NCBI GenBank assembly: GCA_048013815.1
Contig: CM106585.1
Location: 5,146,001-5,210,000 of the forward strand
DNA: 64,000 nt
Reading direction: 5' to 3'
DNA from: Setoptus koraiensis
Lineage: Eukaryota; Animalia; Arthropoda
Shown here: in pieces, positions 1-64,000 of the stretch
Numbering within the stretch: the stretch's first letter is position 1
Layout of the letters: the number at the start of each line of letters is the position of its first letter
Notes under the pieces: model-generated
What the model was told of the DNA's origin: nothing
Databases searched by the model: none
What the model saw: the letters and a program-made list of their open reading frames with translations, nothing else
Position numbers and translations under genes: made by a program

Positions 1-1364
1 ATAGTGTGTGTGTGCCAACTTCCGGGTTTGACCCACAGGCAAACAAATTATTAGCATGTATTCATCAACACACAACAAGCACGCAGACAAATAGGCAAGA
101 CGAGACGACTAACGAATTAACGGAACCTACCTTGCGCATTCCCATCAGATTGGTCTTGTTGCACTTGTTGCTGTTGTTGTTGTTGTTGTTCTGGTAGCCG
201 TGCTACTACATACTGCTAGAGACTACTAAAGGCATTGGGTAACAGTAACAACAACATACGTTACGTCACACACACACACACACTCTCACATGATAGCGGG
301 CGAGAGATGTGGCAATAGTTGTGGCGCTTGTAGTTAGTACCATTATTGTTCAACATTTTTTTACACGTTGACCGCTAGCCAAGCTAGGCCACTCTCGCTC
401 AATGGACAGGTTCGGCCCCCACACCTGCTCGTTGCTGTGTTGTAAGTGTCGATCATCATGTGACCAGATGGGTGGCAAACTATTATATAACATTTATAGT
501 GCTCATCTGTCAAGTGGTCAGTTATCCCTCTATCAAAGGCTAACCGTTAAAACTGTTGCCGTTACTTTACTTACATAACCACTGCTGCTGTAGCTGTTCT
601 AGCCACTTTCTACCGTTAGCCACACTACTCTCTACTTACGTACTTTATACACGATTATAACATAAGCTTGATAATAACTTAACCCACACCTTTTCAAGGC
701 TCATCTCATCAGCTCCATTACTCCTAGTTTATGGCCGCCTCACACACACATTACAAAGTGGACGGTCTCACAATGGTCAGAGGTACAATGTTTAGCTGTT
801 TCTTGGCTCGCTAAAAACCGGTGAGTAAGCTAGAGAGTTAGCTCGAAGCAAAAGTGAGAAAAAAAGAAGCGAGAGTGACGCCACTTAGCTAAAGACGGCC
901 CATATTTGTTATTTAATGTACAAACAAGTTGTGAACATCCGTTAGTTTAATTGAGTGAGCTGTAATGGTCAATTCAACAGAAACTACAAATTGAAGGTCC
1001 ATATAACAGCAACGACAGCAATAGTTGAAAATTTTGTTTAAAGTGACCAGTGAATAATTGTCGGTCGAACCAAAAGCAAGTTCATTCGCAAATCAAACAA
1101 GCAACAGACAACTTTGTAAAATTTAATTCCGCGCACCAACTCTACAGACAAGATTCACAAATCGACACCCCAAACTGCAAACACACACATACACTTTACA
1201 AGCTGTAAGAATTAATCGTAAACTCAAACACTAATAACTGTATCCCTTAAAACTAAGGTAACTAGATAATCATCGATCTACTGTTCTGTTCTCCTCATAT
1301 CCAATTAATTCATATCGCCGGTACAGATTATTAGAAACCAGAACCAAACAAACAAACACACAAA

Positions 1365-1731
1365 ATGAAATTCTTCAGAGTTTTCTCCATGCTTATGGTG
1401 GTGGCCGTTGTTGTTGCAGTATTCACATCACATAATGTTGAGGCTGGCAAAAAGAAGATGCTCAAGAAGGCAGCATTGACCGCTATGCTCTTGAAGGGTG
1501 GCAAAAAGATCCTCTTGCCCCTACCAATACCCATTCCAATTCCGTAAGTTACACAACAATAACACCAACAAAAATTCTGCCACATCCTTCACATATGCTC
1601 AATTGACTCATCCATTGACTTCCTTTTTCCGGTTTCTCGTTACGTGCCATTTGTTTGACAGATTCTTGAAGCAAAAAGAGCCAGTCTACTACCCCCAACC
1701 ATCGTATTCTTCATCGTATTCCTCATACTGA
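1365..1731 (+). CDS. Small secreted cationic Pro-rich peptide, 82 aa, 2 exons: join(1365..1543,1662..1731)
   Basis: ATG at 1365, signal-peptide-like N-terminus ending VEA, GTAAGT donor at 1544 and TTTGACAG acceptor ending 1661. Splicing joins two ORF-track frames into ...LLPLPIPIPIP-FLKQKEPVYYPQPSYSSSYSSY*. Confidence 0.8.
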
Positions 1732-3373
1732 AAGCATTATCATATAATCAATTGATTCATAAGTTTCATCATTCTATAGCCGATACCGACATGTTTAGCA
1801 CGCACACACAATATGGAAAGACAGAGGTTTGGCCGCAAATATTTATTTATGCAACAACTTGAATCGCCCAATTCACTCCGAACTATCAGACTTGCTGATA
1901 CTACATATCTAATCCCCATAAGGCTCCCGATCCCTCCTATTCCGTAAAACTGGGCACAGATTCCGATAAACTAGATAGATCTATCCTAGAATTAATCCAG
2001 TCATTGCACGCAGACACATATACAATCACTGGCCACCGCTCACATTCAAATATATGAACAAGAGGAAACAGTAGCATAGAAATGCGAGCTGCATCAAGAG
2101 AAGTAAAACCACAATACAATCGGTCTATTGATTCGAAAAAAGATGGAGGGTATGCTCAAACGGTGCCATAGTGTGTTAATGATGCATTTAAAAGATGGTG
2201 CTCGCCAAAGTGAACGATGTTTTGGGTGTTGTTGTTGTTTGATGAATTAAAACAAGCAATTAAACATTTAGTCTCAAACTAATGAACAAGGGTCCACTTG
2301 TCTATTAGGCTTTATCTATTTAATTGTTGAGGTCTAGCACCTGTTTGTATTTTTATTCGTTTTTTCTCAATGTATAAGTGCGAGTTTTTGGGTGTATCTA
2401 ACTGTTTCTCGATGTACTAATTTTAAGGCGGGGTTTCCCCCTTCCAAAATGCTACGAGTATTAAGCGTATTACAAGTGTTGCGTCTAGGGATTTACTATA
2501 GCAGCCTGCTTCCGAGAGATGGCTTGACAAACATTAACCTAGTCCTTGTTTAGTATTTTATTCATTACTAATTTGTCGTTTGCGCTTCAATTATTCCACT
2601 TGATCTCTGATTGGAATAGGTTCTAGTATAGATGAAGATTTGCTACGCATTCTTCTTCGGTCATGTTTCTTTATCCTCTTTCTTTCTTTATTTATGACGG
2701 CGATTCTCATAGACCCGAGCCCTCAATCTCTAACTCGATTCTCTATGGTTCTTAGTGTTGTACAAAATTCCCCTTGTAGACTATATATTATAGAATTGAA
2801 GATCAATGCTTATTTAAATAAAATTAAAAATTAACCTATGGTAGAATTTTTATGACGATGGACCATATAGATGAGAGATGTGGCTTCTTCTTGGTCGATT
2901 GCAATTTAATACAAAAGGATGAGCAAGTTTGATCGCCCAAAAGCCTTATGGGTTGCGGTTATACCACAATATATAAATATATATGTACATATTACTACTG
3001 TTTTTTTAGTCAGAGTTAGTCACTGTAATTCGTAGAGTAGCGATTTCAATCACTGTCGAATATATTAATTGCCCGGTGCTTGTGCAACTCATACGTCGTC
3101 GTTCTAGCTAATTTCAAAGAAGGGTTTCTTCACAACAACCAATCTCGATGGCGTCCACATGGTTTTACAATTGATAGATGTTTAAGAACAAATGTAAAAT
3201 ACCACTTGAATTAAATGTAACAACAACAACAGCAGTAATAACAATCAGTAAAAATAACGGTAACAGCAGATCATCATCGACAGCAAACATCAATCATTTA
3301 ACCAGAGTTCGACCCTAAATAGATAAGTTCCTCAAATTGAGTCTTTTGAGACATGATTCAGTAGTCTATCGAT

Positions 3374-3862
3374 CTATGCCATCTGGGTGGTAGTCTTATT
3401 GGCCAGAGTGTTGATGACTCGATTATTCTTTGTACGGATAGCTAACAAATTGTTAGCTGCCTTTCTTATTATATCACTATTGGTAAAATTGTTTGTTCCA
3501 CTTGTCAAGGGTACTTCCGGTGGCGAGCTAATAGTGTGACTTTTGATTAATTTGCTTGACGATGCTAGCTGCGATGACGATTGCATGTTATGTAATGGCA
3601 TACTTTGTTGACTGGTCAAAGGATTATGTTGTTGTTGCTGCTGATAAAGATTGTTATTACTATTATTATTGTTGTTGTTGCTATTGGTGGCATTTAGATT
3701 GCTATTCGGAGTCATTGCAGTGGAGACTTGTTGTTGTAGCTGTTGTTGATTTTGGTTTATGTTCATTTGACGTTGATTTCGACGACGACGATCGATCAAT
3801 ATATATAGTCTATTGATCCAGTTCCAACCATGACGGAACCAGTTGCACAGGCGGGCTAATTG
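3374..3862 (-). CDS. Putative stop-codon readthrough extension of Ace (162 aa, Q/N/S-rich)
   Basis: In frame with the Ace TGA at 3865-3863; context TGA CAA TTA G; open to TAG at 3376-3374. Confidence 0.55.
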   Translation of the reverse strand, partial: QLARLCNWFRHGWNWINRLYILIDRRRRNQRQMNINQNQQQLQQQVSTAMTPNSNLNATNSNNNNNNSNNNLYQQQQQHNPLTSQQSMPLHNMQSSSQLASSSKLIKSHTISSPPEVPLTSGTNNFTNSDIIRKAANNLLAIRTKNNRVINTLANKTTTQMA

Positions 3863-6800
3863 TCAATCACCTGCGGTGACAGTGAAGTCTGGCTTCCACA
3901 ACCGTTTGGCCAAAACTAAGAGTAATAGTATCAAAATTATCACTATGATTCCCAATATTATAAATAGGTACGATTGCCTGTTGCTACCTAGTGAAAATCT
4001 TGTCTTTGAGATGTCGTTATGATTGCCCTGGCATTCGTGGCTCCCTTGTGTGCTAGCTAGATGGTTTAAAGGATTTAAGTGATACACAAGAAAAGTATCT
4101 CGCCGTTAGAAACTGGTGATAGTATCACAATATCAATGATGTAATAATACATGTTATATTGACAACAAGGCTTACTTGTATTATTCACTAGCTTGGGCAA
4201 GTAGTGCAGCCAAAAAGCACATTTCTTGGCCCTCGGGCCATGTCCGATGCGAGTACCTGGGCCTACCTGCAACTCCAAGTACTCTCTATTATGTGAATAT
4301 TGGGGCCACTGCTCACTCAATAGATTTGTCTCGTTGATACGCGTAGGATTCCTATAAGATATTATAAAAATGTGCATGAGTTAGTAGGTAGGTAATTCAA
4401 TAGACGTCTAGATAGACTGATCTCTGTTGTTTGTGTATTTACCCGTATTTGGCAAAATTGGCCCAATAGTTCATCATGCGCCGACTCAGTTGAACCTCTT
4501 GAGGTGAATATCCGTAGGCTGGATTGAGAGGTTCACCAAAGATAAAATTTATTTCATCGGCGTGCAGCACTCCCATCCACTCTGGCCAAGGACTTACGGT
4601 TGAGCGATGCTTAAAATAATACATGTAGACAGAGTTTCCGCTTTGGGCGTACTTAATTGCAAATTCATTAACGTGACAAGTGAAAAAGTAGTCACCCACT
4701 ATCTTGTCCATGGCATCATAATTAGAAATGGAATCATTCGGATTATTCCAATTGGTATATTCATAGATTATTGCCTCTCTACCCAGAGTCTGGTATGCAA
4801 ACGGATTTAGGTCATCTTTAACTAGACGCAAGAAGTCCTCTCGCTCCATACTAAGATGATCTGGTGGCCTGCATGTTGGTCCACCATCTAATTGCGACGC
4901 GTCTTGCCCAGTGTTTTGAGACATAGATGAAGGAGATCCAGAATCATAGAGATTATTGAGCTGGTGCTGTTGTTTATTGTTGATATTACTCTGCTGGTAT
5001 TGTTTGCTAACACTCATGTACTGATCATCATTTAGATCATCATCTTGACCTCGTTGATTGTTTATATTGTTGTTGTTTTGATTGTTCAGTGTAGATAGTA
5101 GCCGCCTATTATCAATACTGTTCAATTTGTTTGATGCCACTGACATCGGCTGTGATTGTATAGAATCATCTAACGGCGAAGACGGTGGAGCTACTGTTGT
5201 CGACTGTGCCGAAATGCTACCACCATTACCAGTACTACTGCCAGTTGGGCATCTATTAAATTCTGGTATATGGTATATTAGAAAGAAGTTGCCCTCGTCA
5301 GAGTTGCTGCCCAATAATAGACGCGTCTTTTTGAAATTAGATTTGGCTAAAGATTCGGCTGGTTGTTCCAATAAGAACGAGCCATCAACAACTGGCACAA
5401 ATGAAAAGTCAACGACATTCTTATAATGGCCTACATCTTGTGTGACCATTGTCATAGGATCGGCTTTTACGAGGCACTGAATAACGGCGTCCAGATCACT
5501 TATATCAGATGGACAATTTAGAGCTCTGGCTAACTCAAGACCTAGGGCCATCATCTCTTTGGTGTCTTTGATCCCCCAGGGATTTGTAGCGGCTCCCGAT
5601 TGCAGAATGGCCTGGCTAAACAGGTTACGCGACAGTGGCGACAACAAATGATAGGCCACACTGACAGCACCCGCCGATTCGCCAAATATCGTTATTCTAT
5701 TTGGGTCGCCGCCAAATTGTTCAATGTTGTCATTAAGCCATTGCAGAGCCATCAATTGATCGAATAGACCAGAGTTACCTGGCGCATCCGGTGAGCCAAG
5801 ATAGAGAAAACCAAGTGCGGCGACGCGATAATTCATGCTAACAACAAGTATGTCTTCTTCGCTTGCCAATATACCACCATCGTAGATAGATAACGAGGAG
5901 GTACCGTAATAGAAGCCTCCGCCGAATATCCACACAAGCACCGGACGCAATCTCTTGGAATCGGGTTCACGCTGTTCATTGTTATTATTGTTACCATTAT
6001 CATTGCTATTTGTAGTTGCCGATTGTGATGAATATCTTGTGTTGGACGAACCTCGCCTAAAATAGCCACTTGTTTCACCATCATTAGTATCCAGGTAGCC
6101 ACTATTAACAGCAGCGCCATCTGACATCCATGAAGATATATTATCCTCGTTGTTTCCATTGTTAGACTGTCTATAGGTGTATTTGATAGAGGAGCCCAAT
6201 GGAGCCCAAATATTCAAATGCAAACAGTCCTCATCCAACGGTGTGTTGGCATTCCACATGGAGGTGCCACGAAATGAATTGCCAAAGAAAGTGTCATTGA
6301 TTTGATAGCATGAATTAGCGAACTTACTTGCGTCTAATTCACCTTGCCAAGGATCAATTGGTTGTGGATGACGAAATCTATATTTACCAATTGGTGGCTT
6401 CGCATAGGGAACACCGAGAAATACCTCAACACTTTTACCTGTCACTTTCTGTTGAATTATTCCACGGACGAGACCCTTGTTGGTTTGTACCAACGGTCTC
6501 TGGCTGCTATAAGGTGTTGCTCTAGGTTTTGTTTTGTGACGTGGCGTCGACGATGGCGTCTGCTTGTCAGTTGTATCTCTTCTTTGGTGTGTTTTCTTGG
6601 CTCGTTCTCTGATTCTAACGTCGTCGGCTTGAGTGCGCTTCAAATCTTGTATCGCAGCCCCAAAGAAACTATTGCTATTCTCGTCGTTCTTAGGTGTTTT
6701 GTCATGATCTGCCTCAGTTTTTTGTTGTGCTCCAACTTGGTACTGGGCATGTTTAGACATCTCAATCATACCGTTTCTATCGTCTTGAGGTAAATTCAGA

Positions 6801-9097
6801 TCGTAAGTCTGCTCTATGGTGTGCTTCAATTTTGAATCGGATTTCGCTGACTCGAATAGAATATTGGTCATTTTGTGTTGCTCGTTGACGTTTCTACTGT
6901 CGCCCCGCTGCAATAAATCTGATGCCGAGTTATTGTAGTTATATGTAGCGGAAGATAATAGCGGATATAAAGAGGAACTATGTTCTGTGTCAGTGAAGTG
7001 TAAACCTGGCTTTGTTTTGTTTTGTGTTTGCACCACATCCCTAAACAATTTTCCATCAATAATTGGTTCATTAGCATCAGATGGCAACGGTGACAAATTA
7101 TTTATGGTGGAACTGGTGGTAGCTTGACTCGTACTTTTATGATGCCTACTATTGCTAGTACTCCCCTCTAAGGATGACCATTCATCTATTCCTATAATCG
7201 TTGATTGTGACAGCTTCTGACTGGACGACAATTCTGATGATGCTATATTGGGGCCTAAGTTAATATGAAAACTATCTACACTTAAAATAGTTGGCAAACC
7301 AATATAAATTGATCTTGTTAACGATGGGCTAGAACTAATAGCACCCATAGATGATTGTATTGTGCGATGTAACGATGGTAAGTATTCGTTCAATAGTGAT
7401 AGAAATAATATTACAAATAAAACAAGCGCGTTGGTGGCCTTACAGGACGTCCGTGACTTATGTGGTGATTGAATCTTTGCATTGAAAAACATCTTAGGTA
7501 CAGTGATACTTCCTCGATAGTTTTGGTGGTGGCGACCTGGCAGGCAAGAGTACTGCTTCAGTTGGTTATGACGAGAGTTACTGTTACGAAACAGTGAAAA
7601 ATCATCCGAAGCTTTGCTAAATTTAGTGTAAGCCCCATTACAGATTGTTGTCTGTTGTTCAATAAATGATGATGATATCTTCTTCAAATGTTGATCATGA
7701 CCCAGTCTCTCTTCATCCATTAATTTATAGCAATCTTCTCGTCTTGAATTTATCAGATGTGGATCAATTAAACATGATTCCATTGCATGATTCCTATCTT
7801 GTTGGAACTTTTTGTAAATTGGAGCTCTTTTCAATGTTTGTGTATAGTTGATTGAACTGAGTTCTAATCGGTCGGTATTAGTAGCAACATGGCAATTGTT
7901 GTAAGCCAGGCATTTAGGACGTCGACATAGGTTAAAATGTGGGCTCATATGTTCGATAAAGTTTATCCTAAATATTTCAAGTGAGCAATTGATAATATTA
8001 TTCGAGACTTTATCTGATGATGAATACGACTTTCTCAACTGTAGTACATAGGAAAAAAACTCGGAGATGGTGATAATCAGCGAGATATTTCTGCATGTCA
8101 GCCTCTTTGTTGAAAGAAGAACGAAGGACCATCGTTGTAGTTGAATATTACAATAATTAGTCTCTATCAGTATTGCGATGATTTCCTCTTCTTGATCATG
8201 ATAAGTAATTAGGTTTTCGCTCTGTCTGCCAACTATCTTAGAAGCGTTAGCAGAAGAACTAATATATCGACCGAGGCCAGCTATTAGTGACCCAATGATA
8301 ATTTTGTACTGATGAAGATAATCTTCCAATGTGAAAATTTGTCCATCATACTTGAGTCCACGTTTCGAGCATTGGTTGCTGTTGCCATCTTGTTGAGTAA
8401 AACAAACAATAAGTTGTGCTTGGCGCGAATATGACGATAACCAGATTAGAAATCTAACTTTATGTATATGTGTGAACTCCATCATTACCAATGGTTTTTG
8501 GATTCTTATATGTAGTTGCTGATCACCAGTATTATCGACAACTTGCAGCTTTTGGTATGTATTAGTTTCTGACTTATACTGGATCTCCATAGATGACAAC
8601 AACGCACTCAATAACCGGATGATATCATCTTCAGTGATTTCAACTTGTCTAGATAAATCGAATGATTGCTGGATGAACCAATCAAAACTGTTATACACTG
8701 GTATGTGCTCGTTGTTGCTGATACTGAATAAGTACAATCTAGAATGATGGTAATATTGTTTGCCTATAGATTGATTGTCGGTGTTGATTATCATCGTTTC
8801 GCAGCCATGAAGAGTAGGCAGCATTGTAGATGGCAGAGTGGTTGGGCACCAAGTATCTATGGCTAGTCTAGAAAAAGCAAATATGGTAGTGGTGATGGTG
8901 GTAATGTGATTTGCATAATATGAAATTGTTGCTGGATTCCGCTTACATGCAATAGCTGTTGTATAGATATAGATATAATAACTTGTTAAGTAGACTATGC
9001 CATGACTATGATCGGCTTGACATCCAGCTGATTTGCGACAGCAAATATTGGCTTTAACAACAACAAAATCACTATAATAGTGATTAGTCATGCACAT
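3863..9097 (-). CDS. Ace: Acetylcholinesterase (ace1-type), about 1674 aa, 3 exons: 9097..4443, 4351..4176, 4056..3863 (alternative in-frame acceptor at 4098)
   Basis: Motifs MWNANT (choline-site Trp), EDCLHLNIW, WIFGGGF, FGESAG (catalytic Ser), SNSDEGNFF (Glu), GVLHADEI (His) and CAFW. GT-AG introns of 91 and 119 nt keep the frame. The true start codon is uncertain; 9097 is the first ATG of the open frame. Confidence 0.93.
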
Positions 9098-11943
9098 GGG
9101 TCGTGGTGGGTTCAATTGACAATGATGAGAGCAATGGTGAGAATTATTGTGAGAGTTGCTGGATTTATAGTTGTAGTTAGAATTGAAGTAAATGCTGTAG
9201 CCTCTACTGTCTCGGTGGTAGTTGAATTGGTTGTTGTTTTTGTTGTTATAATCTACTCTTTTATAACTGGAATTGCAATTTATAATAGTTGCGGTTTTTC
9301 GTTACTGATATTAGTGCTGTTGAGGATTGAATTATTATCGGAAGTGGTGCTAAATTCATAATGGGACCATTATTATCAACATGATAACATGATTCGTTTG
9401 TCTTTGTTAATGTAAAACGATGCATCTTTGAAAATGTGTCGCTACGATGCTCAAATGATTTACATATTGTCTGATCCCTGCGTTCATCTTAAATCTGTTG
9501 ACAGTTGCTTTTGTATAACTATACATGTTTTGAATTATTACGGCTCTCAAAAATATTTTTGTGTTGTTATGATTAAGCTCACCAATATTTGTGCCATGGA
9601 ATTAGCGAACGAACAACGAAAAAACTTACTATTATTAGTATTAGTCATCAAGAGCCCAAAAGATACTCTCCGTTCACTTTTGATTCAAATAATTCACATC
9701 GATATAAACCAACTCATTAGATATCCACTGTCGTTATTCAAGATTTGAAAGTTTACTGATGAAAACCTCCTGAAAATTCACGCTACTAAATGGCTGATTC
9801 TCATGTGACAGTTGAGAGTTGAAGTGCATTAGCTTGCTTAGACCTACTGCTGCGAACATAATGACACCAAGAGGATTTATATTCGTGTTGATGAGTCCCG
9901 AGTTGGAGCTGAACCTATTCTATGTCCCTTCACTTAAATTTCTCTACTGTAATCATAATCTCACAATCCACAATTAGTCGAATTGCCTGCCGTCAAGCCT
10001 TGAAAATCGAAACGCGCACCTGTGAGGCTTATTTTCTATCTACCAGCTACAAGTTCACCAAGTTTGAGAGACAGATAATTTGTGTGCGTGTGAATGAGTC
10101 TCGTTTGTATATTGTGATTTCGAACATGATCGACGAATCAGCGCACAAACAACTATGTCTAGGAAGTATTGTATTGTCTGGACAGAGAGGCTGCTCTGTT
10201 CTGGATAAAGTTTTCATGGCTACACTTGACACAATTGCACAGAATGGATTGACTACAAATTGATTTGTAGTCTTCGTTGATAGCTGTTTTATAGATGGTA
10301 AAAACGTCTGCAATATATTGATGTTAATTTCTATGGTATCCGTAAATGATGAGGCGTCACTTTGTGGATAAAAAATTAGAAAAGATCAAGACAATGATAA
10401 AATGTCGTTATTAAATTGGGCTGAGTAAATAGAGGAACGTGAAGCCTAATAGTAATGGGAGGCCTTGAATCAATCTAACACTATGTGATAATGGACAAAA
10501 CTCTGACACACATTACTGTGATTGATGATGCAAATTGAGTGGATCCTCGGTTGATAGACCCGACTTTTGTCCCTTCTTTTCATTGTCTGAGATTTTCTTT
10601 CGATATTGATAGCTACGCTATGTAGCTCGCTCAATTACACCATCATGGAAAGAAAACTATTTGTTGTTTTTTCAGCTACATCTATTGAGTTGTTCGCTCT
10701 GGTGATCATAAACATATATTATATCAATTATTCTATATATTCTGACCAGATCATTGTGTCTATTCAGAGAATATATCGCTAGCAAAAAAAAATCCAAATT
10801 CTTTCCAGTTTCATTGTTGTTTCTTTACTTTACAAACGGACGGATATTAATGAACTGACTGTAGTATTTGCTGTTCCATCTATCTCAGCATAAGTATCTA
10901 TATAAGTTTATCATTGGTCATCTCGTGTGGGATGCACTAGATTGTTCTGGGGAGGCGAGCGCGCTCTTTGTTTGCTGTTGTTAGTTCTGGTTTGAGTGAG
11001 ACTTGTGCATATCTAGATCATGCACCTAATCTCACACCTCTTCTCTTGTCTGTATATTCGATACATAAACCTATAAAACTTCACATATGCACATGTTTGT
11101 ACAATTCACCTTACTCCAACAATAGTTTCTCTCTATCTTCAATATTTACCAAAGTATTTCAGCTATCATTTAGATGATATATGATGATATGTGGTCAATT
11201 GATAGTCTACTTATATTTACAATAACATCAACAATAGTATGTAGCTAATTCTTCCTGAAACACTCGACCCCTGTTCGATAGGCTCTGATCAAAACTGGGC
11301 TAAACAGGGCCAGCGACACCATGCAAGCTAAAACTCATGAAACTCTAATTTGAGTCAAGTCTAGGTATTTTGAAATTTGTTCATATTACCTACTATTGAT
11401 AGATTCACACAAGTTGGGGGCCCTTAATTTTCCACACTCCACTACTTAGTCGATGAAGCATCGCTAAGTTGGGCCAACTTCACGAGGCAATAAGTTAGTT
11501 CATTCAGCTACCGTTAACTGAATAAATGCACTTAGACGTATCTTCCATGCTTGAATTGAGTTTATTCGTGCTCGTTGTGTGTCAGAGTTTAATCTTTTGT
11601 TGGTCATGTAGAGTTTGTTGTTGTGTTTATAAAGCCAATTGAATATTAGGGGAGAGACAGACAGAGAGAGAGAGAGGAAGGCAACAATATTAAGCGATAT
11701 AAGCTATGTTGTTGTTGTTCAGGCTAGATAAGTCTGTCATGTTGATGTCTATTGCTATTGTCCGCGCAATACTGTGTGATGTTCGTCTATTTTATATCTC
11801 GTGCTTGCGTGTTTGTTTTTCTGTACCTCGATACCTCAGTAATAATTCGGTATTAACAGTAGCAACCTCTATGCAGCACCACTATAGATCCATTCAACCA
11901 GCAATAACAACATCAATTACAAGTAACAGCATGAAAGAGTGAC

Positions 11944-11946
<3 letters not shown>

Positions 11947-12002
<56 letters not shown>
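11947..12002. repeat. (TC)28 microsatellite
   Basis: Perfect dinucleotide run read directly. Confidence 0.95.
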
Positions 12003-12007
<5 letters not shown>

Positions 12008-15000
12008 TGATGATTATTATTGCCTATCTAGTTTATGTGTGTACCATCGGAGATCAGTTGGGCACACAATCATGATCTAACTCATCTGCACGAGTCTGCA
12101 ACCAACACGCGGGCATGTGGTTTGAATTTGTGAAACTTAAGTGAAAGGTGACTAGAGAGACAGATCTAGGAAGCGGCATAAGCTTTGTGGGTTTTCTGTC
12201 GGATTGTACTTAATCGCGATACTACACCACTATCCTGTTTTAGTGTACGATTGTCCAAGAGTAAACATTTAAAGAACAGTGAGATCATGAACTAATTATT
12301 CCTACTTACGATGCTAGCCTTTTGTCCCGCTGTGTCCTGTTATATAATGTTTATACCAGCGAGTATTCTACTTTTCTATCTAATAAAACGATTTTATTCT
12401 TCTGGCAGGTGTATGCGTTAGGTAAGACAATCCATGTGATGGCTATAGATTAATTGTAGTATTTTTTTTTGCTTGTTCACAACCTGAATTGAATATTCGG
12501 TAAGATGATCACTAAGTCAGCATGTTACTCTGATAGTTATGAGTTGTTGATTGAATAGAGAAAGCAAATGAGAACGGAAAATCAATAAATTCGTTAGTCT
12601 CTGCATTCAAATATAGAAGGCATCGTTCGTAAGTTCAGATTAGGACAACAAGATTACAACAGTCGGCGGAACACGTATGTCTAGGAAATGCTGTAGATCC
12701 AGAATAGCTCAGCTCTTGGTAAAGTTGTTTCTTGCAATTTTCTGATAAGAATTTGTAGCCATGCTTGAAGCGGAAATGAACTTTCTCTCTTGCGCGTGTC
12801 AGTCGATTAGAGTAGATATAGTTGTAGCTGTAGTTAGCAATTAAACAAGACATGGTTTACATATGATGTTTGGTTGTAATTACTGCCACATGAATACTGC
12901 GGTCAGTTTTAGATCATGAGGGCCATATTTGAATAACATCTCTTTGTCATGATATTGTGAGAGGGTGAACTAGATAAGGAAGATACGTCAGCAACTAGTT
13001 CAGCATTCACAAGTTGACATTATCTGAGCAAAAGAATGGCCCGAGAATGATAAGCCAGCTTCACAGACGATGTGCTCTGAATATAAATGCCTTGGCGATA
13101 CAAGATCTAAAAAAACAATCGGAAACATTTCTCCCTTTGTGAACACATGATGATAGCGAAAGATCAAAATTCAGTTTATGCGAGATAATGATAATTTACA
13201 CCGCAGGCTATTGCCCACCAATAACGAAAGGTGCGTGTCATTGGAATAAAGATCGCAAACACGCGAGGCCTTGTTTGGATTAGGGCGCAGGAAATAGCCA
13301 ATAGATATTCTGCTGTAATGCATGTTCGCTTAGTTGACACTCTCAAGACCGTAGTGTGATAAATGAGAATAAACAATATGAGTTTACTGTCTTAATGACA
13401 AAGCTTGTAGATCTCTCATTGTCGTCTATGTGTCTGTGTCATGAAGGAACCACAATAAGAGAAACAGTTAAGGTTTGTTGTAATGTTTCGCTACCACCAT
13501 TAATCAAGTCGGACCATGATCGATTCTGTTCAAATGGAATAACTCGAAAATGTTGCACTATTCAACACGCACTCGCTAACTTGCTAACGCCTGCGCCATC
13601 ATTGCCCTCAATAATACTAGTAGCACGGATGACTTGCGGGTGCTAAGCTACCTACTTTTTGAGTGTGGCTTAGAAATGAATAGTCAGAAACATATTTCAG
13701 AGGGACACGTTCATGATGGAGCTAGGATCCACGAATGCTAGTCCAACAAATTCACCGATCGTTCTAAATTTTTTATTTTCATCAGCTCGCAACATACATG
13801 AGGGATATAGGCCGAGAGAAAGAGAGACATAGCTCATTCATTTGTGGAATAGCCCCGTCACCTTATCTAGTGAGGTTAGTTGAGGCGACCATTCAATATT
13901 TGGAGGTAGCCTTCAATCAATTTATAGATTAGTCGCTTCTAAATATGAAGAAAAAATTCAAGAGTTGAAATCTTCATGAGTGATCATGAGTTGGAAAAAA
14001 ATACTCTCTGCTGAATCTATACCACATTTGAGTGAGCGCTGTTTTAAACATACTGCTTCAGTAAAGACTGTCTTCGCAAGTTGCATTGTTAGGGCTACAA
14101 TTGTGATTATTGTTACGGGAACGCACCAAAATTTATTCGAGACTCGACCGAATATTTAAGCACGACCCGCTCAACATTGGCCAGATAATAGAGCCATCAT
14201 TGTGACTATTATGTGAGTAAAATATACTTTATCAAACACGCACACATTTACGCACACTTGAATTGACCCTCTGTAATCAAAACTTGCAACAATATTGTAC
14301 TGCTAAGCTATGGTCATGTTACATGATGTATCAAACAAATTTCGCCATCAATGCTAAATTGACCGAAGCAAGTTCGCCGTCGAAGCACATTATAATGGCG
14401 CCGCGCAATGCAAGAGCATAGCTGATGTATTACAAGTATCTCAAGCAGTAACAACGGAGAGAGAATATCCGCAACAATAAACTTGGCTGGCCAATTCGAC
14501 AATCCTACTTATGTTTGTCTTAGCACATTCGTTTATTCCATTTACATTCGAGTGCATAGTTTTCGTTTGTGTGTATGTGAGCAATGATAATGTTTCTGCT
14601 AGTGATATATTTGATCGTATATATATGTACTTGTTACGTGCATGCCGTGCTCAGTATGCAGAACGCTTCATAAAAGTTGGCTAACACACACACAAACTAG
14701 GCGAGATAACATTAGATAATACTCACGATCGACAACAGATAAATCGGCTCCTATTTCTTGCCACACGAAAATGTCGCATTGGATTTACTCGAGGTTCTGG
14801 CAACGGGGATAGATCCGAAGAAAGGGAGTGACACGCTCAAAGTGGGCCTTACTATAGGCGTTTCTGGTTGGCCTAGACTGACAACCACCATCAATCGTAT
14901 CCCATCTGCGAGTTAGAACAATCTAGTCTTTACGTTTTCTTATTTGGGGTGCTGACTACACATTATATATTTAAACACACACTCACACTCATAAATGTTG

Positions 15001-18000
15001 TCTCAAATACGATGGACATTCACGAGATAAGAAGCTGATTCGAATTCCTCTTGTCCTACTAGGCCTAATGTAATGTTGACATATTGGGCCCAACAAGCCT
15101 GGTTTATCTTGGTGAAATTCTCTCTCGCTTGCCCTCTTCCTCCGCGCCTCTATCTATTCGCTCAATCTGATTAGATTGTTGCCACTATTTAATGCGTGTT
15201 TGCGGTTGAAGCAGGTGCATACATAAACTGGAATGTTCGTAATAATACGATGCAAGAATTGTAATCAGAATTCAAGAGTTGCCGAATTCTATTCAGAACT
15301 CTATGAGTAAAGCTGACTAATGAAAGTTGGTTACAATGCGATGAAACAATTTGTAGTAATGGTTAATCTAATGTGCAAACAGCTAAATTGACAAGCATTT
15401 CGCCATAATAATCAGGATAGAATATGGAAAAGGAAGAGTAGCCGCATAGTTAAATGGTCCCCAGTCTAATCTACAGTGTAGTACAAACCAACTCAGTTAC
15501 GAGGTGCTTGCAGCAATTAGAGCTGCATTTTTATGCCTATGTACAAATTATTGGCGGTAGCGTTTCTATGTTTTGATAGTTTCGACAGATCCACTGAGTT
15601 CAAATTACCCAGTAGAAGAATGAGCTGCGATGCATTTGTATGTGCTTCATATCTGCAAATCGACAAGTAGTTCACTGAAGGTGACATGACTATCACTTCA
15701 CCATAATGACATGCTGCTTCTTTTTGCGGTTATTTACTGTTAGCACCAATTTTATCATTGCTTTTGCATTGAGTAGCCATTGAACAACACTTTTGGGAAC
15801 TGATGTGCCGACAATTACAGCCAAAAGCATTCCAACATTGTCTCACTCAAATGTTAGAAAAGTAAAAACTGTGTATGCCTAGAATAAATGAGTACTATAC
15901 TCGTTATGCCATGTGAGTGCGTTCGAATGGCGAGACATGACTGATGTTGTTGCGAGTCGAGTATTTCAGCCAGACATATTACCTATATTACCTAAGGAAG
16001 TATATACCTAGAGAGAAGATTGTATTGCAGTGCGGATAGGGACGCAGCGTGGCCGCTGATTCATCTCTTTGCAGGTGAGAATTCTTTTTGGCACTCGATG
16101 GTGGACGTAAGAGGGAGCCATTTTCTCCATTGATTAGAACAACTATTAGAAAGTACCAGTCTATCACAGAGAAAATCATCCTACTATTATCGTTTAGAAC
16201 TTTCTCAGCTCACATGAAACAATAATAAACACATGGAGAGGATAAAAATGAGAGCAGAGGATAAAAAGAGGCCAAATGAAGTGCTTCTGTACTTGTTCTA
16301 TATAGGTTCTGAGGAACAAAAGTGTTTCAGATTGAGCTAGCTATTAGTAGCAGAGCGTTTGTTATATACATAGACAGATACACTATACGAAACCAGATCC
16401 TTGAATGTGTGCCAATTGTATACCTCTATACTTCAGGAATTACAGCAATTGAGATGACTCAACATCAATTTCGCCCTCCGAGCTTGATTACGCTGGATGG
16501 CGAAGTATATTAAGCCTTAACAATATCTTAAATGTAGTGAGGTTTATGTGGGCACCATGAGTGTCAGATAAAGGTGTACATTTTTTTCCTGGCAAAGATG
16601 TTGCTTTTTTCTTATTGACTGGATAGCATGACGTTCAATAGAGACTTCTTTGAGATGCAGGTAATGAATCAATATATTTAAAACAAGATGGGTCACAGTG
16701 GGAAATGTCTACAAGAGAATTGTTCTCAAGATGTATAGCATCCTAGAGATGCAGATAACAGAGAGCTTGATCTGTTGTAAGGGCGTCTGATGTAAGTGAG
16801 AGAGATTCTTCGGTTTGTCATTAATATATTGAGTCAAGAGCACAAGGCCAACATGGTAAAAATATCGAAACATAGAAAGAGAAACCAAAATAGAATTACA
16901 AAGTAAACTATTTGGTATTTTCTCTGTGTTCTTTTCAAGTTGAATCCTATATATATACTAAAATATATACTAAGACTTAAATTTATACTGCCCTATATCC
17001 CCGAGATAGACTCGATGTAGATGACGTGTGATTTTGGAGAGCAAATAAAGAAAATAGAGTTGTAGTAAGTCTTGGTTTTATAAACAGACTAATCAAATAT
17101 GGGCCTTGGAGTGACGAAACAAGTCTAGCTTCATAGTGTTCAGGCCCAAACTAGAATCTAGCTTAGCAATACACAGACAATTGGTCATAGATATTCGAAC
17201 AATAAGTCTTGTTGTTGACTCTGGCTCGTCCTAGATAAGTACCCGGACGAGACTAAATTCCCGGTGAAAATAACAACAGGGACGTGCGTGCCAAAGCACA
17301 CAACACTTGTCGTAGAAACCGAGATTAAACTAACTGGCTAGTTTCTGATAATAGATATCAATTTTATGGTATTATTCATCTCTCCACTGCCAATCTAATA
17401 CCAATAGTATTTAAGAGCGAATGCCAGTAAAGTGAACCACCATTGATATACTTATTTTGTTCTACTACTATATTCTAGGTATTTTATTTGATCCTCATGA
17501 TATATTTGACCCTTGAGGCATACTTTGAAGGGTGAATCTCACTGATTAAGTTTTATATTGATATAGCTATCTTAATAACAGAGAGGGCTTGTGTTTGAAA
17601 ACACATATATGCAATAAGGAATAGACGGTTTGTAAATACTTGAGTTACAGTGACTCTGGTGTTGCGCGCGAAATTAGATGGTTAAACATTTGATTAGCTC
17701 TTGACGTGATTGCGTGTATTAGCGTACAAGCATCCAGATATCAATCGTTGTGGTAGTAGTGGTTGCGATGATTACCAGAAGACAACTAGATTGCAGACTC
17801 AATAGGACATCATGTTGAGTGAATCATGGAATACTCCAACTATGAAACAGCTTCGCACATGGAAAAGAGACTAGGAACGTATGGCTTATATTGAACCAAG
17901 GCTAACACTCTCATACCGAGTCGATGTTCAATCTCTCTAGATATCAAAATATTCGAGTTCATTGAATACTGCTGCCCGAGCTATTATAGATTGTGTGAGT

Positions 18001-20499
18001 ACAGTATCCAAGTACGTATAATAAATTGTGGGCCCCTAAAAAGATCGCAATTTGTCATAAGCTATGGCTGTAAACCTAAAGTTATGTAATAACAGATTCA
18101 GAGAGCCAGCATGATTTGCTAATCGCCGGATTATTCTTCTGATTTTTGTCTGATAGCCTTGAGCAATGATTGAAAGTGTCAAAAGCTAGCTGATGACGGC
18201 GAAACCCAACGGTCTTCTTTAATAGATTGTTCAGTTCCTAACCTAGTTACTCCTATATAAGGGATGGTATCTTGTTCCGTAAAGGAAGGCCGTTCTATTA
18301 GGCTCTCATTGCTAGAGCAGACAACAGAATGTCCATCGTTTAAGTTGATGCTATATTCTGCTCAAGACTGAAAACGCGAGGAGTAGTCCAACAACAGTGC
18401 TACTTACAATGGAGATGAAAGGCATGTCAGAAATGCTACTGTGAATAATAGCGGGTGTGATCTGCCAAAAAGAGATTGAGCTCCGGACAGTTCAAGATTG
18501 AGATAGTCCGAACTGTAGAATATTTGTAACAATTTAAAAGATCCCGCAGCTTCCTAGGAAAAATTTGTTTAGACAACGTTTCGTGCTGAACATCGAATGG
18601 TGCAAGATTGAAGGCAACTGATATATGGATTAAGTTAATTCAACCAACTGGCTCATAACATGAGAGGAACAAGTTGGTTCGAGTTGTGGTTATGTAAATT
18701 CATAGATATAGAAATATAAACCAAAGTTGCATTGATGTAGTGTATGACTGAATTTATATATATATATATATTCAGTTATATTCATTATATTATTAGAATT
18801 GTTATATTTCTGTCGTTGTCATTATATTTTAGGATTGGATCAGCTTTTAGTTAAAGAGAAGGAAGCAAGGAAATTTTAACATCTAAATATTAGATGAACC
18901 AGAGGTTAGAGATTGATGAGCTACTACGTCAAGTGAAAATGTACTATTCGGATGAAGGGGAGATAGCTATTATTATTATTATAGCTATAGATCCAGGTTC
19001 CGACTTCATGGCAGCAAAACTCATCAATCTGTCTCTGTTTTGATTGGATGAGCCTTGGCAGGAGCGTAAAAGAACACAAAAGAGGTCTCTCTCGACTATC
19101 AGTTGAAGATTTATTGCACACATCCAACGCTAATAATCTGTACGACTACAAAATAGACCACGCAGTTGGTATTGATTTTAGCAAGTAACCGACCAAAACT
19201 ACATTGTAGCTTGGTACATTGGTGCTATAATCACTAGCTGTTGCCAATTTTACCACGGTGTTGGAGAAATAACAAAATGAATGCACCTCTCGGATTCCAA
19301 TCAGGAAGCGATCAGTCAGCACTACTGTGTATCGTCATTACTACCATTTGCGTGATATCGTTATATGGAGTATTCGAAGCGTCAGTATAATCTGATGATT
19401 ATTTCGACTTGTCCGGTGCTACTTGGATTTGTCTTTAGAAAGCTTATAAATCCCACAAGAGACTGCACATACATACTCGACTTGTATAACGAGGGTGCTC
19501 TGGAAAATGGACAGTGCTTTCGAGACAACAAATTCCACGAACGACAGAATTCACGTCTGGGACGTGAACTCTGTTGCACGTAATGTTTCGGAACGAGACG
19601 CACCGCGTGCTTGGATATTGGCGCCATAATAAGGATAACGAAGATTGTTCGGAAGATAGGTTGCTACTTACATTTACTCATTTGTCCTTGTGCAACGGAA
19701 TTGCATGTTGTATTCCTGTAATGGACCCGACGATTGATCTTCACTCAAACGTTCTGATAATAATATTCTGGGAAAGTGTACTCTTAACTGTGAGATTAAA
19801 TGTTTACTTGAATAACTATCCACTAATTAGCTAATTAGCTAATCAGCTATGTCACAACCTTCGTTACACAACGAAAACACTATGCGCTCTCGCTTTTCTC
19901 GATTGTCTTTTATATCTGTTTCGTTTCTTGCTTTGTTGTTGTCTCAGTGGTTTACACTGTAAGTGTTGCACAAAACTGTTTAAAACTGATACTGTTCAAC
20001 TAATTCTTGTCTGATGTCGCTTTTCCAACTATATGGTGCATATATATTTTTGTTTATATGCTATATTTTGCACATCCTAAAATTTTACAACTATTCACAC
20101 TGTTACATTGTCTCGCCGTTGAGTATTATTACATGTATTTGATTGATTATGTTGGCATTAATATTGATTGTATGATAGTGATAATGATTGATCCGATGTG
20201 ATAATATTAATAATGAGAATGATGATAATAATATTAATAACAGTGCATTGCAATAGCTGCAATGATAATTCTATTAAAAATGTCGAAGATAATAAGTGGA
20301 TGATAATAATTGGAATGGTAATAGTATTAGCAGTAGCAATAGTAGAATATTCTTCACAACCTTATTTTCACAAAAATAATCCGCCCCTCTTATAGAACAT
20401 TTCGTCTCTTATTGTTCGATGCTTATCAATCCATCGATTGTCCACCTTCTCCAGATCATTGTTAGGTTAGGCAGCCAAACAGTTCGTTACCTCAATAGT

Positions 20500-21318
20500 T
20501 CGATAATAAACAAATACGAGACGCGCGCATCACCACCAACTCGGCTTGCCTCTGAGATGTCGCGCGGCGCGCGTGTACGTCTGTCTATGTGAGCCTAAAT
20601 TATATGAAATGTGTGAGTGTGTGTGTCTGTGTGTGTGTGTGTGTGTGTGTGCGCTTACCAAAATGTGTACCCCCTTTTTAGAACCCTCTTTTATAAAACT
20701 GTCTTGCAGCTATAGCTCATTCGATTCGATTCTGTTCGATTCGGTGCTGCCGCTGGTGCTGCTTCATGTGGTTGAAGAGCCCCTTTATATGTTGGCTGTT
20801 GGGTCGCAATCAAAACACACACACACACACACACACGCACGCACACACACACACACACACATTCACTCACACAGACACACACACAAAGACACACATACAT
20901 ATATACGCAAAGACTGCACATATAGAAGAAACTACCTAACAAACTAGCACACACGTAAAGGTGAGGCGAGTCTAGGTGAGGTGAGAAATGTGCTTACAGC
21001 GTTACATGATATTCTGCACATTGCACTGTAGATCCTGTTTTGGTGCTGTTTGAATATTCAAACACGTATGAAGCAGACATACATATAGAACAAGTTGCAC
21101 CTATGATGTGTGGTTACAGACAGAAAAAGAGAGGCGCCAGCATAATGCAAATTAAGTTATATAACAAAATATCAAATAAGACCTGTCTACTGTAGTCCCA
21201 TGTAGTTTTTTCATCGGCTAATGCGCACTGGGCCGATGTGCTAGCTGCTGGGCGATGGACGCTAGGCGCTAGGCAAATCTAAAATGATTACATGTACACT
21301 TGGCGAGTGCAAAATGCG

Positions 21319-21362
<44 letters not shown>

Positions 21363-21400
21363 TGTCCCTGAGTGAAATATAAAACTATCCAAACTATATT
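20500..21400. promoter_or_regulatory. Putative promoter / first-exon region between divergently oriented Ace and SARS2
   Basis: (GT)n, (CA)n and (CT)n tracts, TATAAAA on both strands at about 20688-20698, TCATTC at 20717, and a minus-strand TTG|GTAAGC donor at 20658. Inference only; no transcript evidence. Confidence 0.3.
21322..21361. repeat. (CT)~20 microsatellite
   Basis: Perfect dinucleotide run. Confidence 0.95.
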
Positions 21401-21940
21401 GCAGATTCATTTCTCATTCTTTCCTACATGCTCGAAAAAGATTTCGTTCTTTCCGTCAAACCAATTGATTGATAGACGTTTCTTCGAAAGAATTAACCTT
21501 TTGGTGAGCTTTTCTGGTTGTTGGATAGCGGCGTAATCAGTTCACGGCCAGGCTATTTCTAAGCTTTCTTTTTGATCATGTTGCAAATTTAACTAATCTT
21601 TCTTGTCTTCTTGGGGTATCAAATTTGAAATTTTAGAATAAATTAGCGACACAGCTTCATCAGTCACTCGCTAGTAGCAAAGCAATCAATAGAACACGTG
21701 TAATATCGAAAAATATCTTGAGAAAAAATCAAGAGTAGAATATCAAGCAGGCTGCATGCTTACACATGTAAACAACGCACTTCGGAAGCACATCGCATAG
21801 ATCATGTGTTCTGTGTTATCTGTTCATTCGACCACCCGTGCACGGCGCTGGTGTCTAAAACAAAATCCAATTGATATTGTTGTTCTCATTCTAAATTTTA
21901 ATGTTTACGGATATTTATTCCAACAACAATCATATTTATA

Positions 21941-23002
21941 ATGGCCACGCCACGCATAATCAAGATCGTCAATGGAAAGAGGGGTCATCTCAAGTTCAAT
22001 TCACCACTCAAATGTATGGAGGATATCTGCAATCGCTTGGGATTGCTTTATTCATCAGGTTTGGGTAGCGTCGGACAAGTGGGAGGTAATCGTAGTTACA
22101 CTTTCTTTGGTTCCTTAGCAAAATTGGAGAAAGCTCTGCTGAGATGGACCATGGATCAATTAGTAACACGACACAATTTTACACCAGTAACAGTCCCTAA
22201 TCTCTTGTATGATCACATTATCGAAAACTGCGGATTCCCCACCAAATCTCACAGATCGCAAGTATATAAGATAGCTGGCCGGACATCGAATAAAGAACTG
22301 GCCTCGATAACTGTTGTTGATAAGGAACAGAATGTTTGCCTTGCGGGAACATCCGAGTTTGCATTGGCTGCCTTCCACATTGGTGATACAATCGAAATTG
22401 ACGATTTGCCAAAAAAGTTTTGTGCTGTTTCACGATGTTATAGAGCTGAGACATCTGATATTTCGAGGGAAAGTGGAATATACCGTGTTCATTATTTTAA
22501 CAAAGTAGAAATGGTTGCCTTGACAGAAAAAGATAAGAGTCGAGATATGCTAGATAAGTTCTTGGAGATACAATGTGACCTCTTCAGCAGTTTGGGTCTG
22601 CATTTCCAAGTGCTTGAGATGCCGCAAGATGATCTCGGTTTGTCCGCCTCAAAAAAGTATGATATAGAGGCATTTATGTCAGGTAGAGGAATCTATGGAG
22701 AAATATCCAGCACATCGAATTGTACAGACTATCAATCAAAAAGGCTCAACATGAGGTACTCCTACATAGATACTTGTGAAAAAACAGACCGATTGGATAT
22801 TAAAACTGAGTTTGTTCATACAGTCAATGGGACAGCTTGTGCTTCGGTAAGAATGTTGATAGCGTTGATAGAACAAAATCAAACCGAAGATGGAAGGTTC
22901 CTCATACCGGAGCCTCTTCAACCTTATATGGGTGGTATGAAAATAATAGAGCCTAATAAATTTACAAACGTTTCTGATAGAAACAATGACCCGTACGCCT
23001 AA
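21941..23002 (+). CDS. SARS2: Seryl-tRNA synthetase, mitochondrial type, 353 aa; N-terminal coiled-coil arm not seen
   Basis: Class II motifs LAGTSE, SRCYRAE, GIYRVHYFNKVEM, KKYDIEAFM, EISSTSNCTDYQSKRL and HTVNGTACA. Confidence 0.88.
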   Translation: MATPRIIKIVNGKRGHLKFNSPLKCMEDICNRLGLLYSSGLGSVGQVGGNRSYTFFGSLAKLEKALLRWTMDQLVTRHNFTPVTVPNLLYDHIIENCGFPTKSHRSQVYKIAGRTSNKELASITVVDKEQNVCLAGTSEFALAAFHIGDTIEIDDLPKKFCAVSRCYRAETSDISRESGIYRVHYFNKVEMVALTEKDKSRDMLDKFLEIQCDLFSSLGLHFQVLEMPQDDLGLSASKKYDIEAFMSGRGIYGEISSTSNCTDYQSKRLNMRYSYIDTCEKTDRLDIKTEFVHTVNGTACASVRMLIALIEQNQTEDGRFLIPEPLQPYMGGMKIIEPNKFTNVSDRNNDPYA

Positions 23003-23276
23003 ATCTTGAATACACCCAGGATGGTGTAGTGACGTAATTGGGGCGACCCATTGTACTTGTCCCCGATCGAGTCTACCATTTTAAATCACGCGCTTGTTTG
23101 TTTTGCCGCTCCGAAATATTGCCGATACATCAGACTCGGATTCAAAGTTGCAGCTCGTATGAGTCGCAACACGTACCTCAGCGACAATCCTTTCCAGCAT
23201 CCCTCAAACTTCAATTCGATACCCTCTGTTAATCATAAAGTTATCATTACTAAAGCATTACTGTAGAGCGGCGAGA

Positions 23277-24777
23277 ATGGTTCTAACTGATCGCTCATGT
23301 GATACATTGAGATCTGAAACTTTGGACAAACTTAATAATTTGAATCCATGTCCTGAACTGGTCAATATTATCACAAGTTACGGCAATACAGTGGACGACC
23401 GAGATGGTATTGATAACTTTAAGGCGGATATTGAGTTCATCACCAAAGGTTGTAATAGAATGGCCAATCCTAGACTATGGAGACCTTTATCGAGCGCTTC
23501 CAACATTGACAAGCTTATTCTTAAACTAAAGTTAGATTGGCCAAGAAAAAAGGATTGTGAAGCAGTAATCAATACTCTTGAAGAAATTGAGCAATCATAC
23601 TCTGATAAAATTAGACCCGCCTCCGTTGCAAACACTAAGAAATACACTACCCCTGAAGAGCGTAAAGCGCAACAGGAAAAACAGCAACCGAAGTCCCATG
23701 GATTCAATTCGGCTAAAGAAGCTTCCAGAAATCCCATATTGGACGATGAAAGACTGAAGAATATAGATCCGAATATCGCGGAAAGAATACTGAATGAAGT
23801 CGTTGATAAAAAACAGAATATAAAGTGGGACGATATCGCTGGACTGAAGTTTGCTAAGATAGCCATAAATGAAATTGTTGTGTATCCTATGCTAAACCCC
23901 ACTGTTTTTAGAGGACTTCTCGCACCAGCGAAAGGTCTTCTCCTGTTTGGACCGCCAGGCACAGGTAAAACTCTTATTGGTAAATGCATAGCAAATGAAT
24001 CCAAAGCTACATTCTTCGCAATTTCAGCCTCATCTTTGACCTCAAAATGGGTTGGTGAAGGTGAAAAGATGGTGAGGGCGTTATTCGCGGTAGCTAGGTG
24101 TCTCCAGCCATCAGTTGTATTCATCGACGAAATAGACTCAATGCTTACTCATAGAACAGACAATGAACATGATTCATCCAGACGTATGAAAACCGAGTTT
24201 CTCGTCCAATTCGATGGAGTTTCCACGGAAACAGAAGACAGAATTCTCATAATTGGAGCCACAAATAGACCTCAAGAGCTAGATGAAGCTGCTAGAAGAC
24301 GATTTACAAAGAGATTGTACATACCTCTTCCGGACAAGGATGCTAGAGCAGAGATAATCGAGCGGTTACTGATTGGTCAGAATCACTCACTTACTAAAGA
24401 GTGTGCAATTGAGATAGCCTCCAAGGCTGAAGGTAAGCCCGGGTCTAAACTCTACCAGATACATATTTCAACTCAGCTTAGAGAGTACTGCGTCAACTTT
24501 ACTGTTATGATTTCTCTACTCTGATTCAGGTTACTCTGGGGCTGATATGACAAATCTTTGCAAAGAGGCGGCAATGGAGCCGATAAGGACAATAATCAGG
24601 AAGGACCCTTTGAGCGGTGTTCAGAACCTCGAGACCGCTTCGGTCCCCCCAATAACCAAAGAAGATTTCGAAAGCGCCTTGAGACAGGTAAAGGCAAGTG
24701 TGAGTAACTCGGACTTAAATTTATACTTGGAGTGGAATAGAAATTTCGGGAGTGTTGGCAATGATGAAATCTTGTAG
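23277..24777 (+). CDS. FIGNL1: Fidgetin-like 1 AAA+ ATPase, 467 aa: join(23277..24432,24530..24777)
   Basis: LKNIDP..I..I.NEVVD, WDDIAGL, GPPGTGKT (Walker A), VFIDEIDS (Walker B), GATNRPQELDEAARRRF. A 97-nt GTAAGC..TTCAG intron restores GYSGADMTNLCKEAA; C-terminus ends WNRNFGS. Confidence 0.92.
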
Positions 24778-25228
24778 CAAATTTTCTCCAATTTTAATAT
24801 TTATGGCATCTAAATCATGTGCTTTGATACCTTATAAACATTTCTCTAAATAAATCATCAGAATCAATCCTGTCATTCATTATGCAAGAATCTATATTTG
24901 GGTTTACTCTATAGATCTACATTATGGACCTAGATGGGCTTGTGTGGGTGTACATATATATACGTATATATATAAATATAAATATATTTGTTTTTGTGTT
25001 TAATGGGTATATGTACATAGTTGGTTGGTGCTATGTATAGGATGTAAATTTTTATCTGTGTTTGTATATATCTAAATCTAATATTTGTATTATAAAAAAT
25101 GGTAGTTGGCTCTCATCTATGGCAAAAAATATTGTTGCATTCGGTAGTATCCGATGTAATAATAATAATAGTAATAATTTATAGTGTCGACGGTGTATTA
25201 GTGATTGTTTAGTGAACTCATCGTCGTG

Positions 25229-25888
25229 CTACATTAAAGTACAGTAATTTTTGATACTAAAAAAGTCCTGCTCCGTGGTGTTAGTATTCTTATTATGCGT
25301 ACCTCTTTTCTCTGATGAAGAATTATTGAGAGCCTTTGTCGGTGAGTTGCTTCGCTTCGAATTAGAAGAATTTGTCCGACTAGAGCCACGCGCCGTATGC
25401 TCATTAGTACTGTTAGTCGCGCTACTACTACTATTACTGTTGGCTAACTTTTTTGTTGATTTGGTATTAGGCGTATCAGATTTATTATGAGTAGTTTTGA
25501 TAGATTTAGAGGATTTTGTAGATTTAGCTGATGACGGTTTGTCGTTGTCGGTACGTTTTCGTTTTACTCCAGCGCTAGATGGATTATTGGGCGACTTAAA
25601 GTTAATAGAGTCACCGCCGAGGGAAATATTGCCCTCCGCTATGGGCGACACGGAGCTTCTTTGGGGCGCTTTTTTGGCAGTGGATTTTCTAGCAGGTGTC
25701 GACTTTTTAGTTGATGTTTGTTTGGGTGTCTGCTTAGCAGGAGTTTTGCTACCGGCTGTTGGTGTTTTGCTTTTAGCGCTGCCAGTTGAAGCTGTGGGCC
25801 TCTTTTTGGTTACGGAGGAGGTCTTAGGTCTGGGCGTAGACTTTTGTTTGCTAACCGCCTGTTTGGCGGGCGTAGCTGCTTTGGCCAT
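25229..25888 (-). CDS. Lys/Ser/Thr/Ala/Pro-rich basic disordered protein resembling a histone H1 tail, 219 aa
   Basis: ATG start, non-repetitive codons, many (S/T)P-x-K/R-like sites and a KRKR NLS-like motif. An AG 5 nt upstream of the ATG could be an acceptor for an upstream exon. Confidence 0.6.
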   Translation of the reverse strand: MAKAATPAKQAVSKQKSTPRPKTSSVTKKRPTASTGSAKSKTPTAGSKTPAKQTPKQTSTKKSTPARKSTAKKAPQRSSVSPIAEGNISLGGDSINFKSPNNPSSAGVKRKRTDNDKPSSAKSTKSSKSIKTTHNKSDTPNTKSTKKLANSNSSSSATNSTNEHTARGSSRTNSSNSKRSNSPTKALNNSSSEKRGTHNKNTNTTEQDFFSIKNYCTLM

Positions 25889-27339
25889 TTCGCTTGTATA
25901 ATTGAGTGTAAAATGTTGTGATAATAGACAGTGTGTATGTCAAATGTTGTGTTACCCGGTTGTGTGGTGCTGAGGGAAGCCCGTTGGATAAAATAAACGA
26001 TGGCGGGATAATAATAAATAATAATTAAAAGACGCCGAGACTTCAAGACGAATAGTGTGCTGGCTGATGAGACGATAATTGAATTATTATCAATGGTGGT
26101 ATCGCACGCATGAAGGAGTGTTCCAAATGATCTGTTGCTCGCACAAAGTATGTGCGTGTCCGTGGTGGTGGTGGTGGTTGTTGTTGTTGTTGTTGTTGTT
26201 ATCTATACTTGTTGAGTGGATCGTCATCTATGGTCGATTGATTGTTGCTGCCAATCAAGATCAACTCTGCTGAGCGATAGTTGTCAATGTCAATTAGTGT
26301 GTGTGCCCAATATCAAGGGCAGGTGCAGGTAATTAGTTGTAATTATAATAGTATTAGTGCAATGTTTGCGCTGTTAATAGAAATGATTGTCTGATATAAC
26401 TTATATCATGTAAGTGATGGGCACACGAGAACGTTTGCGTCTCTCGGCGATGGCAATTTTGCTGATTGTTGTTTCTTTTTTTTTAACATTTATTATGACA
26501 ATGTCACACGTATAGATAGATGCGCACTATTACTAGGTATGATGATAAAAGCCAGCTCTGTCTCTCTTTAGTTTATCTATTGCTGGTAGCAGCGTGAGCG
26601 ATAGTGGCGCAATAATGGCGCAGCCTAGTCAGTTGTGAGGAATCCAATCTGATCTCCATGTATACACACTGTTGCTTGTGCTTTGGCAACGTAATTCTCT
26701 GCCGCTCAGGCACACACACACTCACACACTTAAATTTAGACATACACACACGGTGTTACTGTAGCATTGGCGTTAGTGTGTTGCTGTTCGCAGCACTATA
26801 GTTTCCTCCATGGCGAACCATCTACACTATACTACCGCAGTATACCGCAGTATACCCCAGTAAATGCATGTTGCACTGGCTACCAGCATACGACCACGAC
26901 TCACGCTCACACACATCATTCTGTAACGCACTGTACGCTGTAGCAATATCGCCATCGAATAATATTTGGCTGCGCCAGTCTGTAGCAGAAGTAGCGCGCG
27001 CTTTCACAACATCATTCGGGGGGAAAAACTAAGTTAATATGGGGATACGCAGAGTATGGCAGCAAAAACCGTTTATTGTGAGCCAAATTGTTGTTCTTGT
27101 TCGTCGTTTTGTGGGCGCCACTCTGCCGACTTCATCCATTAATGATGCATCTATGCTTCTATTCGCTGAACCCACCGACAACTGCCATAGGCTCACACAC
27201 ACACACAAACACACTCACACACAACGACTTCACCAATCCATGTCTGCCACTGCACACACTCGCACACACACACACACGGTGTGGAACCTGGTTTGACAAA
27301 CCGCGCCTAAAGGCACAATTGTGGCGCGCTGCCAGTACT

Positions 27340-27611
27340 GTGTGCGCTTTTTCCACTGTCCTTTTGCCAAGTTCATTTTTATTCCGCCAGGTCGGCGCTC
27401 GTGGATTTTAACATGCAGTGTGAGCGAGTAGCAGTTAAACTTGCGTAGGGCTTACACTGCACTCAACTGCTAGAATGAATGCTCAATAGATAATCAAAAT
27501 AAATACACATTTAACGTAGCACTCTGCTTTTGTGTGCATCCAAACACGCTCTGCGCGCTTCTGGCGGAATAAAAATGAACTTCGCAAAGGGACACTGGAA
27601 AAAGCGAACAC
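27340..27611. repeat. 51-bp inverted repeat (27340-27390 / 27561-27611) with 170-nt spacer
   Basis: Arms match at 47/51 positions; the inner 22 nt (AAGTTCATTTTTATTCCGCCAG) are perfect. Confidence 0.9.
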
Positions 27612-27941
27612 ACTAGCACAGTGCGCTGTGTGCGCGCTTTCCAATACACACCGGGTGGCTTGTTTGAAATCCGTCAGGGGCGCACAAAGCCATCCAGAAT
27701 GTATCTACAAGCGTAGAGTTTTACATGTAAATGTTTCTCTTATTTGCATGCGCGCCTATGATGCCTTGAAGCAGATTATTAACCCAAAGGCACGGTCCTG
27801 CAGAAAAGTACTCACAATGCTTCAAAAAATTCAATTGCGCCGCCCTGGCGGGCTCAAAAGAAAACTACCGGATGTGTTTGGAAAAGAAAACGCGCACACT
27901 ATAGCTGAAAACGACATCCATGTTCTGTTCTCGCTCTGTGG

Positions 27942-28381
27942 TAGTGCTGGGGTCAGGGGCATGCCCTGGTTGGGTATACCCGAACCTGGTCAGGCCTCTC
28001 TAATGCATTGAGCATCAATTCAACTTCCGGTTCAGATTATCTGAATCAGATCGGCCTGGCCATTAGGAACGATAAAAAGTGACGAAAAGTTTAAAAAACC
28101 CTGTAGAATGACTCAAATTAGCTATTGAAAGTGGCCCTTGAGCCAAAATCTGTGTCAGACATATCGCGGACAGTGCTTGAAACTGCGCAATGAGTGAGAG
28201 AGACCTCTTTCAATAGTGATTCTAGGGTCTTCCTACGAGGCTCTTTACTTAACTTGACTTTTTATTGTTCCTCATAGCAAGGGTGATCTGAACCGGAAGT
28301 TGAATTGATGCTCGATGCATTAGAGAGGCCTGCCCATGTTTGGGTATACCCAACCAGGGCATGCCCCTGACCCCAGCACTA
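27942..28381. mobile_element. MITE (non-autonomous DNA transposon), 440 bp, 96-bp TIRs, possibly hAT-type
   Basis: TIRs 27942-28037 and 28286-28381 match at 92/96 and begin TAGTGCTGGG. The 8-nt flanks CTCTGTGG and CACTGCGT match at 5/8 (possible decayed TSD). No coding capacity. Confidence 0.7.
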
Positions 28382-29342
28382 CACTGCGTGCACTTTTTCC
28401 AATGAACTTACAACGGCTTCTAAAAGAATCCGATAGGGCGGCGCTACTCAGCTCTCTGTTAGAGAATAGCGGTCGATAATGAGATCTGCAGGAACCGAAT
28501 TGCAAATGAGAAGGGTCCCCATTTGTACATAATACTATTTCAACGCTCCCTCTATTTTCCGTGGATTCTGATTGTCCAATGATTCGGCCCACTGTCGGAG
28601 TGCGCGTTGTCTGCCTTCATCTCAGGTAGTTGATGATGCAATGGATGAATAATTTAGAAAGTTTTGGCCAGACAGGGGTCTCGATCGGGCAATTTGAAGT
28701 TGAGCTGGCTTCGTATCTGAAGCCGATCTATGCTGCTTTCATCGATCAGCTGACAAAATGTCGGAGAAATCTTTGATGAGATTATCATAGATAATTTTAG
28801 AGAAAAAAAGTTCTATCTGTAACTGTCAGGTGTTTCATAAGGTGTGATGGGTAATTACCGGCATATGATTATGCTAACGACATACTTATGGCAGTAAGAT
28901 AGCGAAAGTGACAGGTGGTGAAAGGACGCTTAGACACGGAGCTAAGTGCAACTCTAGACGAATAGATTTAGTGTAATCGATATTTGATATCAGCGACTAC
29001 AAAAATAGTTTGTGAAATTACAGGTAAAACACTTCATTTTGATAGCTAATCGAGGATATGCATATATATAAATATATACACATATTTAAGACTTATTTGG
29101 GCAACATTATTAAATATAATCATTGATAATATCACTAAATATAAACGATAGTGTATGTACAGATATCTGACAGGATTTACTAATTAGGATAATTAACTAA
29201 TTTTATTAATAATCAGTCGATTTCATTATTAATAACAATTAATTAATATTATTAATAGGCGTTCTGATTAGTAATACAATATTATCATGGATCAATGATA
29301 AGTATAATAAATAATAAGCTTTAAGGTAAGTTTCTAGCTCAT

Positions 29343-30760
29343 TTAAGTCATCTGATTCGAGGGTTCACCGGTAGGTACCACGGGAGAAAATTTATCCGCA
29401 AATCGTTTTCGTTGCCGTCTATTTGTGAACCATTTTCTAATACTTCTTGTGGGAATATTTCTGCAAGAAAAAGAAAAGAAAATAATCGTTAGTTTTCATA
29501 CGAAGTGGAGATGCATGATGATGGGAAAATGGAGATGAAGGCTTGACGGCGCAGCAACAGTTGTTACATCATTGAGAGTACTTACAATTCTTCAGATATA
29601 ACATCTAGTTGCCAACGATCAGGGTGGTTGTTTTTGGCGAATGAATCTTCGAGGTACTGTTTGGCCTTTTCATTAAATAGAACAACTTTTCTTTTTCTCT
29701 CTCTAGGTACCTTCGATACTGCAGGCATGAGATCCAAAGTTTTACCGCTTCTTCTCTGTTTCTCTGCCCACCTCAACCAGTCTTTGAGCATTGGTATCAA
29801 TTGGAGGGCTCTTTCAGGTTCCATTTGTAAATTCTCAAAATGGTAGATAATGGCGTCTGTGCATGGCTGTTGACCACTTGTGAAGGCTCTTAAGCTTTGA
29901 GCGGCGCCTTTTTGGCTGAGACGGATATATTTACGGCGTTGTTTGAGTTCTTGTGCGAACTCTTGGATGATTTGTTTACTCTTTTCAGTCTCGTCATAAT
30001 CTTTCCTAATAATTGAATTGTCGTTGTGATGAGAATGGTCATGTGTCATGGAGCTAAACTCTTTGTCGTCTGCGTCATCATCATAATCGTCCTGATCATT
30101 AAGATCGTCTTGCTGAGTATCATCAAAGTCGTCCGTATCGTCGAATGAATCGATGTCGCCATCAAGTCCATCCTGGTATGATTGATTGTGATGTAAATGA
30201 TGCCGGTGTAAATTGTTTAAATGAGTTGCATGATTTGAGAGATGTTGATGCAATTGATGGTGATTGTGGCGATGCTTTGGTTCGGGAATGAGGTCTTCTT
30301 GGTGGTGAGTTTCATGAGATTCTAGATAGTCAATAACAGGGCTACCATTTGATGAGGAGGTGGTGGTATTTGTCTGTAGAGATTGTTGACGAGATCTCCT
30401 AGATTTGGTGGCTAAATTCAAACACTGTGCTGACCATGACTGATTGTTGTTGTTACTACAGTTGTTTGATAGTGGCACATCTGTTGCTGCCGATGGGTCC
30501 TGGTGAGTTTGTTTCAGATGCTTTTGTTGTTGCTCGTGCAGGAGTTGTTGCGTATGTAGCAATTGTTGTTGCTGGTGTGAATTTGGTTGATTTTGTTGTA
30601 GGACGGTGACGGCTGCTAAAGCAAAGGCCTTGAGTAGAGCTGCCTGCTCCTCAGAGAGACTGGACGAAATTAAAGCTAAATTTGCGAGGGATGAGGCCAA
30701 TTCGGTATTTTCAGTGTTGACACCGATGTTATTACTGCAAGCAGTGGCTGTCTTATCCAT
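29343..30760 (-). CDS. Divergent POU-domain transcription factor (class VI / pdm3-POU6F-like), copy A, 430 aa: exons 30760..29586 and 29460..29343
   Basis: POU-specific-like EFAQELKQRRKYIRLSQ...FENL...LIPMLKDWLRWAE; homeodomain RKRKVVLF...EEL|NIPTRSIRKWFTNRRQ completed by splicing a GTAAGT..TTGCAG intron. The P..A..L.P.L..WL..AE.....G...LM pattern fits class VI. Confidence 0.85.
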
Positions 30761-33700
30761 GCTGATTGGAATGTGCTAATATGTGTCTAGGTAACGATTC
30801 TAAAGGCTGTGCATGTTAGGTGACAGTTGATTTAAATGATTGAATCGTGTGCTTGTCTAGATATCCTCATTGTCCGGCATAATTGGTGATAAATATTTTC
30901 TAAGACAGGAGAGCACGAGGAGGTTCTAGGGGACGGCGTCGTGGACTGTAAAACACAATGGCGTAGATGAAAGAGCCGAGACAGAACAAAAACGTCTAGG
31001 GCAAAGAACACGAGTTGAGCATGGAACAAAGAAAATGAACGCAACACACAGGAAAGGGGAAGGCACGTTGTGCTAGACTTAGCGTTGCACACAACACACA
31101 CACACACACACGCACACACGCACAAACACACAGACTATTTTCTAGCGCACACACACGCACACAGAAACACACACGATAGGCAGCACGAGTGATAAAGCGA
31201 GAGCGTTAGACAACGCGCACAGAAGGCACAGCGACAGGAGAGAGCGATAGAGACAGGGAGGCACATGAGCAGGCAGTCTCTTTCCCCTGAGTGTCGCTCT
31301 TTGTTCCATCAGATACGTTCAACTCGTGTTTCTCCTCGATACAACGCGACGATGCAAAGATAGCACACAAACATTCGTTTATGCTGCACAACCCAAACTC
31401 ATATGTCTGCGTGTGTGTGTGTGTGTGTGTGCATGCTTTTGCTAACGATTGCTGTCGCTGTCGTTGCCGCCGCTGCTGCTGTTGCTTCTGCCTTCCCCCA
31501 CTGGACTTCCCTCCGAATCGAACCAACGACCAGCGCGACCAGCGAGAGCTCAAACGGGGAAGATCTGTCCCTATATCCATGTCTACATGACTGCATGCAG
31601 TTGAGTTGTGCATAGGAACACTTCATGACAGAACGCTACCATCACAACTGCCCATAGACGCCACCAGGCCTGGCGCATATTAACGTATATATCGCTCGCA
31701 AACATGAAGCCAGCGCGTCCCCTGGTCGTTATGTGATGGTGGCTTGAGTTAGCGCGCTTTGTGCTCGAATGATGTGTGCGTTCATGTCTGTACGTTAGAG
31801 TGACTCACACACACACACACACTCACACACACATACAATGGTTCATTTTGGTGGTGGACTGTTGGGGCAAATTGCAGTTTGCGCTCAACAACAACAACAA
31901 CAACAGCAACACCAGCGCAGAGCGCGGTCCAGTGTGTTGTTGCAGTGGCATAGGCAGGATTAGCAGTAGGTTGCAGCTAACATTGAATTCATTGCAGACT
32001 GCAGTCTGCAGCCTACCGACAGCAGAAGGGCCGAAGCGAACAACAACAACAACCACTGGCTACTCGCTTTTCACTCGATAGCTTCAAGGTGGGGGTCGCA
32101 AACACGAGCTCGCAGGAGCACACACACACACACACACACGCTTGCATTTACGCAGACATGCTTAGGCACAGACGCACACACACACACATTACAGTCGGAC
32201 GAGCCAAGATTTCATTTCCCTCGCTTTTCTTGCTTTGTGCTCATTTCTTCTCTGTTCATGTTTTGCACACAAAGAGACTCGGGCGCACACGCAGGGGATG
32301 TTGATTGTGCTGCTGCTGCTGCGGCGAGCATTATAGTTTGCGCTGCTCTTGTTGTTGTTGCTGCCGCTGCCGCCGCCGTATAGGTAGGCAGCCACCGGCA
32401 GCCGTGTAGCAGAGGCAGTAGTTGTCGTTGTTGCCGGTGTTGTTGTTACTGTTGTCGCTGTTGCCGGCGATGATTTGAGAATGGACAAAAACGCGCGCTT
32501 CACAGGAAGCTCGCGCTCTATCGGAGTCGCCACAGCGATATGAGCATATCCGAGAGGGGAAAATTATTGAAAACATACTGTTGCCTAATGCCAGTCTTTC
32601 ATTCATCGATATCACTGCTATTGTCGCCTAGTCCAGTTTCCAGGTTATTTCTTAATGAAGTTGCTACCTATGCGCGATTCGATTGCAACCCGAAAGAAAA
32701 AAATCGACGTCAGGGCTGCCTCTTTTTTACGACTCTACAGCTACCTGTCTCACGAGTCCTGTGAGCCTTGTGAGAAGTGCTTGCGCTGGTATAGCACAGT
32801 CGAGAGCTAACCGAAAATTGTCACTAATGATTGAAAGTAGAACAACAAGTTGTCACTTATTTTGCAATTTGCATTCGTTTGTCAGCGCGTTTGAAAAAAT
32901 TGCCCGAGTTAAATGTAATGATCGCTCTATGACTCATGCTGTACTAGTATAGTAAAAGTATATAAGTTGACCGAGAAGTTGATCTGAGAACGGGTCTCGT
33001 TGTAAACTAGACGCTTGCATACGATCTGCGAATTGACGCCTCGCCAGCAAACTAGCGACGCAAAGTCTAATCGTTTCGTCTGTCTATCAACGTTTCATTT
33101 GCTAGTGTCTCGCGCTGAACTGGAAACACAAAAGTGCGTGGCGTCCAACATGTGATATAGAAGCAATATCGGCGAGCGATTGTATAGATGCATCGCTGAT
33201 ATCACAATTTGGCCTGGCTAACAAGATGAGTCTACCCTTTGTAAGCGTATATCTTTACACATTAATGTGTTTGCCTGTTTGCGTCTTATAGTCTGCTCTG
33301 TCCTTCCTGTCTGTCTGTTTGTTTGTCTCTTTCTCTCTCGCTCTATCTGCCGAGCAGCAGCTGCCGCAGCATCTGCGCTCGCGTGGCTGCGCCAAAAGCT
33401 ACAGCGTTACACATGCCTTTCCTTAGCTTGATTTATTTCTGCAGTTGTTGTTGTTGCTGCTGTTGTTGCAGACTAGCAGCAGCAGCAGCATCAAGTTCAT
33501 TGCGCCGGCGCGCTAACGCAGATGCAGTCTGCGAGCGATGTGAGCACTATTCAAGGCTACAAGGTCAAAAACAAGTAAGCAGGCAGGCGGGCATAATGTT
33601 GAGTTGAACACATATAAATCCTCCAATATAGTGAGTTTACTGGCGAACATAGAGCAAACTAGGCACAACCTGGTTTTTGTAGAACCACTGTCCCCTTATC

Positions 33701-34847
33701 ACCTCAGACAGCAGGCTCGATATTGTAGCATTCGAGTGGTGAAATAATGCGAGCTTCCTACGAAGCGCGCGTATTTGTCCATTCTCAAATCATCGCCGGC
33801 AACAGCGACAACAGTAACAACAACACCGGCAACAACGACAACTACTGCCTCTGCTACACGGCTGCCGGTGGCTGCCTACCTATACGGCGGCGGCAGCGGC
33901 GGCAGCAACAACAACAAGAGCAGCGCAAACTATAATGCTCGCTGCAGCAGCAGCACAATCAACATCCCCTGCGTGTGCGCCCGAGTCTCTTTGTGTGCAA
34001 AACATGAACAGAGAAGAAATGAGCACAAAGCAAGAAAAGCGAGGGAAATGAAATCTTGGCTCGTCCGACTGTAATGTGTGTGTGTGTGCGTCTGTGCCTA
34101 AGCATGTCTGCGTAAATGCAAGCGTGTGTGTGTGTGTGTGTGTGCTCCTGCGAGCTCGTGTTTGCGACCCCCACCTTGAAGCTATCGAGTGAAAAGCGAG
34201 TAGCCAGTGGTTGTTGTTGTTGTTCGCTTCGGCCCTTCTGCTGTCGGTAGGCTGCAGACTGCAGTCTGCAATGAATTCAATGTTAGCTGCAACCTACTGC
34301 TAATCCTGCCTATGCCACTGCAACAACACACTGGACCGCGCTCTGCGCTGGTGTTGCTGTTGTTGTTGTTGTTGTTGTTGAGCGCAAACTGCAATTTGCC
34401 CCAACAGTCCACCACCAAAATGAACCATTGTATGTGTGTGAGTGTGTGTGTGTGTGAGTCACTCTAACGTACAGACATGAACGCACACATCATTCGAGCA
34501 CAAAGCGCGCTAACTCAAGCCACCATCACATAACGACCAGGGGACGCGCTGGCTTCATGTTTGCGAGCGATATATACGTTAATATGCGCCAGGCCTGGTG
34601 GCGTCTATGGGCAGTTGTGATGGTAGCGTTCTGTCATGAAGTGTTCCTATGCACAACTCAACTGCATGCAGTCATGTAGACATGGATATAGGGACAGATC
34701 TTCCTCGTTTGAGCTCTCGCTGGTCGCGCTGGTCGCTGGTTCGATTCGGAGGGAAGTCCAGTGGGGGAAGGCAGAAGCAACAGCAGCAGCAGCGGCGGCG
34801 GCAACGACAGCGGCAACGACAGCGACAGCAATCGTTAGCAAAAGCAT

Positions 34848-34882
<35 letters not shown>

Positions 34883-35534
34883 GACATATGAGTTTGGGTT
34901 GTGCAGCATAAACGAATGTTTGTGTGCTATCTTTGCATCGTCGCGTTGTATCGAGGAGAAACACGAGTTGAACGTATCTGATGGAACAAAGAGCGACACT
35001 CAGGGGAAAGGGACTGCCTGCTCATGTGCCTCCCTGTCTCTATCGCTCTCTCCTGACGCTGTGCCTTCTGTGCGCGTTGTCTAACGCTCTCGCTTTATCA
35101 CTCGTGCTGCCTATCGTGTGTGTTTCTGTGTGCGTGTGTGTGCGCTAGAAAATAGTCTGTGTGTTTGTGCGTGTGTGCGTGTGTGTGTGTGTGTGTTGTG
35201 TGCAACGCTAAGTCTAGCACAACGTGCCTTCCCCTTTCCTGTGTGTTGCGTTCATTTTCTTTGTTCCATGCTCAACTCGTGTTCTTTGCCCTAGACGTTT
35301 TTGTTCTGTCTCGGCTCTTTCATCTACGCCATTGTGTTTTACAGTCCACGACGCCGTCCCCTAGAACCTCCTCGTGCTCTCCTGTCTTAGAAAATATTTA
35401 TCACCAATTATGCCGGACAATGAAGAAATCTAGACCTCCCGACAGAGATCATTGTATTGTATTAATGAACTGTCACCTATAATGATAATATATAGAAACT
35501 GTTAACAATCAAGTAACTTAATTCACCTACTAGC

Positions 35535-36985
35535 ATGGATAAGACAGTCAGAGCATGTAGCAACAGTATTGGTGTCAATACAGAAAACACCGAGCTTGCA
35601 TCATCTCTTGCAAATTTAGCTTTAATTTCGTCCAGTTTAACCGAAGAGCAGGCAGCAGTATTAAAAGTTGTTGTTAATTTAGCAGCAGTTGCTGTTCTCC
35701 AACAAAACCAACCCAATTCAAATCAACAATTACCAACTCAACGAGCACACCACCAAACAACCAATTCAACATTATCGCAACAACATCAGTCCAAACTCCT
35801 ATATCAGCAACAAGAAGACTTAGTGGCGGCCACAAATGCATCATACTTAAATAATAATAGTAACAACAACAACATCAACAACAATCAGTCATGGTCAGCA
35901 CAGTGTTTGAATTTAGCCACCAAATCTAGGAGATCTCGTCAACAATCTCTACAGACAAATACCACCACCTCCTCATCAAATGGTAGCCCTGTTATTGACT
36001 ATCTAGAATCTCATGAAACTCACCACCAAGAAGACCTCATTCCCGAACCAAAGCATCGCCACAATCACCATCAATTGCATCAACATCTCTCAAATCATGC
36101 AACTCATTTAAACAATTTACACCGGCATCACTTACATCACAATCAATCATACCAGGATGGACTTGATGGCGACATCGATTCATTCGACGATACGGACGAC
36201 TTTGATGATACTCAGCAAGACGATCTTAATGATCAGGACGATTATGATGATGACGCAGACGACAAAGAGTTTAGCTCCATGACACATGACCATTCTCATC
36301 ACAACGACAATTCAATTATTAGGAAAGATTATGACGAGACTGAAAAGAGTAAACAAATCATCCAAGAGTTCGCCCAAGAACTCAAACAACGCCGTAAATA
36401 TATCCGTCTCAGCCAAAAAGGCGCCGCTCAAAGCTTAAGAGCCTTCACAAGTGGTCAACAGCCATGCACAGACGCCATTATCTACCATTTTGAGAATTTA
36501 CAAATGGAACCTGAAAGAGCCCTCCAATTGATACCAATGCTCAAAGACTGGTTGAGGTGGGCAGAGAAACAGAGAAGAAGCGGTAAAACTTTGGATCTCA
36601 TGCCTGCAGTATCGAAGGTACCTAGAGAGAGAAAAAGAAAAGTTGTTCTATTTAATGAAAAGGCCAAACAGTACCTCGAAGATTCATTCGCCAAAAACAA
36701 CCACCCTGATCGTTGGCAACTAGATGTTATATCTGAAGAATTGTAAGTACTCTCAATGATGTAACAACTGTTGCTGCGCCGTCAAGCCTTCATCTCCATT
36801 TTCCCATCATCATGCATCTCCACTTTGTATGAAAACTAACGATTATTTTCTTTTCTTTCTCTTGCAGAAATATTCCCACAAGAAGTATTAGAAAATGGTT
36901 CACAAATAGACGGCAACGAAAACGATTTGCGGATAAATTTTCTCCCGTGGTACCTACCGGTGAACCCTCTGATCAGATGACTTAA
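35535..36985 (+). CDS. Divergent POU-domain transcription factor, copy B, 441 aa: join(35535..36742,36868..36985)
   Basis: Same domains and intron as copy A; identical protein from NQSWSAQ onward except PSDQMT vs PSNQMT at the C-terminus. Confidence 0.85.
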
Positions 36986-37795
36986 ATGAGCTTGGATCTC
37001 ACCTTGTAGCTCATTTTTTTATCTTACTTATCATTGATCCATGATAACATTGTATCACTAATCACACGGCCTATTAATATGTAACTGTCGAATGTCTGTA
37101 ATTATATTATTGTCTATATATTTATTAGTATTATCAATGATTGTATTGAATAATATTGCTCAAATACGTTATATATATGTCTATATATATATATTTATAT
37201 ATATGCATATCCTTAAATAGATATCAAAATGAAATGTTTTACATGTAATCTTATAAACTATTTTTGTAGTCGCTGATATCAAATATCGAATACACTAAAT
37301 CTATTCGTCCAGAATTGCACTTAGCTCCGAGTCTAAGCCTCCTTTCGTCACCTGTCACTTTCACTATCTTACTGCCTTCGTTAGCATAATCATATACCGG
37401 TAATTACCCATCACACCTTACGAAACACCTAACAGTTACAGATAGAACTTTTTTTCTCTAAAATTATCTATGATAAGGTCATCAAAGATTTCTTCGACAT
37501 TTTGTCAGCTGATCAATGAAAGCATCATAGATCGGCTTCAGATAAGAAGCCAGCTCAACTTCAAATTGCCCGATCTACACTGCTATCTTACCAAAAGCTG
37601 TTCCACAACTAAACAACCGTTCGTGATCACAGAGTACATTTTCCGTGCTCTATGTAATCTATATGAAAAATCAGCTTGTCTAGAAGCTTTCAACATTAAT
37701 GACAATAATTCACTTGCGATAGATGTTAGTATCGGCAATCGTGTCCTCATCTTCAACAAGAATACGCTTCCATAATAATTGAAACAAAACTGTCC

Positions 37796-38870
37796 ATGAT
37801 GAAATTATTCCGATTTTTGCAACAAACAAATGTATTTTGTGCCCAGAGAGGTAAATATTTAATGTGTTTCTATGGCCTAATTCAAATCGTATATCAAATT
37901 CTAATGAGTCAACTGTTCACTTCTTTCTATGTTTATATTGCCAGCCAGAATGGCCTCGACCACAAGTTCACCCAGCCTGGTGGGCTTCGTCGGAGTCGGT
38001 AATATGGGCTCTTTGATGACCAGAAATTTGTTAAAAAACGGTCACAAAGTTATGGTTTACGATGTGAACAAAGCAGCCACCAACGAATTGGCTGCCGACG
38101 GGGCATCAGTAGCCGAAAGTCTAGCCGAAGTGGGAGATAAATGTCATAGGGTGTTCACTATGTTACCTACACCTGAGATCGTGTTAAATGTCTACAAAGG
38201 CTCAGATGGACTTCTATCAAGGGTTGCACCATCAACAGTTCTAATCGATTCATCCACAATAGATCCGTCCACAGCAAAAGAGGTCCATGCTGCAGCAGCA
38301 GCCAAAAATATCAAGTTTTTTGATGCACCAGTTGCAGGTGCTGTACCCGCCGCAAAAGCCGGCACACTGACTTTCATGGTGGGAGGCGACAAATCAGAGA
38401 TCAAACAGCTCTTAGAACCCTATCTATTGTCAATGGGAACTAGCGTTTTCCCATGCGGCCCAATTGGCTCTGGTTGTGTGGCCAAGTTGTGCAACAACAT
38501 GATGCTTGCCATCTCGATGGTCGGACTAAGTGAAGCTATTCATTTAGGCAGGAACTATGGATTGGATCCTAAGATGGTCAGTGCCATTATTAACAAAGGC
38601 TCAGGTCGTTGTTGGAGCTCCGAGATCTACAACCCATCACCAGGAGTTGTCGAAACAGCTCCCTCTTCAAACGAATACAAGAATGGCTTCAGAACGGATC
38701 TACTTTACAAAGATCTCGGCTTAGCCTCTAAGGTGTCCCAAGAAGTCAGATCTCCTATACCGCTTGGCACCCTGACACATCAAATTTATCGTATCATGGT
38801 GAATTCTGGTCTCTTCAAAGACAAAGATTTCTCTGCTGTCTACAAGTTTCTTGAGGGTCAAAGTAAATGA
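37796..38870 (+). CDS. HIBADH: 3-hydroxyisobutyrate dehydrogenase, mitochondrial, 326 aa: join(37796..37850,37945..38870)
   Basis: GFVGVGNMG Rossmann motif, DAPVAGA..AGTLTFMVGG, KLCNNMML (catalytic Lys) and SGRCWSSE. A 94-nt intron (GAG|GTAAAT..GCCAG) adds the transit-peptide-like exon MMKLFRFLQQTNVFCAQR in frame. Confidence 0.92.
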
Positions 38871-39010
38871 AACTAATAAACTAGCTTCTGATCTATCGTA
38901 TAACTGAAATTTAATCATTTATTAGCATTTCAAAAATTGAATTGAATTCTATTGCTCAAGCATAACATCTCTAAGTTGGAATGAAATGCTTGACACAATT
39001 TTCACATAAA

Positions 39011-39829
39011 CTATTTTTTTGTTGTTGATATCAAATACAATAAATTTATCTGTATAGGGTCAAGCTTAGCACTCAATCTATCTACAATAGCATCTTTGCA
39101 CCTCACCGTTCGATTATCATTTTTGAAGAAAAGCAACAAAGATTCTAGTAGGCCATTTAAGTCATACAAATGAGCGTCACAACTTCCCTCAGACCCAGAT
39201 ATAATCGGCAACTGGAATATATATGTGTTTGGATCATTGAGCAATAGTTCCAATAAAAACATTGTCACCAAGTCTTCTTTTGTAAGCAGATTTGCTGGAC
39301 AACTTTTAAGTTTTGCTAAGGCCAACTCATAAGATTTACTCAGGATAAGACATTGTACGCATTGTCTGATGTACATACAGCGTTTATAATACTCTGAGGC
39401 TTCTTGATACATATTAAGTGATTCGTAGTACCTGGCCAACTCCAAACTAATAGGTTTCGCCATAAACGGATCACAATAAAGTAAGGCCTGCTGATAAGCC
39501 CAAATAGCTGCTTTAGAATCATCCCCTGTCTCATGGATATCACCATTCCTATTGGTGCAGCAAGTAGATTTGCTTTTTCCAGAATCTTTCCCACTCTGGC
39601 TGAATGATCTCGCTGCATCTAGTAAAGCGCCCACTTGACCACCTTGGTCTCCTGTCAAGGATTCACATTTTGCTATTGCCAGCTGACAGTAACCTGAGTA
39701 AGGTTTGTGATTCTGAAGTTGATTGCTAAGCTGGGCTAAATCCCTTATAGCTTCATTGAAGTTGGGCTTCCTAAGGATGCGCTTCCTCAATTTGGATGTG
39801 ATTATTTTATATTGCCCAAACTCTGCCAT
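39011..39829 (-). CDS. F8A1: 40-kDa huntingtin-associated protein (HAP40 / factor VIII intron 22 protein)-like, 272 aa
   Basis: KLRKRILRKPNFNEA...YSGYCQLAIAKCE...LLDAARSF matches the HAP40 N-terminal pattern as I recall it. Confidence 0.75.
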   Translation of the reverse strand: MAEFGQYKIITSKLRKRILRKPNFNEAIRDLAQLSNQLQNHKPYSGYCQLAIAKCESLTGDQGGQVGALLDAARSFSQSGKDSGKSKSTCCTNRNGDIHETGDDSKAAIWAYQQALLYCDPFMAKPISLELARYYESLNMYQEASEYYKRCMYIRQCVQCLILSKSYELALAKLKSCPANLLTKEDLVTMFLLELLLNDPNTYIFQLPIISGSEGSCDAHLYDLNGLLESLLLFFKNDNRTVRCKDAIVDRLSAKLDPIQINLLYLISTTKK

Positions 39830-40292
39830 GTGACAGTGAAATGAATAATCTGGTGCTCTTTTCTTTACATAAATAGTGCAATTTGATTGTGAAAAGGTTT
39901 GATTAACCCAATCTGGCTATACCATTGTGCGTCGTTTTAAGGATCATAGGCAATCAAGCAATATAAAATATTCGAATGTGGAAAAGGTCTTTTGATGTAT
40001 AAATTAACATAGTGCATTAAAGCTTTTAATTATGCCCAGGTTTGATATACTCGTAAATAATTGAAGAAAAAAAATATGTTACAAATTCAGATTTTCCCAC
40101 AATTTTTATAGATCGGAGCATGCGTAAAAGAGATTTTTTCGTATTGAGGTGTTGAGTCGAATTACATTTTTTTTTCTTTTTACGATCATTTGTAAATTTT
40201 TAACAACAGCAACAACTTTGCACGTAGAAATTCCATCATTTTAATATTATGGACTAGCTATCTCAGATCACTGTTATGTTCATGCCTAGACG

Positions 40293-42719
40293 ATGATTGA
40301 TATTGCCAAGTTGAAGCCGTTTTTTCCCTTGAAGACATTCAGAGACGTTGAGGAACTATTTGAATATAATTTAAATCCGAAAAATGGAACCCCAAATCTC
40401 ACTCTATTATCTATCGTTATAGGATTAATTGAACACAGCTTAGTGACTATTAATGACAAAGAAGACCTTTTAGCTAACTCCAGACCTGTATATAATCTCA
40501 AAGATGTTTGTCAGAGGCAACTATTGTATCAGAGGCCATTTACCCAGATATCGGCACAGCATTCTCATCATTCACCCAAGTCAATCTACCAACAACGAAA
40601 CAAATATGTAGACCAATCCGACCAAGCCGAATCATCCTCTGCTAGCAACTCTGGTGATTCAGAATCACGACACACCTCTTCACCTGCTCCAGATGAGAAT
40701 CTTGAAATACCAGAGGTTGAATATGAAATTGTTGAAACTTTTTATAAAAAATTTGTTGATCAAATCAAGAATTCTATAGATCTTAAAGACCCTAACTTAC
40801 AGAAACCCAATCTAAGGATTAAGAAAATCTCAGATATCATTTGGTCCAATCTTCCTGGTAGCTACTACAAAGACAAAGCGCATCTCCAAAGTGTTTTCAG
40901 TTATTTAACAACGAGCAAATTGGATTGTTTTGGATTAGCTTTCGCTGTAATAGCAGGATGTCAAATACTCAATTTAAAGAACACTTATTTAGCTCTCAGC
41001 GAAGATCACGCATGGATCATGTTTGAACTACCTCAAGAAGAACTGAACAACAAACTTAGCAATGATAAATTAAATAACGGTCAACCCATACCAAGTTGTG
41101 CTACTCATGGTACATGTGAGGTAACTTGGCATGGAAAAGCTAACAGCGACAAACGAGGTCAATCTGTTACCTATCAAAATTGTTGGCTATACACCAATGG
41201 ATATGCAGTCAAATGCGACTTGAGACTATGTGTAGCTGCACTCATATCTTCAATTAACCCTTCCATCAACCCTAATACGGATTCAGAGATACTGGCCTTC
41301 TTACAGCAACGTTTATTGTGGCTGCTATTCAAACACGACAATTATTTTCCAATGTCTTTAGGGAATCTTGGAGAACTAGAAGATATATGCCCATCCAAAA
41401 ATTCACCACTAACCTCCTCCGAACTTTTTCAGCTTGGAATAGACTTATCAAAGAAACGTTACAATGACTCGCATGTGTATCCTTACACATACCTAGCTGG
41501 GTATTTTTTTCGTCATGGAAGATTCAAAGAAGCTCTTATGACTTGGGCTGATGCCTCCCTAGTAATGACTAACTACAACTACTCACGAGATGATGAAGAA
41601 ATTTATAAGGAATTTGACGAAATAGCCAATAAGCTCATACCATCCATGCTTGAAGTCGTGTCAGCCGGTGGACTCGAACCTGGACAGATGTCAAAAACAC
41701 CATTTCTTCAAGATCCTGAATGCCTTGCGTTAATTCTCAAATTCTACGACAACATATGTCGCTGGGAAGAAGGTTCATCAACTCCAGTCCTGCACTTCGG
41801 GTGGGCCAAATGTTTTGTTGCTACCATACTCAAATTTAGCCCCAACGTTAGATCGAAGCTTAAATTGTTGACATTTGAAGAATGGCACCAAAATTGCGCC
41901 TACTCTAACAATTCCAAGTGTCTAGAGGGAGATGATACAAAATGTAGATCTATCAAAACAACGTCAGATGAAGAACCATTTGAATTAAAGTCACACTCTT
42001 CCAAATCGGATATTTGTCAAAAAGCTATTAAAACGACCAACGATTCAGAGAAGGCATTGGACTTGACGTGTAGTCTGGCCAAGAAAGCCAATAAAAATCG
42101 CGATGATATTCCAAATAGTAAAATTAGTCACATCGCAGACGCGTGCACTGAAAGAATCCTAAATCCAAGTTTTCTTTTAGGGACTGGAGACAATTCACCT
42201 TTCACAGAATCTGATATGGGCTGTGACTCTAGTGACTCCAACGGAAACAGTACCAACGAATACAAGCAAATAAAAAAAGAACTTGCCCTAGTGCGAAAAT
42301 TAGACAGTGCCCGTTCAAAAAAAAGTGATTGCCATGGAAAGAGAAAGAAAGTAACGAAGACGGAGTTCGAGATTGACAATAAAATTGAGGAAAGGCCCGA
42401 ATGTGTGAAGACTCAATCTCAAACAGATATCGTTGAACCCCAATCAAAAGCGGACAGGCAACCGCCAAACAGATTTGAATTGGATGACGATTGTAATGTT
42501 ATTGTCGTGCTCATAAGCCACAAGATGGTTGGTGCTAGAGATCTGTTATTAGCTGAAAGATTGAACACTACTACAATTGACCTGAAATTGACTGCCCAAT
42601 CAGACCTCGGTGTCGCTCGTGGCCGCTTCAGTGACCCTAACAATGCGAGGGGTTCTTCAGCAACCTCGAGCACCTCATCCGCCTTAACAACTAGGGCTTC
42701 AAAAAGACTTAGACGTTGA
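40293..42719 (+). CDS. MEN1: Menin, intronless, 808 aa
   Basis: FPLK, PNLTLLSIVIG, YYKDKAHLQS..SYLT..KLDCFG, ALSEDHAW, EVTWHGK, HVYPYTY, NYSRDDEEIYKEF, TPVLH.GWAK and C-terminal LKLTAQS. Confidence 0.95.
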   Translation: MIDIAKLKPFFPLKTFRDVEELFEYNLNPKNGTPNLTLLSIVIGLIEHSLVTINDKEDLLANSRPVYNLKDVCQRQLLYQRPFTQISAQHSHHSPKSIYQQRNKYVDQSDQAESSSASNSGDSESRHTSSPAPDENLEIPEVEYEIVETFYKKFVDQIKNSIDLKDPNLQKPNLRIKKISDIIWSNLPGSYYKDKAHLQSVFSYLTTSKLDCFGLAFAVIAGCQILNLKNTYLALSEDHAWIMFELPQEELNNKLSNDKLNNGQPIPSCATHGTCEVTWHGKANSDKRGQSVTYQNCWLYTNGYAVKCDLRLCVAALISSINPSINPNTDSEILAFLQQRLLWLLFKHDNYFPMSLGNLGELEDICPSKNSPLTSSELFQLGIDLSKKRYNDSHVYPYTYLAGYFFRHGRFKEALMTWADASLVMTNYNYSRDDEEIYKEFDEIANKLIPSMLEVVSAGGLEPGQMSKTPFLQDPECLALILKFYDNICRWEEGSSTPVLHFGWAKCFVATILKFSPNVRSKLKLLTFEEWHQNCAYSNNSKCLEGDDTKCRSIKTTSDEEPFELKSHSSKSDICQKAIKTTNDSEKALDLTCSLAKKANKNRDDIPNSKISHIADACTERILNPSFLLGTGDNSPFTESDMGCDSSDSNGNSTNEYKQIKKELALVRKLDSARSKKSDCHGKRKKVTKTEFEIDNKIEERPECVKTQSQTDIVEPQSKADRQPPNRFELDDDCNVIVVLISHKMVGARDLLLAERLNTTTIDLKLTAQSDLGVARGRFSDPNNARGSSATSSTSSALTTRASKRLRR

Positions 42720-43084
42720 TGATGCAATTTAATTTATTTCAAATCTGTCCGAATCGGGCCTATCTAGTGATTAGATAATAAATAAAATTATCATTATGTT
42801 GTTACGTTATTGAGATTGACCCCATTATATTCGCCTGACTTGGAGCTGCTTTCATTCTTGTTGCACTTCATAGAAACTCTGTGATAGAGTCGATAATTTG
42901 AGTCGCAGTTTTGCGAGGTGGATTCAAAAAGTGCGCGCCTCGCAGCCCAATGTTTTCAAGTTCAGAAATGACATAACATGTGTTTTGATACATAAATTCC
43001 AAAAAACTCAACTGCCGTCAATCTCCGGGACGTTCTGCTGGATAAATTACAGCCAGTCCGAGCATTTCAGAAAGGATTCACTGA

Positions 43085-45685
<2,601 letters not shown>

Positions 45686-48259
45686 TAATAAAATAAAACA
45701 AATACACAATCATTATGATTAACTATACACAATCATTGTAAGTTTCGCGAGAGAGAGAGAGAGAGAGAGTCAATTTTACTTATTTTGCTTCAACAATCGT
45801 CAGCATGTTGTATACTAATCTAGAGAACATGAAAGTTTAAGCGAGAGTTGAGCTAGCCTGGGCTACTTCACTTATTTGATTTGCCAAGTTTTGAATGTGG
45901 TAAATGGAATGAAAGATCATGCTGCTCATGAGTGGTGATGAGAGAGAAAGCAACAATTAAAGCGAGAACACTTAATAACTGGATCTCAGTTTGATCCGAG
46001 TTGTTCGCCGCAACAAGCATCATTAAAACAATGGCCTTTGGTTTGTGATGAGGGAAGGAAAGAAAGCGAGAGAATGGAAAAGCAATAATGATCAACTGAC
46101 GAGGTGATTGAAACAACTTTAGTACATTAATCTGAAGAGGGAAAAAACCAAAGTTAATATCATGAACATATCTGACAACAAACATATATCATGGTAGCTT
46201 AGATTGGGTGCCTCGATTGTCGTTAGCGAATCTTCCGAGGAATGGGCATATTTAAAGCACTAGCTAATGAATCAACGATTTTCATAAGCGGACCAACACA
46301 ACAAACATTTGACGCATTAGGTTGATAAACGGTAGTCGAATTGAACGCATAAATCCAAATTAAATCAAATAGACTCGACCAATCAATCATCACACTTACC
46401 AATCATGCTGCATTGCTTATTTTAGCAGTAGCTATCCTTCGTTGCTTCAAGCTACATAAAAGAGAGATTATTGATGATTTACATCTGTTCGAATATGTAA
46501 TATCATCAATCTATTGCCAGAATAAGGTTCATTAATGCTGGATGCAAACATTAGATAAAGCTTACAATGCATGAGCAGTGTTTGACTATGGTCTCGAAGG
46601 AAATCATCAAGCAAACCTAACCGCTCGTAACGAGCAATTCACAACAAAAACCAATGTGGAAGGGATCGAGTTTTAGTTAGACTTGGCGGTGATGCAATTG
46701 GTTTGGTCAAGGATGATAAATAAAAACAGAGTTAAACAAAGTGCAGATGGAAATGATGGAAGAGTCAATGACCAATAAAGAGTAAAAGTCACGCTATTTA
46801 TCTAAATTTGACACTTCTTTGGTGGGAAGAAAACATGAACCACACAACAGAAATATTCCATCTCGAGCGAGGTATCATCATTGGCTCTCCATCTCTCTCT
46901 AAATGATCCATTCATGTCCATATATAACAACATAAACAACACGAAGTCTAGTTGTCAAGAGAGTTGGCAAAGCCGTAGGGCCATCATGAAGAATCATTAG
47001 TTTGTGTGCATTTTTGCATATATCTATATCTATCTAGATATGTAACAGTGAGTGTAACCATTGGTGGTTGTTGGCAACAGTAGTTTGAATATTGGCACTA
47101 ATGTGCAAAATGTTATGTTTACGAGACAATCATCATTAACCTTGTTGACACAGCAATCCAAGTGTTCGCAACTACATCATTTGCACAACAATTATCTGAT
47201 ATATCTGCAGGTATTGCCCGCAAGACAGCGCACAGGTGGAGCGACATTCTCATTGAGGCAAATGCCTAAAATATACGGACGCCATCATGTTTTACTTATT
47301 TATACTTATTTTTTGTGTTGTTGCTAGCTTTTGTTGCATTGCGTTCCATCTATTCCACATGGAAGCTTTACACTCCATGGCAAAGCCTCCATGGGGCTGC
47401 TTAGGAACGAGACGAGACAAGACGCGAAAACGAGATAATACTAAATGTAAGAAAAGAAAGTAGTACCGTTATACAGACATGTAATAACAGGTTTATTAGC
47501 TATGAAGTTTGTTGTTTATTTCTTGTGAAGACTCACATAATTCTTCACCTAATGGGATAGATCATTCATATAACTTGATGATCACAATGGTGTCAAAGAT
47601 GAACAATACCACAGATATATATATATATATATATATATACAAAGCGCGCGAGAGAACGAGGCCGCTCGAGAAGAAAACCCGAGAAAAGCTGCCTAGTGTG
47701 GCTTCTATTTCCACGGTGAAGCTTTCCACTTTCCTGGCAAGTGTAAAATAGATGGAGACCAGTGTCTACTTCAGTATTCAGCAACACATAAACAGGGTGG
47801 GTGTGCAATACGCTTGCGATGGGGACGTTCTTGAACTTGCTGGCCAGCTAGCTTGTTAATGTTATTGTTTATATGATGGCGCGAATGACGGATTGCGTAA
47901 GAATGGCGTGTAAGTCACTTACTATAAGAGTGTGTGTGTGTGTGTGAATTGCATCCATCGTAAGTCAGCTTGGGGAGACAATCTACATGAGGATCGTATT
48001 TCGCACCGCAATCCAAAATGGCAGTTTGTTGACCGTTTGCCACTATGATACTCGTAGTGAGGTAATAGTAGACAGGCACTTGAACAGAAATAGAATAAAA
48101 TACAAGCCAGTGTAGAGAGGCACACAAAAACAAAAATGATGATGGCTACCTGTTGATTGTTTGTCGTGATTGCATTGAAGGGTCTCATCATTTATCAGCG
48201 AGCGACAGCAAACTGTTCGCATCACGACTATTGTGGGACCGCCGACCAACCTAGCAAGC

Positions 48260-48306
48260 AACTGGCCAACTGACCACTAGTTGGCTAGGCGGTCAGTTGG
48301 CCAGTT
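48260..48306. other. Perfect 16-bp hairpin with 15-nt loop
   Basis: AACTGGCCAACTGACC and GGTCAGTTGGCCAGTT are exact reverse complements. Confidence 0.85.
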
Positions 48307-51300
48307 ACTATTGTCGGAATGTAATATTTGGCCAGACTGCGGCTCACTGCACGCACTGTCGGTTGTTATTACTATCATTACTATTTGTGTGAGTGTGTAC
48401 ATGTAAATTACTCGTTGTCGTCTCGGTCGTCTGGACGGTGGTCGCTTATCGTGGCCACCATCTCGATCTTTGTTTATTATTTCGCGTATCAACGGCATCT
48501 CACACCGATGCTGTGGTCCACTCTCGCCAACTGGCCGACTCTCGCCAACCGCTCGACGATTTTTGCCCTCCCATACCGTCGCCCCCCATACTCTCGCCTC
48601 GAGCGGTGGGCCATTCATCCATTGAAGACAAATTGCAACCCATTGCGAAAATACAAAACGCACAGACTGACGTGATGCGGTATAAGTTGGTTTGCGCCAC
48701 AGTGTGTAATAATCATAATAGCTGTAATAGTTAGTTTAAGGCAAACAAATTGGCATGATGATGATGACAAGAGATTAGTGCGTGACATTGAATTATAAAC
48801 AACATTGTCTTGCCGACCGCTCGCCGCGATTGACACACCATAGAGAGTGGCCAAAGTGGGTCAGAGCAATGGGTAAATATGCAAAATTGTATCATTTAGC
48901 GACGTTGCCAGACTGACCCCAAAATAGAGCGAACGTTGCGTTGTAGGCATTGCGTGCTGGCCAACGGATCGGTGCAACATGGACGCCGAGGCCACTTTTG
49001 CGCACTGTCAATACCTGTATGAATCAATCAATCACCTGTTGTGTGTTTGTTGTGTTGGTCATCGCAACAATAATGGCCGCTGTTTGCGTATGCCCACCAC
49101 TAGTGGTATAGCAGTATAGCCGACCACCGACGATAATTCGGACAACACCATGGTGCGCCGATAGAAAATCATTGGCGCTCATGCAAGCGCTATTATGTAG
49201 ATAAAGATCACCTTATGCAACTGTTGCCGCTCGTTGGACACGGCCGGCCGTTGAGATGGGCCGGCGATTCACTGACCAGAACGGCCAGACGGGCCAGACG
49301 GGCCAGACCGGCCGGACTGACCAGGCAAAACAGAGATGAGCTCATGATAAAAGCAGCAACGGTTATTGTGTTGTTGCTGGCGAATCACGACGCCGTCATC
49401 GGAGAGCAGCCAAAGCAACGGAGGATAAAGATCTGCTGCTGCTCGATAATTGTTATCATTTGTGGCTCTCGCACGGGCAAACAATCCCGGCTTCTTCGGG
49501 CCGGCACTTGGCGCTGCCAAACTCACAAAATGAAAAATTGAAACCATCTGTCGCCGGTCAGCCCTCTCTGGCCGGTCGCAATAGGCCGTGGTCTGGCAAC
49601 AACAATGCGCCGAGCAACAATTGGGGACGCACCAACTCATGAGCCCGGCATCGATGCGTTAACGGTGCCGGTCAGTTGGCGAAAAATCGTGAAGCATTGT
49701 CTTTTAATTTGCCAAGCGAGCAACGATTTTTCGCCACAACTTGCAATTTTCTGCCGGCCAATATCGGCAACGTCGGCGCAACACCATCAGCCATACTTTA
49801 TCAATGCGTGCTCGCCAGTGGCTTCATCACGAGCACCCCAGAGTGGCTAGAGTGGTTAGAGCAAAGAGTCGAGTTAAGTCAATACGGGCTACTTTGTTGT
49901 GCTTTGTTTTTGCTGCCGCCACTGTTGTTGTTCAACTGCCAAACTGACACATAAGTGCTGCTCGGACTGCCACTTCCGGTGCGTCGAAGGCCCGCTTCGT
50001 CGCTTCTGTGATCTGTCTTGGTCGGGCCACATGCAACCATATACAACATAGACTATGTGCACATAGTGGGCTAGTCAGCGAGCGGGCCGGACGAGGGTCG
50101 AGAAACGGACAATTGCCGGCAATAGATTGCCATTTGTTTATTGTTTGACGGTGGTTGCTGGTGGTGATTGCATGGTGGCCATAGTGCACTAGTTGGGGCG
50201 AGAGTGATTGCCGATATGTGCACAATTGCATTGTGTGAGCCGGCCAGCGGAGGGCACCACATTGGAGCGTCGCTATTGCACACTAGCCACCAGTGAAGCT
50301 TCTGAAGTTTTCAACGTTGCGAGCTATCAAAGTCAGCCAGCCAGCCAGCCAGCCAGCCAGTGTATATTTTAAAGATTATCTCTTTTCACCTGTCCATACG
50401 AATTGGCCGGAGTGGCCGCAGTGGCCGCAGCGGCAGATTGTATTTATACCGCAACTAGTGGCAAGGCAACAAAGTGAGACAGACAGCGAGATGGCGATGG
50501 TAATAGGCACCCATTGTCTGATCGCAATAGAGGCACGCAATTCTCACGATTTTCATTAGACACGACCATATCATTCCCGCGTGATGAAGTATGATGATGA
50601 GCGCATAATGGGTTGCAATTGCAATTGTCTTGCAATTCATTGATTTCGCATCGACATCGGCATCACTGCACAGTGTGTCCATTATGCGTCCACTATCCAC
50701 TCACCAGCGGCCTTATCTGATCTGCGAATCTGCTCAGGTGAGATGTGGGCCATTCTGTGTCCAGTCGTTGGCACCACAATTGAAATCGGCGTGCCACCAC
50801 AACAACAATTTGTATTATCTCTGTCTGGCGATGACGATGATGATGGCGATGATGGCGACGGCGATGATGATGATGTCTCAGCCACGACCACGATGTTGTA
50901 ACAAAGTGCGAGCTTAATAAAGTCGAGTAAAAGTGATGAAAACCTCAATGGAGATTTTCCACTTATTGTTGCCTGATATGCCTAATATCAGGCGAAACAT
51001 CCATCGCTCACTGCGCCGGAGTGATCTCTCTTTCTTGAATGGGGTCTGTGTTTGAGAAAGACAGCACGAGGCCATCCGATAATGTCGCTTTCTTTCTTCT
51101 TTTTGAGTGTGTTCCACAACAGCAACAGCATGCCAGCATATGCAAGCTGGCTAATAATAAATATGAGAAGTAGCAATTTCTGAAAAAAAAAAGAAAAAAA
51201 TGATGCAATATAGAAAGTGATGAAGCGGCATCATTACTGATGCACGAATACCGATGTAAGACTGATAATTATTATTATTGCTATTGACGCGGTTATTTTT

Positions 51301-54113
51301 TCGCAACAGAGCGAGCCAGATTAGAGGATACTCTCACTTCACACGCAATCATTCAATAAGATTAAGTGTAAGACGAAATTATATCATGTTGCCGGCGCAA
51401 ATAATTCCCACATTTAACACCCCGCAAGCGACGCCTGCCTGCCTGCCTGCAATCTAGTCCAATTCTGGCCGAATATGTCCGAATCTGACCAATTCTGGCC
51501 GAATCGGTTCGATTGCGTTCGATTGGATCGAGAGCGGGCGCTCGATCCGGAAGCGAGAGGTGTTGGCGTGTTTCGTGGCAGTGACGATACACACTTGATG
51601 ATGCACTCTTGATGATACACTCGCAGCAAGTTGATGGATAGCGCTTGCCTTGTCCGGCGTGTGTCGTCTCTCGAACAGGAACGGCACTTTTCGGCCGCAA
51701 CATCCTCGAGGTGACGCGACGCAATTAACGCCGACAGCGATCAAGAGAGAGTGGTCATTAAAAGAAGACCGGTGCCATATTTCACTCTGAGACAGCCGGC
51801 TAATAATGCGCGACGCTTGCGCTGGAGGAAGCGACCAGCAAAAACAATTCCGACGAGATGGCTTCGCATGGCTGATAATAGTTGAGCATTTCTCATTCGC
51901 TCGCTACATCCTCGCTCAGTCGCTCTGTCGCTGGATCTCACGAGAAGATGCGCTTTGGTCGTGTCATTAGCAGCTAGTATTTCAACACAGCCAGTGGCAG
52001 CAGCCTTGAGATTGAGTCGCCACAGAGTTACCGTAGAGGCACACGGGCAAAAGCGATGTTTATGGCGAGCCATAGTCACATGAGATTTTGATGACGAACA
52101 TGACCTTATAATATATGACATTAGCTCTTCATTGTGGCCCTTCTGCGCCGAGCCATTTGAGTAACGGACCGTTACTCAAATGGCTGTCAAACGGGCCAGA
52201 TTGCGCCACTTAGTCAGTCATTTTTGGTGCTGTTTGCGCCCAGATTGACTGACCGGTTAAGGTGCATGATAGCCAGCGATGGCCGGTGATAGCGATGGGA
52301 TCGTTTCGCCGGTTTTCTACACTACTTATTATTCACTTTCCATAGCTCTCTCCTTCCTGCAAAACAACTTTCTATCAAGTGTAAACACCGTCAATTGCTG
52401 TGCTAATGGCTCGCCGAAGCGCTGTGCGCATTTTCAAGATTCGCCACTCTGGCCGAACTTGCCTACACAAATTATCCGTCGCCGGACATTAGCATACATG
52501 TCTGCCGGCAGCAGCAAGCGACAACGAGCGACAACGCCGGGAGAGAGAGAGAGCATTCAAGAGAGCGATTGGTCACCCATGGCTGTTCGCAGGCAACGCC
52601 AACATGTCGCTCGAGCCGAGTCAATTGGCCAGCATCATCAATTATGTGTATGTATATAATTTTGACGTTTCGCTACATAGGGCCCTCAGAAGGAGTGCAC
52701 AACAGTGATACAGGCCGCCGGCTGGCAGCGTCGGCGCTGGCCAAACCGCTTATTTAAATACGGGGAAATGGACGCAAAGAAGTCACCAATTATCGAGACG
52801 CGCCTGACAGACCTGGGTGAAAATGGCCGACCGTGTCTCTCCGTGTCTTTGTGTGCCATTGTATGCGCTGCGTCGGCTTGCGCCGGCCAGTCGCGCCGGA
52901 ATCGCCGGCCGGCCGAGATTTTCAGGAAGGAACAAAAGAAGGAAGCGAGCCTTCGCAAGGCCTCGAGACTCTCGAGTCGCGAGCCTTCGAGCGCGCACAG
53001 GCGCGCACGGCTCCACCGGATTCCGGCCGCGCAGCCGATAAAAATAGTCGAGGCGCCGGCGAGCGAGCGACAATAGATCCGATATGTGGAGCGCCATTGC
53101 GTAATACATTGAATGTATAACATGGGAGCCGCGGCGCATATCTGGCGTGCATATTTAATTGCGCGGACATGCGAAGCCTACAGAATGAGACCTGTGTGTC
53201 TGACAGATATATTAGATATATTGGATATATTAGGCAAACACGACCGTGTCGATATTAACGGACGCCCGGCATCTGTTGTGGACGCGATGTAAATCATGAG
53301 CAATGCAACTAGCTAAATGGCTAAACTAGAGGCTCGCTATTGTCTTTGCGAGTCGGCCATTATGCACACGTCGGTGTATAATTGGTCGACGACTGACCGT
53401 CTAATTTGTATCGGTCGCTGTGTTCGCTTGCGCCGGCGCCTTCACTATTATCCATTGGCTGCCAATGGCTCGCTTGTGGATAATAGCGGCAGCCAGCCAG
53501 GCTAGCCGGGTGCCATTATGATGTGGGCCATCCATTGTTATGATGATATTATTAATATCATGTTGGGGGCAAGTCGACATTGCGTAAGCACTGTTGTTGT
53601 TGTTGGTGTGGCCAAATTTGCAAAGGTTGCAACGGTGCAGCAACGGGCAAATCTTGCCCGCTGCGTCCAGCATCGCAAACCAATTAATAGTCACTATTAA
53701 ATAGTGTGTGTCTCAAACGACGAGCTTGTCCGAATGATTTCATGCTGAATTATCGACAAGACGGCAGCAACGGCAGCGTCAGGCGAGCGGCCAGGGCAAA
53801 AATAGAAATCGGTTCGCTTCGCAAAGTCAAACAAGTACGACAGTTATTGTTGTAATGACGACACTGATTCCTCGCACCGGAACTAGTTACTGTGCTGCAC
53901 GATAAGCGGCGCCGATGTTGATTTTTGTGTGCAGCCATTGTGCTTATTAATATTAGAATATATATTTATGTTGACTAGTGGACAAGCCGGCGACCGTATG
54001 CGGCAATGACGACGATGATTAAGACTGATCAGCGTCAAAGAACAAAATGAAAAGAATGACGAAGATGATATGTTTGGCCATTGTTGCCGGCCGGCCGGCG
54101 GACCGGATGGCGG

Positions 54114-54153
54114 GCTCACTGGCGCTCACCTGTGCTCACCGGCGCTCACCTGC
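54114..54153. repeat. 10-bp tandem repeat x4 (GCTCACCTGY-like)
   Basis: gctcactggc gctcacctgt gctcaccggc gctcacctgc. Confidence 0.9.
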
Positions 54154-55293
54154 GCTCCAGTGGCCGGCTCGAGCTAGCCAATGATCAATGGGCAATACGT
54201 CAGCGGCGCGTCAGGCCAATGAAGATGCAAATAGTTGCTTATTATTTCAATCAAAATCAATCAGAGGAATTATTGCTATTACATCCGACGGCCGCTCGCA
54301 AAATAATGGCCGGCGCGTTGGCAGCCCGGACCGGCCACAATGGCCGTTGCGTGCCGGCCATTGTGGCCGACTCTGAATGGACTCTGACGCGGCCTGACGC
54401 GAGACGGGCCGCCGGAGCGGGCCAGAGAGCGGGCCGGAGATGAAGCGCGAAAGCGAGCGATGAAGCCAGAGAGCGAGCGATGAAGCGAGAGACGGAGAGC
54501 GAGATAAAGGGATAAAGAGAAGGATAAGTGAGGGAAGAAGGCAGCGATTAAGCAAACAGAGAGCGAGGGACAATTCGATTGAGCTATCAATCAATTTGTC
54601 GCATCATCACAACGCAGACTCCAAGATCAGCGCCGGCAGCCGCCAATTGGCCCGTTCCGATTGGAGGAACTGCGAACGGATAAATGCTGGCGCCGCCGCT
54701 GCTGCTGCTGTCGGCCAGAAGAGCGCTCCAGAAAGCGCAGTGGTCAATTGAATACGCAATAACGGAACAATAATGATAATAATAATAATAACGGAGTAAT
54801 AATAACTAATAGAGAGGATCGATGCAGCGGCGGCGGCGGCGCCAGCGCAAGATAGGAAGACGTTCATTGTCGTGCTTCTTGGATTTGCTTATAAAAGTCA
54901 TTGAACTCTCATTGTTGTTACCAAATTGCACACACACACACACTTAACAACGGCAGCAACAACAGCGGCAACAACAGCGGCAACAACAACTACAACAGCA
55001 ACTACAACACGGCCGACAAAGCCATTAGCCGTTGTTGGCCGAGATGTTATTGTTGTAACAAGGCCCGCACCACCACATATGGCAACTGGCGAATCTGTGG
55101 CAGTTAACAGGTAGTGGTCAGTGGAGGCGGAACAAGCCTATTTTAGCGGCAATAGAGACTGGCTATTAGTAGTGGTAATAGTTTATAAACTATAGCCACC
55201 ACAGTGAGTTTATGAGTGGCCCGATAGAGAGATAATTGTTAAACACCCGTTGCTGCGAGAACAATTTAAAAGAGAGCGCCCGACGAGCGGCCC

Positions 55294-55353
55294 GATGAGC
55301 CGGGCCGAAGCGAGATGAGCCGGGCCAAAGCGAGATGAGCCGGGCCGGAGCAA
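55294..55353. repeat. 20-bp tandem repeat x3 (GATGAGCCGGGCC...)
   Basis: Three near-identical units read directly. Confidence 0.9.
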
Positions 55354-57130
55354 GATGAAACGCCTCACCTGACGCCTTCACAAACGCACACACACACACA
55401 CACACACACACTGGACAATTGGCTAACGGCCGCATGCAAATGTATCCGTGGCCGCCGTGGCGCAGACAGTTTCCCGACACTCGCTGCAAATTGTTGACCA
55501 ACCGGCCCGCTGGCGAGCGAGCTCAATTAGGCCCGAATGCGGCCCAATGTGCCCAGTTGTCATGTCCGCTGTGCGCCCCGCACTGGCCAATGGTCAAGCA
55601 ACTCCGCAACTAGCATCAAATAGCCAATTAATGAGCGCCGCTCGGCAAGCCATTAATTGGCGCTCATTAAGTGGCCGCTGTCACCTAACTGGCACCATAA
55701 CAATAAAGCGACAATATAACTGCACCAGATATGCAAACCAGCGGCGGCTGAACCTGTTGCTGGCAACTGTTGATCATGATATTAGCCTGCGAACGTGAGC
55801 CACCCAAACATAGACATACGACGCCCGGCATATTAAGCAAAATTGTCTGGCATATTACGCAAAATTGTCCGGCTTGGACGGGCAATTTTGCAGCCGCCAG
55901 CGAGTTCCGCAATGCGCTGCGATCAGCGGTGTCCGCTTATCATCAGCGGCTGATCATCAGTGGTGCTGATGGCACCGATCACGTTTGGCCTACGCTGTTG
56001 GGGCCGGCTGACGGGCTCACTCATTCGCCGCGCTTGGCGGCCTCCCGAGCTCGTCGGCCGGCGGAGGCGCGATGCTGCGGCCCGAGTATGCAAAGCGTGC
56101 GAATATTCAACGAGCGGTCGCCGTCGGCCAACTTGGCCGGGCCAAGTGGCGAGCGAACAGTCGACCAGAGAGAAGCCACTCGTTTATTTGCGCAAACTGA
56201 GCCGTTTTGCACAAACAAACAAGTGGCTTCCTCTTGTTTTATTGCGCAAACGTGATAATTAGCAATTTAAGGTCCAGATGCTAATCAACATTCATGAGTG
56301 CGACGCAGAGAGATGAGTTATTTTATATTAATTCTGGCGTCGGTGGCCGCAGCGGCCGAAGCGCCGAAGCCGCAGCCGCAAAAAGTTGCTCTCGGCCGAT
56401 ACGTTGACAGTGGGGGCGGCCGGCCGGCCGGCTAGCGGCTTGCGACTGTGTGGCCAAAAATGAGCGTTTCAATCAGCGTTGGTCTATTTTTGGCGATGGT
56501 CGCTCTATGACATCATCATCGTCGTCGTGCACAAACAACAACTTACTTTCTCTCACTTGATAAAGATGAGCCAATCACGGTTGTGTGTTGTTAACACATG
56601 ACCGTTATCGCACACTTGTTGCCGCGGCACTTTCGGACACTGCCTGTCGGGCATGTTGCGGCTGTTGCGGCGGTTGCGGCTGTTGCGGCGGTTGCGGCGG
56701 TGGCGATGGGCCGGTGGTGGCCAAAATGGGCAATAATGTGGTCATACTTTGGCCATTAATAATAATGGGATCATCCCGCAGTGTGTGTGTGTGTCGGCGG
56801 TTGGCGCCATTTGTCGGCCCATTGCCGGGCCGGCGATAACATCATGAGGACAATATTATCATCATCATGATATCACAATATCATGTCATGTCATGATATT
56901 ATGTGCGCGCGAACGAGCGACGACAAATCGCATGCAGCGAACAGGCAGCGAAATTGATAGCACTGCCAATGAGATGCAACCGCCAGTGGCGAGCTGATTG
57001 ATATTCACGGCAACCCGAGACGGACAATTGACGGCGCACACCGACACACACACACACACATTAGCACGACACATATGGCCCGCTCACCTGACTTTGTGAG
57101 ACACACACACGGCTCACCTGAGATGGATCG

Positions 57131-57240
57131 CTCAGGTGAGACACATATGGCTCAGGTGAGACACACACGGCTCGGGTGAGACACATACGGCTCGGGTGAG
57201 ACACATACGGCTCAGGTGAGACACATACGGCTCAGGTGAG
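57131..57240. repeat. 20-bp tandem repeat x5.5 (CTCAGGTGAGACACATACGG)
   Basis: Six CTC(A/G)GGTGAG cores at exact 20-bp spacing. Confidence 0.95.
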
Positions 57241-57835
57241 TAGTAGAGTATGCGCACTGTGGCCGGTGTGTCATGACGATGGCATGTATGATTATGAATA
57301 TCAAGTCATCGGGCAAGTTCTCACAAAACGAACCACTAAAGGCCGGCTTTTATTTCAGCGCCGGGCACACAAAGGCCGGCCGAGGGATAAATAAATTGAA
57401 AACAGATTTGGACAGGTGTGCATTGGCCACAACAAATATGTATAACAACGGCGGCAACGAGAGGCCGTGTCTGACACACTTTTCGCCGTTGCGCATTACG
57501 CAAGATTGTTGTGTTTTGATTATTATGCGCTCTTGTTCTGTTATTACCGCCAGTTTTATTGTTGCCGTTGTTGTTGCCGTTGTTGTTGTTGTTGTTGGCC
57601 CGGCGCCGTGGTGATGCGGCCCCTCTCTCTATATATACGTATGCGTATATACAGAGAGAGGGCCGGCCGGCGACACACTCGCTGCAATGGAGAGCGCCGC
57701 AATGATCTTGATTGAGACATCATCAAAATACTAATCATCATTAAGAAGATTCTCTCGCTCTCTCACACTCTGAGCCCTTAATCTGGCCAGCCGCTCGCTT
57801 TCAATCATCTGTGTGTCGTCTCCATGGGCTGCTAT

Positions 57836-57889
57836 GCGCTGCCAATCTGGCCGACACTGCCAATCTGGCGGGCGCTGCCAATCTGCTAG
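57836..57889. repeat. 18-bp tandem repeat x3 containing GCCAATCTG
   Basis: gcgctgccaatctggccg acactgccaatctggcgg gcgctgccaatctgctag. Confidence 0.88.
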
Positions 57890-59004
57890 GCGCCGCAACA
57901 GGCTGCCAGACGGTGCAATTGTTCGCGAATTGCGACACACCGCGCCGGAGAACAACACTCGAGACAGAGAGACACTCGGAGCTGGATTAGCCGCTCGCCG
58001 GTCGGCCTGCAATGGATAGCCAGTTGGCCAGTTGCAAATAATGAGCTGGGAATAAGCCGTTCTCACGCGCTCACGTCATGATCGCATCAATTGCCAGCCA
58101 CGGCGGCGGCAAATTGAGATGCAACCCGCTCGACGACTGGCGGAAACAAAGAGAAAGTGCAAAAATAGATCAAGATCTAATTAGCGACACACACACACAC
58201 ACACACACATGTGAGCCGGCCGGCCGGCCGGCATGGCTGGCGAGGCGAGCGAGTCGCCGCCGCCGCCAGACAGTAGAGACACACATTACGTAATGTGTGT
58301 TATGCACAATAATTGTGTGATGTAACAAGGTGCGCGCAACAACTGGTTGTCGTCGTCGCCGTTGTTGCTGCTGTTGTTGTCGCCGCTGCTGCTGTTGCTG
58401 TCGCTGCTCATGTCGTTGTTGTCGCTGTCGTTGTTGTCGCTGTCGTTGTTGTCGCTGTTGCTGTTGTTGCTGCGACGGCGGTTACCTAATGTCGTCGTTA
58501 GCATATTTAGCAAGCAATATTTTGCTGCTTGCTCGTTCGCCTGCCAGCGACCAGCTAATAGCCGGCCGACACAAATCGCCCGCCATTAGCCGGCCCGTTT
58601 AACTGCTGCTGCTGGCTCCAATGCTTCTGTTGTTGGTGTTGTTGGCATCTAGTGCTTATGCGCTTGTTATGACGTAATCAGAGTAATTGAGATGATGCAC
58701 ACACACAATCATTAGGCGCAGCATGGGCACACAACTTGACAACAGGCTCTCTCTCTCTCTCTCTCGGTCTGTTTATGTTTATGCACTGAACTTTGCCAAG
58801 ATGATTTCCATCATAATGAGGATGGCACAAAAATTAAAACCGAGACCAACACTCAGGCTCGACCAGTCCGACGCAAAATGTCCGGCGACGGGCCGGCCCG
58901 GCCAGTCACATAGTCCGAGTGCAAGTGTGTGCCGTGTTTGTGCGCCGCATGACGACATTGTGCGGCCGCAATACGAGAACTAACACGCCGGCCAGTCGGA
59001 TAAG

Positions 59005-59068
59005 GCACCAATCCGCTAATGCGCCAATCGGATAATGCGCCAATCGGCTGACGCACCAATCGACTGAT
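59005..59068. repeat. 16-bp tandem repeat x4 containing CCAATC
   Basis: gcaccaatccgctaat gcgccaatcggataat gcgccaatcggctgac gcaccaatcgactgat. Confidence 0.88.
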
Positions 59069-60560
59069 GCACCCAGTGAGCCAGCCAATAGACTCTATTG
59101 AATGGAGCGGAGATGAGCGAGCCGGGCACAGTTTGCCGCCGACCGGGCGCGACGGCGGCCGGCCCGAGACAGCGACGGCCATCCGGCCGCGAGACGGCGA
59201 TCGCGGCTCAGTTAATCATATTCTGCCTCTAATGATATTGTTACCATTAATGCCGGTATTATTGTGTGCCGCAATCATTATGGAGCAACATGTCCGTTTG
59301 TGATGTTTCCTCATTGCATGTGACAACAGCGCCGACAACTGGCTCGAGTCGGGAGTCGCGAGTCTCGAGTCGCGGTCTCGAGTCGCGAGACGCGAGACGG
59401 AGCGCAGACAAGCGCAGAAATTATCCGCAGACGACTGTCGGCAGTCTGAAGTTTGGACGACTCTTCGGACTCGTCGGACCCGTCGGACTCGTCGGACTCT
59501 CCGGACGGCCTAAAGAGTCCGAAGAGTGTGCCTGTCCGCCGACGATGACACCGCAATCCAACAGGAAGGATCCGTGATGCCTGTCAAACCGTCGTCCGTC
59601 ATCCATGTGAGATATGAGCCGCTGTGTGTGTGTCAACATACTTGACACAACTACCTGTTGCTCGGCTCTGTATGTCGGGCCGGCATATTGGCTCTGTCGG
59701 ACTTTTATTGCCGGCTGTCGTGTGTTTGTGTCAGTGTGGTCGTCTTGTTCATATGTTGCTGTTTACATGTTAACAGTTGGCCCGGCGAAAGTGCCAACGA
59801 CGGGCCAGCGACAGGCGCCAGCAGCGGTCAGCAGTGGTCAGTTGCCGGAATGGTCAGTTGCATGAATGGTCAGCGCCGGTGCGCACTTTTGGCGAGCGAT
59901 CACAACTGAGGCGACCATTAGGCCAATTTGGCGCAATATGCGCTCATGCGCTCTGTCACTCTGGCTCACCTGTGCAGTCGCATTACGCAATTGCTTGCCG
60001 CATGTCGCTGCTCACAACGGCGATATTGTTCATTTAAAGAGATATCGGCCATACCGAGTTGGCAGCTATCACAATATTTGCGCCGCTGACAGCGCGCGAG
60101 CGTCCAAACGCCAATACGTATGTTGTGGCAATATGAATTGGTTCGCATATTTCAGTCGCACTGTCCTAGTGCCAGCGTTCACCTGTGTGAACTGTCTCAC
60201 CCGAGCGTTGTGTTTGCACTGGGCACAACTTTGGCGCAATATGCGTACTGACACATGAGTACACATATACATTACATAACATATTGCACAGGCCACAGGC
60301 CGCAAGAGGGCACGACGGCCGGCGCAATTGTGTCGGGCGGCGCGGGTCAGCCACATTATGCAGCTATATTAGCGCATGCGGCATAAAGGGGAGAGTGGCG
60401 ATTTTGTGGCAAGACGATGGCAGCTTGCACAATGGCTTCGTGTGTCGCCGCTGCACAATGGGAGGGATTGGTCACTCACTAGGAGGTGAGATAACGGTGC
60501 GTGCGTCGCTATGGGAGTGATCTCTCTCTGTACCTGTTCGCTCGGCGTTTGGCTATTCTA

Positions 60561-60640
60561 TTATCTCTGTGAATCTCTGCGAGTCTCCGTGAATCTCTGC
60601 GAATCTCCATGAATCTCTGCGAATCTCCGTGAATCTCCGC
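60561..60640. repeat. 10-bp tandem repeat x8 with a 20-bp higher-order alternation
   Basis: Units alternate GAATCTCTGC and GA(A/G)TCTCC(G/A)T. Confidence 0.9.
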
Positions 60641-63600
60641 GAACAGAACCCCTGTGACTCACAGAATCGTAGTGTGAGTCGAACATAGTGCGGATATTCA
60701 CCCGTGAATATCCACGCTCGGCCATTCGAGCGAGATTTGCGCCTGAGAGTCTCAGGCTGAGACGAGACGTCAAGACCTTTACAGAGCAGAGCAGAGCCGA
60801 GCCAGGCCACTGGCCACTGGCGGGCTCAATCGAAAGCGAAATCACTGTTTGCAGCCAACAACAACAAGTGGTCGTGGCTTCTGTCTCTCAGTGCGCCAGT
60901 GTATGTGTGCTGTCATGGTTGTATGCCATTTCCATATACACTCACCTGTGTGTATGGGCCTTGCCATACAAGCAAAAGAATCCGTGAGAATAGCTTGAGA
61001 GGCTTGCGTGAGGAGGATATAGATACTGGTACGAGGGCAGCAGCAGCAGCAGCAGTGCAGCAGTAGAAGCAGCGGCGACGTTCGAGCGAGCCAGCAAGTG
61101 GCCATAATTTCCTCTTTTCATAAGACCACCGCCGCATGTAGCCGAATAAAGGTTGTACTTGGCCAGCCAGCAAATTGATTGAGTTTGACAGAAGCATCAA
61201 TGTTACATAATCAACATGATCAATAAGATTATAATCTGATCGCTGATTGATTTCTGTTGCTGCCAACCAGTTGCGACCAGTTGATATCGGTGCCCGGCCA
61301 GTTGTATGCGAGCGAGCAGTTGCGCAACAGACAACCACTTGCACACACACACACACGCACACACACACACGCACACACACACACGCACACCGACACACAC
61401 ACACACACACACCAGAATCGTAGTAGACGAGAACACACCAGACGAGACGGCAGAGTGGCAGTCGTTCAATCAACAACAATACCCAGTAGCGGCCAGCATC
61501 AATTGTTGTCATCATCTATCCATCAACTTTCCATTTAATTTAGCTTCACTTCGGCGACCGGCTTCGCTTCGAAAACCGCAATTAAACCATATATGCGATA
61601 TATATATATATATACGATATATATACGAACGGCGAGTCAACGAATCAACGACGAAAGTGAAACGATCCTGATCATGATCAGACGATCACATTTAGCAACA
61701 AGCAGTCGACCAATCGAGCAAACACAATAGTTGCAGTAGCTGTAGTAGTACCAACAAAACTGATGCCACTCTGCCTCGGGTCACTCGTAATCCAAACAAC
61801 AACAACAGCAACCGTTTGACCACTCTACTTATTGGCCATATCAATCATCGGGCATCATTCACTGACCACGCCAGTGAATGACCAGCCAGTCAGCCAAGCA
61901 TTCAGTTTGTGAGCGAGTTACAGCGAGACAGCAATAGAAAGTTTTGAGAAAATATTATTGCTATTGCTATTACTATTATCATCATTATCTAATTTGAAAT
62001 CAAAACTAGAAAAAGAATTGGTGTCAAAATCATCATAACACAACACAACAATCGCTGCTTGCACAATCACATACTCGCAACTTGTGGGAGTCACCATCAA
62101 CAAGATTAACATTATCGGCAGCAAGAGCTCAATCCAATTATCGTGGTCGCATTATTTATATAAATCTTATCACACACAATCAGTGTATTGAAAATTAGCT
62201 AAAGGATTATAATTATCATTATCTCTCGTCTAGACGCATCGCACCATTAACACAACACTATTAACGTGAATCAGCAGCACCACACAAAGATCCATATCTC
62301 GGCATCGTTGCCGGCATATCGCAGCTCGATACGTGCCTCGCCACATATTATAGAGGCTTCTCTGCGAAGAGCAAGCCGGGAATAGAGAGCGAGAGAAAGT
62401 GTTGATACCTTTTTGGCATCTCCACACTGCTGATAGCTACCATTCGCTATCGCAACCATATATCCGATTTAAGATAAGCGCCGGTGGTGCTCTTCCTCCT
62501 CGCATCTCGCACTTGCTCCACATCCAGTGGCCGACAGGCGCCAACAACAACAACAGCAGCAGCAACAACAACAACAGCAGAAGCAACAACAACAACAGCA
62601 GCAACAGCAACAACAACAACAAGTGCAACACAAACAGTCAGACAGTTATAAAAGAAGAATAGACAGTTGTTAAGTGGCAGCCTCACTGACAGTTAGACAG
62701 CCACAGACAGGCGAACGGACAGACACAGGTGAGACGGATGAACGACGGACGCACCAGAGGCATATAGGAACTGATATACAAACAAGGAGAGAATTGACCA
62801 GATTATCTCCCCGTTATAACTCATTGTGGTGGCCAATCGCGGCTCGCATCAGTCAGCTTGATAGTGTTGGCGCCCAATGTGTAGCAGCGCATTATATAAC
62901 ATATAACATTAGCGGCTTGAGCAGCATCTTTTTAGCATCTCGTTTAGTCGGTTGGATTGTTCAACACCGTTATTATTAGCGGTAGCAGCGATAACAACAA
63001 CAACAACGACACCATCTCAACAGCAAGTGCAGTAGCAATGCGAGGCGCTCACAGTACCCTGGAGCAGGCAAGCACAACACTTAGTTGGTATCATTTTTCC
63101 ATTTTGAGATTAGCCATCAACAGCAGCATCAGCAGCACAACCATCGACAACAACAGCAGCAACAACAACAACCAACAATCAACAAAATCAACAGCATCCA
63201 TCGGCCGCTAGCCAGCAGACAGTCGCTTGACCATCACACCATATTCACGCATTCAAGAACTCCTACTCACAGGTAAACGATCAATGAACCAGCGGCAAAA
63301 ATAGAAAACGCGAAACGAGCAACGCGAATTGTTACGTCACAAGGTGGCACAACGCAACACAAGGCAACACAAACGTACATTGCATAGACGCTGTTGCCCA
63401 GATTAGATAGTGAAGAGCGTGAGAGTAGTGACAGAATCAATCAATCAATTGCTCACTCAACAATCATTGCCATTAGAGATGTGATCATCTCGTGTCAATC
63501 CCATCACCACACACGATTAAGCACACACAAGATTAAATCACTGACCACTCGCCACTCGACACTGACCGAATCCTCGCCATCGTCACTACTGGCCATTATG

Positions 63601-64000
63601 CAGTCGGCTGCCAAACGTTCCAGTGGCCCTATTATAGACGCTTCGAGCATGCACAATTCGCTTCGAAAGCCCCAAAATAGAAATAACAGTGCGCTAATTG
63701 TTAATAAACACAATCCAGCGGCTCAACGCGACAGCAACAACAACAGCAGCAACAACAACAATTCACAACGACACAAGCGGCCGAGTCGGCAGCAGAGAGC
63801 AGAACAGAGCGGCCGAAAGTCGCCAATAAGCAAGAACAAGATGAATAATTCACACAGCCAGTGCCAAAGAATCAAGATCGCAATGACATTAGACGAAGAG
63901 ACACAAGAAAACAATTATGCAAATTGCCACCTAGATTGCGGTGCGCACAACAAGCAGCAACAGAACAAACAAAGTTACAACGACAACAAGTGTCAGCATC

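Follow-up and report, generated by a model that had tools for sequence, protein, structure and literature searches.

Probable TMV-type stop-codon readthrough in a mite acetylcholinesterase gene and its conserved in-frame extension

Whether the acetylcholinesterase (AChE) of the mite Setoptus koraiensis ends at the first stop codon of its reading frame, or whether some ribosomes read on into a second coding region, is the question raised by the 3' end of a cholinesterase gene on the minus strand of the window, the 64,000-nucleotide stretch of contig CM106585.1 analyzed in the present study. The large first exon (4443-9115) shows a COesterase match, with the AChE of Aceria tosichella as the best named match, and the catalytic domain lies within this exon at approximately 6499 to 4443. 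The predicted product, which matches Pfam COesterase (PF00135) at 1.2e-124, contains the FGESAGA, SDEG and GVLHADE motifs of the Ser-Glu-His triad and groups with the arthropod AChEs that are its best named matches, is predicted to be a COesterase-fold, catalytic-type acetylcholinesterase. Two introns (4352-4442 and 4053-4174) flank exon 2 (4175-4351, NPTRINET...CAFWLHYLPKLVNNT), and the frame remains open after splicing. Relatives also have the first junction, located after NFAK-x-G, and both introns could be read in L001 only. The last exon begins at 4052, and its part belonging to the standard protein (3866-4052) encodes a Cys-containing linker, a transmembrane (TM) helix (3908-3970) and KRLWKPDFTVTAGD, with 14 residues between the helix and the TGA and a KRxWK(P) juxtamembrane motif common to the window and its relatives. 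The ORF upstream of this TGA (3865-3863) comprises 1558 codons, and an isoform of about 1837 aa had been estimated in the initial annotation. This length is probably an overestimate, as it presumes that all 1558 codons are coding, while the called or annotated ORFs of relatives have 667-1022 aa. A signal-peptide-like MFFNAK at ORF codon 542 is a candidate start, from which the standard protein would have 1138 aa and the read-through form approximately 1301 aa.

The leaky-looking stop sits in the last exon. The TGA (3863-3865) is directly followed by CAATTA (3857-3862), a hexamer of the CARYYA type, and the minus strand reads TGA CAA TTA GCC in the native context TGA-CAATTAGCCCGC. Two genomic data sets (X1; X2/X3) cover 3691-5800 and show no difference at 3863-3865, and the three SNPs by which the X2/X3 contigs differ from the window are all elsewhere than the TGA; an assembly error at this codon is ruled out by these independent genomic contigs. 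The CAAUUA hexamer is reported to give approximately 15% readthrough in human cells, where all six bases matter and UAA is much less efficient with this motif (PMC4132726). The window contains 21 stop-CARYYA sites, of which only the AChE site is flanked by a long open frame in either direction. As the initial annotation described, the frame past the TGA and the CAATTA stays open on the minus strand for 162 sense codons (3377-3862) to a TAG (3374-3376), beyond which six in-frame stops occur in the following 100 codons. Chance alone, acting on a CAA/AAC-rich low-complexity 3' UTR, could in principle produce an open frame, and the A/C-rich tail with its Q/N runs does make stops less frequent; however, the probability of 162 open codons is approximately 5.5e-5 from base composition, only 5 of 20000 shuffles with the tail's own dinucleotide content stay open, and nine lineages of different composition are also open and have motifs in common at both ends, which leaves this explanation with a negligible probability. 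The five other frames over the same stretch have 8-16 stops each.

The window was compared with nine related contigs (L001-L008 and L012; Logan, JGI or ENA), and L009 and L010, which break off before the last exon, lie outside the stop comparison. The closest named relative of the recovered loci is the AChE of A. tosichella. First, a stop stands at this codon in 10/10 lineages (TGA in seven, TAG in two, TAA in one) and a sense codon in none; the relatives alone (n = 9) have six TGA, two TAG and one TAA, the last in L004. Second, CAAYTA, as CAATTA or CAACTA, follows the stop in the window and in eight of the nine relatives, and the exception among the ten lineages, L012, has lost the hexamer (TGA TGG TGC) and keeps both stop and tail. 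Third, the in-frame extension is open in every lineage, with 162 codons in the window and 201-274 codons in the nine relatives, whereas the other two frames of the extension have 5-22 stops across lineages and the next 100 codons past the second stop have 4-8 in-frame stops (eight lineages). Fourth, dN/dS in the conserved blocks is 0.04-0.26 among relatives, with pN of 0.06-0.3 and a pS of approximately 0.7, which is saturated. The comparison with related mites that the initial annotation had proposed thus yielded a stop kept in 9/9 relatives, the hexamer in 8/9 and a conserved, protein-like open extension in 9/9, and four features used in comparative genomics to recognize readthrough were found: a conserved stop, an open second ORF, coding-type substitutions and a signature that ends at the second stop. 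A profile search with the tail matched 31 further ORF clusters, and the tail is therefore widespread in the clade; the AChE of the outgroup Halotydeus destructor is without the extension (TGA ACA, then 7 codons to TAG). In public gene calls, the protein terminates at the first stop or the tail appears as a separate orphan ORF. Separate initiation cannot explain the tail, because conservation begins at the first post-stop codon, before any in-frame ATG.

The identity of the stop codons also bears on whether the UGA is decoded as selenocysteine or belongs to an altered genetic code, for which a public gene call (P0121) with W at the stop codon might be cited. The DNA of P0121 reads TGA, and the W is an artefact, because the caller used TGA=Trp. 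Some relatives have TAG or TAA in place of the TGA, and no in-frame stop occurs throughout the 1558-codon upstream ORF; such recoding is accordingly extremely improbable. No match to SECIS or any other Rfam family was obtained in 2300-4100, and a selenoprotein was rejected on the grounds that UGA is not specifically conserved and SECIS is absent (Rfam).

Removal of the stop from the mRNA would be another way to join the tail. In the window, a donor-like CAG/GTGATT and an acceptor-like TTAG lie in frame with 15 nt between them, so that a mini-intron GTGATTGACAATTAG, or an acceptor at CAATTAG, could excise the stop by alternative splicing and join the tail in frame. However, the GT is absent there in relatives (GAC TGA, AAT TGA, and so on), the AG is absent in three of them (CAACTAACC, CAATTATCC and TGATGGTGC), and 15 nt is far under the approximately 90-120 nt of the introns of this gene; upstream donors (phase 2) spliced to TTAG would be out of frame and meet a stop 15 codons on. 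Both the mini-intron and the acceptor readings were rejected owing to the missing GT or AG in relatives. No such joints were found in the contigs aligned to the locus, almost none of which are RNA, and L008, which is probably a transcript contig because both exon junctions are present without introns, carries the TAG stop plus the entire extension. In this species, the RNA evidence amounts to one contig in the tail region (299 nt, 3221-3519, from a run of unknown type), which ends short of the stop. Splicing, be it local or through a distant alternative splice, is therefore improbable, and A-to-I editing of UGA or UAG to UGG (Trp), followed by ordinary translation, is equally so: one such change would suffice for either codon, and the window can form local pairing near the stop, yet the TAA of L004 would take two edits, no double-stranded structure is conserved around the stop, what is conserved is a hexamer already known to promote readthrough, and the probable transcript L008 still reads TAG, although assembled contigs drop minor variants.

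Local structure had also been invoked as a stimulator of readthrough, in the form of an 8-bp stem between CTGGTTCC (3835-3842) and GGAACTGG (3818-3825), spanning 3818-3842 on the minus strand. This stem exists and is part of the minimum free energy fold, but the 95-nt stretch folded is no more stable than its shuffles (z 0.49), and the stem is not conserved; RNAalifold over the relatives found no conserved fold near the stop, with a consensus of -1.1 kcal/mol. This result is consistent with the TMV-type trait of acting without downstream RNA structure. The constraint is found instead in the bases following the stop. Across lineages, the major-base frequency is 0.91 over +1 to +21 (0.87 at third positions), compared with 0.48 upstream of the stop, where nothing is conserved, and 0.52-0.67 at third positions further downstream. 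Post-stop codons 1-7 are near frozen, with CAA in 9/9, TTA in 8/9 and, out of six Arg codons, CGG in 8/9, whereas invariant Arg and Leu residues further into the tail use four to six different codons. Codon choice is thereby constrained across lineages beyond the hexamer, in the stretch +7 to +21 (GCCCGCCTGTGCAAC, 3842-3856, minus strand). What is conserved up to +21 is primary sequence and codon choice, not a stem-loop.

The extension itself carries motifs common to the lineages at both ends. The N-block (extension codons 1-32, QLARLC...INRLYILIDRRRRNQRQ, 3767-3862) is conserved and contains a basic cluster, and it is predicted to form an alpha-helix whose hydrophobic residues follow a heptad-like pattern; Q1, L2, R4, L5, C6, R18, I21, L22, R25, R26, R28 and N29 are invariant in nine sequences, and alignment A1 has 16 invariant residues. 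MPLHNMQ (3581-3601) is the counterpart of GMQLHNMRP in relatives, and the C-block NLLAIRTKNNRVINTLAN (3398-3451) that of DLxAxRTKDERxxNTLS. AlphaFold predicted for the L005 tail one confident helix (2-48, pLDDT approximately 96), with the rest disordered. The aromatic, W-rich amphipathic segment emphasized in the initial annotation is a peculiarity of this species, with ERLSRCGDS at the same place in relatives. Conserved in its stead are the heptad-like helix and, after it, an RRxRN cluster; the Q/N-rich part is a linker with little conservation and not a conserved domain. Pfam gave no match to the tail at the curated level, a search of the ESM Atlas with the tail returned weak, unrelated matches only (<=0.54), and phmmer against 1.84 billion representatives matched P0121 alone.

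The divergence of the window tail raises the possibility that the extension is real in relatives and has become a decaying relic here, in which case the enzyme would simply end with the first stop, and neither translation nor selection would act any longer on the 162 codons. The window tail is the shortest and the most diverged (36-49% identity in the conserved blocks, compared with 53-89% among the others), the coding pattern is weaker on its branch (pN 0.36-0.46), the Ala-rich SALDxAQSAAARVTGSAAAA block of relatives is gone, and a stretch within the helix has been rewritten (NWFRHGWNW). Constraint on the tail may thus be weaker in the window lineage. Nevertheless, the 162 codons are still open (P approximately 5e-5 to 2.5e-4), the stop, the CAATTA and the GCCCGC are intact, and, although synonymous divergence is saturated, N-block, LHNM motif and C-block can still be recognized. 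Moreover, much of the tail difference reflects a long branch, because the catalytic domain of the window is likewise the most diverged. A relic is accordingly unlikely, although it is the least improbable of the alternatives considered here.

We therefore favor programmed TMV-type stop-codon readthrough that would make a longer AChE with a cytoplasmic tail, with a probability of approximately 85%. The data show the anatomy of the sequence, a stop kept as such in a conserved context, and purifying selection on the extension; that readthrough is the recoding event, how efficient it is and what the tail does are inferred. The core of the initial annotation, namely a stop-CARYYA readthrough isoform with a cytoplasmic tail, gains strong backing from the nine related loci. 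The mechanism that we propose is as follows. In the AChE mRNA, the sequence UGA-CAA-UUA and approximately 15 further constrained nucleotides would make the first stop leaky in the manner of TMV. The majority of ribosomes would end at the UGA and release an enzyme anchored in the membrane, of which 14 residues form a cytoplasmic stub, whereas some would decode the UGA by a near-cognate tRNA and translate a further 162 codons before the next stop; Trp, Cys or Arg would be the residue expected at a read-through UGA. In the long isoform, the catalytic ectodomain and the TM helix would be unchanged, and the added cytoplasmic tail would start with a helix of approximately 45 residues bearing a conserved Cys and the RRxRN basic cluster, and would continue as a disordered linker in which short motifs are conserved. 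The tail likely serves localization or the binding of a dimer or partner on the cytoplasmic side. More tentatively, the stop might set the ratio of the two forms, and the long form, through its conserved cytoplasmic helix and motifs, might bind scaffold or signaling proteins in a neuroligin-like manner, which would be a way of anchoring and targeting AChE not seen before; separately, and equally speculatively, +7 to +21 might be a new enhancer of readthrough.

This arrangement resembles several known systems. The type I signal of the TMV replicase has the identical hexamer, CAA-UUA, directly 3' of the stop, functions with different stop codons, and has no required or conserved downstream structure; the yeast variant of this signal is CARNBA. 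In contrast, the host here is a cellular animal gene with mostly UGA and not a plant virus with UAG, the constraint reaches approximately +21, past the classical six bases, and L012 retains stop and tail after losing the hexamer. The conserved readthrough genes of Drosophila and Anopheles (Jungreis et al. 2011, 2016) are similar in their conserved stop, +1 C and long coding-type second ORF with a signature lost after the second stop, and also in the neuronal, membrane-associated nature of the gene and the disorder-rich extension. Drosophila bi, for example, is a readthrough candidate with a post-stop CAATTA (PMC3609751). Abundant readthrough was reported to arise "following divergence from centipede" (PMC5100048), and the present host, a chelicerate, lies outside that clade; AChE is absent from the main text of the two readthrough surveys searched.

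Alternative C-termini are also known within the cholinesterase family. In vertebrate AChE-R, intron retention, a transcript-level "readthrough," gives a short soluble C-terminus. The mite locus shares with it an alternative AChE C-terminus and the name, but in all genomic contigs a single uninterrupted exon contains both stop and tail, and the stop would be passed by the ribosome, and the mite product would stay membrane-anchored and gain a cytoplasmic tail; an AChE-R-type isoform is ruled out by the tail being in frame with the TM segment in one exon. The tryptophan amphiphilic tetramerization domain, or T-peptide, of AChE is extracellular. The W-rich segment of the window is superficially similar to it (C-terminal amphipathic helix, aromatics, Cys), but the mite helix comes after the membrane span, and relatives do not have these Trp residues; T-peptide identity was rejected, as the Pfam AChE C-terminal domain was matched neither by the window tail (E<=0.1) nor by nine tails (E<=0.01). 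Neuroligins and gliotactin, which are without the catalytic serine, share the cholinesterase-fold ectodomain, the single TM helix and a motif-bearing cytoplasmic tail, whereas the mite protein keeps FGESAGA, Glu and His and groups with arthropod AChEs; no similarity of the tail to neuroligin or gliotactin tails was found (no Pfam match).

Literature searches on AChE translational readthrough and on readthrough in mites returned nothing relevant, in line with the initial annotation, which knew of no described readthrough AChE. The mechanism of readthrough is already known, and its description for AChE was not found in the literature searched. Organophosphate and carbamate acaricides act on AChE, and mites of the eriophyoid type damage crops as pests; an additional isoform missing from the annotation would alter what the "Ace protein" of these mites is. 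For the recoding field, the locus offers a deep, clean case of the TMV hexamer in an animal gene with all three stops and an extra conserved 15 nt; if these are an enhancer, +7 to +21 (GCCCGG...) would act alongside the CAAUUA hexamer, or without it in L012. For cholinesterase biology, the locus points to a catalytic AChE that would span the membrane by itself and possess a cytoplasmic domain subject to regulation. Such a protein would form a bridge from the enzymes to those cholinesterase-like adhesion proteins that are non-catalytic.

The cholinesterase gene (Ace) lies on the minus strand, where a large open reading frame (9115-4439; Pfam COesterase, 1.2e-124) contains the catalytic domain with the FGESAGA, SDEG and GVLHADE motifs all intact. 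The large exon ends at 4443 with the donor GG/GTAAAT and is followed by exon 2 (4351-4175) and a last exon starting at 4052, in which a Cys-containing linker precedes a hydrophobic helix (3970-3908) and then KRLWKPDFTVTAGD. The first stop, TGA at 3865-3863, stands directly after KRLWKPDFTVTAGD and is followed by CAA TTA GCC and a candidate readthrough extension of 162 sense codons up to TAG at 3376-3374; the initial annotation had given these coordinates correctly and had described the stop, the CAATTA and the open frame correctly. The large exon (4443-9115) also carries ~870 low-complexity codons upstream of the catalytic domain, which is itself broken up by long N/Q/S-rich low-complexity inserts. 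A putative start, MFFNAK (signal-peptide-like, ORF codon 542), would yield 1138 aa, or ~1301 aa if read through, and the isoform of about 1837 aa suggested earlier is probably too long, because the called or annotated ORFs of relatives span 667-1022 aa.

The stop is not an assembly error, because genomic contigs from two data sets span 3691-5800 and are identical to the window at TGA, one of these data sets carrying three SNPs relative to the window, all away from TGA. The probability of 162 open codons given the composition of the tail was ~5.5e-5, only 5 of 20000 dinucleotide-preserving shuffles of the tail stayed open, and the five other frames across this stretch contained 8-16 stops each. 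The window has 21 stop-CARYYA sites, and only that of Ace is flanked by long open frames on both sides. Microsatellites of the (GTT)n/(CAA)n type, at which short-read contigs break and depth spikes, were observed at 3210-3260 and 3619-3690, the latter within the Q/N-rich linker of the tail. In X4, a patchy and possibly RNA sequencing run, contig depth at 1801-2297 was 88.7 versus 2-4 over Ace; nearby, a 60-aa ORF (1365-1547, plus strand) has a signal-peptide-like start and a K-rich end with LPIP repeats, and no Rfam match was found in 1-3400.

The catalytic-domain search revealed many relatives at ~54% identity, the nearest named protein being the AChE of Aceria tosichella. With the tail alone, phmmer returned a single match, the public protein call P0121, in which the stop position reads W and the protein runs unbroken from the transmembrane segment into the tail. 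This sense codon is an artefact, as the DNA (L001:1259-1261) reads GAC TGA CAA TTA GCC and the caller had applied a TGA=Trp code to a eukaryotic contig; such calls are a trap for protein-only comparisons at readthrough sites. Genomic context was retrieved for eight further relatives, giving ten lineages with the window. The same codon is a stop in all ten (TGA in seven, TAG in L007 and L008, TAA in L004), CAATTA or CAACTA follows in nine, xCC-CGG or xCC-CGC comes next in all ten, and the in-frame extension stays open for 162-274 codons throughout, against 5-22 stops in the two alternative frames and 4-8 in-frame stops over the 100 codons past the second stop. The extensions can be aligned, with 16 invariant residues among nine sequences and four conserved blocks: QLxRLCERxSRxGDxxNRxFILxDRRWRNQRAAAS from the first codon after the stop, GMQLHNMRP, an Ala-rich block terminating in KFKMLRSNTLAAAFG, and DLxAxRTKDERxxNTLS. 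Among relatives, these blocks showed saturated pS (~0.7), non-synonymous values of 0.06-0.3 and dN/dS of 0.04-0.26, so that the proposed alignment of related Ace 3' ends revealed coding-type conservation past the stop. A tail profile search found 31 more ORF clusters with the same motifs, none with a Pfam family.

Across lineages, the 30 nt upstream are not conserved (mean major-base frequency 0.48), whereas positions +1 to +21 reach 0.91, and 0.87 at third codon positions, compared with only 0.52-0.67 at third positions deeper in the conserved helix. Codon use is nearly fixed at Gln1 (CAA 9/9), Leu2 (TTA 8/9), Ala3 (GCC 7/7), Arg4 (CGG 8/9), Leu5 (CTA 7/9) and Glu7 (GAA 8/8), and the invariant Arg18, Leu22, Arg25, Arg26 and Arg28 use three to six different codons. 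Judging from these frequencies, +1 to +21 is under nucleotide-level constraint additional to protein constraint, exactly at the positions through which a readthrough context exerts its effect. The hexamer CAAUUA is that of TMV, a stop-CARYYA readthrough site of the same type. In a human-cell reporter it supported ~15% readthrough, with all six bases mattering and with UGA similar to UAG and UAA much weaker (PMC4132726), and the Drosophila readthrough candidate bi carries the same CAATTA (PMC3609751). In the divergent relative L012 (2890-2910), TGA TGG TGC replaces stop-CAAYTA; the hexamer is not the sole element able to sustain the arrangement, because L012 keeps the stop, a conserved 262-codon tail and the downstream GCCCGG. 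The 8-bp stem proposed 3' of the stop is present in the window, but it is not conserved, shuffled versions of its region fold just as well (z 0.49), and it coincides with a part of the tail helix rewritten in S. koraiensis; RNAalifold detected no conserved secondary structure 3' of the stop (-1.1 kcal/mol).

Selenocysteine or a code change is rejected by TAG and TAA at the site in relatives and by an upstream ORF of 1558 codons without stops, and no SECIS or Rfam match was found in the Ace 3' region. A 15-nt mini-intron (GTGATTGACAATTAG) fails because the relatives have no GT there; an acceptor at TTAG fails in three relatives without AG, and joining from upstream donors would be out of frame. 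Separate initiation is rejected by tail residues conserved upstream of any ATG. A-to-I editing could turn the stop into a sense codon, but L004 would need two edits, no conserved duplex lies near the stop, and L008, which has both exon junctions without introns and is probably transcript-derived, still reads TAG and then the whole extension. The comparative signature is that defining readthrough genes of flies and mosquitoes (PMC5100048), and we put the probability of programmed stop-codon readthrough of the TMV type at this site at roughly 85%, in line with the isoform first proposed from the sequence and now backed by a conserved stop and coding-type extension in ten lineages, with CAAYTA as context in nine of them.

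The AChE of the outgroup mite Halotydeus destructor has no extension (TGA ACA, seven codons, then TAG). In the catalytic-domain tree, L004 is sister to A. tosichella, and L007 and L008, in a poorly supported region, are not placed as sisters, which does not imply independent changes to TAG. The stop and tail arrangement is, on this topology, older than the split of S. koraiensis from the Aceria group, since the remaining extension-bearing sequences form a group (support 83/95) to which the window protein does not belong. Among the alternatives left, the most serious is decay of the tail specifically in S. koraiensis, where it has the fewest codons and the greatest divergence of the ten, lacks the Ala-rich block and reads NWFRHGWNW against ERLSRCGDS in relatives; however, its frame is still open, the stop/CAATTA signal is intact, three conserved blocks remain recognisable, and the catalytic domain is likewise on a long branch.

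Arthropod AChE is expected to be GPI-anchored through a terminal hydrophobic signal. In this clade, the hydrophobic helix is followed by KR-x-WK(P) and a polar stub of 14-60 residues (window 3908-4052 and last exons of relatives), and the terminus looks like a true transmembrane anchor instead. The tail should be cytoplasmic, as predicted initially, because it comes after a membrane span that has KR on the inner face. AlphaFold modelling of the L005 tail (33-sequence alignment) gave one confident helix (residues 2-48, pLDDT ~96), the remainder being disordered. Hydrophobic positions 2, 5, 9, 12, 16, 19 and 23 are heptad-like, the window conforming except at 12; Cys6 is invariant, and a basic RRxRN cluster is also present. 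The modelled juxtamembrane helix would suit a role in stabilising dimers, binding partners or associating with the membrane, and short distal motifs look like putative docking sites.

The vertebrate "readthrough" AChE-R arises from intron retention, unlike the translational readthrough proposed here, and no description of translational readthrough of AChE was found in the literature searched. The finding is new in three respects. First, AChE is new as a readthrough gene. Second, the host group is new, because the animal is a chelicerate and does not belong to the clade in which readthrough is abundant. Third, the predicted product, a catalytic AChE that spans the membrane itself and carries a regulated domain in the cytoplasm, would also be new.

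Follow-up and report, generated by a model that had tools for sequence, protein, structure and literature searches.

A palindrome of 8,893 bp (28683-37575), located within the 64-kb stretch of Setoptus koraiensis DNA analysed here (the window), is very probably, as judged from one genome, an old inverted duplication in which gene conversion between the arms has recurred on either side of an island that resists it. The palindrome comprises two 3.83-kb arms and a spacer. A repeat search, blastn and MAFFT, used to align the arms globally, concurred that 28683-32514 and 33749-37575 are inverted copies, confirming almost to the base the palindrome with two head-to-head POU genes described in an earlier note on this DNA. 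Each arm encodes one intact two-exon POU-homeobox gene, and the pair is transcribed divergently, away from each other.

Identity between the arms changes from block to block. At the centre, 1,234 bp of unique sequence (32515-33748) form the spacer, which is flanked by non-coding, microsatellite-rich inner arms of 1.66 kb (30855-32514, paired with 33749-35435) that differ by 12 substitutions in 1,653 bp and six indels (about 99.3 % identity). All six indels fall inside simple-repeat arrays detected using TRF. Searches of the spacer and inner arms for structured RNAs or hidden genes returned no Pfam or Rfam match. The inner arms give way to a diverged island that takes in, on the left (30453-30854), codons 1-103 and the 94 bp preceding the ATG and, on the right (35436-35875), codons 1-114 and the 99 bp preceding the ATG. 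Its two versions are 64.6 % identical, whereas the tracts on either side of it reach 99.5 and 99.3 %. This island had been recognised previously and is real, but its coding-side edge lies at 30452/35876 rather than at 30445/35882. Beyond it, a high-identity tract (29358-30452) spanning most of exon 2, the intron and codons 115-392 of exon 1 differs from 35876-36970 by 5 substitutions in 1,095 bp (about 99.5 % identity); counted from 29359, it holds the four differences already tallied for about 1.09 kb of CDS plus intron, two of them intronic (29469 and 29502) and two synonymous (29954 and 30197). The adjoining segment, 29274-29357, is 85.7 % identical to the other arm and is followed by an AT-rich 3′ UTR zone (29174-29273, about 20 % GC; right counterpart, 37056-37084), which aligns poorly, as had been noticed, and differs in length by 71 bp between the arms, likely representing a break in their homology. 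Outermost, the 3′ flank of the left gene (28683-29173) pairs with 37085-37575 in blocks of intermediate divergence (90.1 % identity, 48 substitutions, K 0.107), matching the first estimate of roughly 90 %; the right block stops 354 bp short of the start of a 3-hydroxyisobutyrate-dehydrogenase-type gene (37929-38870).

The left POU gene lies on the reverse strand and has exon 1 at 29586-30760 (ATG at 30760), a 125-bp GT..AG intron at 29461-29585 and exon 2 at 29343-29460 (stop TAA, 29343-29345), encoding a protein of 430 aa. Its counterpart on the forward strand encodes 441 aa and has exon 1 at 35535-36742 (ATG at 35535), a 125-bp intron at 36743-36867 with 2 differences relative to the left intron, and exon 2 at 36868-36985 (stop TAA, 36983-36985). 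Both ATGs are preceded by in-frame stops, at distances of 18 and 21 nt. Exon 1 encodes an N-terminal motif, a linker, the POU-specific domain and the first two-thirds of the homeodomain; the intron is positioned inside the homeodomain, between EEL and NIP; and exon 2 encodes homeodomain helix 3 and the C-terminus, an exon boundary that is backed by blastn against intronless relatives. At codon 437, the right copy has D and the left copy N.

As in other POU-domain transcription factors, the predicted proteins are bipartite, combining a POU-specific domain with a homeodomain (PF00157 + PF00046). The S. koraiensis pair is very divergent, however, with the Pfam Pou domain (PF00157) reaching just 42 bits in both genes (cut-off 27; right copy, residues 275-344, E = 7.5e-11), and the mite family adds its own conserved N-terminal helical motif, for which there was no Pfam match and no Atlas look-alike. 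Since the intron splits the homeodomain, the domain was called by comparing the spliced model with the relative P0016 (which carries PF00046), yielding a 60-residue homeodomain identical at 57/60 positions. The best solved match for a relative's POU plus homeodomain region was POU6F1 (PDB 3d1n; E = 8e-17, 65 bits), with Pit-1 barely below it (E = 1.5e-14, 58 bits). The stretch was found in 0 sequencing runs recorded as RNA.

Within the island lie the 5′ leader and the codons for an N-terminal helical hairpin, at about residues 16-57, and for a low-complexity linker rich in Q and N. Codons 65-114 are of low complexity and align unreliably, and the island dN/dS covers codons 1-64, where the left and right copies differ with a dS of 1.87 and a dN of 0.10 (Nei-Gojobori; dN/dS about 0.05). 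Codons 115-436, in contrast, return a dS of 0.011 and a dN of 0, with 2 synonymous differences in 322 codons. Silent-site divergence shifts about 170-fold inside one exon (synonymous differences, island versus the remaining gene, Fisher p = 6e-34). Saturated silent sites in combination with a conserved protein show that the duplication is old and that both gene copies have evolved as functional genes would.

Three levels of divergence are apparent between the arms (K about 0.005-0.007, K about 0.11-0.16 and dS at least 1.9), a strong non-uniformity that is incompatible with a single divergence time; the earlier note had named equal divergence times across the blocks as the outcome that would speak against its reading, and the blocks differ strongly. 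Were the high-identity tract to diverge at the substitution rate of the outer blocks, no more than 5 differences across its 1,095 bp would be seen with a probability of 7e-40. Purifying selection was ruled out as the source of the identity because the intron, silent sites and non-coding inner arms are equally identical, as is a His/Asp-rich linker that is near-identical between the left and right copies yet unalignable and hypervariable among 17 relatives. Together, the three levels and the identity at unconstrained sites support the old duplication with patchy conversion put forward earlier, and the similar K on the two sides of the island (0.0046 and 0.0073) is as expected under mutation-conversion balance.

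We propose that, ever since the copies arose, each arm has time and again served as the template for mending breaks in the other by intrachromosomal gene conversion. Two tracts would thereby be kept at a low, steady-state K of about 0.005-0.007, one made up of the non-coding inner arms adjoining the spacer and the other containing the linker, POU domain, homeodomain and intron. Such conversion would halt at the roughly 400-bp island, which, judging from the saturation of its synonymous sites, probably escaped very early. The 3′ ends past codon 436 (K about 0.11-0.16) would have escaped later, the 71-bp indel in the AT-rich 3′ UTR probably having severed them from the main homology block. The predicted outcome is a pair of transcription factors with identical DNA-binding domains, paralog-specific N-termini and paralog-specific promoter-proximal DNA. 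The suggestion that conversion keeps the DNA-binding domains identical holds insofar as these domains are homogenised; however, conversion is not targeted at them, as non-coding DNA is homogenised equally well, and the special feature of the locus is the escaping island. No clear signal of GC-biased conversion was detected in the coding sequence (GC3 0.38 in the converted tract versus 0.31-0.43 in the islands).

As to the origin of the island, we lean slightly towards selection against conversion of the N-terminus or 5′ leader having started it, with mismatch-driven heteroduplex rejection now maintaining it. The island may instead be neutral, such that slippage indels in the Q/N-rich linker and (AAC)n repeat broke homology by chance, heteroduplex rejection has operated since and the difference between the N-termini is without functional meaning. 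We regard this as a real possibility, albeit the less probable one. Four indel events and low-complexity coding sequence are indeed present in the island, its coding-side edge sits in the (AAC)n repeat (right-arm array 35862-35884, 12-bp length difference) and its alignable part, codons 1-64, displays no amino-acid-change excess suggestive of positive selection (dN/dS about 0.05). However, a 190-bp N-terminal motif and a 95-bp leader are positioned between the slippage-prone linker and the 1.66-kb homology, and it is unlikely that conversion tracts from the inner arms would never extend a few hundred bases when more than 1 kb has been homogenised on both sides.

Comparison with other mites suggests when the duplication arose. 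A search with the full-length exon-1 protein recovered only 17 relatives, all distant and intronless, while a search with the N-terminal 114 aa returned 0 matches. The related-mite loci were single-copy and intronless in 12/12 cases and only about 70-72 % identical to the S. koraiensis gene at the DNA level; a metagenome scan identified 3 loci, each single-copy, and no close relative with two copies was found in the protein or metagenome collections searched. Nor was synteny with the relatives detected, as their neighbouring genes (HECT, SQS_PSY, ABCD, RGS and TAF11) differ from those in S. koraiensis (tRNA synthetase, AAA ATPase, HIBADH, menin and GCN5/PCAF). The left and right N-terminal motifs are 85 % identical to one another and 36-49 % identical to those of 16/17 relatives (9-14 % for P0004, which is without the motif), and both N-termini share an MDKT...NTENTE extension and a 2-residue motif deletion that are absent from all relatives. 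As the two N-termini are mutually closest and 12/12 related loci are single-copy, the duplication appears to have arisen within this lineage; on this comparative evidence, it is lineage-specific but old.

Short-read data place both arms in cis, with two copies per genome, on the basis of contig junctions and depth. Both island contigs (474 and 512 nt) were recovered with 0-1 differences in short-read runs of 4 studies, and both spacer/arm junctions were crossed by contigs in 3 runs from independent studies. In runs X1 and X2, coverage was about 118-156x for the islands and spacer and about 245-310x for the arm pieces that the copies share. This 1:2 ratio indicates that the arms are present exactly twice, a third near-identical donor being absent. 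Depth in run X4 varied erratically, with 586 over the right island, 100 over the left and 8-20 over the spacer, and the ratio is therefore backed by X1 and X2 only; X4 also returned a G, the right-arm state, at 31526 in a contig placed in the left arm, where contigs are collapsed and arm origin is ambiguous.

These data bear on a further scenario, in which the palindrome is young (of outer-block age or less) and one island was recently replaced through ectopic conversion, the donor being a distant third paralog elsewhere in the genome. Replacement of a single patch would fit the equally low K on both flanks of the island and its sharp edges, but we consider it highly unlikely: the island contigs are at single-copy depth in X1 and X2, equal to the spacer, with the shared coding tract at 2x and not 3x; the 64-kb window contains no third POU copy or other island-like DNA; and the left and right N-termini share lineage-specific features missing in the relatives, such that the donor must have been an in-lineage paralog that has since been lost. 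An assembly artefact, in which two haplotypes or a fold-back chimeric read were fused into a false palindrome, is largely refuted and exceedingly improbable, for although palindromes are a known long-read artefact and the islands form a heterozygosity-like bubble between shared contigs, fold-back artefacts give perfect arms without a spacer, whereas this locus has 1,234 bp of unique spacer and arms that are 90 % identical in the outer blocks and 65 % identical in the islands, its spacer depth equals that of each island and is half that of the arms (X1, X2), and contigs of three independent studies run across the two spacer junctions into arm ends that are inverted with respect to each other.

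The preferred reading, recurrent conversion around a resistant island, has clear parallels. The Drosophila pairs Hsp70Aa/Hsp70Ab and Amy-p/Amy-d are palindromic and evolve in concert via ectopic gene conversion (PMC3924832); these are likewise closely linked, divergently oriented mirror-image paralogs, with arm-to-arm conversion and near-identical coding sequences, including at synonymous sites. Concerted evolution of Amy is confined to the coding region, with the flanks evolving independently, whereas in the mite 1.66 kb of intergenic non-coding DNA is homogenised too and the exception to homogenisation falls within a coding exon (the first 114 codons). The Drosophila cases rest on cross-species evidence and the mite case on one genome.

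Duplicates subject to conversion pressure carry a published mark, a divergence peak flanked by low divergence (Teshima and Innan 2008, reviewed in PMC3924837), as exemplified by exon 5 of the human red/green opsin genes (PMC3924837). The mite island is similarly a short high-divergence region with very low divergence on both sides, within one gene pair, and can be read as conversion-intolerant. The opsin peak, however, is centred on residues known to change function in tandem genes, while the mite peak, found in inverted genes, spans about 400 bp, extends into the 5′ leader and has saturated silent sites. Palindromes of mammalian sex chromosomes, such as human Y P6 (PMC3723533) and X palindromes (PMC8981503), also have inverted arms and a unique spacer and keep their identity by intrachromosomal conversion. 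They extend over tens of kb to Mb, are >99.9 % identical throughout and reside on non-recombining or sex chromosomes, in contrast to the 8.9 kb mite palindrome with its mosaic identity in a tiny genome; furthermore, unlike in the mammalian palindromes, no GC-bias signature is visible in the converted coding tract of the mite.

The process itself is known and no new mechanism is revealed. One further idea, which we offer as speculative and rather unlikely, is that the palindrome acts as a device tying two factors to one evolving DNA-binding specificity, while specialisation would remain open to the promoter-proximal DNA and to the N-terminal hairpins, which are candidates for binding a partner or for dimerisation. 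On this view, the POU domain and homeodomain, unusually derived in this lineage, could have changed in both copies at once through conversion, and the island, where sub- or neofunctionalisation would take place, would be actively shielded by selection.

Two cautions follow from the locus, as it collapses in short-read assemblies and dating the duplication from a single Ks for the whole pair would be wrong by two orders of magnitude. The locus presents an unusually clean natural case of mosaic concerted evolution with sharp breakpoints, one of which lies in a trinucleotide repeat. At 8.9 kb, and in a very small genome, it is a candidate compact model for how conversion tracts end and for how a sub-region of a duplicate escapes homogenisation, and it may also serve to examine whether regulators with a common DNA-binding domain diverge via their N-termini.

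Inverted copies at 28683-32514 and 33749-37575, separated by a unique spacer of 1,234 bp (32515-33748), are recovered by three methods: inverted-repeat detection over 26-40 kb, minus-strand blastn between the left and right halves, and global MAFFT alignment of the arms. Outside 28683 and 37575, only ~35-40 % of positions match, which is the random level for unrelated sequence. These searches, together with block statistics, confirm the palindrome of mosaic arm identity described in the earlier note. The inner arms (30855-32514/33749-35435) are nearly identical, as had been proposed together with microsatellite slippage: they differ by 12 substitutions over 1,653 bp (JC distance K 0.0073) and six indels, all six of which fall in TRF simple-repeat arrays [(GT)n, (CA)n, (CAA)n, (TGC)n, (GCTGCC)n and an 18-mer]. 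Beyond them lies a diverged island (30453-30854/35436-35875; 64.6 % identity, four indel events), followed by a high-identity tract (29358-30452) with 5 substitutions over 1,095 bp (K 0.0046). Counted from 29359, this tract holds exactly the four differences previously tallied, two intronic (29469 and 29502) and two synonymous (29954 and 30197). Segment 29274-29357 then falls to 85.7 % identity (K 0.16), and the AT-rich 3′ UTR zone (29174-29273) differs in length by 71 bp and aligns as poorly as the note had it, while the outer block (28683-29173/37085-37575), estimated there at roughly 90 %, measures 90.1 % (K 0.107).

Two smaller hairpin- or MITE-like inverted repeats are found just beyond the palindrome's left boundary (27941-28037/28286-28382, 97-nt arms at 96 %, 248-bp loop; 27336-27390/27561-27615, 55-nt arms at 91 %, 170-bp loop). 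An intronless 3-hydroxyisobutyrate-dehydrogenase-type gene (37929-38870; 313 aa, NAD_binding_2 and NAD_binding_11) begins 354 bp past the end of the right arm, and its promoter region probably extends into the right outer block. Downstream, single-ORF genes for menin (40293-42719; Pfam Menin, E = 2e-160) and a GCN5/PCAF-type acetyltransferase (43109-45685; PCAF_N, GNAT and bromodomain) stand side by side, exemplifying the intron poverty of this genome.

The arms carry ORFs of 392 and 403 codons that point away from each other, each with a Pfam Pou domain. Both terminate directly after ...ISEEL, and splicing out a 125-bp GT..AG intron restores ...NIPTRSIRKWFTNRRQRKRF..., i.e. homeodomain helix 3. 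The left gene (minus strand, 430 aa) thus comprises exon 1 at 30760-29586, the intron at 29585-29461 and exon 2 at 29460-29343; the right gene (plus strand, 441 aa) comprises exon 1 at 35535-36742, the intron at 36743-36867 and exon 2 at 36868-36985. We consider the splice model validated because alignments with DNA of intronless relatives break off at 29586/29588 and pick up again at 29459-29460, gapless on the relatives' side; the spliced homeodomain is identical at 57/60 residues to that of P0016, a related protein carrying PF00046. The nearest solved POU structure is POU6F1 (E = 8e-17) with Pit-1 barely behind, and therefore no single POU class was assigned. The intron, located between EEL and NIP within the homeodomain in both copies, is absent from all 12 related loci and is either retained or newly gained in a clade that has lost introns on an extreme scale.

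Contigs assembled from short reads support both arms as real DNA. We compared Logan contigs from four runs of four studies with 30300-36000, and both island contigs (30423-30896, 474 nt; 35394-35846, 512 nt) were present in all four with 0-1 differences, each bordered on both sides by the same shared sequence. The spacer junctions are spanned in runs X1 and X2 by contigs 32460-33435 and 33502-33803, each extending exactly 30 nt beyond the last arm-specific variant, and X4 also covers both. Copy number was taken from X1 and X2 only, as depth is erratic in X4 and very low in X7. Islands and spacer stand at 118, 135 and 125x in X1 against 246-268x for shared arm pieces (~244x for the shared coding tract, calculated from the bin mean), and at 148, 144 and 157x in X2 against 271-411x; these ratios therefore indicate that each genome has the arm twice and the spacer and each island once. 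A fold-back artefact would yield perfect arms and no spacer, whereas the arms are imperfect and the spacer unique; allelic collapse would place the spacer at arm depth, whereas in X1 and X2 it lies at island depth, about half that of the arms. Depth in X4 was very uneven (right island 586, left island 100, spacer 8-20, inner arms 170-660), a pattern that might stem from whole-genome amplification of tiny animals or from material derived from transcripts.

Nei-Gojobori analysis of the left-right codon alignment separates stretches of contrasting divergence along the genes. Codons 1-64 have dS 1.87 (pS 0.69, effectively saturated) and dN 0.10 (dN/dS ~0.05); in the Q/N-rich, indel-rich codons 65-114, dS is beyond correction and dN is 0.56; codons 115-436 have dS 0.011 (2 changes) and dN 0; and one synonymous and one N/D change at codons 436-437 mark the onset of the 3′ level of divergence. 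Silent differences separate the island from the remainder of the gene (Fisher's test, p = 6e-34). Constraint is ruled out as the cause of arm identity because the identical part includes the intron, 1.66 kb of non-coding DNA and a His/Asp-rich linker unalignable among the 17 relatives. Saturated silent sites combined with a conserved peptide in the island in turn show an old duplication with both N-termini under purifying selection. The blocks thus show three divergence levels (~0.005, ~0.11-0.16 and at least 1.9), which fit recurrent arm-to-arm conversion and, with the identity at unconstrained sites, support the old duplication with patchy conversion that the note had suggested. Segments would have stopped exchanging at various times. 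Mutation-conversion balance predicts that K should be similar on either side of the island, as it is, and no single event need be invoked.

A protein search returned 17 relatives (239-366 aa), all intronless and 74-83 % identical to the window's proteins across the POU and homeodomain regions; their compact, intron-poor contigs suggest that they come from eriophyoid (gall or rust) mites, a group in which the Aculops genome revealed extreme intron loss (PMC7738191). The window's POU/homeodomain (36350-36985) forms a long branch (74-83 % to relatives, which have a median of 87.5 % among themselves) and carries substitutions at otherwise invariant positions, e.g. W for Y in HPDRYQL and M for L in ENLQLEP. 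All 12 related loci (three from a metagenome scan) are single-copy within flanks of up to 10 kb, and no shared neighbour genes were found in those flanks. The left and right N-terminal motifs share 85 % identity with each other but only 36-49 % with those of 16/17 relatives, which are ~80 % identical among themselves; P0004 is without the motif (9-14 %). The duplication therefore arose inside this long-branch lineage, yet long enough ago for silent sites to saturate.

The island comprises 94-99 bp before the ATG, where stops occur in frame at -18 and -21, and a coding part holding the family-conserved N-terminal motif and the beginning of a disordered low-complexity linker. The motif, LANLSLAEIASML..QQEVLLASISVAA.FIQQLQ (35580-35705/30715-30590, codons ~16-57 of both genes), is common to P0001-P0017 as a family and has no match in Pfam or Atlas. 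AlphaFold2 (19-sequence alignment) predicts a helix-turn-helix hairpin (residues 16-32 and 37-57) with moderate confidence (pLDDT ~67-72) and a confident POU-specific domain (pLDDT ~80-94). The position of the motif recalls that of the HNF1 N-terminal dimerisation domain. A short motif, AACTGTCACCTA, is kept in both otherwise unalignable upstream segments (30817-30833/35470-35486, ~60-70 nt before each ATG) and could serve as a core-promoter or regulatory element, or belong to a 5′ UTR.

As to why the island persists, we lean slightly towards selection against conversion of the N-terminus or leader, of which a 'peak of divergence' is the signature (Teshima and Innan, PMC3924837). Also compatible is a neutral homology break, in which slippage in the Q/N-rich linker and (AAC)n array was followed by heteroduplex rejection; the array does lie at the coding-side edge of the island, yet conversion tracts that homogenise >1 kb should have run on into the 190-bp motif and leader, which border directly on 1.66 kb of perfect homology, hence our preference for selection. 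With a dN/dS of 0.05 in codons 1-64, there is no positive sign of adaptive divergence; selection and a neutral break both agree with the data and may have acted sequentially. Recent import of the island from a third paralog is unlikely, given that the island contigs stand at single-copy depth and the shared coding tract at that of two copies rather than three, and that the left and right N-termini are each other's closest relatives.

Arm-to-arm conversion is established in the palindromic Drosophila pairs Hsp70 and Amy (PMC3924832) and in sex-chromosome palindromes (PMC3723533, PMC8981503). The kind of system is already known, and this locus is best read as a further, textbook-quality example of mosaic concerted evolution acting on a palindrome that carries genes.

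What the first reader, a model, noticed from the sequence alone, without database searches (positions are those of the whole stretch)
36350..36920. POU factor with rewritten DNA-recognition residues in both subdomains
Seen: the POU-specific recognition helix reads TDAIIYHFE instead of the near-invariant SQ(T/S)(T/A)I(C/S)RFE, so Q44, T45 and R49 become D, A and H. Homeodomain helix 3 reads IRKWFTNRRQ instead of VRVWFCNRRQ (V47 to K, C50 to T, N51 kept). The hydrophobic cores (F..ELK.RR, FE.L, L..WL..AE, WF.NRR) are intact. Established: these residues read the ATGCAAAT octamer, and Cys50 is diagnostic of POU homeodomains. Inference: a lineage-specific POU factor with a new target sequence or a non-DNA-binding role. 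The same holds for copy A (about 29408-29960).
Basis: partly seen in the sequence, partly recalled or inferred. Interest (0 to 1): 0.75.

Follow-up and report, generated by a model that had tools for sequence, protein, structure and literature searches.

The report
Divergent mite POU factor, recognition residues replaced
Two intact neighbouring genes encode a DNA-binding regulator of the POU family in which nearly every amino acid that normally reads the DNA letters has been replaced. The same replacements are kept unchanged in about twenty related compact animal genomes, so this is a conserved, undescribed POU branch that probably reads a different DNA sequence.

Summary
Both copies (B 35535-36985 on +, A 30760-29343 on -) encode a POU-specific domain (Pfam Pou 42 bits, cut-off 27) and a homeodomain split by a 125-nt GTAAGT...CAG intron. 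Helix 3 of POUs reads TDAIIYHFE, giving S43T, Q44D, T45A and R49H. Helix 3 of the homeodomain reads IRKWFTNRRQ, giving V47K and C50T, with N51, R53 and Q54 kept.

It is not decaying. Eighteen intronless relatives in gene-dense eukaryote contigs keep both helices invariant while synonymous sites are saturated (pN 0.06-0.17, pS 0.64-0.89). The N-termini of the two window copies differ at pS 0.68 and pN 0.09.

An exhaustive HMMER search and trees place the family with two other unnamed families. These also have D44 and carry K50 homeodomains. Together they form a well-supported clade outside the canonical POU classes. Its attachment (POU6, an unnamed group, or POU1-5) cannot be resolved, although profile similarity is highest to POU6/Brn-5.

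Phosphate-contact and fold residues (R20, Q27, W48, F49, N51, R53) and a strongly basic homeodomain are retained. I therefore favour a DNA-binding factor with a new target. That reading is untested, because the RNA runs gave no reads and so no test of expression.

The scan has already noted a paralogue of this clade elsewhere in the same genome. Exons were never joined.

The parts
35535..36742 (+). Copy B, exon 1 (codons 1-402 plus two bases of codon 403). It holds the N-terminal conserved motif, a low-complexity H/Q/N/D-rich region, the POU-specific domain, the linker and homeodomain positions 1-37.
   Evidence: ORF; Pfam; alignment to 17 homologues.
35535..35885 (+). Paralogue-specific N-terminal region of copy B. 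It has not been homogenised with copy A.
   Evidence: About 79% DNA identity with indels. First 64 codons: pS 0.68, pN 0.09, dN/dS about 0.05.
36357..36566 (+). POU-specific domain of copy B (residues 275-344).
   Evidence: Pfam PF00157, 42.3 bits against a cut-off of 27. Best solved relative is POU6F1/Brn-5, 3d1n.
36468..36494 (+). POUs recognition helix, TDAIIYHFE (T43 D44 A45 I46 I47 Y48 H49 F50 E51).
   Evidence: Invariant in all family members but one (F50Y in P0017). Canonical residues are S43 Q44 T/S45 R49.
36567..36629 (+). Linker of 21 residues between POUs and the homeodomain.
   Evidence: Low pLDDT at residues 86-94 of the orthologue model. The G(K/Q)Q..(M/F)M motif resembles the POU6 linker.
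36630..36742 (+). Homeodomain positions 1-37 and the first two bases of codon 38 (N-terminal arm RKRKVVLF, helices 1 and 2).
   Evidence: Register from F8/L16/F20. Pfam Homeodomain reaches 42 bits on the unsplit orthologues P0006 and P0007.
36743..36867 (.). Intron of copy B, 125 nt, phase 2, inside homeodomain codon 38. It has a GTAAGT donor, a CTAAC branch-like site and a pyrimidine tract before CAG. The in-frame TAA at 36744-36746 lies inside the donor.
   Evidence: The same intron occurs in copy A with 2 substitutions. The homologues lack it.
36868..36985 (+). Copy B exon 2: homeodomain positions 38-60, the C-terminal tail and stop TAA at 36983-36985.
   Evidence: Pfam Homeodomain positions 38-56; alignment.
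36887..36916 (+). Homeodomain recognition helix, IRKWFTNRRQ (I45 R46 K47 W48 F49 T50 N51 R52 R53 Q54).
   Evidence: Invariant in the family. Canonical POU proteins have V47 and C50.
29586..30760 (-). Copy A exon 1 (392-codon ORF). POUs lies at 29762-29971 and its helix 3 at 29834-29860.
   Evidence: Identical protein to copy B from about residue 116 of B onward.
29461..29585 (.). Copy A intron, 125 nt.
29343..29460 (-). Copy A exon 2. Homeodomain helix 3 lies at 29412-29441. One residue differs from copy B in the C-terminal tail (D to N).
28662..37596 (.). Inverted duplication holding the two head-to-head genes. The arms are about 28662-32514 and 33749-37596, with a unique centre of about 1.2 kb.
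   Evidence: arms 90-100% complementary, except the N-terminal coding island at 79%.

Best explanation
The two genes are functional paralogues. They encode a sequence-specific transcription factor of a conserved, undescribed branch of the POU class.

Shown: the protein keeps the bipartite architecture, namely a four-helix POU-specific domain, a flexible linker of about 21 residues and a three-helix homeodomain.

Shown: it keeps the residues that dock these folds on the DNA backbone. These are R20 and Q27 in POUs, and W48, F49, N51 and R53 in the homeodomain, with R46 and Q54 also kept. The homeodomain is strongly basic.

Shown: the side chains that read bases in canonical POU proteins are replaced. 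In POUs these are S43T, Q44D, T45A and R49H. In the homeodomain they are V47K and C50T, and by ungapped register R5V. The replacements are held invariant by purifying selection.

Inferred: both subdomains still contact DNA but read something other than the ATGC/AAAT halves of the octamer. Asp44 and His49 would offer a different hydrogen-bond pattern in the major groove. K47, T50 and the changed N-terminal arm would alter the homeodomain half-site.

Inferred: the two copies share one DNA-binding domain, kept identical by gene conversion. They differ in anciently diverged, constrained N-termini, which suggests different partners or regulation.
For: - Domain identity: Pfam Pou 42 bits in the window. 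On unsplit orthologues, Pou scores 45-48 bits and Homeodomain 42 bits.
- Fold: the AF2 model of orthologue P0006:152-311 has pLDDT 85 and helices 2-19, 24-34, 45-50, 56-78, then 105-117, 123-133, 137-158.
- Fold matches: the 30 best Foldseek hits are all POU/DNA complexes. Brn-5 POUs gives rmsd 1.7 A over 80 columns at 38% identity.
- Family conservation: 18 clusters keep both recognition helices unchanged.
- Selection between family members: pN 0.06-0.17 against pS 0.64-0.89 over 127 codons, dN/dS about 0.03-0.04 where dS is finite.
- Selection between copies A and B: the first 64 codons give pS 0.68, pN 0.09. The remaining 288 codons have 2 synonymous and 0 non-synonymous differences.
- Column states: D44 in all three divergent families against Q in all canonical groups. 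R20, Q27, N51 and R53 are kept everywhere. Homeodomain net charge is about +10 and POUs is not acidified.
- Published roles of the replaced residues: POUS Gln44, Thr45 and Arg49 make the base-specific hydrogen bonds (PMC5778499). POUH Arg46, Val47, Cys50, Asn51, Gln54 and Arg5 contact DNA (PMC2425483).
- Gene structure: canonical splice signals and a preserved frame in both copies.
Against: - There is no direct evidence of expression. Four poly(A)/oligo-dT RNA runs labelled as the same species as a DNA holder gave zero reads over 33100-37500. The tool rates this as no test.
- No binding data exist. An acidic residue at the start of the POUs recognition helix could equally mean that POUs no longer enters the major groove.
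- The specificity change is inferred from residue identities only. The model was made for an orthologue, not for the window protein, because the exons were not joined.
- The organism is called a mite only in an earlier, unverified scan note.
Confidence: 0.6

Rival explanations
1. The homeodomain alone binds DNA. The POU-specific domain has lost base recognition (D44 repels DNA) and now serves as a conserved protein-protein interaction or autoinhibitory module.
For: All four published POUs base-contact positions are changed, including a charge reversal in character at position 44. The two lysines of the canonical KLKP segment after helix 3 are also replaced (Q and I) in this family. The invariance of helix 3 would fit a protein interface as well as a DNA interface.
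Against: R20 and Q27 are invariant in this family and in both sister families, as in every canonical group; by general knowledge of Oct-1 complexes these residues position POUs on the phosphate backbone. POUs net charge (+1 to +4) is within the canonical range. Each sister family has its own fixed helix-3 sequence, as expected for distinct DNA targets.
Confidence: 0.22
2. It is simply the fast-evolving orthologue of POU class VI (pdm3/Brn-5) in this lineage. It does the ancestral job on co-evolved or still octamer-like sites.
For: The best solved relative by profile is POU6F1 at 71 bits, against 60 or less for Pit-1 and about 50 for Oct-1/Oct-4. The highest-scoring named canonical hits in the exhaustive search are POU6. 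Shared features are the IREFA start, the P56/A59 pattern and a similar linker. The best ML tree joins the clade to POU6 plus an unnamed group.
Against: That join has support of only 43/3. Trees joining the clade to the unnamed group grpX or to POU1-5 are equally likely (p-AU 0.51 and 0.48). The clade contains three old paralogous families, not one orthologue. Whether the genome also holds a canonical POU6 could not be checked. Normal octamer reading is unlikely with Q44, T45, R49, V47 and C50 all replaced.
Confidence: 0.12
3. The copies are non-functional, decaying duplicates, or the domain match is an artefact of low-complexity sequence.
For: No RNA reads were recovered. The Pfam score is low for a POU domain, 42 bits against 107 for a canonical POU6.
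Against: Both copies have intact ORFs and splice sites. Purifying selection is strong between the copies and across 18 homologues. The fold prediction is confident.
Confidence: 0.03

Closest known systems
POU class VI factors (human POU6F1/Brn-5, PDB 3d1n; POU6F2; Drosophila pdm3)
   Same: Same bipartite POUs-linker-homeodomain architecture. It gives the highest profile score (71 bits) and the highest structural and sequence similarity (34-38% identity, POUs rmsd 1.7 A). It shares the IREFA-type start, Q32, the P56...A59 pattern after helix 3, and a linker of similar length with a G-(Q/K)-Q...M motif.
   Different: POU6 keeps S43, Q44, S45, R49, V47 and C50. This family has T43, D44, A45, H49, K47 and T50. 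It has two extra residues before POUs helix 3 and a changed homeodomain arm. The tree does not resolve it as POU6.
Two unnamed sister families found here: INT1 (P0021-P0025, helix 3 SDNFVGHFE, homeodomain IEIFFKNRRT) and INT2 (P0028, GDNFIAQFE, WFKNRRS, plus an extra N-terminal degenerate homeodomain)
   Same: They form one supported clade with this family: 98/86* in the full tree, and they stay together in POUs-only and homeodomain-only trees. They share D44, the QK.AAQ..RA(F/Y)T segment with its insertion, the hydrophobic residues before F8, the NIP(T/S)R turn and the linker motif. INT1 occurs in the same SRA run series as a member of this family. INT2 has the architecture that scan note s1-367038 describes for another gene of this genome.
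   Different: Both have K50, not T50. INT1 has F48 instead of W48 and E46 instead of R46. The other helix-3 residues differ. Profile scores are only 91-118 bits against about 345 within the family.
Canonical octamer-binding POU factors (Oct-1, Pit-1, Oct-4, Brn-2)
   Same: Same fold and domain order. R20, Q27, F50, E51, W48, F49, N51, R53 and Q54 are conserved.
   Different: Their base-reading set (Gln44, Thr45 and Arg49; Val47, Cys50 and Arg5; PMC5778499, PMC2425483) is the set replaced here.
HNF1 (POU-like domain plus atypical homeodomain). Comparison from general knowledge only.
   Same: It is a precedent for a strongly diverged POUs-like domain tethered to a diverged homeodomain that still binds DNA, but at a non-octamer site.
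   Different: HNF1 did not appear among the sequence or fold matches above threshold. It appeared only as a low-scoring look-alike cluster (0.76). No homology closer than the POU class is claimed.

Membership tests
POU class of homeobox genes | A POU-specific domain recognised by the curated family model | tested here: met
   Pfam PF00157: 42.3 bits (copy B) and 42.2 bits (copy A) against a cut-off of 27; 45-48 bits in orthologues.
POU class of homeobox genes | A homeodomain C-terminal to POUs, joined by a short flexible linker | tested here: met
   Exon 1 and exon 2 together encode 60 homeodomain positions. Pfam Homeodomain scores 42 bits on the unsplit orthologues. The 21-residue linker has low pLDDT.
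POU class of homeobox genes | Four-helix POUs fold and three-helix homeodomain fold | tested here: met
   AF2 model of orthologue P0006:152-311, pLDDT 85. The top 30 Foldseek hits are POU/DNA complexes. The window protein itself was not folded because the exons were not joined.
POU class of homeobox genes | Recognition helix motif S-Q-(T/S)-(T/A)-I-(C/S)-R-F-E in POUs (Q44, R49) | tested here: not met
   The helix reads T-D-A-I-I-Y-H-F-E. 111 of 114 canonical hits keep the motif.
POU class of homeobox genes | Homeodomain helix 3 with V47 and the class-diagnostic C50 (RVWFCN) | tested here: not met
   The helix reads RKWFTN. All canonical hits but one have C50.
POU class of homeobox genes | Binding to octamer-type (ATGCAAAT) or related sites | not testable with these tools
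   Needs EMSA, PBM or SELEX.
POU class VI (POU6F1/POU6F2/pdm3) | Monophyly with named POU6 proteins in a tree of the POU domain | tested here: inconclusive
   The best tree joins the clade to POU6 plus grpY with support 43/3. Alternative placements are not rejected (p-AU 0.48-0.51). POU6 labels were confirmed by source names for P0041 and P0053.
POU class VI (POU6F1/POU6F2/pdm3) | Being the only POU6-like gene of the genome (orthologue replacement) | not testable with these tools
   The rest of this genome cannot be searched here. The scan's notes list other POU genes but do not give their classes.

The most novel reading that the evidence does not exclude
The family, together with its two K50-bearing sister families, is a separate, ancient POU class confined to a group of streamlined arthropod (mite) genomes. 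In it, both tethered DNA-reading modules were re-specified, and the clade then diversified into at least three distinct recognition codes. It would be a natural experiment showing that the otherwise near-frozen Q44/R49/C50 code of POU proteins can be rewritten while the bipartite architecture is kept.
Probability: 0.35. Interest if true: 0.72.

Novelty: new variant of a known kind. Interest (0 to 1): 0.58.

Why it matters
The POU recognition residues Q44, R49, C50 and N51 are constant in every canonical POU group sampled here, and they underlie octamer recognition.

A clade in which these positions are replaced and then frozen under purifying selection offers three things:
- A ready-made set of natural specificity variants for studying how tethered two-module DNA readers evolve new targets.
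- Candidate lineage-specific regulators in mites with extremely reduced genomes and body plans.
- A test case for homeobox classification: a seventh POU class, or a runaway POU6.

The pair in this window also shows gene conversion keeping the DNA-binding domain identical while selection keeps the N-termini apart.

Tried and rejected
- **Expression.** I laid four RNA runs on 33100-37500 and got zero reads in all.
- **Organism of the window and of the homologues.** The cluster look-ups return only unnamed Logan/ENA/JGI records. Searching papers for the sample accessions found nothing relevant. The Atlas look-alikes gave only generic POU and KAT2 clusters. 'Mite' therefore rests on an earlier scan note plus the intron-poor, gene-dense layout.
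- **POU class by phylogeny.** A careful ML tree and three AU tests leave it unresolved.
- **Link between the unnamed canonical group grpX and the same organisms.** Its homeodomain and the QL.P..A segment resemble this family. The sample accessions differ, so no link was found.
- **Literature.** No paper in the library prints the helix motifs or describes such a POU family. Gold et al. 2014 (PMC4245813) sampled no chelicerates.
- **Rejected: pseudogene.** Rejected on the selection statistics.
- **Rejected: chance similarity.** Rejected on the Pfam, PDB profile and fold results.
- **Weakened, not tested: swapped homeodomain as the origin of the clade's odd homeodomains.** The homeodomains of the three families group together and share motifs, but no non-POU homeodomains were in that tree.

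Full report
**1. Observation**

The window is gene-dense, intron-poor eukaryotic DNA. Its neighbours are a carboxylesterase/AChE, a class II tRNA synthetase, an AAA ATPase, a 3-hydroxyisobutyrate-dehydrogenase-like gene, menin and a PCAF/KAT2 acetyltransferase, mostly as single long ORFs.

At 35535-36742 (+) an ATG-started ORF encodes 403 codons up to a GTAAGT donor. Residues 275-344 match Pfam Pou at 42.3 bits, with a cut-off of 27. After a 125-nt intron the frame continues at 36868. The intron (36743-36867) has a CTAAC branch-like site and a pyrimidine tract before CAG. Exon 2 encodes the second half of a homeodomain and a short tail, ending at TAA 36983-36985.

The POUs recognition helix reads TDAIIYHFE (36468-36494). 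Homeodomain helix 3 reads IRKWFTNRRQ (36887-36916).

Copy A on the minus strand has the same structure and the same domain residues:
- exon 1: 30760-29586
- intron: 29585-29461
- exon 2: 29460-29343

I checked the numbering by register against the aligned Brn-5, Pit-1 and Oct-1 chains:
- POUs: S43T, Q44D, T45A, R49H, with R20, Q27, F50 and E51 kept.
- Homeodomain: V47K, C50T, with R46, W48, F49, N51, R53 and Q54 kept.
- Counting back from F8 and F20, homeodomain position 5 is Val rather than the usual minor-groove Arg. MAFFT alternatively places a one-residue insertion there, so this point is softer.

Two papers give the roles of these positions:
- POUS Gln44, Thr45 and Arg49 make the base-specific hydrogen bonds (PMC5778499).
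- POUH Arg46, Val47, Cys50, Asn51, Gln54 and Arg5, and POUS Ser43, Gln44, Thr45 and Arg49, are the contact set (PMC2425483).

**2. It is a conserved family, not a decaying copy**

A word-indexed search with the POU-homeodomain part of exon 1 found 17 proteins, 73-84% identical over that part. A profile search added one more cluster.

All come from unannotated Logan, ENA or JGI assemblies, and none carries a name. The genes I fetched are intronless. They sit in very gene-dense eukaryotic contigs without conserved synteny.

In the alignment the segment PCTDAIIYH(F/Y)ENLQ.EP and the whole IPTRSIRKWFTNRRQRKRF are invariant. A short N-terminal motif (LANLSL...) is also conserved.

Selection statistics:

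| Comparison | Codons | pN | pS | dN/dS |
|---|---|---|---|---|
| Family members, POU-homeodomain part (exon 1 only for the window) | 127 | 0.06-0.17 | 0.64-0.89 (saturated) | 0.03-0.04 where finite |
| Copy A vs B, from about 35889 to 36969 | 288 | 0 (0 changes) | 0.012 (2 changes) | - |
| Copy A vs B, first 64 cleanly aligned codons | 64 | 0.09 | 0.68 | about 0.05 |

Over 35889-36969 the two copies differ at only four bases: two synonymous in exon 1 and two in the intron.

The two genes are therefore old duplicates. Their DNA-binding part and upstream region are kept alike by gene conversion, while their N-termini stay distinct and constrained. Both copies are under selection as protein-coding genes.

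Direct expression could not be shown. Four RNA runs gave no read on 33100-37500, which the tool itself rates as no test.

**3. Fold**

I therefore folded the unsplit orthologue P0006:152-311, using the family alignment.

- The model has mean pLDDT 85. It shows four helices for POUs, a disordered linker and three helices for the homeodomain.
- The 30 best Foldseek matches in the PDB are all POU-domain/DNA complexes.
- The Brn-5 POUs domain superposes at 1.7 A over 80 columns with 38% identity.
- On the unsplit orthologues Pfam gives Pou 45-48 bits and Homeodomain 42 bits. A canonical POU6 protein gives 107 and 67 bits.

**4. Relatives and class**

A profile search of the PDB sequences ranks POU6F1/Brn-5 first at 71 bits. 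Pit-1 follows at 56-60 bits and Oct-1, Oct-4, Oct-6 and Brn-2 at about 46-51 bits.

The exhaustive HMMER search of 1.84 billion representatives gives this ladder:

| Group | Bits | Helix 3 of POUs | Homeodomain helix 3 |
|---|---|---|---|
| The family itself | about 345 | TDAIIYHFE | IRKWFTNRRQ |
| INT1 (P0021-P0025) | 110-118 | SDNFVGHFE | IEIFFKNRRT (K50) |
| INT2 (P0028) | 91 | GDNFIAQFE | WFKNRRS (K50) |
| Canonical POU proteins | 78 or less | canonical | canonical (C50) |

- INT2 also has an extra degenerate N-terminal homeodomain.
- Multi-homeodomain proteins whose scores are sums of repeats also appear high in the list.
- Among the canonical hits, the highest-scoring named group is POU6.
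- The POU6 label was confirmed by source names for two hits, from Ambystoma and Acanthaster.

A careful ML tree (76 rows, LG+C20+F+G4) shows:
- The window protein sits inside the family (100/96*).
- The family joins INT1 and INT2 (98/86*).
- This clade sits on a long branch that meets an unresolved node joining POU6+grpY, an unnamed canonical group grpX, and POU1-5.

AU tests do not distinguish the three attachments. POUs-only and homeodomain-only trees keep the three divergent families together.

Long-branch attraction is a concern. However, the families share derived characters:
- D44
- the QK.AAQ..RA(F/Y)T segment with a two-residue insertion before helix 3
- hydrophobic residues in place of R5-T6-S7
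- the NIP(T/S)R turn
- the linker motif

INT1 occurs in the same SRA run series as a member of this family. INT2 has the architecture that an earlier scan note reports for another gene 3.1 Mb away in this genome. These are therefore paralogous families within the same kind of genome.

The 'rewriting' is thus old and clade-wide, not a peculiarity of this locus.

**5. How it most likely works**

Shown:
- The architecture, fold and backbone-docking residues are kept.
- Homeodomain net charge is about +10, and POUs charge is within the canonical range.
- The base-reading residues are replaced and then frozen.

Inferred:
- The protein still binds DNA with both modules, but at a non-octamer site.
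- Each of the three families has its own fixed helix-3 sequence, which reads as three different recognition codes.

The main rival is that POUs has become a protein-interaction module and only the homeodomain reads DNA. The conserved R20 and Q27 argue against this but do not exclude it.

A second rival concerns origin rather than mechanism: a runaway POU6 orthologue. It is compatible with the similarity ranking but is not supported by the tree. It cannot be tested without the rest of the genome.

**6. Comparison and novelty**

The protein meets the architectural definition of the POU class. It fails the two sequence signatures that are otherwise near-universal:
- Q44...R49 is kept in 111 of 114 canonical hits.
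- C50 is kept in all canonical hits but one.

I found no description of such a family. The searches covered the helix motifs, mite and arachnid homeobox surveys, the POU-class phylogeny paper and the eriophyoid genome paper. The library is limited to open-access text.

I rate it a new variant of a known kind. The scan has already flagged a paralogue of this clade on other DNA of the same genome (s1-367038), and it has flagged the palindrome that holds these two copies (s1-367050, s1-367122).

**7. Limits**

- The organism is not identified by my own tests.
- Expression is unproven.
- DNA specificity is inferred.
- The whole spliced protein was never assembled, searched or folded. All searches used exon 1 and exon 2 by reference, or unsplit orthologues.

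Noticed in passing
window 28662-37596: The two POU genes lie head to head in an 8.9-kb inverted duplication. The arms are 97-100% alike over most of their length, including about 1.5 kb upstream of each ATG and the 3' 850 nt of exon 1. The first 110 or so codons are only about 79% alike, with pS 0.68. This is a sharp, selection-maintained island inside a gene-conversion tract.
   Followed up: partly
window 36743-36748 (and 29580-29585 on the minus strand): The in-frame stop TAA overlaps the GTAAGT donor. An unspliced transcript would therefore encode a 403-aa protein with POUs but without homeodomain helix 3. This is a possible truncated isoform. No RNA evidence was obtained.
   Followed up: no
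P0021-P0025, P0168-P0174 (loci L010, L012, L013): Sister family INT1: POUs helix SDNFVGHFE and a homeodomain with F48 (IFFKNRRT) and K50 at the very C-terminus. Synteny with ATG8, DNA_pol_phi, ribosomal L23 and BRE1 is conserved between two samples.
   Followed up: partly
P0028 (locus L011:521-1840): Sister family INT2: a degenerate N-terminal homeodomain, then QQFE-containing repeats, then POUs (GDNFIAQFE) and a K50 homeodomain. This matches the architecture that scan note s1-367038 reports elsewhere in this genome. It groups with the present family in full, POUs-only and homeodomain-only trees, which suggests its odd homeodomain diverged in place rather than being swapped in. No non-POU homeodomains were included, so this is not a test.
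   Followed up: partly
P0124, P0031, P0069 (hits): Unnamed proteins with unusual POU layouts. P0124 has two POU-specific domains followed by a homeodomain reading WFAFRR. P0031 and P0069 are arrays of three POU-specific domains with varied helix-3 residues and no homeodomain.
   Followed up: no
grpX, e.g. P0033, P0045, P0049, P0067 (loci L014-L016): A large unnamed group of canonical-type POU proteins (AQSTISRFE, PEEVRVWFCNKRQK) from ENA, JGI and Logan assemblies. It forms its own starred clade beside POU6 and POU1-5. Its homeodomain (K..LED.F..N..PDR) and its QL.P..A segment resemble the mite family. Its organisms were not identified.
   Followed up: partly
window 30800-35500: The shared upstream region between the two genes is GC-richer (about 0.50 against 0.40 in the genes) and full of CA/TG and other simple repeats. 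No convincing ORF was seen.
   Followed up: no
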